This document shows, piece after piece, positions 1 through 1,418 of a stretch of 1,418 nucleotides of DNA. The translations under genes and the position numbers were made by a program. Numbering within the stretch: the stretch's first letter is position 1; every line of letters starts with the position of its first letter. The DNA is from Enterobacteria phage TuIa. Under the pieces are notes generated by a model. It saw only the letters and a list, made by a program, of their open reading frames with translations. It was not told the DNA's origin and made no database searches. Location of the stretch: the sequence record AJ621579.1. One strand, written 5' to 3'.

Positions 1-23
1 GGAAAGGTTGTTGCATAATTTTA

Positions 24-48
24 GGGAGACTTCGGTCTCCCTTTTGTG
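24..48 (+). terminator. Rho-independent terminator: 7-bp GC-rich stem GGGAGAC/GTCTCCC with a TTCG tetraloop, followed by TTTTGTG
   Basis: Read directly: 24-30 GGGAGAC, 31-34 TTCG, 35-41 GTCTCCC (perfect inverted repeat), then T-run 42-45. On the minus strand the hairpin is followed by an A-rich rather than U-rich tract, so it is oriented to stop a + strand transcript from an upstream gene. Confidence 0.7.
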
Positions 49-60
49 CGTTTAGGGCAG

Positions 61-106
61 AAAAAGTTAAAAAAGGTGTTTACTCTCCTGTAGGATGTGT
101 TACTAT
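61..106 (+). promoter_or_regulatory. Sigma70-type early promoter (T4-early-like): A-rich UP-like tract, -35 GTTTAC(T), extended -10 TGtTACTAT
   Basis: A-rich tract 61-76 (aaaaagttaaaaaagg); GTTTAC at 78-83 (hexamer TTTACT 79-84); TG at 98-99 followed by TACTAT 101-106; spacer 16 bp. Predicted transcription start near 113-115. Located immediately after a terminator and about 45 nt before the ORF1 start. Confidence 0.6.
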
Positions 107-140
107 AGACTTGTACCACCTAATCGATAAAACAAACCGG

Positions 141-144
141 AGAA
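141..144 (+). promoter_or_regulatory. Shine-Dalgarno site (GGAG) for ORF1
   Basis: GGAG at 141-144, 4 nt (aata... spacing region aataaa overlaps) before ATG 149-151; A-rich spacer typical of T4 translation initiation regions. Confidence 0.75.
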
Positions 145-148
145 TAAA

Positions 149-514
149 ATGAACTACATCAACTTCGAACGTAAATATGTTTCTAACGGTATCGCTGGTT
201 CTTCTGAAGTTATTTGCTTATGGAAACACGAAAACGGTACAGATTGTGAAATCGAACAGTGCATGACTCCTAATTACGTTTATATGCGATTTGAAAACGG
301 CATCACGGTTTCAATCACGATGGAAGGTTCCAACTTCAAAATTGCATTAGATGACGATTTCCGTCAACGTGATTTAGGTACTCATCCTTGCTGGAACGGT
401 GTTAATCGTAAACTTCTGGTTAAAACTTGGATTCGTCATATCCTGAGTAACCGAGCTAAACCTGAACATCTCGAAGCAATCTTTGATGTAGTTCTTAACG
501 AATTCGATATCTAA
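149..514 (+). CDS. Hypothetical phage early protein, 121 aa, no recognisable motif (ORFan candidate); contains a Cys/His cluster
   Basis: ATG start with GGAG SD, TAA stop at 512-514. I re-translated the whole frame by hand and it matches the ORF track. Codon choice is T4-like (cgt, ggt, aaa, gaa, gtt, tct preferred). Sits directly downstream of the early promoter. Confidence 0.8.
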   Translation: MNYINFERKYVSNGIAGSSEVICLWKHENGTDCEIEQCMTPNYVYMRFENGITVSITMEGSNFKIALDDDFRQRDLGTHPCWNGVNRKLLVKTWIRHILSNRAKPEHLEAIFDVVLNEFDI

Positions 515-520
515 TTTAAC

Positions 521-538
521 TGGGAGCTTCGGCTCCCA
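521..538 (+). promoter_or_regulatory. Intercistronic GC-rich stem-loop with UUCG tetraloop and no U-tract; likely RNA stability/processing or attenuating element rather than a full terminator
   Basis: 522-527 GGGAGC, 528-531 TTCG, 532-537 GCTCCC, with an extra T521/A538 pair. Followed by ACTGAGGAAATT, not a T-run. Near-identical to the hairpin at 24-41. Ends 3 nt before the ORF2 SD. Confidence 0.55.
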
Positions 539-540
539 CT

Positions 541-544
541 GAGG
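541..544 (+). promoter_or_regulatory. Shine-Dalgarno site (GAGG) for ORF2
   Basis: GAGG at 541-544, 5-nt AT-rich spacer (aaatt) before ATG 550-552. Confidence 0.7.
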
Positions 545-549
545 AAATT

Positions 550-1164
550 ATGTTTAAAGTTAATACTTTTTATAAAATGAATTTTAAAAATGGGGATATT
601 ACTCCACGCCTTAAAAACATGTTCTCATATGACCTTATCGAGCCTTTTGAAGTTTTAGAAGTTACTGATGCCGGCACGGTTTGTGAAATTAGAACTTCTG
701 AAGGTAAAATTTATCAGGCAGGTGTTGGTAAATTCAGTAATTGTTTTTCTTTAATATTCTCGACCGATTTAGATGAGCATTTTATTGAATGTCCTAATCC
801 TAAGGACTATGAAGTTCCACATCAAGAAACTAAGAAAAATGGCCCGCACGAATATACGAAGGTTGAAACTCCTCACGGCGTGATGTGGCGTCATAACTCT
901 CCTTTTGGAAGTAAAGGAACATTTGCTCAACCGTCTAAACCGTATGACGATGAAAAATACATCGTCGTCTTTTTATCTGAACAGGGCACTCAAGACCGTG
1001 GATGCCAACGAAGTGGTTTACTAAGTGAACTTGAAGCTCATAACCAAGCACGTGAATTCGTTGAGAAAAATCCTGGTTCTGAAGCTCTAGTCATGAAAGC
1101 AATTACTCAATATATCACTGCTCAACCTGTTGTTCATCCGGTAGAAATTAATTTCGTTAAGTAG
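550..1164 (+). CDS. Hypothetical phage early protein, 204 aa, no recognisable catalytic motif; apparent two-domain layout with a Pro/Lys/Glu-rich central segment
   Basis: ATG 550 with GAGG SD; TAG stop at 1162-1164. No promoter is evident between ORF1 and ORF2, so it is probably co-transcribed with ORF1 from the 61-106 promoter. Central segment about residues 82-135 (PNPKDYEVPHQETKKNGPHEYTKVETPHG...SKPYDDEKY) is compositionally distinct from both flanks. Confidence 0.8.
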   Translation: MFKVNTFYKMNFKNGDITPRLKNMFSYDLIEPFEVLEVTDAGTVCEIRTSEGKIYQAGVGKFSNCFSLIFSTDLDEHFIECPNPKDYEVPHQETKKNGPHEYTKVETPHGVMWRHNSPFGSKGTFAQPSKPYDDEKYIVVFLSEQGTQDRGCQRSGLLSELEAHNQAREFVEKNPGSEALVMKAITQYITAQPVVHPVEINFVK

Positions 1165-1194
1165 TTTACATCCAAGGACGGATTAGAGTATAAT
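1164..1194 (+). promoter_or_regulatory. Sigma70-type early promoter (T4-early-like): -35 GTTTACA, -10 TATAAT, 18-bp spacer
   Basis: GTTTACA at 1164-1170 (TTTACA 1165-1170), perfect TATAAT at 1189-1194, AT-rich tract upstream (1146-1163). The -35 begins at the last base of the ORF2 stop codon. Predicted transcription start near 1201-1202. Confidence 0.65.
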
Positions 1195-1220
1195 GATTTC
1201 TTTAGTAAGTGGAAAAAAAT

Positions 1221-1418
1221 ATGAAATTTTTAATAGCACAAACAGTCCAATTAAAAGGTGTTGGAATTCCTGGGATGATTTTTAAAGTTCTTCATGAATT
1301 TAAAACCGCCGCTGGAATTATCAATGAAGCGTATGCTGTTCAATGGGTTGATGGGACTTCTGACATACGTATGGGTAAAGAGTTATCTCCTATTAAAGGT
1401 TTAAAATGTCTGAGTTAG
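1221..1418 (+). CDS. Hypothetical small phage early protein, about 65 aa from ATG 1221 (ORF track starts at GTG 1209, giving 69 aa); function unknown
   Basis: Open frame 1209-1418 ending in TAG at 1416-1418, the last bases of the window. ATG 1221 is preceded by a purine-rich GTGGA/GGA (1209-1213) at SD-like spacing. The GTG at 1209 lies only about 7-8 nt downstream of the predicted transcription start with no SD, so ATG 1221 is the likelier start. Has its own dedicated promoter. Confidence 0.6.
   Translation: MKFLIAQTVQLKGVGIPGMIFKVLHEFKTAAGIINEAYAVQWVDGTSDIRMGKELSPIKGLKCLS

Follow-up and report, generated by a model that had tools for sequence, protein, structure and literature searches.

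We consider it likely that positions 16-151 of the DNA analysed here are a PeSL-type (promoter early stem-loop) cassette, made chimeric by a cassette-to-cassette recombination that removed gene 30.8. The window (the whole stretch analysed, 1,418 nt of record AJ621579.1 from Enterobacteria phage TuIa) was placed by sequence comparison in the rIII–30.9–30.7–30.6–30.5 early region of a Mosigvirus (RB69-like T-even phage), a block that sits upstream of the DNA ligase gene 30. Its identity is 96-97% to many Mosigvirus genomes and ~78% to T4-like genomes. The alignment to Mosigvirus relatives falls into two pieces, between which the relatives carry an extra ~440 bp. The complete genome of the closest relative, NRG-P0074, was used for genome-wide counts. 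The features of the window, all on the + strand, are:

1-18, + strand: 3' end of the gene 30.9 homologue (last five codons, …GKVVA; stop TAA at 16-18), aligned with the annotated gp30.9 coding sequences of SA79RD, NRG-P0074 and mar005P1.
23-42, + strand: C(UUCG)G hairpin of 8 bp (A23-U42 plus a 7-bp core, 24-30 with 35-41; loop 31-34), from folding, covariation and the annotations of relatives.
43-53, + strand: U-rich tail UUUGUGCGUUU, opening with 4 U when U42 is counted; read from the sequence, a U-rich tail being kept in all lineages.
61-74, + strand: A-rich, UP-element-like tract at about -60 to -40; read from the sequence and from a family consensus that is A-rich upstream of the -35.
78-84, + strand: -35 element GTTTACT (hexamer TTTACT, 79-84), matching TTTACW (Comeau 2014) and the family matrix.
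98-106, + strand: extended -10 element, TGt (98-100) plus TACTAT (101-106), matching TAYWAT plus TGn.
139-153, + strand: Shine-Dalgarno (SD) / RegB-type box GGAGAATAAAA (139-149) plus ATGAA, the crossover interval of the 30.8 deletion; from consensus match and junction mapping.
149-514, + strand: gene 30.7 homologue, 121 aa.
521-538, + strand: second C(UUCG)G hairpin, UGGGAGC-UUCG-GCUCCCA, without a U tail and followed by an SD, GAGG, at 541-544; from folding.
550-1164, + strand: 204-aa ORF at the 30.6 position (long version, 30.6L), function unknown.
1164-1194, + strand: second early promoter (GTTTACA, 18-nt spacer, TATAAT), from the family matrix.
1221-1418, + strand: gene 30.5 homologue, 65 aa plus stop (tblastn 66% identity to T4 gp30.5; phrog_1690).

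The first-pass annotation had placed the hairpin and promoter before two unrecognisable ORFs, which does not hold for 149-514, a clear member of Pfam PF06919 (Phage_T4_Gp30_7, E = 1.4e-50); it does hold for 550-1164, which matches phrog_17531 only. The T4 genes 30.5-30.8 are classed as early at both the RNA and protein level (PMC9697503 supplement).

PeSLs were described as units with an upstream stop, an AT-rich tract, a sigma-70-like early promoter, a stem-loop, an SD and a start codon, the stem-loop taking any of five positions, one of which is upstream of the -35 (Arbiol 2010). Promoter and terminator activity of PeSLs was determined with lacZ fusions (Arbiol 2010), in which their stem-loops terminated about as well as rrnB T1 (PMC2839356). 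Recombination between the cassettes flanking an ORFan was proposed to excise the ORFan and leave a chimeric cassette, and excised mini-circles arising in this way belong to the PeSL picture (Arbiol 2010). For T-even phages the promoter was given as TTTACW..N17..TAYWAT, with a stem-loop just upstream that is often AGnA-loop-TCnT (Comeau 2014). The window presents the same unit layout, with the TAA at 16-18, the A-tract at 61-74, GGAG at 139-142 and the ATG of 30.7 at 149-151; the T-even promoter, as TTTACT at 79-84 and TACTAT at 101-106 with a spacer of 16 nt (the NRG-P0074 family uses 16-18); and, in the 23-42 hairpin, the T-even stem-loop.

The hairpin reads A23-GGGAGAC(24-30)-UUCG(31-34)-GUCUCCC(35-41)-U42 and folds at -14.1 kcal/mol, versus a shuffle mean of -6.2 (z = -3.7; 1 of 200 shuffles was as stable). 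Its stem, AGGGAGAC-UUCG-GUCUCCCU, lies 36 nt upstream of the -35 hexamer, and the tail directly 3' of it reads UUUUGUGCGUUU. A generic terminator scan missed it, since only 4 U follow the 8-bp stem before a G and the threshold of the scan was 5 U in 8; given this miss and the short U tail, termination may be only partial. A rho-independent terminator is nevertheless annotated at the orthologous hairpin in three independent GenBank annotations (SA79RD, NRG-P0074 and G2285), all of TransTermHP/WebGeSTer type. Four lineages have four different stems downstream of 30.9 (Mosigvirus, AGGGAGAC/GUCUCCCU; the JS98 group, UGGGACUC/GAGUCCCA; T4, AGGACUCC/GGAGUCCU; L023-25, AGGGACUC/GAGUCCCU), and all close a C(UUCG)G loop and carry a U-rich tail. 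When the four stems are aligned, 100% of cells are paired and 5 of the 8 pairs are compensatory, whereas sliding the 3' arm by 1-3 columns as a control leaves at most one compensatory pair and brings pairing down to 31-63%. The hairpin is thus, on comparative evidence, a selected RNA structure.

The design is common in these genomes. UUCG-loop hairpins with a stem of at least 5 bp number 22 on the early strand of NRG-P0074 (5.3 expected), and UUCG is the commonest tetraloop among NRG-P0074 stems of at least 6 bp. On the minus strand of the same genome, the exact GGGAGAC-UUCG-GUCUCCC and a variant, GGGAGCC-UUCG-GGCUCCC, occur at 15049 and 85268, each followed by AUUUUUGU; UUCG hairpins on the late-gene strand indicate that late transcription units use the same hairpin design. 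An Rfam search returned no family at or above its gathering threshold; the best match (19.8 bits, threshold 382) covers just the terminator end of an unrelated sRNA model. Beyond the hairpin, the fold of the whole of 1-148 is not significant (z = -1.4) and so gives no evidence that read-through RNA sequesters the SD.

Published T4 RNA-seq data at 5 min post-infection assign 16,161 reads to the 177 nt of 30.9 and 2,025 reads to the 333 nt of 30.8, a drop of ~15-fold in reads per nt across the orthologous T4 hairpin (PMC6024815 Table S1). The drop is what termination or a stabilised 3' end of the upstream RNA, or the two together, would give, and stronger or later upstream promoters or differential RNA stability could account for it in part. 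The main task of the hairpin might be to stabilise or process RNA, as a barrier to 3' exonucleases or a protector of a processed end of the rIII/30.9 message, and not to terminate transcription. The weak U tail speaks for such a role, as does the 521-538 hairpin, which has the same C(UUCG)G design with no U tail and whose orthologues keep ultra-stable UUCG/GNRA loops, pointing to selection on RNA stability. We nonetheless think this role somewhat improbable as the main one, for the U-rich tail directly after the stem persists in all four lineages (T4 has UUUUUUAUUUU), and the three terminator annotations and the rrnB T1-like performance of PeSL stem-loops (PMC2839356) also favor termination. 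The two roles are not mutually exclusive.

Downstream of the hairpin, after the gap of ~15 nt between U tail and A-tract that the first-pass annotation had described, lies the promoter, which in sigma-70 terms is TTTACT, a 16-nt spacer and TACTAT, with a start predicted near 112-114. A generic sigma-70 scan missed it (8 of 12 consensus positions matched); because generic scans had missed both elements, each was tested against its own family and not against the E. coli consensus. A scan of NRG-P0074 for TTTACW-N16-18-TAYWAT gave 25 matches on the early strand and a single one on the other, where ~1 per strand would be expected. Beyond the hexamers, the family consensus is A-rich upstream, has a G preceding TTTAC, and flanks the -10 with TGTGt on its 5' side and AGACCTATCAAC on its 3' side. 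A matrix was trained on 24 other NRG-P0074 early promoters, leaving out the orthologue of the window site; on it, positions 79-106 score 26.2 bits, as is typical of the family, where the best of 200 shuffles reaches 12.9 and family members under leave-one-out score 7.9-49.4 (median 32). The sole other match in the window is at 1165-1194 (29.3 bits), and the minus strand of the window has none. Together with the fold z of -3.7, the matrix score upholds, at the coordinates given there, the earlier claim of a UUCG hairpin followed by an early promoter.

Chance co-occurrence of a functionless hairpin and a pair of hexamers, which would fit the failure of the generic consensus scans to flag either element, is very improbable: it is effectively refuted by the 25:1 strand bias of the promoter motif, the compensatory covariation in the stem and a matrix score far above the shuffles, and orthologous conservation from T4 to Mosigvirus also stands against it. 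The promoter belongs with the T4 early promoters, which form the UP/-35/TGn/-10 class (Hinton 2010, PMC2988021). A search for a published start site or mapped 5' end for the T4 orthologue, near map unit 130.3, found none, the DksA paper and its supplements included, and the T4 records NC_000866 and AF158101 have no regulatory features at the orthologous site. A reading as a MotA-box (middle) promoter was rejected, there being no TGCTT-type box at about -30. Short stems (at least 6 bp) near promoters were discarded as evidence, as they are about equally frequent at random positions.

In NRG-P0074 most early promoters come right after the stop codon of the gene before them and have no GC hairpin upstream. 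Five intergenic composites of UUCG hairpin leading to early promoter were found on the early strand of this genome (7064, 23358, 41096, 112936, 149207) and none on the other strand; with the 25 strict promoter matches they show the repeated occurrence described for PeSLs, whose copies favor hyperplastic regions (Arbiol 2010). The composites are only 40-60% identical overall. The longest stretches over which they match the window exactly measure 8-23 nt, and the 23-nt stretch is the entire hairpin of the copy downstream of gene 32. The search for near-identical extra copies of window 16-151 in NRG-P0074 yielded motif-level similarity only. The check for further copies that the first-pass annotation had proposed is positive as to their existence, though not as to near-identity.

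Some of these promoters have a further peculiarity: inverted repeats of 9-14 bp span the -10 in 7 of the 25 (106217, 149668, 162364, 41596, 97984, 114740, 37571). At the first three the arms are TTCTCC…GTTG / CAAC…GGAGAA, so that an anti-SD within the promoter spacer is complementary to, and pairs with, the SD of the gene that follows; this pairing could arise only in RNA reading through from upstream. Read-through-dependent SD pairing is described for the T4 genes e, soc, 49 and I-TevI.

The 35-nt leader of 30.7 ends in the start region GGAGAATAAAATG. Here GGAGAATAAAA agrees at all 11 positions with the strong intergenic RegB/S1 cleavage consensus, GG*AGRAYARAA (Uzan & Miller 2010, PMC3014915), and because the match is full, the 30.7 message may be open to shut-off after the early period. 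In NRG-P0074 there are six matches to this consensus on the early strand and none on the other, with 0.43 expected. All six boxes read GGAGAAYAAAATG and lie at a start codon, and two of them flank 30.8.

It is at this box that the window departs from its relatives. The best-matching genomes all carry 30.8 between 30.9 and 30.7, with a promoter-leader unit on either side, the two units being related. Up to …AAACC the window matches the upstream unit; it then passes through a GGAGAA common to both units, and from T145 follows the downstream unit and 30.7. The upstream cassette thus runs into 30.7 inside the common GGAGAA(TAAAATGAA) box. The crossover interval measures 6 nt. For a parent like L013, a contig that carries 30.8 and has T at the position of T145 already in its upstream unit, it would be 15 nt (GGAGAATAAAATGAA). 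The missing DNA amounts to 443 bp and comprises the 30.8 ORF and the promoter cassette of 30.7 itself.

The same junction is found in AV109, AV114, AV115, PTE-Eco05 and G2285. The flanks of the window differ from those of 30.8-plus phages at 3-8 positions per 140 nt and 5-15 per 361 nt, and from those of the other 30.8-less phages at 7 per 140 nt and 23-34 per 361 nt; its leader is of the NRG-type haplotype and not of the AV109 type. This closer match to 30.8-plus phages, with the NRG-type leader, suggests that the same deletion arose at least twice, in the window independently of the AV109-type phages. A very short conversion patch may be an alternative to repeated deletion. The combination of an absent 30.8 with a 204-aa 30.6 was seen in none of the GenBank phage records listed, where 30.8-less phages have the 95-aa 30.6 (in G2285, 30.6 is lost) and the 204-aa 30.6 goes together with 30.8. 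The window would accordingly be an unsampled recombinant or an independent deletion.

A survey of 23 loci revealed a mosaic around a stable gene: 30.7 stays 90-99% identical, 30.8 is either absent or present as one of two alleles only 37-40% identical, and 30.6 is either of two unrelated proteins, of 95 or 204 aa. The 204-aa ORF and the 95-aa gp30.6 gave no cross-hit, and the former is, by this comparison, a replacement cassette unrelated to T4 gp30.6. Between 30.6 and 30.5, two loci (L015, L026) have an extra insert of ~310 bp (about 2190-2500) that brings an SD and ATG of its own. The Dhakaviruses JS98 and IME341 are 97-100% identical up to GGAGAATAAAATGAAAA, 30-60% across 30.8, and 100% again exactly from the GTTTAC of the downstream promoter; the swapped stretch with the 30.8 alleles thus extends from the upstream SD/ATG to the downstream GTTTAC. 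The two leaders that flank 30.8 in JS98 are near-identical over ~47 nt, a sign that the two cassettes have exchanged sequence with each other.

The 30.6 replacement has edges of a similar kind. Its left edge is the 521-538 hairpin (dG -13.1 kcal/mol, z = -3.1). Orthologues of this hairpin, including those of L023-L025, keep it with changed stems and a loop of UUCG, GAAA (GNRA-type), UUCA, UUUG or a flipped CGAA. PTE-Eco05 (about 1910-1925 of its locus, L011) has the exact reverse complement, GGGAGC-CGAA-GCTCCC, the whole hairpin being inverted at the edge of the 30.6 replacement. The 1164-1194 promoter is found only with the 204-aa cassette, and loci in which the 95-aa 30.6 is coupled to 30.5 through TAATG lack it; the mobile 30.6 unit again looks like an 'ORF plus downstream promoter', to judge from these arrangements. 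The 30.8 deletion junction, the 30.8 allele swap and the 30.6 replacement are events of the kind associated with PeSLs, in which flanked ORFs are inserted, deleted or replaced (Arbiol 2010).

Not all breakpoints in the block are of this kind. The G2285 deletion (L012, 1541-1773) leaves 30.7 joined at codon ~39 to 30.5 at codon ~27; with both breakpoints inside ORFs and not at cassettes, it is a counter-example to cassette-only shuffling. It favors a rival account in which the cassettes are ordinary operon punctuation with no special recombination role, a terminator merely adjoining the promoter of the following unit, with generic short-homology or illegitimate recombination acting along with homologous exchange in co-infections, and selection for intact genes and signals placing the breakpoints. 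A crossover block of just 6-15 nt and the low identity (40-60%) among composites lean the same way, and so does the presence of an upstream UUCG hairpin at only 5 of at least 25 early promoters, by which the pairing is not obligatory. We find this account unlikely all the same: a 13-nt box that is otherwise rare (6 per genome against the 0.43 expected) stands on both sides of 30.8, the identical junction occurs on two different flank haplotypes, the JS98 leaders are homogenised over ~47 nt in a way that implies ongoing exchange, and three independent replacements or indels in the block end exactly at cassette elements.

The cassette as we envision it would work as follows. The C(UUCG)G hairpin with its U tail would end or attenuate, and probably 3'-stabilise, the rIII/30.9 transcripts. 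About 15 nt on, the A-tract, GTTTACT, TGt and TACTAT would serve as a T4-type early promoter for unmodified host sigma-70 RNA polymerase, with transcription restarting near position 113. The leader end, GGAGAATAAAATG, would provide both the ribosome-binding site of 30.7 and a match to the RegB/S1 consensus, at which we infer cleavage. Such a cassette would insulate 30.7 and the later genes from upstream transcription. Its hairpin, promoter and leader are the ones found ahead of 30.8 in the closest relatives, and everything past the start of the GGAGAA box is the 30.7 start region. The 443-bp unit was presumably lost when two tandem cassettes recombined at the 6-15-nt SD/start box common to both. 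On this reading the breakpoints would have been fixed by cassette homology and not by selection. A more speculative and quite doubtful extension is that GGAGAAYAAAATG(AA), the 13-15-nt SD/RegB/start box, and not the promoter or hairpin, is a recurrent quasi-site-specific joint at which 'ORF plus downstream promoter' units would be excised or inserted in the early regions of T-even phages. If so, the repeated 30.8 deletion and the JS98 homogenisation would reflect a dedicated short-homology exchange, for example by excised mini-circles, and not chance microhomology.

Each mechanism invoked, be it C(UUCG)G hairpins, T4 early promoters, RegB sites or cassette shuffling, had been established or at least proposed before, and the finding opens no new question and should not surprise a T4 specialist. 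Its use is as a clean natural example of a one-gene deletion, probably arisen more than once, whose junction lies in a start-region box common to two tandem cassettes, in a block whose genes 30.8 and 30.6 are exchanged as whole units. As to annotation, TuIa 30.7 would be driven by what is elsewhere the promoter of 30.8.

Among known systems, T4 intercistronic regions reportedly carry C(UUCG)G hairpins, a class attributed to work by Tuerk and colleagues in PNAS in 1988. The TuIa hairpins share its GC-rich stem, C-G-closed UUCG loop and intergenic position, and differ from it in nothing of substance, both hairpins of the window being typical; the TuIa tail at 43-53 is shorter than the orthologous T4 tail, UUUUUUAUUUU. 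With T4 early promoters, which drive genes early in T4, the TuIa promoter has in common the A-rich upstream tract, the GTTTAC-type -35, TGn and a TAnnAT -10 (PMC2988021); its -10 is TACTAT, where the T4 class has TATAAT, and TACTAT is the majority form in the Mosigvirus family consensus. The leader box resembles RegB/S1 sites in its consensus match and in acting as the SD of an early gene (PMC3014915). The regB of RB69 is reported to be divergent (PMC3014915), so cleavage specificity in Mosigvirus could differ from that consensus.

PeSLs have been published for the pairs RB49/phi1 (Arbiol 2010), PST/T4 and nt-1/KVP40 (Comeau 2014). The TuIa cassette comes from a group, the RB69 group (Mosigvirus), analysed in neither paper, and would extend the PeSL description to it. 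It differs from published PeSLs in several respects. (i) The spacer is 16 nt, versus the N17 of T4/PST PeSLs. (ii) The crossover lies in the SD/start box, versus in or next to the stem-loop in RB49/phi1. (iii) The RB49/phi1 PeSLs are conserved over ~100 bp and the Mosigvirus copies are less alike; the PeSL model calls on ~100 bp of homology, whereas the TuIa crossover block of 6-15 nt is microhomology. The likenesses cover the published description as far as it concerns sequence: with T4/PST PeSLs it shares a stem-loop just upstream of the promoter and the TTTACW..TAYWAT hexamers, and every sequence-level feature by which PeSLs are defined can be recognised in the window element. The PeSL reading of the first-pass annotation is in this respect supported, as far as sequence goes, by published motifs and by a variable gene block, in which, as for the PeSLs of Arbiol and Comeau, a gene flanked by two cassettes in one phage gives way to a single chimeric cassette in a relative.

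Follow-up and report, generated by a model that had tools for sequence, protein, structure and literature searches.

A stretch of 1,418 nt from Enterobacteria phage TuIa (AJ621579.1; hereafter the window, by which the whole stretch is meant) carries two very similar hairpins, GGGAGACTTCGGTCTCCC at 24-41 and GGGAGCTTCGGCTCCC at 522-537, both read directly on the + strand, and between them lie a promoter-like element, an SD and ORF1 (149-514). The locus raises the question whether the two hairpins are a DNA repeat that delimits ORF1 as an exchangeable single-gene cassette, as had been proposed in a first-pass annotation of this DNA, or whether their likeness has another source. The best explanation overall, to which we give a probability of about 80%, is that they are ordinary conserved RNA stem-loops at gene ends and not recombination copies.

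In a megablast search of 50,697 phage records, 672 matched the window, the best being Escherichia phage NRG-P0074 (Mosigvirus, RB69-like) with 97.4%, and in the interval from 30.9 to the ligase gene 30 the window and this genome share 97% identity. In annotated relatives the corresponding segment lies between rIII/30.9 and the DNA ligase gene 30, and we assign the window to the gene 30.9-30.3 early region of a Mosigvirus (a T4-like, RB69-type coliphage), an assignment beyond which the analysis has little import. By megablast, homology to Tequatrovirus covers positions 139-556 only; it begins at the 30.7 SD and stops 4 nt beyond the start codon of the following gene. The window opens with the 3' end of gene 30.9 (1-18, + strand, stop TAA at 16-18), which aligns collinearly with 30.9 homologues annotated in NRG-P0074, SA79RD and RB32.

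The hairpins themselves, and their position on either side of the promoter-like element, the SD and ORF1, are as the first-pass annotation had described them. Their common motif, GGGAG N0-2 CTTCGG N0-2 CTCCC, has two matches in the window against 0.00 expected from 200 shuffles, and both fold stably as RNA compared with shuffled controls (-14.1 kcal/mol, z -4.2 for hairpin 1; -13.1 kcal/mol, z -2.9 for hairpin 2). The two sequences differ by the loss of one A-T stem pair and match at 16 of 18 positions with two 1-nt gaps; the longest exact stretch that they have in common is 6 nt (CTTCGG). A longer exact direct repeat, the 10-nt ATAAAATGAA at 144 and 572, also brackets ORF1.

Hairpin 1 (23-53, core 24-41, + strand) is formed by AGGGAGAC-UUCG-GUCUCCCU followed by UUUGUGCGUUU, with the U-run TTTTGTGCGTTT (also written UUUUGUGCGUUU) directly 3' of the stem. 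It fits the anatomy of an intrinsic terminator (GC-rich stem, U-run, sense strand, 5 nt past the stop of 30.9), and three GenBank records annotate a terminator at the orthologous site; a terminator scan of the window did not list it, because maximal extension of the stem uses up one T. Terminator/promoter cassettes of T4-like phages have been described as PeSLs (promoter-early stem-loops; Arbiol et al. 2010, PMC2839356; Comeau et al. 2014, PMC4122927), and we infer that hairpin 1 is both the intrinsic terminator of 30.9 and the stem-loop of such an element.

Positions 23-151 (+ strand) match the published layout, with the stem-loop, an A-rich stretch (60-76, upstream of the predicted promoter), the predicted early promoter and, at the 3' end, the SD GGAGAA (139-144) and the ATG of 30.7 (149-151). 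The predicted promoter is of the T4-early type (78-106, + strand; GTTTAC at 78-83, 17 nt, TACTAT at 101-106); counted from TTTACT (79-84), with a spacer of 16 nt, it fits the TTTACW and TAYWAT boxes of PMC4122927. A generic sigma-70 scan missed it, so that it is inferred from this consensus. The same geometry is found in other PeSL copies of NRG-P0074, a genome in which six hairpins precede early promoters of the GTTTAC...TATAGA type together with an SD, and window positions 23-151 align to these six hairpin-promoter-SD units with z values of 5.8-14.4 against shuffles. The element is intergenic (30.9/30.7) in the rIII-to-ligase region, where gene content varies among relatives; like the published PeSLs it recurs in the genome, occupies variable DNA and adjoins a gene-precise deletion. 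PeSLs have been proposed to mediate insertion, deletion and replacement of small genes, which was shown in part by mini-circles, with crossovers mapped between SD and -10 box, between -10 box and ATG, or within the stem-loop (PMC2839356, PMC4122927), and the deletion junction in the window is of the second of these kinds. There are also differences: no promoter follows hairpin 2 (12 nt from stem to ATG), so that it is at most a "half" PeSL; and the gene between the two hairpins is conserved and not an ORFan.

ORF1 (149-514, + strand, 121 aa) is gp30.7, a conserved T-even gene of unknown function (Pfam PF06919, E 1.4e-50; phrog_1582). By tblastn it was found in 994 phage records, at full length in 991 and as one copy in each, from phages of Escherichia, Klebsiella, Enterobacter, Yersinia, Salmonella and Serratia. 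All 23 loci collected by similarity to the window have it in the same place (18 close loci and four distant genera are among them; in one, G2285, it is truncated), and it is present in 31 of the 33 loci retrieved independently through the 30.8 profile. The remaining two are very distant metagenomic contigs (L167 and L168), too diverged to inform on a loss bounded by hairpins. By this distribution ORF1 is to be regarded as a conserved core gene, and the suggestion that it was recently acquired or exchangeable does not survive. The first-pass annotation had also named a comparison of synteny as a check and a universal ORF1 lacking indels bounded by the hairpins as the result that would speak against it, and this is essentially what the loci show: no such indel was found among them, the mapped junctions lying at an SD-ATG repeat and within a coding sequence.

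The first of these junctions concerns gene 30.8. NRG-P0074 has 442 bp that are absent from the window, comprising gene 30.8 (Pfam PF06019) and an early promoter, P2, which carries a strong stem-loop across it (-19.5 kcal/mol); the same segment is missing in AV109 and G2285. Left of GGAGAA the window follows the promoter P1 of NRG-P0074, and right of it P2/30.7, and this switch argues for an exchange within the SD-ATG repeat GGAGAAYAAAATGAA. In relatives, 30.8 and 30.7 are each preceded by the same SD-start 15-mer (one mismatch at most); in the window, the SD and start of 30.7 (GGAGAATAAAATGAA, 139-153, + strand) form the junction at which 30.8 and the downstream P2 are missing. Since the 30.8 family occurs in 1034 records, its absence from the window is a derived deletion. 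The layout without 30.8 is found independently in Klebsiella phage Wolf_ER13 and otherwise, among GenBank phages, only in AV109 and G2285; an exact search of IMG/VR with the P1-30.7 junction of the window gave 0 matches. In the window, AV109 and G2285 the upstream regions are nearly identical and the 30.7 alleles differ. In G2285, an ATGA microhomology marks the fusion of codon ~39 of 30.7 with the middle part of 30.5, and hairpin 2 is removed, so the region tolerates deletions unrelated to hairpins.

A further loss is suggested by the end of the window. ORF3 (1221-1418, + strand, 65 aa) is a homologue of gp30.5 (67% identity to 30.5 of RB32 by tblastn), and its 3' end overlaps ATGTCTGAGTTAG, a sequence that looks like the beginning of 30.3 (MSEL; 14 nt are visible at the window end). 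Because the 30.5 homologue runs into a sequence like the start of 30.3, gene 30.4 is probably missing from this phage, and here too the junction would be a start-codon repeat. In T4, deletions between short direct repeats are known, by illegitimate or short-homology recombination (Singer et al. 1982 and Albertini et al. 1982, cited in PMC2839356 and PMC4122927; Mosig et al. 1998), and the loss of 30.8 (15-nt SD-ATG repeat), the fusion in G2285 (ATGA) and the probable loss of 30.4 resemble them, with the difference that the repeats used here are translation-initiation sequences and not hairpins. As a local detail of use to others, the indels map to repeats of ribosome-binding sites and start codons and not to stem-loops.

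The conserved 30.7 may be described as a fixed anchor flanked by two variable slots. The upstream slot is either empty or holds 30.8 (two alleles with 37% identity), alone or with one or two additional ORFs, and the downstream slot holds 30.6, ORF2 with a promoter, 30.6 plus ~310 bp, or other ORFs. ORF2 (550-1164, + strand, 204 aa), an accessory gene of unknown function in the slot of T4 30.6, is followed directly at its stop by a predicted strong, near-consensus promoter of the early type (1165-1194, + strand; TTTACA-18-TATAAT, 11 of 12 consensus positions). It has no Pfam match, belongs to phrog_17531, occurs in only 120 phage records and shows weak similarity to its positional counterpart in Serratia phage X20. 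That ORF2 might be a diverged 30.6 was rejected, as the two share no BLASTP similarity.

If the hairpins are not where the DNA is exchanged, the question is what has preserved them. Both were found at orthologous positions across several genera (18 + 4 + 33 related loci compared). The orthologue of hairpin 1 stands 5 nt past the 30.9 stop in all loci compared, and every lineage has a UUCG hairpin with a T-run after 30.9, with varying stems (GGGAGAC/GTCTCCC, GGGACTC/GAGTCCC, GAGGACTCC/GGAGTCCTT). The orthologue of hairpin 2 lies 4-18 nt past the 30.7 stop in Mosigvirus, Tequatrovirus, Winklervirus and Jiaodavirus, with the stems GGGAGC, GGAGGC, AGGGGC, GGGGC, AGGGC and GGGCC; its loop is mostly UUCG, but one clade has GAAA and others have UACG or UUUG, replacements that all retain a stable tetraloop. 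In alignments that are small and anchored on the loop, and hence biased towards structure (the sites being defined by orthologous stop codons), 100% of the cells of hairpin 1 are paired and five of its eight stem pairs have changed on both sides, and for hairpin 2 the values are 88.6% and five of seven pairs, with a covariation score reached in none of 500 shuffles. The closing C-G pair is invariant (10 of 10 variants of hairpin 2 and 5 of 5 of hairpin 1). In the PEi20-like lineage no hairpin was found after 30.7 in the loci compared; hairpin 2 is therefore dispensable. The compensatory changes in the stems, together with the tetraloop replacements, point to selection on the RNA structure and not on a DNA repeat. 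Because the orthologous stems of T4-type phages (GAGGACTCC after 30.9 and AGGGGC after 30.7) are unlike each other, the likeness of the two hairpins is specific to the lineage of the window and is not itself conserved.

Genome-wide counts were made in NRG-P0074 as the closest complete genome. The motif occurs there six times (+ strand at 7065, 23358, 41097 and 42038; - strand at 15032 and 85251), so that it is not confined to two sites, the other outcome that the first-pass annotation had said would speak against it; all six copies are on the sense strand and at gene ends. With stems of at least 5 pairs, TTCG-loop hairpins number 37 against 10.3 +/- 3.3 expected in Markov simulations; about 20 of the 37 are GC-rich, and a few lie inside annotated coding sequence. 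The GC-rich hairpins outside coding sequences are all on the transcribed strand and nearly all a few nt past the upstream stop (one at 76 nt), and this strict orientation is the behaviour expected of an RNA element. Some of the gene-end hairpins carry a U-run (after rIIB, gene 32, 30.9 and others, hairpin 1 belonging to this group) and others directly abut the next SD (42037, which corresponds to hairpin 2, 57425, 78814 and 32423). The C(UUCG)G hairpins of T4 mRNAs were reportedly called "extraordinarily stable" by Tuerk and colleagues in 1988 (PNAS 85:1364; summarised in PMC4371310). Both hairpins of the window share with them the UUCG loop, the C-G closing pair, the GC-rich stem, the intercistronic position and the sense strand, with no substantive difference, and may be taken as Mosigvirus examples of this class. 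The UUCG tetraloop itself was originally discovered in T4 mRNA (PMC4371310). A search of Rfam at a permissive threshold gave sub-threshold matches only, to the terminator tails of unrelated sRNA models.

Hairpin 2 (521-538, core 522-537, + strand; UGGGAGC-UUCG-GCUCCCA) is intercistronic and has no U-run in its tail (ACTGAGGAAATT / ACUGAGGAAAUU); the other lineages have at most 3 U. Between it and the downstream SD lie 2-6 nt, a spacing kept in at least four genera. Of the 31 loci retrieved through 30.8, 26 bear the hairpin, and in each of these it is followed by YUGAGGAAA. This spacing suggests that the hairpin acts in the RNA, at the junction of the two genes. In the window, the SD is GAGGAAA (541-547), followed by the ATG of ORF2 (550-552; both on the + strand), and the hairpin-plus-SD unit is kept regardless of the next gene. 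No promoter for ORF2 was read in the window between hairpin 2 and this SD, so ORF2 would need read-through of hairpin 2. Hairpin 2 might be a true weak intrinsic terminator that ends the early transcript past 30.7, as the corresponding site carries the annotation of a rho-independent terminator in SA79RD (WebGeSTer) and Kha5h and its stem is GC-rich with a UUCG loop; yet the resemblance to intrinsic terminators that hairpin 1 has in its GC-rich stem, its U-run and its annotation in relatives stops, for hairpin 2, at the missing U-run and at a downstream gene that relies on read-through, and we consider this role unlikely. The role we favour is that of a protector of the 30.7 mRNA against 3' exonucleases or of a mild attenuator.

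Three further readings assign the hairpins a part in the movement of genes. Hairpin 2 with its SD (YUGAGGAAA) could be a promoter-less "half PeSL" and a preferred crossover for swapping the gene after 30.7: the hairpin-SD unit is followed in at least four genera by 30.6, ORF2, a 148-aa ORF or a 160-aa ORF, the megablast homology between the window and Tequatrovirus ends at 556, only 4 nt beyond the ATG, and degraded PeSLs that keep the stem-loop alone have been reported near indels (PMC4122927). The GGGAGC stem, however, is found with ORF2 in 4 of 4 cases and with 30.6 in 0 of 15, and in AV109 the identity drops immediately past the 30.7 stop, so hairpin 2 may travel with the downstream block; the replaced block reaches the 30.5 and 30.4 alleles and is therefore not a single cassette, and the conservation of the unit is explained equally by an RNA function tied to 30.7. 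Such a crossover is thus quite doubtful. A wider form, which would extend the PeSL idea, is that promoter-less gene-end hairpins could be portable linkers, swapped or gene-converted between loci. The hairpin-plus-SD unit kept after 30.7 despite the changing downstream gene, and the identical 18-mer and 16-mer hairpins at five separate gene ends of one genome, would agree with this, but no chimeric stems and, in other lineages, no consistent homogenisation within genomes were seen, and we rate it as rather improbable.

By far the least probable, with only a very slight chance of being correct, is the proposal that the hairpins are themselves repeats at which crossover occurs and that the promoter and ORF1 are a recently acquired single-gene cassette. 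It can draw on the dispersal of the motif in NRG-P0074, on a crossover inside a PeSL stem-loop that was seen experimentally in RB49 (PMC2839356) and on a locus rich in indels. Against it stand the fixed place of gp30.7, the mapped junctions, which lie elsewhere, the mere 6 exact nt shared by the two hairpins and the dissimilar orthologous pairs of T4-type phages; in addition, all stems are perfectly complementary, with none of the chimeric arms to be expected from crossover between diverged stems. What stands of the proposal is its more general part, that short conserved boundary elements enable gain and loss of single genes, since this has been published as PeSL shuffling, hairpin 1 lies in such a cassette and the 30.8 deletion adjoins it; what falls is the choice of ORF1 and the hairpins as the units. 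As an idea, cassette shuffling was already known, and the first-pass annotation had in this respect rediscovered the published PeSL model (PMC2839356, PMC4122927).

On the preferred reading of conserved gene-end stem-loops, hairpins 1 and 2 would be independent members of a genome-wide, sense-strand C(UUCG)G class just past T-even stop codons, and their likeness would come from a shared structural constraint, which calls for a 5' arm rich in purines, a C-G closing pair and a UUCG tetraloop. By means of its U-run, hairpin 1 would terminate transcription arriving from rIII/30.9, and the PeSL at 23-151 would drive 30.7 directly in TuIa, because 30.8 and the second promoter were deleted by exchange between the near-identical SD-ATG sequences (GGAGAAYAAAATGAA). 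Hairpin 2 would block 3'-to-5' decay or weakly attenuate transcription, setting both the end and the stability of the 30.7 message, and would leave the downstream SD free.

Three of the six GGGAG-type copies in NRG-P0074 are identical 18-mers, and six exact copies of this type in one genome amount to more sharing than structural constraint alone obviously predicts. A general concerted evolution of hairpins within a genome was considered and rejected, as genomes such as L015-17 have three different stems at the three sites. The survey behind this took in IMG/VR genomes and their terminators downstream of genes 32 and 52; in several lineages, gene 32 is followed by GGGAGAC-UUCG.

Relative to its closest relatives, the window precisely lacks 442 bp at positions 139-153, comprising gene 30.8 and the second early promoter (compared with 2640-3095 of the related locus L001). 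The junction of this loss lies inside the SD-ATG repeat GGAGAAYAAAATGAA, which is found ahead of both 30.8 and 30.7. The layout without 30.8 is shared by AV109, G2285 and the Klebsiella phage Wolf_ER13. The second early promoter, P2, precedes 30.7 in most relatives (L001 3022-3062) and is missing from the window; it carries a 9-bp inverted repeat (GGTACAGGT ... ACCTGTACC) across the spacer and the -10 box that folds at -19.5 kcal/mol (z -3.4), as in the RB49-type arrangement of PeSL, the published cassette of stem-loop, early promoter, SD and ATG in T4-like phages. The promoter that the window does have shows merely a degenerate version of this repeat (z -0.6).

Gene 30.4 seems to be absent from the window too. 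All relatives compared carry this gene; at window 1395-1418 the end of the 30.5 homologue overlaps ATGTCTGAGTTAG, which matches the start of 30.3 (MSEL...), and 30.4 therefore appears to be missing, as judged from just 14 nt before the window end. In phage G2285 (L027 1201-1425), a natural deletion has fused 30.7, at about codon 39, with the middle part of 30.5 and kept the reading frame, the fusion point being an ATGA microhomology, and the deletion has removed hairpin 2 together with the entire slot after 30.7. Phage G2285 thus does not need 30.7 for its growth.

The slot after 30.7, held by 30.6 in T4, is occupied in about 120 Mosigvirus records by ORF2 (550-1164 in the window; 204 aa), which has no Pfam family and whose sole PHROG is its own (17531). 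ORF2 is weakly similar (E 5e-4) to a gene of Serratia phage X20 from the same slot; considered as a possible relative of 30.6, it proved unrelated. Within its coding sequence, at 944-978, lies a hairpin that resembles a terminator and has a T-run (GACGATGAAAAATACATCGTC + TTTTTATCT; -10.6 kcal/mol, z -3.2); this hairpin could be a chance occurrence or an internal attenuator. The first base past the ORF2 stop codon begins a near-consensus promoter with no stem-loop ahead of it (TTTACA-18-TATAAT, 1165-1194; 11 of the 12 consensus positions). T4-type phages have no promoter at the equivalent position, because there 30.6 and 30.5 overlap.

In NRG-P0074, the closest complete genome, the identical 18-mer GGGAGACTTCGGTCTCCC stands at three unrelated gene ends (15032, 23358 and 41097), behind a tail-fibre gene, gene 32 and 30.9, and the 16-mer GGGAGCTTCGGCTCCC at two (7065 and 42038), behind a topoisomerase gene and 30.7. 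The GGGAG-type stem is favoured in this lineage. Such stems contain both GGAG, the motif of the RegB nuclease, and CUCC, a sequence similar to the anti-SD. Three further UUCG hairpins of NRG-P0074 (57425, 78814 and 32423), downstream of uvsW, wac and nrdB, lack a U-run and abut the SD of the next gene, as does hairpin 2 (522-537), and seem to form a sub-class of their own among the hairpins at gene junctions. Some related loci (L015-L017 at about 3375-3395, L155/L156 and L012/L151) retain the stem at the site orthologous to hairpin 2, behind 30.7, but have GAAA, UACG or UUUG as the loop in place of UUCG, a natural swap between the two classic stable tetraloop classes.

What the first reader, a model, noticed from the sequence alone, without database searches (positions are those of the whole stretch)
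550..1164. ORF2: 204-aa early protein with apparent two-domain architecture and no recognisable motif
The N-terminal region (about 1-80) and C-terminal region (about 140-204, ending in a predicted amphipathic stretch LSELEAHNQAREFVEKNPGSEALVMKAITQYI) are separated by a Pro/Lys/Glu/His-rich segment that looks like a flexible linker or interaction loop. I see no nucleotide-binding, nuclease or ADP-ribosyltransferase signature. It is of similar size to the T4 Mod-type ADP-ribosyltransferases, but I cannot find the R / S-T-S / E-x-E triad, so I do not make that call. It is probably co-transcribed with ORF1, suggesting a functional pair.
Basis: inference. Interest (0 to 1): 0.5.

Follow-up and report, generated by a model that had tools for sequence, protein, structure and literature searches.

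The report
GoF-family phage early protein, chimeric
ORF2 is a real, conserved early gene of RB69-like (Mosigvirus) T-even phages: its front half belongs to the recently described GoF/MotB.1/Frd.2 "LSm-like barrel" family, its back half is a rare module that is a separate gene (30.6A) in other T-evens, and its function is still unknown.

Summary
The 204-aa ORF at 550-1164 is real. It is intact in 113 Mosigvirus genomes and under purifying selection (pN/pS 0.13-0.26).

The two-part build is confirmed, but it is recognisable. [quoted passage not shown] Kim et al. 2025 define that family as barrel + flexible linker + variable C-terminal domain.

ORF2 sits in a polymorphic cassette slot after gene 30.7. 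T4 and RB69 carry unrelated gp30.6 there; other T-evens carry other GoF-like genes there.

Co-transcription with 30.7 is likely, but a functional pair is unsupported (30.7 in 994 records, ORF2 in 113). It is not an ADP-ribosyltransferase. Function is unknown; RNA or RNA-factor binding is the leading inference. Interest is modest.

The parts
1..18 (+). 3' end of gene 30.9 (codons GKVVA plus TAA stop)
   Evidence: Matches the C-terminus of the 59-aa gp30.9 homologue (...RFGKVVA) in L043. Position agrees with the annotated 30.9 in L001/L002.
23..49 (+). UUCG-tetraloop hairpin (23-42) plus U-rich tail: intrinsic terminator after 30.9
   Evidence: RNA fold -14.1 kcal/mol, z -3.9. Annotated as a rho-independent terminator at the same place in SA79RD.
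78..106 (+). T4-type early promoter (GTTTAC, 17 nt spacer, TACTAT). In relatives it drives 30.8; here it drives 30.7 and ORF2.
   Evidence: Read from the sequence. Window 1-134 aligns 130/134 with the region upstream of 30.8 in L001. Function is inferred from consensus only.
149..514 (+). Gene 30.7 (ORF1), 121 aa
   Evidence: Pfam PF06919 Phage_T4_Gp30_7, E 1.4e-50. Found in 994 phage records.
521..538 (+). Intercistronic UUCG-tetraloop hairpin without a U-tract, immediately before the SD (GAGG 541-544). Upstream flank of the cassette.
   Evidence: RNA fold -13.3 kcal/mol, z -3.6. Nearly identical spacer before P0008 in L043.
550..1164 (+). ORF2, 204 aa, chimeric GoF-family early protein (phrog_17531)
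550..795 (+). N-terminal module, aa 1-82: GoF/Frd.2/MotB.1-type LSm-like (SH3-topology) beta-barrel domain
   Evidence: hhalign vs GoF orthologues: prob 96.5%, E 7.5e-10, GoF 4-89. Leave-ORF2-out family HMM: 28 bits, HMM positions 2-87 of 90. phrog_622 E 1.5e-5 and phrog_8920 E 4.8e-7; phrog_622 is the home family of T4 GoF and Frd.2. Fold assignment comes from PMC12152347. My own AF2 model of this part is low confidence.
796..834 (+). Linker, aa ~83-95 (CPNPKDYEVPHQE), Pro/Glu/His-rich
   Evidence: pLDDT < 50 for aa 58-91 in model 1 and for aa 87-90 in model 2. Not conserved in relatives. Variable positions 86, 87, 91 and 94 cluster here.
835..933 (+). aa 96-128: beta-meander of the 30.6A-type module (KNGxHxYT...W+HNSPWG)
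   Evidence: Conserved in CkP1_0226, P0003 and P0006. Four strands at 94-97, 100-107, 110-116 and 122-125, pLDDT ~80.
934..1161 (+). aa 129-204: alpha/beta C-unit (strand 136-142, loop, strand 152-154, helix 160-173, NP turn, strand 178-184)
   Evidence: Matches the stand-alone SP18 gp30.6A at 68% identity (H88). hhalign to the CTD of P0008/P0009/P0010/phi92-type proteins: E 3e-5, prob 73%. AF2 pLDDT 78-90.
979..1020 (+). Invariant loop, aa 144-157: E-x-G-T-x-x-R-x-C-x-R-S-x-L. Candidate functional site.
   Evidence: E144, G146, T147, R150, C152, R154, S155 and L157 are invariant across seven sequences only 45-49% identical to ORF2.
1164..1194 (+). T4-type early promoter (GTTTAC, N19, TATAAT) for gene 30.5. 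Downstream flank of the cassette.
   Evidence: 11/12 consensus match. Annotated as a promoter in SA79RD. Homologous sequence follows P0008 in L043.
1221..1418 (+). Gene 30.5, 65 aa
   Evidence: phrog_1690 E 4.9e-28. Annotated as 30.5 in L002.

Best explanation
ORF2 is a genuine early accessory gene of RB69-like T-even phages, and its product is a chimeric member of the GoF/MotB.1/Frd.2 family.

Shown:
- Residues 1-82 are homologous to the N-terminal LSm-like/SH3-topology beta-barrel of that family.
- A short Pro/Glu/His-rich linker (~83-95) follows.
- Residues ~96-204 are a second, independently occurring module. It is the free-standing gene 30.6A in other T-evens. It consists of a beta-meander plus a small alpha/beta unit with an invariant E-x-G-T-x-x-R-x-C-x-R-S loop.
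- The gene occupies a polymorphic cassette slot directly after gene 30.7, bounded by a conserved hairpin + SD upstream and an early promoter downstream. T4 and RB69 hold unrelated gp30.6 in this slot. Other T-evens hold other GoF-like genes there (P0008, phrog_8920 members).

Inferred:
- The gene was assembled and installed by recombination between the conserved regulatory flanks (PeSL-type modular shuffling).
- It is transcribed with 30.7 from the early promoter at 78-106.
- By analogy with GoF(D25Y), which stabilises the gene 41 mRNA post-transcriptionally, it acts as a dispensable, host- or condition-specific modulator. The barrel would dock onto an RNA or an RNA-associated host factor, and the C module's invariant Arg/Cys loop would supply a second binding or effector surface.

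I put ~0.85 on the identity, architecture and evolution part, and ~0.25-0.3 on the RNA-related mechanism.
For: Real gene: 113 intact copies; pN/pS 0.13-0.26.

N-module homology:
- A local HMM hits T4 goF (E 1.1e-5), motB.1 (E 2e-3) and frd.2 (E 0.2) among 1492 ORFs.
- hhalign gives 96.5%, E 7.5e-10 over 85 columns, covering GoF 4-89. With ORF2 + P0008 alone it gives E 8.6e-6.
- An HMM built without the ORF2 lineage scores 28 bits over nearly its full length.
- ORF2 hits phrog_622 (E 1.5e-5), the home family of T4 GoF (4.6e-38) and Frd.2 (3.8e-45).
- The family definition and its functional data come from PMC12152347. frd.2 is a fitness gene in T4 (PMC11879866).

C module:
- tblastn and phmmer hits cover only aa 92/129-190, in SP18 gp30.6A, CkP1_0226 and P0003-6.
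- The loop is invariant.
- The AF2 model has pLDDT 76.
- The C-unit is homologous to the CTDs of slot-mates.

Cassette:
- P0008 is in the same slot.
- Nucleotide identity is 97% over window 538-573. It drops to 60-67%, becomes unalignable, then recovers to 77-86% after the stop.
- T4 and RB69 carry gp30.6 in the slot.
- PeSL literature.
- Promoters and hairpins.
Against: - No experiment exists on this protein.
- The family's wild-type function is unknown. WT GoF and MotB.1 showed no RNA effect in the reporter assay; only the D25Y gain-of-function mutant did.
- ORF2 is acidic (pI 5.7; barrel pI 5.0), which does not favour direct RNA binding.
- My own model of the barrel is poor (pLDDT 40-60, only three strands). 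The fold of the N half therefore rests on homology to proteins whose fold is itself only predicted.
- C-unit homology to the slot-mates' CTDs is moderate (prob 73%).
Confidence: 0.6

Rival explanations
1. It is a protein-binding host-takeover or anti-defence factor. The SH3-like barrel and the C module bind host proteins (for example a protease adaptor, a nucleoid protein or an immune sensor), with no RNA involved. The patchy distribution reflects adaptation to particular hosts.
For: - It lies in a hyperplastic early region where alleles are swapped between close relatives, as is typical of host-adaptation genes (PMC4122927).
- It is an acidic protein.
- WT GoF and MotB.1 showed no RNA effect.
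- The closest PDB neighbours of the family's barrels include FeoA/DtxR-type SH3 domains.
Against: - No match to any PADLOC model or to any characterised protein in the fold searches.
- No partner is known for any family member; the paper's biochemical work, including pull-downs, gave no insight into function.
Confidence: 0.3
2. The C module is an enzyme, or a small-molecule or nucleotide binder, that uses the invariant Cys152 / Arg150 / Arg154 / Thr147 loop. The barrel would target it to a substrate.
For: The loop E-x-G-T-x-x-R-x-C-x-R-S is strictly invariant in sequences that are otherwise 45-49% identical to ORF2. The module persists as an independent gene in several genera.
Against: - No catalytic family or motif is matched.
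- The domain is small (~75-110 aa).
- The loop is only moderately confident in the model (pLDDT 63-78).
- ADP-ribosyltransferase specifically is excluded, by the absence of an R/STS/ExE triad and of the ART fold.
Confidence: 0.08
3. ORF1 (gp30.7) and ORF2 form a dedicated functional pair.
For: In all 113 genomes that carry ORF2, it directly follows 30.7. The two genes are probably co-transcribed, with a 36-nt spacer and no terminator tail.
Against: - 30.7 occurs in 994 records and ORF2 in 113.
- The same slot holds unrelated gp30.6 in T4, RB69 and SP18.
- The free 30.6A module is not adjacent to 30.7.
- CkP1 has family members in this region with no 30.7 among the genes shown there.
Confidence: 0.08
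4. It is a decaying or non-functional fusion ORF with no selected function.
For: One genome (vB_EcoM_G2469) carries a frameshifted copy truncated at 115 aa. Family members are dispensable in the laboratory.
Against: The frame is intact in 113 genomes. pN/pS is 0.13-0.26 overall, and as low as 0.00-0.10 in the barrel for several pairs. The SD and start codon are conserved.
Confidence: 0.03

Closest known systems
T4 GoF (ComC-alpha), Frd.2 and MotB.1: the Tevenvirinae LSm-like fold family (Kim et al. 2025, PMC12152347)
   Same: - The N-terminal ~82-residue domain is homologous.
- Same layout: barrel, flexible linker, then a C-terminal domain that differs between subfamilies.
- All are early genes in dispensable regions of T-even genomes.
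- All are acidic proteins.
   Different: - ORF2 is longer (204 vs 118-141 aa).
- Its C-terminal module is unrelated to the CTDs of GoF, Frd.2 or MotB.1 and occurs elsewhere as a separate gene.
- It has a different genomic location (after 30.7).
- The loop region holding GoF D25 is shorter in ORF2 in the MAFFT alignment.
- There are no functional data.
P0008-type and phrog_8920 / phrog_3710 proteins: slot-mates in other T-evens, CkP1_0225/0224, and phi92_gp003 / Paula_0063 in Justusliebigvirus
   Same: - Same barrel; P0008 is 39-41% identical to ORF2 over the N-terminal module, and the first eight residues, MFKVNTFY, are identical.
- P0008 and L045_156 sit in the same slot after 30.7.
- The C-terminal beta-alpha-beta-beta unit ending in an NP turn is homologous.
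   Different: They are 143-180 aa. They lack the beta-meander (96-128) and the 11-residue invariant Arg/Cys loop insertion.
gp30.6A: SP18 gp30.6A, CkP1_0226 and metagenomic P0003, P0005, P0006
   Same: ORF2 residues 92/129-190 are 44-68% identical to these proteins, including the invariant loop and the NPG-EA turn.
   Different: They are free-standing proteins of 116-152 aa without the barrel (barrel HMM ~0 bits). In SP18 and contig L045 they lie between 30.9 and 30.8, not after 30.7; in CkP1 the gene follows a 30.9-sized ORF with no 30.8 or 30.7 shown.
T4 / RB69 gp30.6 (phrog_2153)
   Same: Occupies the same position, directly downstream of 30.7.
   Different: No sequence similarity; 93-95 aa. 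It is a positional replacement, not a homologue.
Hfq / Sm proteins and FeoA-type SH3 domains
   Same: Reported closest PDB neighbours of the predicted GoF-family barrels.
   Different: No sequence match to Sm, Hfq or FeoA models. Oligomeric rings are not predicted for the family. I could not test ORF2's barrel structurally.

Membership tests
GoF/MotB.1/Frd.2 LSm-like fold family (PMC12152347) | [quoted passage not shown] | tested here: met
   hhalign 96.5%, E 7.5e-10, covering GoF 4-89. HMM built without ORF2: 28 bits, positions 2-87 of 90. phrog_622 (GoF/Frd.2 home family) E 1.5e-5. Direct HMM hits to T4 goF at 1e-5 and motB.1 at 2e-3.
GoF/MotB.1/Frd.2 LSm-like fold family (PMC12152347) | Predicted bent five-stranded antiparallel beta-sheet (LSm-like / SH3 topology) in the NTD | tested here: inconclusive
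   AF2 with 10 sequences gave pLDDT 40-60 and only three strands (33-38, 44-49, 54-56). afdb50 was unavailable.
GoF/MotB.1/Frd.2 LSm-like fold family (PMC12152347) | NTD joined by a flexible linker to a CTD of variable structure | tested here: met
   Low-confidence, non-conserved segment at ~83-95. The CTD is an independently occurring module.
GoF/MotB.1/Frd.2 LSm-like fold family (PMC12152347) | Early gene of Tevenvirinae | tested here: met
   Mosigvirus context. T4-type early promoter consensus upstream. Actual expression timing was not measured.
GoF/MotB.1/Frd.2 LSm-like fold family (PMC12152347) | Effect on RNA stability or gene expression (shown only for GoF D25Y) | not testable with these tools
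   Needs reporter or RNA half-life assays as in PMC12152347.
gp30.6A module (C part of phrog_17531) | Core Y-x-h-V-x-L-x-E-x-G-T-x-x-R-x-C-x-R-S-x-L ... A ... A ... N-P-x-x-E | tested here: met
   All 19 invariant positions of the seven-sequence alignment are present in ORF2: H100, T103, P118, P128, Y137, L142, E144, G146, T147, R150, C152, R154, S155, L157, A163, A167, N174, P175, E178.
gp30.6A module (C part of phrog_17531) | Free-standing small gene located between 30.9 and 30.8 | tested here: not met
   In ORF2 the module is fused behind a barrel and lies after 30.7.
T4 gp30.6 (phrog_2153) | Sequence similarity to gp30.6 | tested here: not met
   BLASTP E > 1. ORF2 does not hit phrog_2153, whereas SP18 gp30.6 hits it at 2.4e-47.
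Mod/Alt-type ADP-ribosyltransferases | ART fold and R / S-T-S / E-x-E catalytic triad | tested here: not met
ClpS-like adaptor fold | ClpS alpha/beta core with N-degron binding pocket | tested here: inconclusive
Hfq / Sm (Pfam LSM, Hfq) | Sm1/Sm2 sequence motifs; ring oligomer | tested here: not met
   No Pfam LSM or Hfq hit at E <= 1. The oligomeric state was not testable.

The most novel reading that the evidence does not exclude
The 30.6A-type C module is a previously undescribed functional domain restricted to a handful of T-even lineages. Its invariant Thr/Arg/Cys/Arg/Ser loop would be a catalytic or ligand- or RNA-binding site. By fusing it to an LSm-like barrel, ORF2 would be a new kind of targeted effector, for example an RNA-directed modifier or an inhibitor of a host immune or RNA-decay factor.
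Probability: 0.1. Interest if true: 0.6.

Novelty: new member of a known kind. Interest (0 to 1): 0.3.

Why it matters
- It gives a family assignment to a gene annotated as hypothetical, or left unannotated, in every one of the 113 phage genomes that carry it.
- It extends the newly recognised GoF/MotB.1/Frd.2 family to a fourth genomic slot and to phi92-like phages. It also shows that the family's variable C-terminal domains can be swapped in from free-standing genes.
- The slot after gene 30.7 is a clean natural example of cassette exchange between conserved regulatory flanks. That makes it a convenient place to test what these abundant, dispensable early proteins do.
- If the barrel family really acts on RNA, ORF2's distinctive C module would offer a handle on specificity.
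- As it stands, the function remains unknown and the finding is of modest interest.

Tried and rejected
Searches that found nothing useful:
- Pfam, NCBIfam and PADLOC on ORF2: no hits.
- PDB sequence search with the single sequence and with the C-module profile: nothing below E 0.2.
- Three searches of the 5.8-billion-protein collection, including two with mixed alignments: only near-identical relatives or the input sequences came back.
- Exhaustive HMMER over 1.84 billion representatives: 7 hits in total. One of them (P0007, a 1117-aa repeat protein) matches only residues 111-135, and I treat it as spurious.
- IMG/VR scans: one near-identical locus for the C module. The N-module alignment was too divergent to seed a scan. 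Single-protein scans gave only close orthologues.
- tblastn with CkP1_0225: only RB49-like hits.
- Rfam: nothing near threshold.
- The supplement of PMC12152347 is not held, so I could not check whether ORF2's lineage is in their tree.
- Literature search for 'gp30.6': nothing relevant.

Structure work that was limited:
- AF2 on full-length ORF2: pLDDT 54, not usable for the barrel.
- afdb50 fold library: unavailable.
- The two BFVD fold searches returned only uncharacterised proteins beyond the 30.6A group.

Ideas rejected:
- ORF2 is a diverged gp30.6: no similarity.
- Residues 92-128 are a second, degenerate barrel, as a MAFFT alignment suggested: the family barrel HMM gives ~0 bits on ORF2 86-204 and on all 30.6A proteins, and hhalign does not extend into that segment.
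- ADP-ribosyltransferase: no motif, family or fold.
- ClpS relationship: too weak to claim.
- The 65-aa members of the ORF2 cluster are gp30.5 sequences, not truncated ORF2.

Full report
**Where the window comes from.** The 1418-nt window is 96-97% identical to RB69-like T-even phages (genus Mosigvirus). The best match is Escherichia phage NRG-P0074 at 97.4%. Read left to right it contains:
- the last five codons of gene 30.9;
- a UUCG-tetraloop terminator (23-42, -14.1 kcal/mol, z -3.9);
- a T4-type early promoter (GTTTAC 78-83, TACTAT 101-106);
- a second UUCG hairpin with no U-tract (521-538, -13.3 kcal/mol, z -3.6);
- a GAGG Shine-Dalgarno, then ORF2 (550-1164);
- another early promoter overlapping the stop codon (GTTTAC 1164-1169, TATAAT 1189-1194);
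- gene 30.5 (1221-1418).

These features rest.

- The 204-codon ORF is at the stated coordinates.
- tblastn finds it full length and intact at 93-99% identity in 113 phage records, nearly all Escherichia or Shigella phages and those examined being Mosigvirus.
- Four orthologues give pN/pS of 0.13-0.26 overall. The barrel is the most constrained part, at 0.00-0.10 in several pairs.
- The N-terminus MFKVNTFY and the SD are conserved even in a distant slot-mate, which supports the annotated start.
Its only strong family is phrog_17531, which is the protein itself.

**The family is tiny.** An exhaustive HMMER pass over 1.84 billion representatives gave seven hits:
- a truncated copy of ORF2 itself (P0002);
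- four proteins of 118-152 aa that match only residues ~92-195 (P0003-P0006);
- one 146-aa protein that matches only residues 1-86 (P0008);
- one spurious repeat protein.

tblastn gives the same picture. Residues 129-190 match the stand-alone 116-aa gp30.6A of Shigella phage SP18 (68% identity), and residues 93-188 match the 152-aa CkP1_0226. This is direct evidence that ORF2 consists of two modules with separate histories.

**The N module belongs to the GoF family.** ORF2 1-100 weakly hits phrog_8920 (4.8e-7), phrog_622 (1.5e-5), phrog_3710 and phrog_5804. I built an HMM from ORF2 1-85 and the N-terminal parts of P0008, CkP1_0225, CkP1_0224 and Paula_0063. I then scanned all ORFs of at least 40 aa in the fetched loci, mostly the early regions of T4. 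It picked out goF (E 1.1e-5, HMM positions 2-86), then motB.1 (2e-3) and frd.2 (0.2).

Kim et al. 2025 (PMC12152347) describe exactly these three T4 early proteins as a Tevenvirinae family. The family has an N-terminal LSm-like (SH3-topology, five-stranded) barrel, a flexible linker and C-terminal domains of varied structure.

I tested the link in three further ways:
- hhalign of the ORF2-type N alignment against six GoF orthologues gave 96.5% probability and E 7.5e-10 over 85 columns. That covers GoF 4-89, against the published NTD of 1-91. ORF2 + P0008 alone gave E 8.6e-6.
- An HMM built from GoF, Frd.2, MotB.1, P0008-10 and phi92-type sequences, with every ORF2-lineage sequence left out, aligns ORF2 2-81 over positions 2-87 of 90 at 28 bits.
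- phrog_622 turns out to be the home family of both T4 GoF (4.6e-38) and Frd.2 (3.8e-45), and MotB.1 touches it at 3e-3.

A 29-sequence alignment is coherent across all subfamilies. I regard sequence-level membership as established.

The fold itself I could not verify.

**The C module is a 30.6A-type domain.** Seven sequences that are 45-49% identical to ORF2 share 19 invariant residues. Among them is the loop E144-x-G146-T147-x-x-R150-x-C152-x-R154-S155-x-L157, followed by A163, A167 and N174-P175 ... E178.

AF2 on residues 87-204 gave mean pLDDT 76:
- four short strands (94-97, 100-107, 110-116, 122-125);
- then strand 136-142, the loop with a short strand at 152-154, helix 160-173, the NP turn and strand 178-184.

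The 'amphipathic stretch' is a helix plus a strand.

Fold searches were uninformative:
- In BFVD only ORF2's orthologue, CkP1_0226 and SP18 gp30.6A are significant. After them comes a tail of uncharacterised 140-190-aa proteins from T4-like and phAPEC8/phi92-like phages.

hhalign indicates that the terminal beta-alpha-beta-beta unit is homologous to the CTD of P0008, CkP1_0225/0224 and Paula_0063 (E 3e-5, prob 73%). In the 30.6A lineage, the Arg/Cys loop is an insertion in that unit (alignment). I considered whether residues 92-128 are a degenerate second barrel and rejected the idea.

**Genomic logic.** T4 has 30.9 - 30.8 - 30.7 - 30.6 - 30.5. RB69, the type Mosigvirus, has gp30.6 after 30.7 and no 30.5. 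Most other Mosigvirus genomes have ORF2 + 30.5.
- P0008 sits in the same slot, 37 nt after 30.7.
- In another metagenomic T-even, the slot holds a 156-aa phrog_8920 member. phrog_8920 is ORF2's best non-self PHROG hit. The 30.6A-type gene P0006 lies upstream, between 30.9 and 30.8, as in SP18.
- Nucleotide identity between the window and the P0008 locus is 87% across 30.7 and 97% across the hairpin, SD and first eight codons (538-573). It falls abruptly to 60-67% in the barrel, is unalignable from ~800 to ~1150, and recovers to 77-86% in the promoter after the stop.

This is the pattern described for PeSL (promoter-early stem-loop) cassettes, which mediate modular shuffling in T4-type hyperplastic regions (PMC2839356, PMC4122927).

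The same mechanism explains a second feature of this window. Gene 30.8 is cleanly missing. The junction lies between two near-repeat promoter/leader cassettes (window 1-134 equals the region upstream of 30.8, which then runs into the 30.7 leader).

**ORF1-ORF2 pairing.** Co-transcription is plausible. However, gp30.7 is found in 994 phage records and ORF2 in 113. The slot holds unrelated genes in T4, RB69 and SP18. The free C module is not next to 30.7. A dedicated pair is not supported.

**What it probably does.** This part is inference.
- Family members are abundant early proteins that are dispensable in the laboratory.
- GoF(D25Y), but not wild-type GoF or MotB.1, stabilises an mRNA post-transcriptionally.
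- frd.2 was the one fitness gene of unknown function in a T4 CRISPRi-ART screen.

The leading hypothesis is therefore a conditional modulator that docks through its barrel onto RNA or an RNA-associated host factor, with the invariant Arg/Cys loop as a second interaction or effector site. I put this at ~0.25-0.3.

A purely protein-binding takeover or anti-defence role is about as likely (~0.3). The acidity (pI 5.7), the SH3-like neighbours and the allele-swapping locus all point that way.

An enzymatic role for the loop (~0.08), a dedicated pair with 30.7 (~0.08) and a non-functional ORF (~0.03) are minor alternatives. ADP-ribosyltransferase is excluded.

**Verdict.** ORF2 is a new, chimeric member of a known but functionally unresolved family, carrying a rare C-terminal module. 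Interest is modest (0.3). The most novel reading still open is that the 30.6A module is a new functional domain (probability ~0.1).

Noticed in passing
window 1-148 (junction near 134/135): Gene 30.8 (~440 bp) is cleanly absent. It is present in the close relatives I inspected, and every listed megablast match was split into two pieces spanning ~1855 bp. The 30.8 early promoter region runs straight into the 30.7 leader. The two junction regions are near-repeats (promoter plus CTGGAGAAYAAAATGA leader), which suggests deletion by recombination between PeSL-like cassettes.
   Followed up: partly
window 946-978, inside ORF2 (codons ~133-143): There is a terminator-like hairpin (8-9 bp stem, -10.6 kcal/mol, z -2.75) followed by CUUUUUAUCU, at the start of the C-unit. 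It is retained in the orthologue L001 (z -4.5) but absent from SP18 gp30.6A. It could be an internal attenuator or simply a coding coincidence.
   Followed up: partly
Escherichia phage vB_EcoM_G2469 (MK327934.1, 130731-131343); protein P0002: In this phage ORF2 is frameshifted. The product is 115 aa, consisting of the barrel and part of the meander and then diverging after residue 111. It is a natural truncation that removes the C-unit.
   Followed up: no
L004 (Citrobacter phage CkP1) 1369-2907: Three tandem genes of related build follow a 30.9-sized ORF: CkP1_0226 (30.6A type), then CkP1_0225 and CkP1_0224 (barrel + C-unit types). No 30.8 or 30.7 appears in the stretch shown.
   Followed up: partly
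L045 2382-2930 (ENA contig NODE_4_length_173228): A 182-aa protein with a RyR domain (PF02026) lies between 30.9 and the 30.6A-type gene in this T-even contig. A 169-aa gene between 30.8 and 30.7 weakly matches the barrel HMM.
   Followed up: no
L047 (RB69) 3394-3675: RB69, the type species of the genus, has T4-type gp30.6 after 30.7 and no 30.5. Most other Mosigvirus genomes have ORF2 + 30.5. The slot is therefore polymorphic within one genus.
   Followed up: yes
protein cluster of P0001: The 90%-identity cluster that holds ORF2 also lists 65-aa proteins. These are gp30.5, the neighbouring gene, so this is a clustering artefact and not truncated ORF2.
   Followed up: yes
P0001, P0027, P0035 and similar entries: Several ORF2 copies are deposited as 'hypothetical protein [Shigella sonnei]' or '[Escherichia coli]'. 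Several of them, including the E. coli-labelled P0027 and P0035, lie on contigs of ~168-170 kb, the size of a T-even genome. These look like lytic-phage sequence inside bacterial assemblies, not prophages.
   Followed up: no
window 1408-1418 (end of 30.5): gp30.5 ends ...KGLKCLS here, but ...KGLKHVE in the orthologues I retrieved. This suggests a small indel or frameshift in the last codons, where 30.5 overlaps the start of 30.4.
   Followed up: no
records AP018813.1 (T2) and NC_054932.1 (teqdroes): gp30.7 homologues are annotated there as 'head vertex protein' and 'putative baseplate hub subunit'. These names are probably mis-annotations, since no other listed record names the gene that way.
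   Followed up: no

Follow-up and report, generated by a model that had tools for sequence, protein, structure and literature searches.

Introduction

What is a near-consensus sigma-70 promoter doing directly in front of a reading frame of only 65 codons in the early region of a T-even phage, does it serve that reading frame alone, and at which codon does translation begin? These questions are raised by the 1,418-nt stretch of phage TuIa DNA analyzed here (the window), which carries three co-directional open reading frames (ORFs), and for which an initial annotation, made from the letters alone, had proposed that ORF3 is an independently promoted small protein with a misassigned GTG start and the look of a phage inhibitor. 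Part of the answer is already known, in that gene 30.5, its name and its ATG-started 65-residue product can be found in public databases, and a sister phage has the promoter in its record. The reading that I favor, and to which I would give a probability of roughly 80%, is that TuIa gene 30.5 begins at ATG 1221 and encodes an SH3-like protein that probably binds host polyphosphate kinase (Ppk), and that the promoter in front of it is an internal early promoter of a transcription unit running to the DNA ligase gene.

The segment from gene 30.9 to gene 30.5

An exact-sequence look-up identified the three ORF products (121, 204 and 65 residues) as the deposited TuIa proteins gp30.7, gp30.6A and gp30.5 (Table 1), and megablast against phage genomes returned 672 records, the best of which, at 96-97% identity, were all Mosigvirus (RB69-like T-even) coliphages. 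Going by annotated relatives, the window belongs to the early genes that separate rIII from DNA ligase, which run in the order 30.9, 30.8, 30.7, a 204-residue ORF, 30.5, 30.4, 30.3, 30.2, 30.1 and 30, and the window shares this synteny with T4 and Mosigvirus genomes. Judged by its sequence, the window covers 30.9'-30.7-30.6A-30.5 of TuIa, a T-even, Mosigvirus-like coliphage, within a variable early region.

Table 1. Features of the 1,418-nt TuIa window (coordinates count from its first letter).
Feature	Position	Strand	Basis
3' end of gene 30.9, stop TAA 16-18	1..18	+	window 1-153 aligned to related sequence L001 2501-2653; end of the L001 30.9 CDS = 2518
Hairpin GGGAGAC-UUCG-GUCUCCC, then U run	23..46	+	fold -17.2 kcal/mol
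Putative upstream early promoter TTTACT-16-TACTAT	79..106	+	read from the sequence; fits T4-group PeSL consensus TTTACW...TAYWAT (PMC4122927)
gp30.7 (ORF1), 121 aa	149..514	+	Pfam PF06919, E 1.4e-50; identical to TuIa CAF21716.1
UUCG-tetraloop hairpin between 30.7 and 30.6A, without U run	521..538	+	fold -13.1 kcal/mol
gp30.6A (ORF2), 204 aa	550..1164	+	phrog_17531, E 4e-144; identical to TuIa CAF21717.1
Putative T4-type early (sigma-70) promoter, G-TTTACA, 18-nt spacer, TATAAT	1164..1194	+	11/12 match; same site annotated in phage vB_EcoM_SA79RD
Untranslated leader, predicted start ~1200-1202, weak SD GGA 1211-1213, A7 tract	1195..1220	+	indels in relatives; SD duplex -3.3 kcal/mol
Gene 30.5 (ORF3), 65 aa, ATG 1221, stop TAG 1416-1418	1221..1418	+	phrog_1690; identical to CAF21718.1/Q400H0
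Start (13 nt) of the downstream gene, a 30.3 homologue (MSEL...), within the 3' end of 30.5	1406..1418	+	matching start in contig L014

Near the left end of the window, the hairpin at 23-46 occupies a site that the SA79RD and NRG-P0074 records mark as a rho-independent terminator, and it reads as a terminator after 30.9 that would form the stem-loop half of a PeSL (promoter-early stem-loop) type of cassette, such as those described together with early promoters in the T4 group of phages (Arbiol et al., 2010, PMC2839356; Comeau et al., 2014, PMC4122927). With the promoter at 79-106 included, the element at 23-106 is a complete PeSL, having both stem-loop and promoter. This promoter stands ahead of 30.8 in relatives and, according to the junction analysis, is joined to 30.7 in the window. 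Gene 30.8 (approximately 442 bp) is absent from the window and present in every best-matching complete genome (window 1-160 compared with L001 2501-3100); up to about position 140 the window carries the terminator, promoter and leader of the 30.8 type at 95% identity, and a brief ribosome-binding site/start motif common to both genes, GGAGAAnAAAATGAA, marks the change to coding sequence of 30.7, a junction across which none of the 12 best phage matches is colinear. The loss looks like a deletion through recombination of the similar PeSL-like promoter-leader cassettes that precede 30.8 and 30.7. Recombination of 62-bp direct repeats was rejected as the route, given the loose similarity of the two upstream regions and a junction that falls within the short ribosome-binding site/start homology. 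The hairpins at 23-46 and 521-538 are both G+C-rich with UUCG tetraloops; the second ends 5 nt ahead of the gp30.6A Shine-Dalgarno (SD) sequence and may have an effect on RNA stability or translation instead of termination.

The gene between this hairpin and the promoter under discussion, gp30.6A, has no Pfam match, and its N-terminal 100 residues show weak PHROG similarity to phrog_8920 and phrog_622, two uncharacterized phage families. When proteins were clustered at 90% identity, the 65-residue gp30.5 and the 204-residue gp30.6A fell together into one 214-member cluster, which suggests a bridging fused or mis-called ORF, or else a clustering artefact. Inside the gp30.6A coding sequence, and also in the 5.9-kb contig L014, there is a terminator-like hairpin at 944-978 (8-9 bp, -10.6 kcal/mol, then CTTTTTATCT); the count of terminator-like sites was 3 against an expectation of 0.9 +/- 1.0, and this one could equally be chance. 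If it did terminate some transcripts, there would be a purpose for a downstream promoter.

The gene 30.5 protein and its likely partner

Homology and structure searches with the product read from ATG 1221, which has the 65 residues (MKFLIAQTVQLKGVG...) that the initial annotation had given it, found the gene 30.5 family and yielded a model of an SH3-like barrel. The protein aligns with phrog_1690 over residues 1-62 (E 4.9e-28), finds T4 gp30.5 (P0010) at E 8.9e-30 in a profile search, and by tblastn is 65.6% identical to T4 gp30.5 over residues 1-64 of 65, and the top match of a BFVD structure search was Q400H0, at 100% identity. Homologues are 62-67 residues long, their alignments with the ATG-1221 product begin at its residue 1, and the family keeps one position, from 30.7/30.6 to 30.4/30.3 and ahead of ligase, in T4, SA79RD, NRG-P0074, mar005P1 and L014, the last of which encodes an identical 65-residue protein. 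A word-indexed protein search returned 9 close relatives only, and an exhaustive profile search through 1.84 billion representatives gave 7 matches, all of 60-74 residues except P0013 (707 residues), which was rejected as a family member and is a spurious tandem-repeat translation. By these sequence searches the family has few members, all of them in T4-like phages.

No Pfam match was found for gp30.5 at E <= 0.1, nor for eight family members at E <= 10, and a sequence profile search of the PDB with gp30.5 gave noise only (E >= 0.27; beta-lactamases and similar). The AlphaFold2 model is all-beta with seven short strands (pLDDT 77, that is, moderate confidence; pTM 0.58). When this model was compared with the PDB using Foldseek, the best match was YorP (2heq; E 3.9e-3, TM 0.63), with none at E <= 0.001, and further fold matches, small SH3-like barrels as YorP is, included HspQ, Tudor/PWWP domains and R67 DHFR, while a phage DUF2158 protein was among the best matches in BFVD (E 8.7e-4, TM 0.71). 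The protein is thus predicted to be a small SH3-like beta-barrel, a generic binding fold as opposed to a mark of family membership, and some phage records label gp30.5 homologues 'YorP' or 'DUF2158'.

The T4 orthologue has attracted more attention. T4 gene 30.5 is of the early class for both RNA and protein (PMC9697503 supplement), and a recent preprint describes that co-expression of T4 30.5 with the bacterial NLR-related protein bNACHT11 strongly reduces colony formation, that T4 with 30.5 deleted partly evades bNACHT11, and that T4 30.5 co-purifies with host Ppk, as confirmed by reciprocal immunoprecipitation (bioRxiv 10.1101/2024.12.17.629029, version 2026-05-04). Since TuIa gp30.5 is 66% identical to the T4 protein, the same mechanism most likely holds, and by this analogy gp30.5 would be an early protein that binds host Ppk, and might affect it, with the caveat that Ppk binding rests on one preprint on a T4 protein 34% different from that of TuIa. 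Of the small phage inhibitor that had been guessed at, the early, host-directed protein remains, as it fits the T4 orthologue with its links to Ppk and bNACHT11; inhibition, for T4 as well, is conjectural. What can be said of TuIa gp30.5 is that it belongs to a family experimentally linked to host Ppk and to bNACHT11 sensing.

A probable promoter in the gap after gp30.6A

The promoter motif foreseen in the initial annotation is present as described. The stop codon of ORF2 (TAG, 1162-1164) ends in the G that is also the first base of GTTTACA (1164-1170), the -35 element TTTACA (1165-1170) is followed by a spacer of 18 nt (1171-1188) and the -10 element TATAAT (1189-1194), and the 11/12 match is the sole site of at least 10/12 on either strand of the window. 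Counting 7 +/- 1 nt from the -10 element gives a transcription start at about 1200-1202, in agreement with the 1201-1202 predicted earlier. Neither late (TATAAATA) nor MotA-type middle (TGCTT...TANNNT) promoter motifs were found in the window.

How far the motif can be trusted was gauged with 2,000 dinucleotide shuffles of the whole window, scanned on both strands, 99 of which (approximately 5%) contained a site of at least 11/12, so that the motif alone is just moderately unusual. At such a rate per 1.4 kb several sites of this quality are expected in a 170-kb genome, and the one here could then be a chance or weak sigma-70 match, with gene 30.5 expressed by read-through from the promoter at 79-106, as in T4. 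The spacer, which at 18 nt is within the 16-18 nt usable by sigma-70 and departs from the 17 nt of the T4-group early consensus, can be counted in favor of chance, as can the variation among phages: of 103 phage records, 63 have the 42-nt promoter core unchanged and the other 40 show one or two mismatches in it, and the two variants that were read, ST0 and mar005P1, have a T-to-G change in the -35 element that brings the match down to 10/12. Furthermore, in T4, Gelderlandvirus and Karamvirus the 30.5 homologues are expressed without such a promoter, and the window holds no terminator between ORF2 and ORF3, so read-through from the upstream promoter should reach ORF3 in any case.

However, the match lies on the coding strand and exactly in the sole sizeable intergenic gap, the 56 nt after ORF2, with the end of the -10 element 26 nt ahead of the start codon, and this placement is stronger support for a promoter than the motif itself. 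The site is also the best match in L014 as well as in the window, an AT-rich stretch lies upstream of the -35 element, and similar elements precede other early genes of the region. Its -35 element has the T-even form GTTTAC, not TTGACA, and so fits TTTACW, just as the -10 element fits TAYWAT (consensus of PMC4122927). I therefore regard a chance match with expression by read-through as unlikely, and I retain the early promoter, whose function at 1164-1194 is suggested by motif and position taken together; a search of the literature found no published transcript 5' end maps for TuIa, Mosigvirus or T4. No hairpin is present upstream of the promoter and its -35 element abuts the ORF2 stop codon, and for these reasons it is to be seen as a bare early promoter, an incomplete PeSL.

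Distribution among T-even phages

The promoter is present only in Mosigvirus-type phages that have gp30.6A in place of 30.6, amounting to approximately 113 phage records, and scans of IMG/VR added 9 loci found through the protein and 1 through the promoter pattern. RB69 (L017, NC_004928, 6889-7222), the type Mosigvirus, has 30.6 and is without 30.5, from which it follows that gene 30.5 is dispensable and has been gained or lost within Mosigvirus.

This distribution invites a more elaborate history, in which the promoter would be a recent, lineage-specific gain that came with the gp30.6A swap and uncoupled the genes from 30.5 to ligase, and in which polymorphisms of the leader would adjust the output of a protein that helps the phage by binding Ppk and endangers it by triggering bNACHT11. 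If this were true, the promoter could compensate for partial termination at the 944-978 hairpin and its T-run, the tuning variants would be the A5/A6/A7 tract, GTGGA versus GTGA and the T/G polymorphism of the -35 element, and these would reflect selection on expression level from host immune pressure. I consider this history improbable. The relatives are only 3-4% diverged, so that little about selection can be read from the otherwise invariant promoter. Whatever their origin, promoter-bearing and promoter-less 30.5 arrangements offer a possible comparison set for gauging what amount of this protein is tolerable to a phage.

A probable early transcription unit reaching DNA ligase

The initial annotation went further than a promoter and saw one dedicated to the 65-residue gene, a claim that did not survive a look at the DNA beyond position 1418, where, in L014 and in annotated genomes, 30.3 or 30.4, 30.2, 30.1 and ligase follow closely. 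The counterpart of window ATG 1406 in L014 opens a 152-residue gene of PF08010 (Phage_30_3), which is followed by 30.2, 30.1 (DUF3045), DNA ligase and alt.1, most of them overlapping and the rest a few nt apart, whereas in most Mosigvirus genomes it is 30.4 that follows 30.5, with an 11-nt overlap. A self-contained monocistronic unit, with a private and separately regulated promoter for a 65-residue inhibitor, would suit a promoter directly upstream of 30.5 and a product that is small, early and, in its T4 orthologue, able to bind a host protein; it is nevertheless very improbable, considering that the ATG of the next gene sits 13 nt inside ORF3, that genes overlap or lie <10 nt apart through to DNA ligase in every related genome and contig read, that a scan of L014 past the promoter, and past ORF3, turned up nothing terminator-like on the plus strand, and that 30.5 is translationally coupled to both of its neighbors in other genera. 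From its sequence setting, 1164-1194 is best taken for an internal early promoter in a polycistronic early unit ending with ligase, and the case shows that in the T-even early region a promoter beside a small gene is not to be called private until the downstream genes have been checked.

The last three residues of gp30.5 follow the identity of the downstream gene, the protein ending in KCLS where a 30.3 homologue comes next (the window, L014, L015 and the T4-like contig L016) and in KHVE where 30.4 overlaps (most Mosigvirus genomes; compare window 1400-1418, L014 2205 and L001 4349). The 3' end of gene 30.5 appears to have been swapped jointly with its downstream neighbor.

Taken as an internal promoter, the site suggests the following course of events. 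Unmodified host sigma-70 RNA polymerase would use the TTTACA-18-TATAAT promoter straight after infection, beginning at approximately 1200-1202, and the resulting transcript, with a leader of about 20 nt and a weak GGA as its SD sequence, would be translated into gp30.5 from ATG 1221. Both these transcripts and those reading through from the 30.7 promoter would enter the next, overlapping gene, a 30.3 homologue in TuIa and 30.4 in most relatives, and go on to 30.2, 30.1 and gene 30 (DNA ligase). The gp30.5 protein would act early by binding host Ppk and may be detectable by the NLR-related sensor bNACHT11.

The start codon of gene 30.5

The start codon was addressed by comparing nine close sequences, the window and ST0 among them. 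The distance from the -10 element to the ATG is 21, 24, 25 or 26 nt in these sequences, the indels are not multiples of three, and only the window and ST0, which share an A7 tract, have GTG 1209 in frame, six others having it out of frame and one having GCG instead, while the first 45 nt from the ATG are invariant in all nine. Every homologue, including T4 gp30.5 and the distant ones of Gelderlandvirus and Karamvirus, begins at a methionine aligned with ATG 1221. From the predicted transcription start, ATG 1221 has a leader of 19-21 nt with GGA (1211-1213) placed 7 nt upstream of the ATG, and the Mizar record has a ribosome-binding site annotated at the position of this GGA. The purine-rich GTGGA to which the initial annotation had pointed is real but weak, its SD duplex of -3.3 kcal/mol comparing with -6.6 for gp30.7 and -6.1 kcal/mol for gp30.6A, and L014 has GTGA in its place. 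For GTG 1209 the leader is 7-9 nt, close to the 7 nt given before, and the duplex with the 16S 3' end comes to +0.6 kcal/mol, meaning no SD pairing, again as anticipated.

These comparisons argue strongly for ATG 1221, not GTG 1209, as the start codon of 30.5. Translation from GTG 1209 into a 69-residue protein (MEKNMKF...), which an in-frame GTG and no intervening stop would permit in the window and ST0, is hardly credible when the GTG is out of frame or absent in seven of nine close sequences and has neither SD pairing nor a leader beyond 7-9 nt, when no homologue carries the N-terminal extension and the 69-residue form is absent among approximately 15 billion proteins, and when ST0 shares the in-frame GTG yet is annotated at the ATG. 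The view that an annotated GTG start is wrong was hence right about the ATG and mistaken about the annotation, the GTG being just a mechanical longest-ORF boundary and the deposited record using the ATG. Longest-ORF calls can add false N-terminal codons in this way whenever an indel in the leader brings an upstream GTG into frame. A separate oddity is found in the 60-kb T4-like metagenomic contig L016 (2560-2580), where 30.5 starts with ACG and not ATG (...GAGGTTCTAACGAAATTC...) and the gene caller used a TTG four codons downstream to give 61 residues; the start may have been lost, initiation may be near-cognate, or the sequence may be in error.

Comparison with known systems

The nearest known counterpart is T4 gp30.5 (NP_049819.1, Q02406), which resembles TuIa gp30.5 in length, in its N-terminus and in its position between rIII and ligase. 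The two differ in their last three residues and in the downstream neighbor (30.3 in TuIa, 30.4 in T4), and they differ upstream: in Tequatrovirus genomes, T4 included, 30.6 and 30.5 overlap by stop and start codon (TAATG), with a GAGG SD sequence inside 30.6 and no promoter, and the 30.5 start of Gelderlandvirus and Karamvirus likewise overlaps the upstream gene, whereas TuIa has a 56-nt gap with the promoter. The position held in T4 by 30.6 (95 residues, PF26902) is taken in TuIa by the unrelated 204-residue gp30.6A. For YorP (2heq) and DUF2158 the likeness to gp30.5 is one of general fold only, with no Pfam match and no significant PDB sequence match behind it. Lastly, measured against the PeSL cassettes of PST and T4, the TuIa promoter differs in having a spacer of 18 nt instead of 17 and no preceding stem-loop, and it agrees with them in the fit of its -35 and -10 elements and in lying in a hyperplastic region beside a gene, here gp30.6A, that differs between related phages (PMC4122927).
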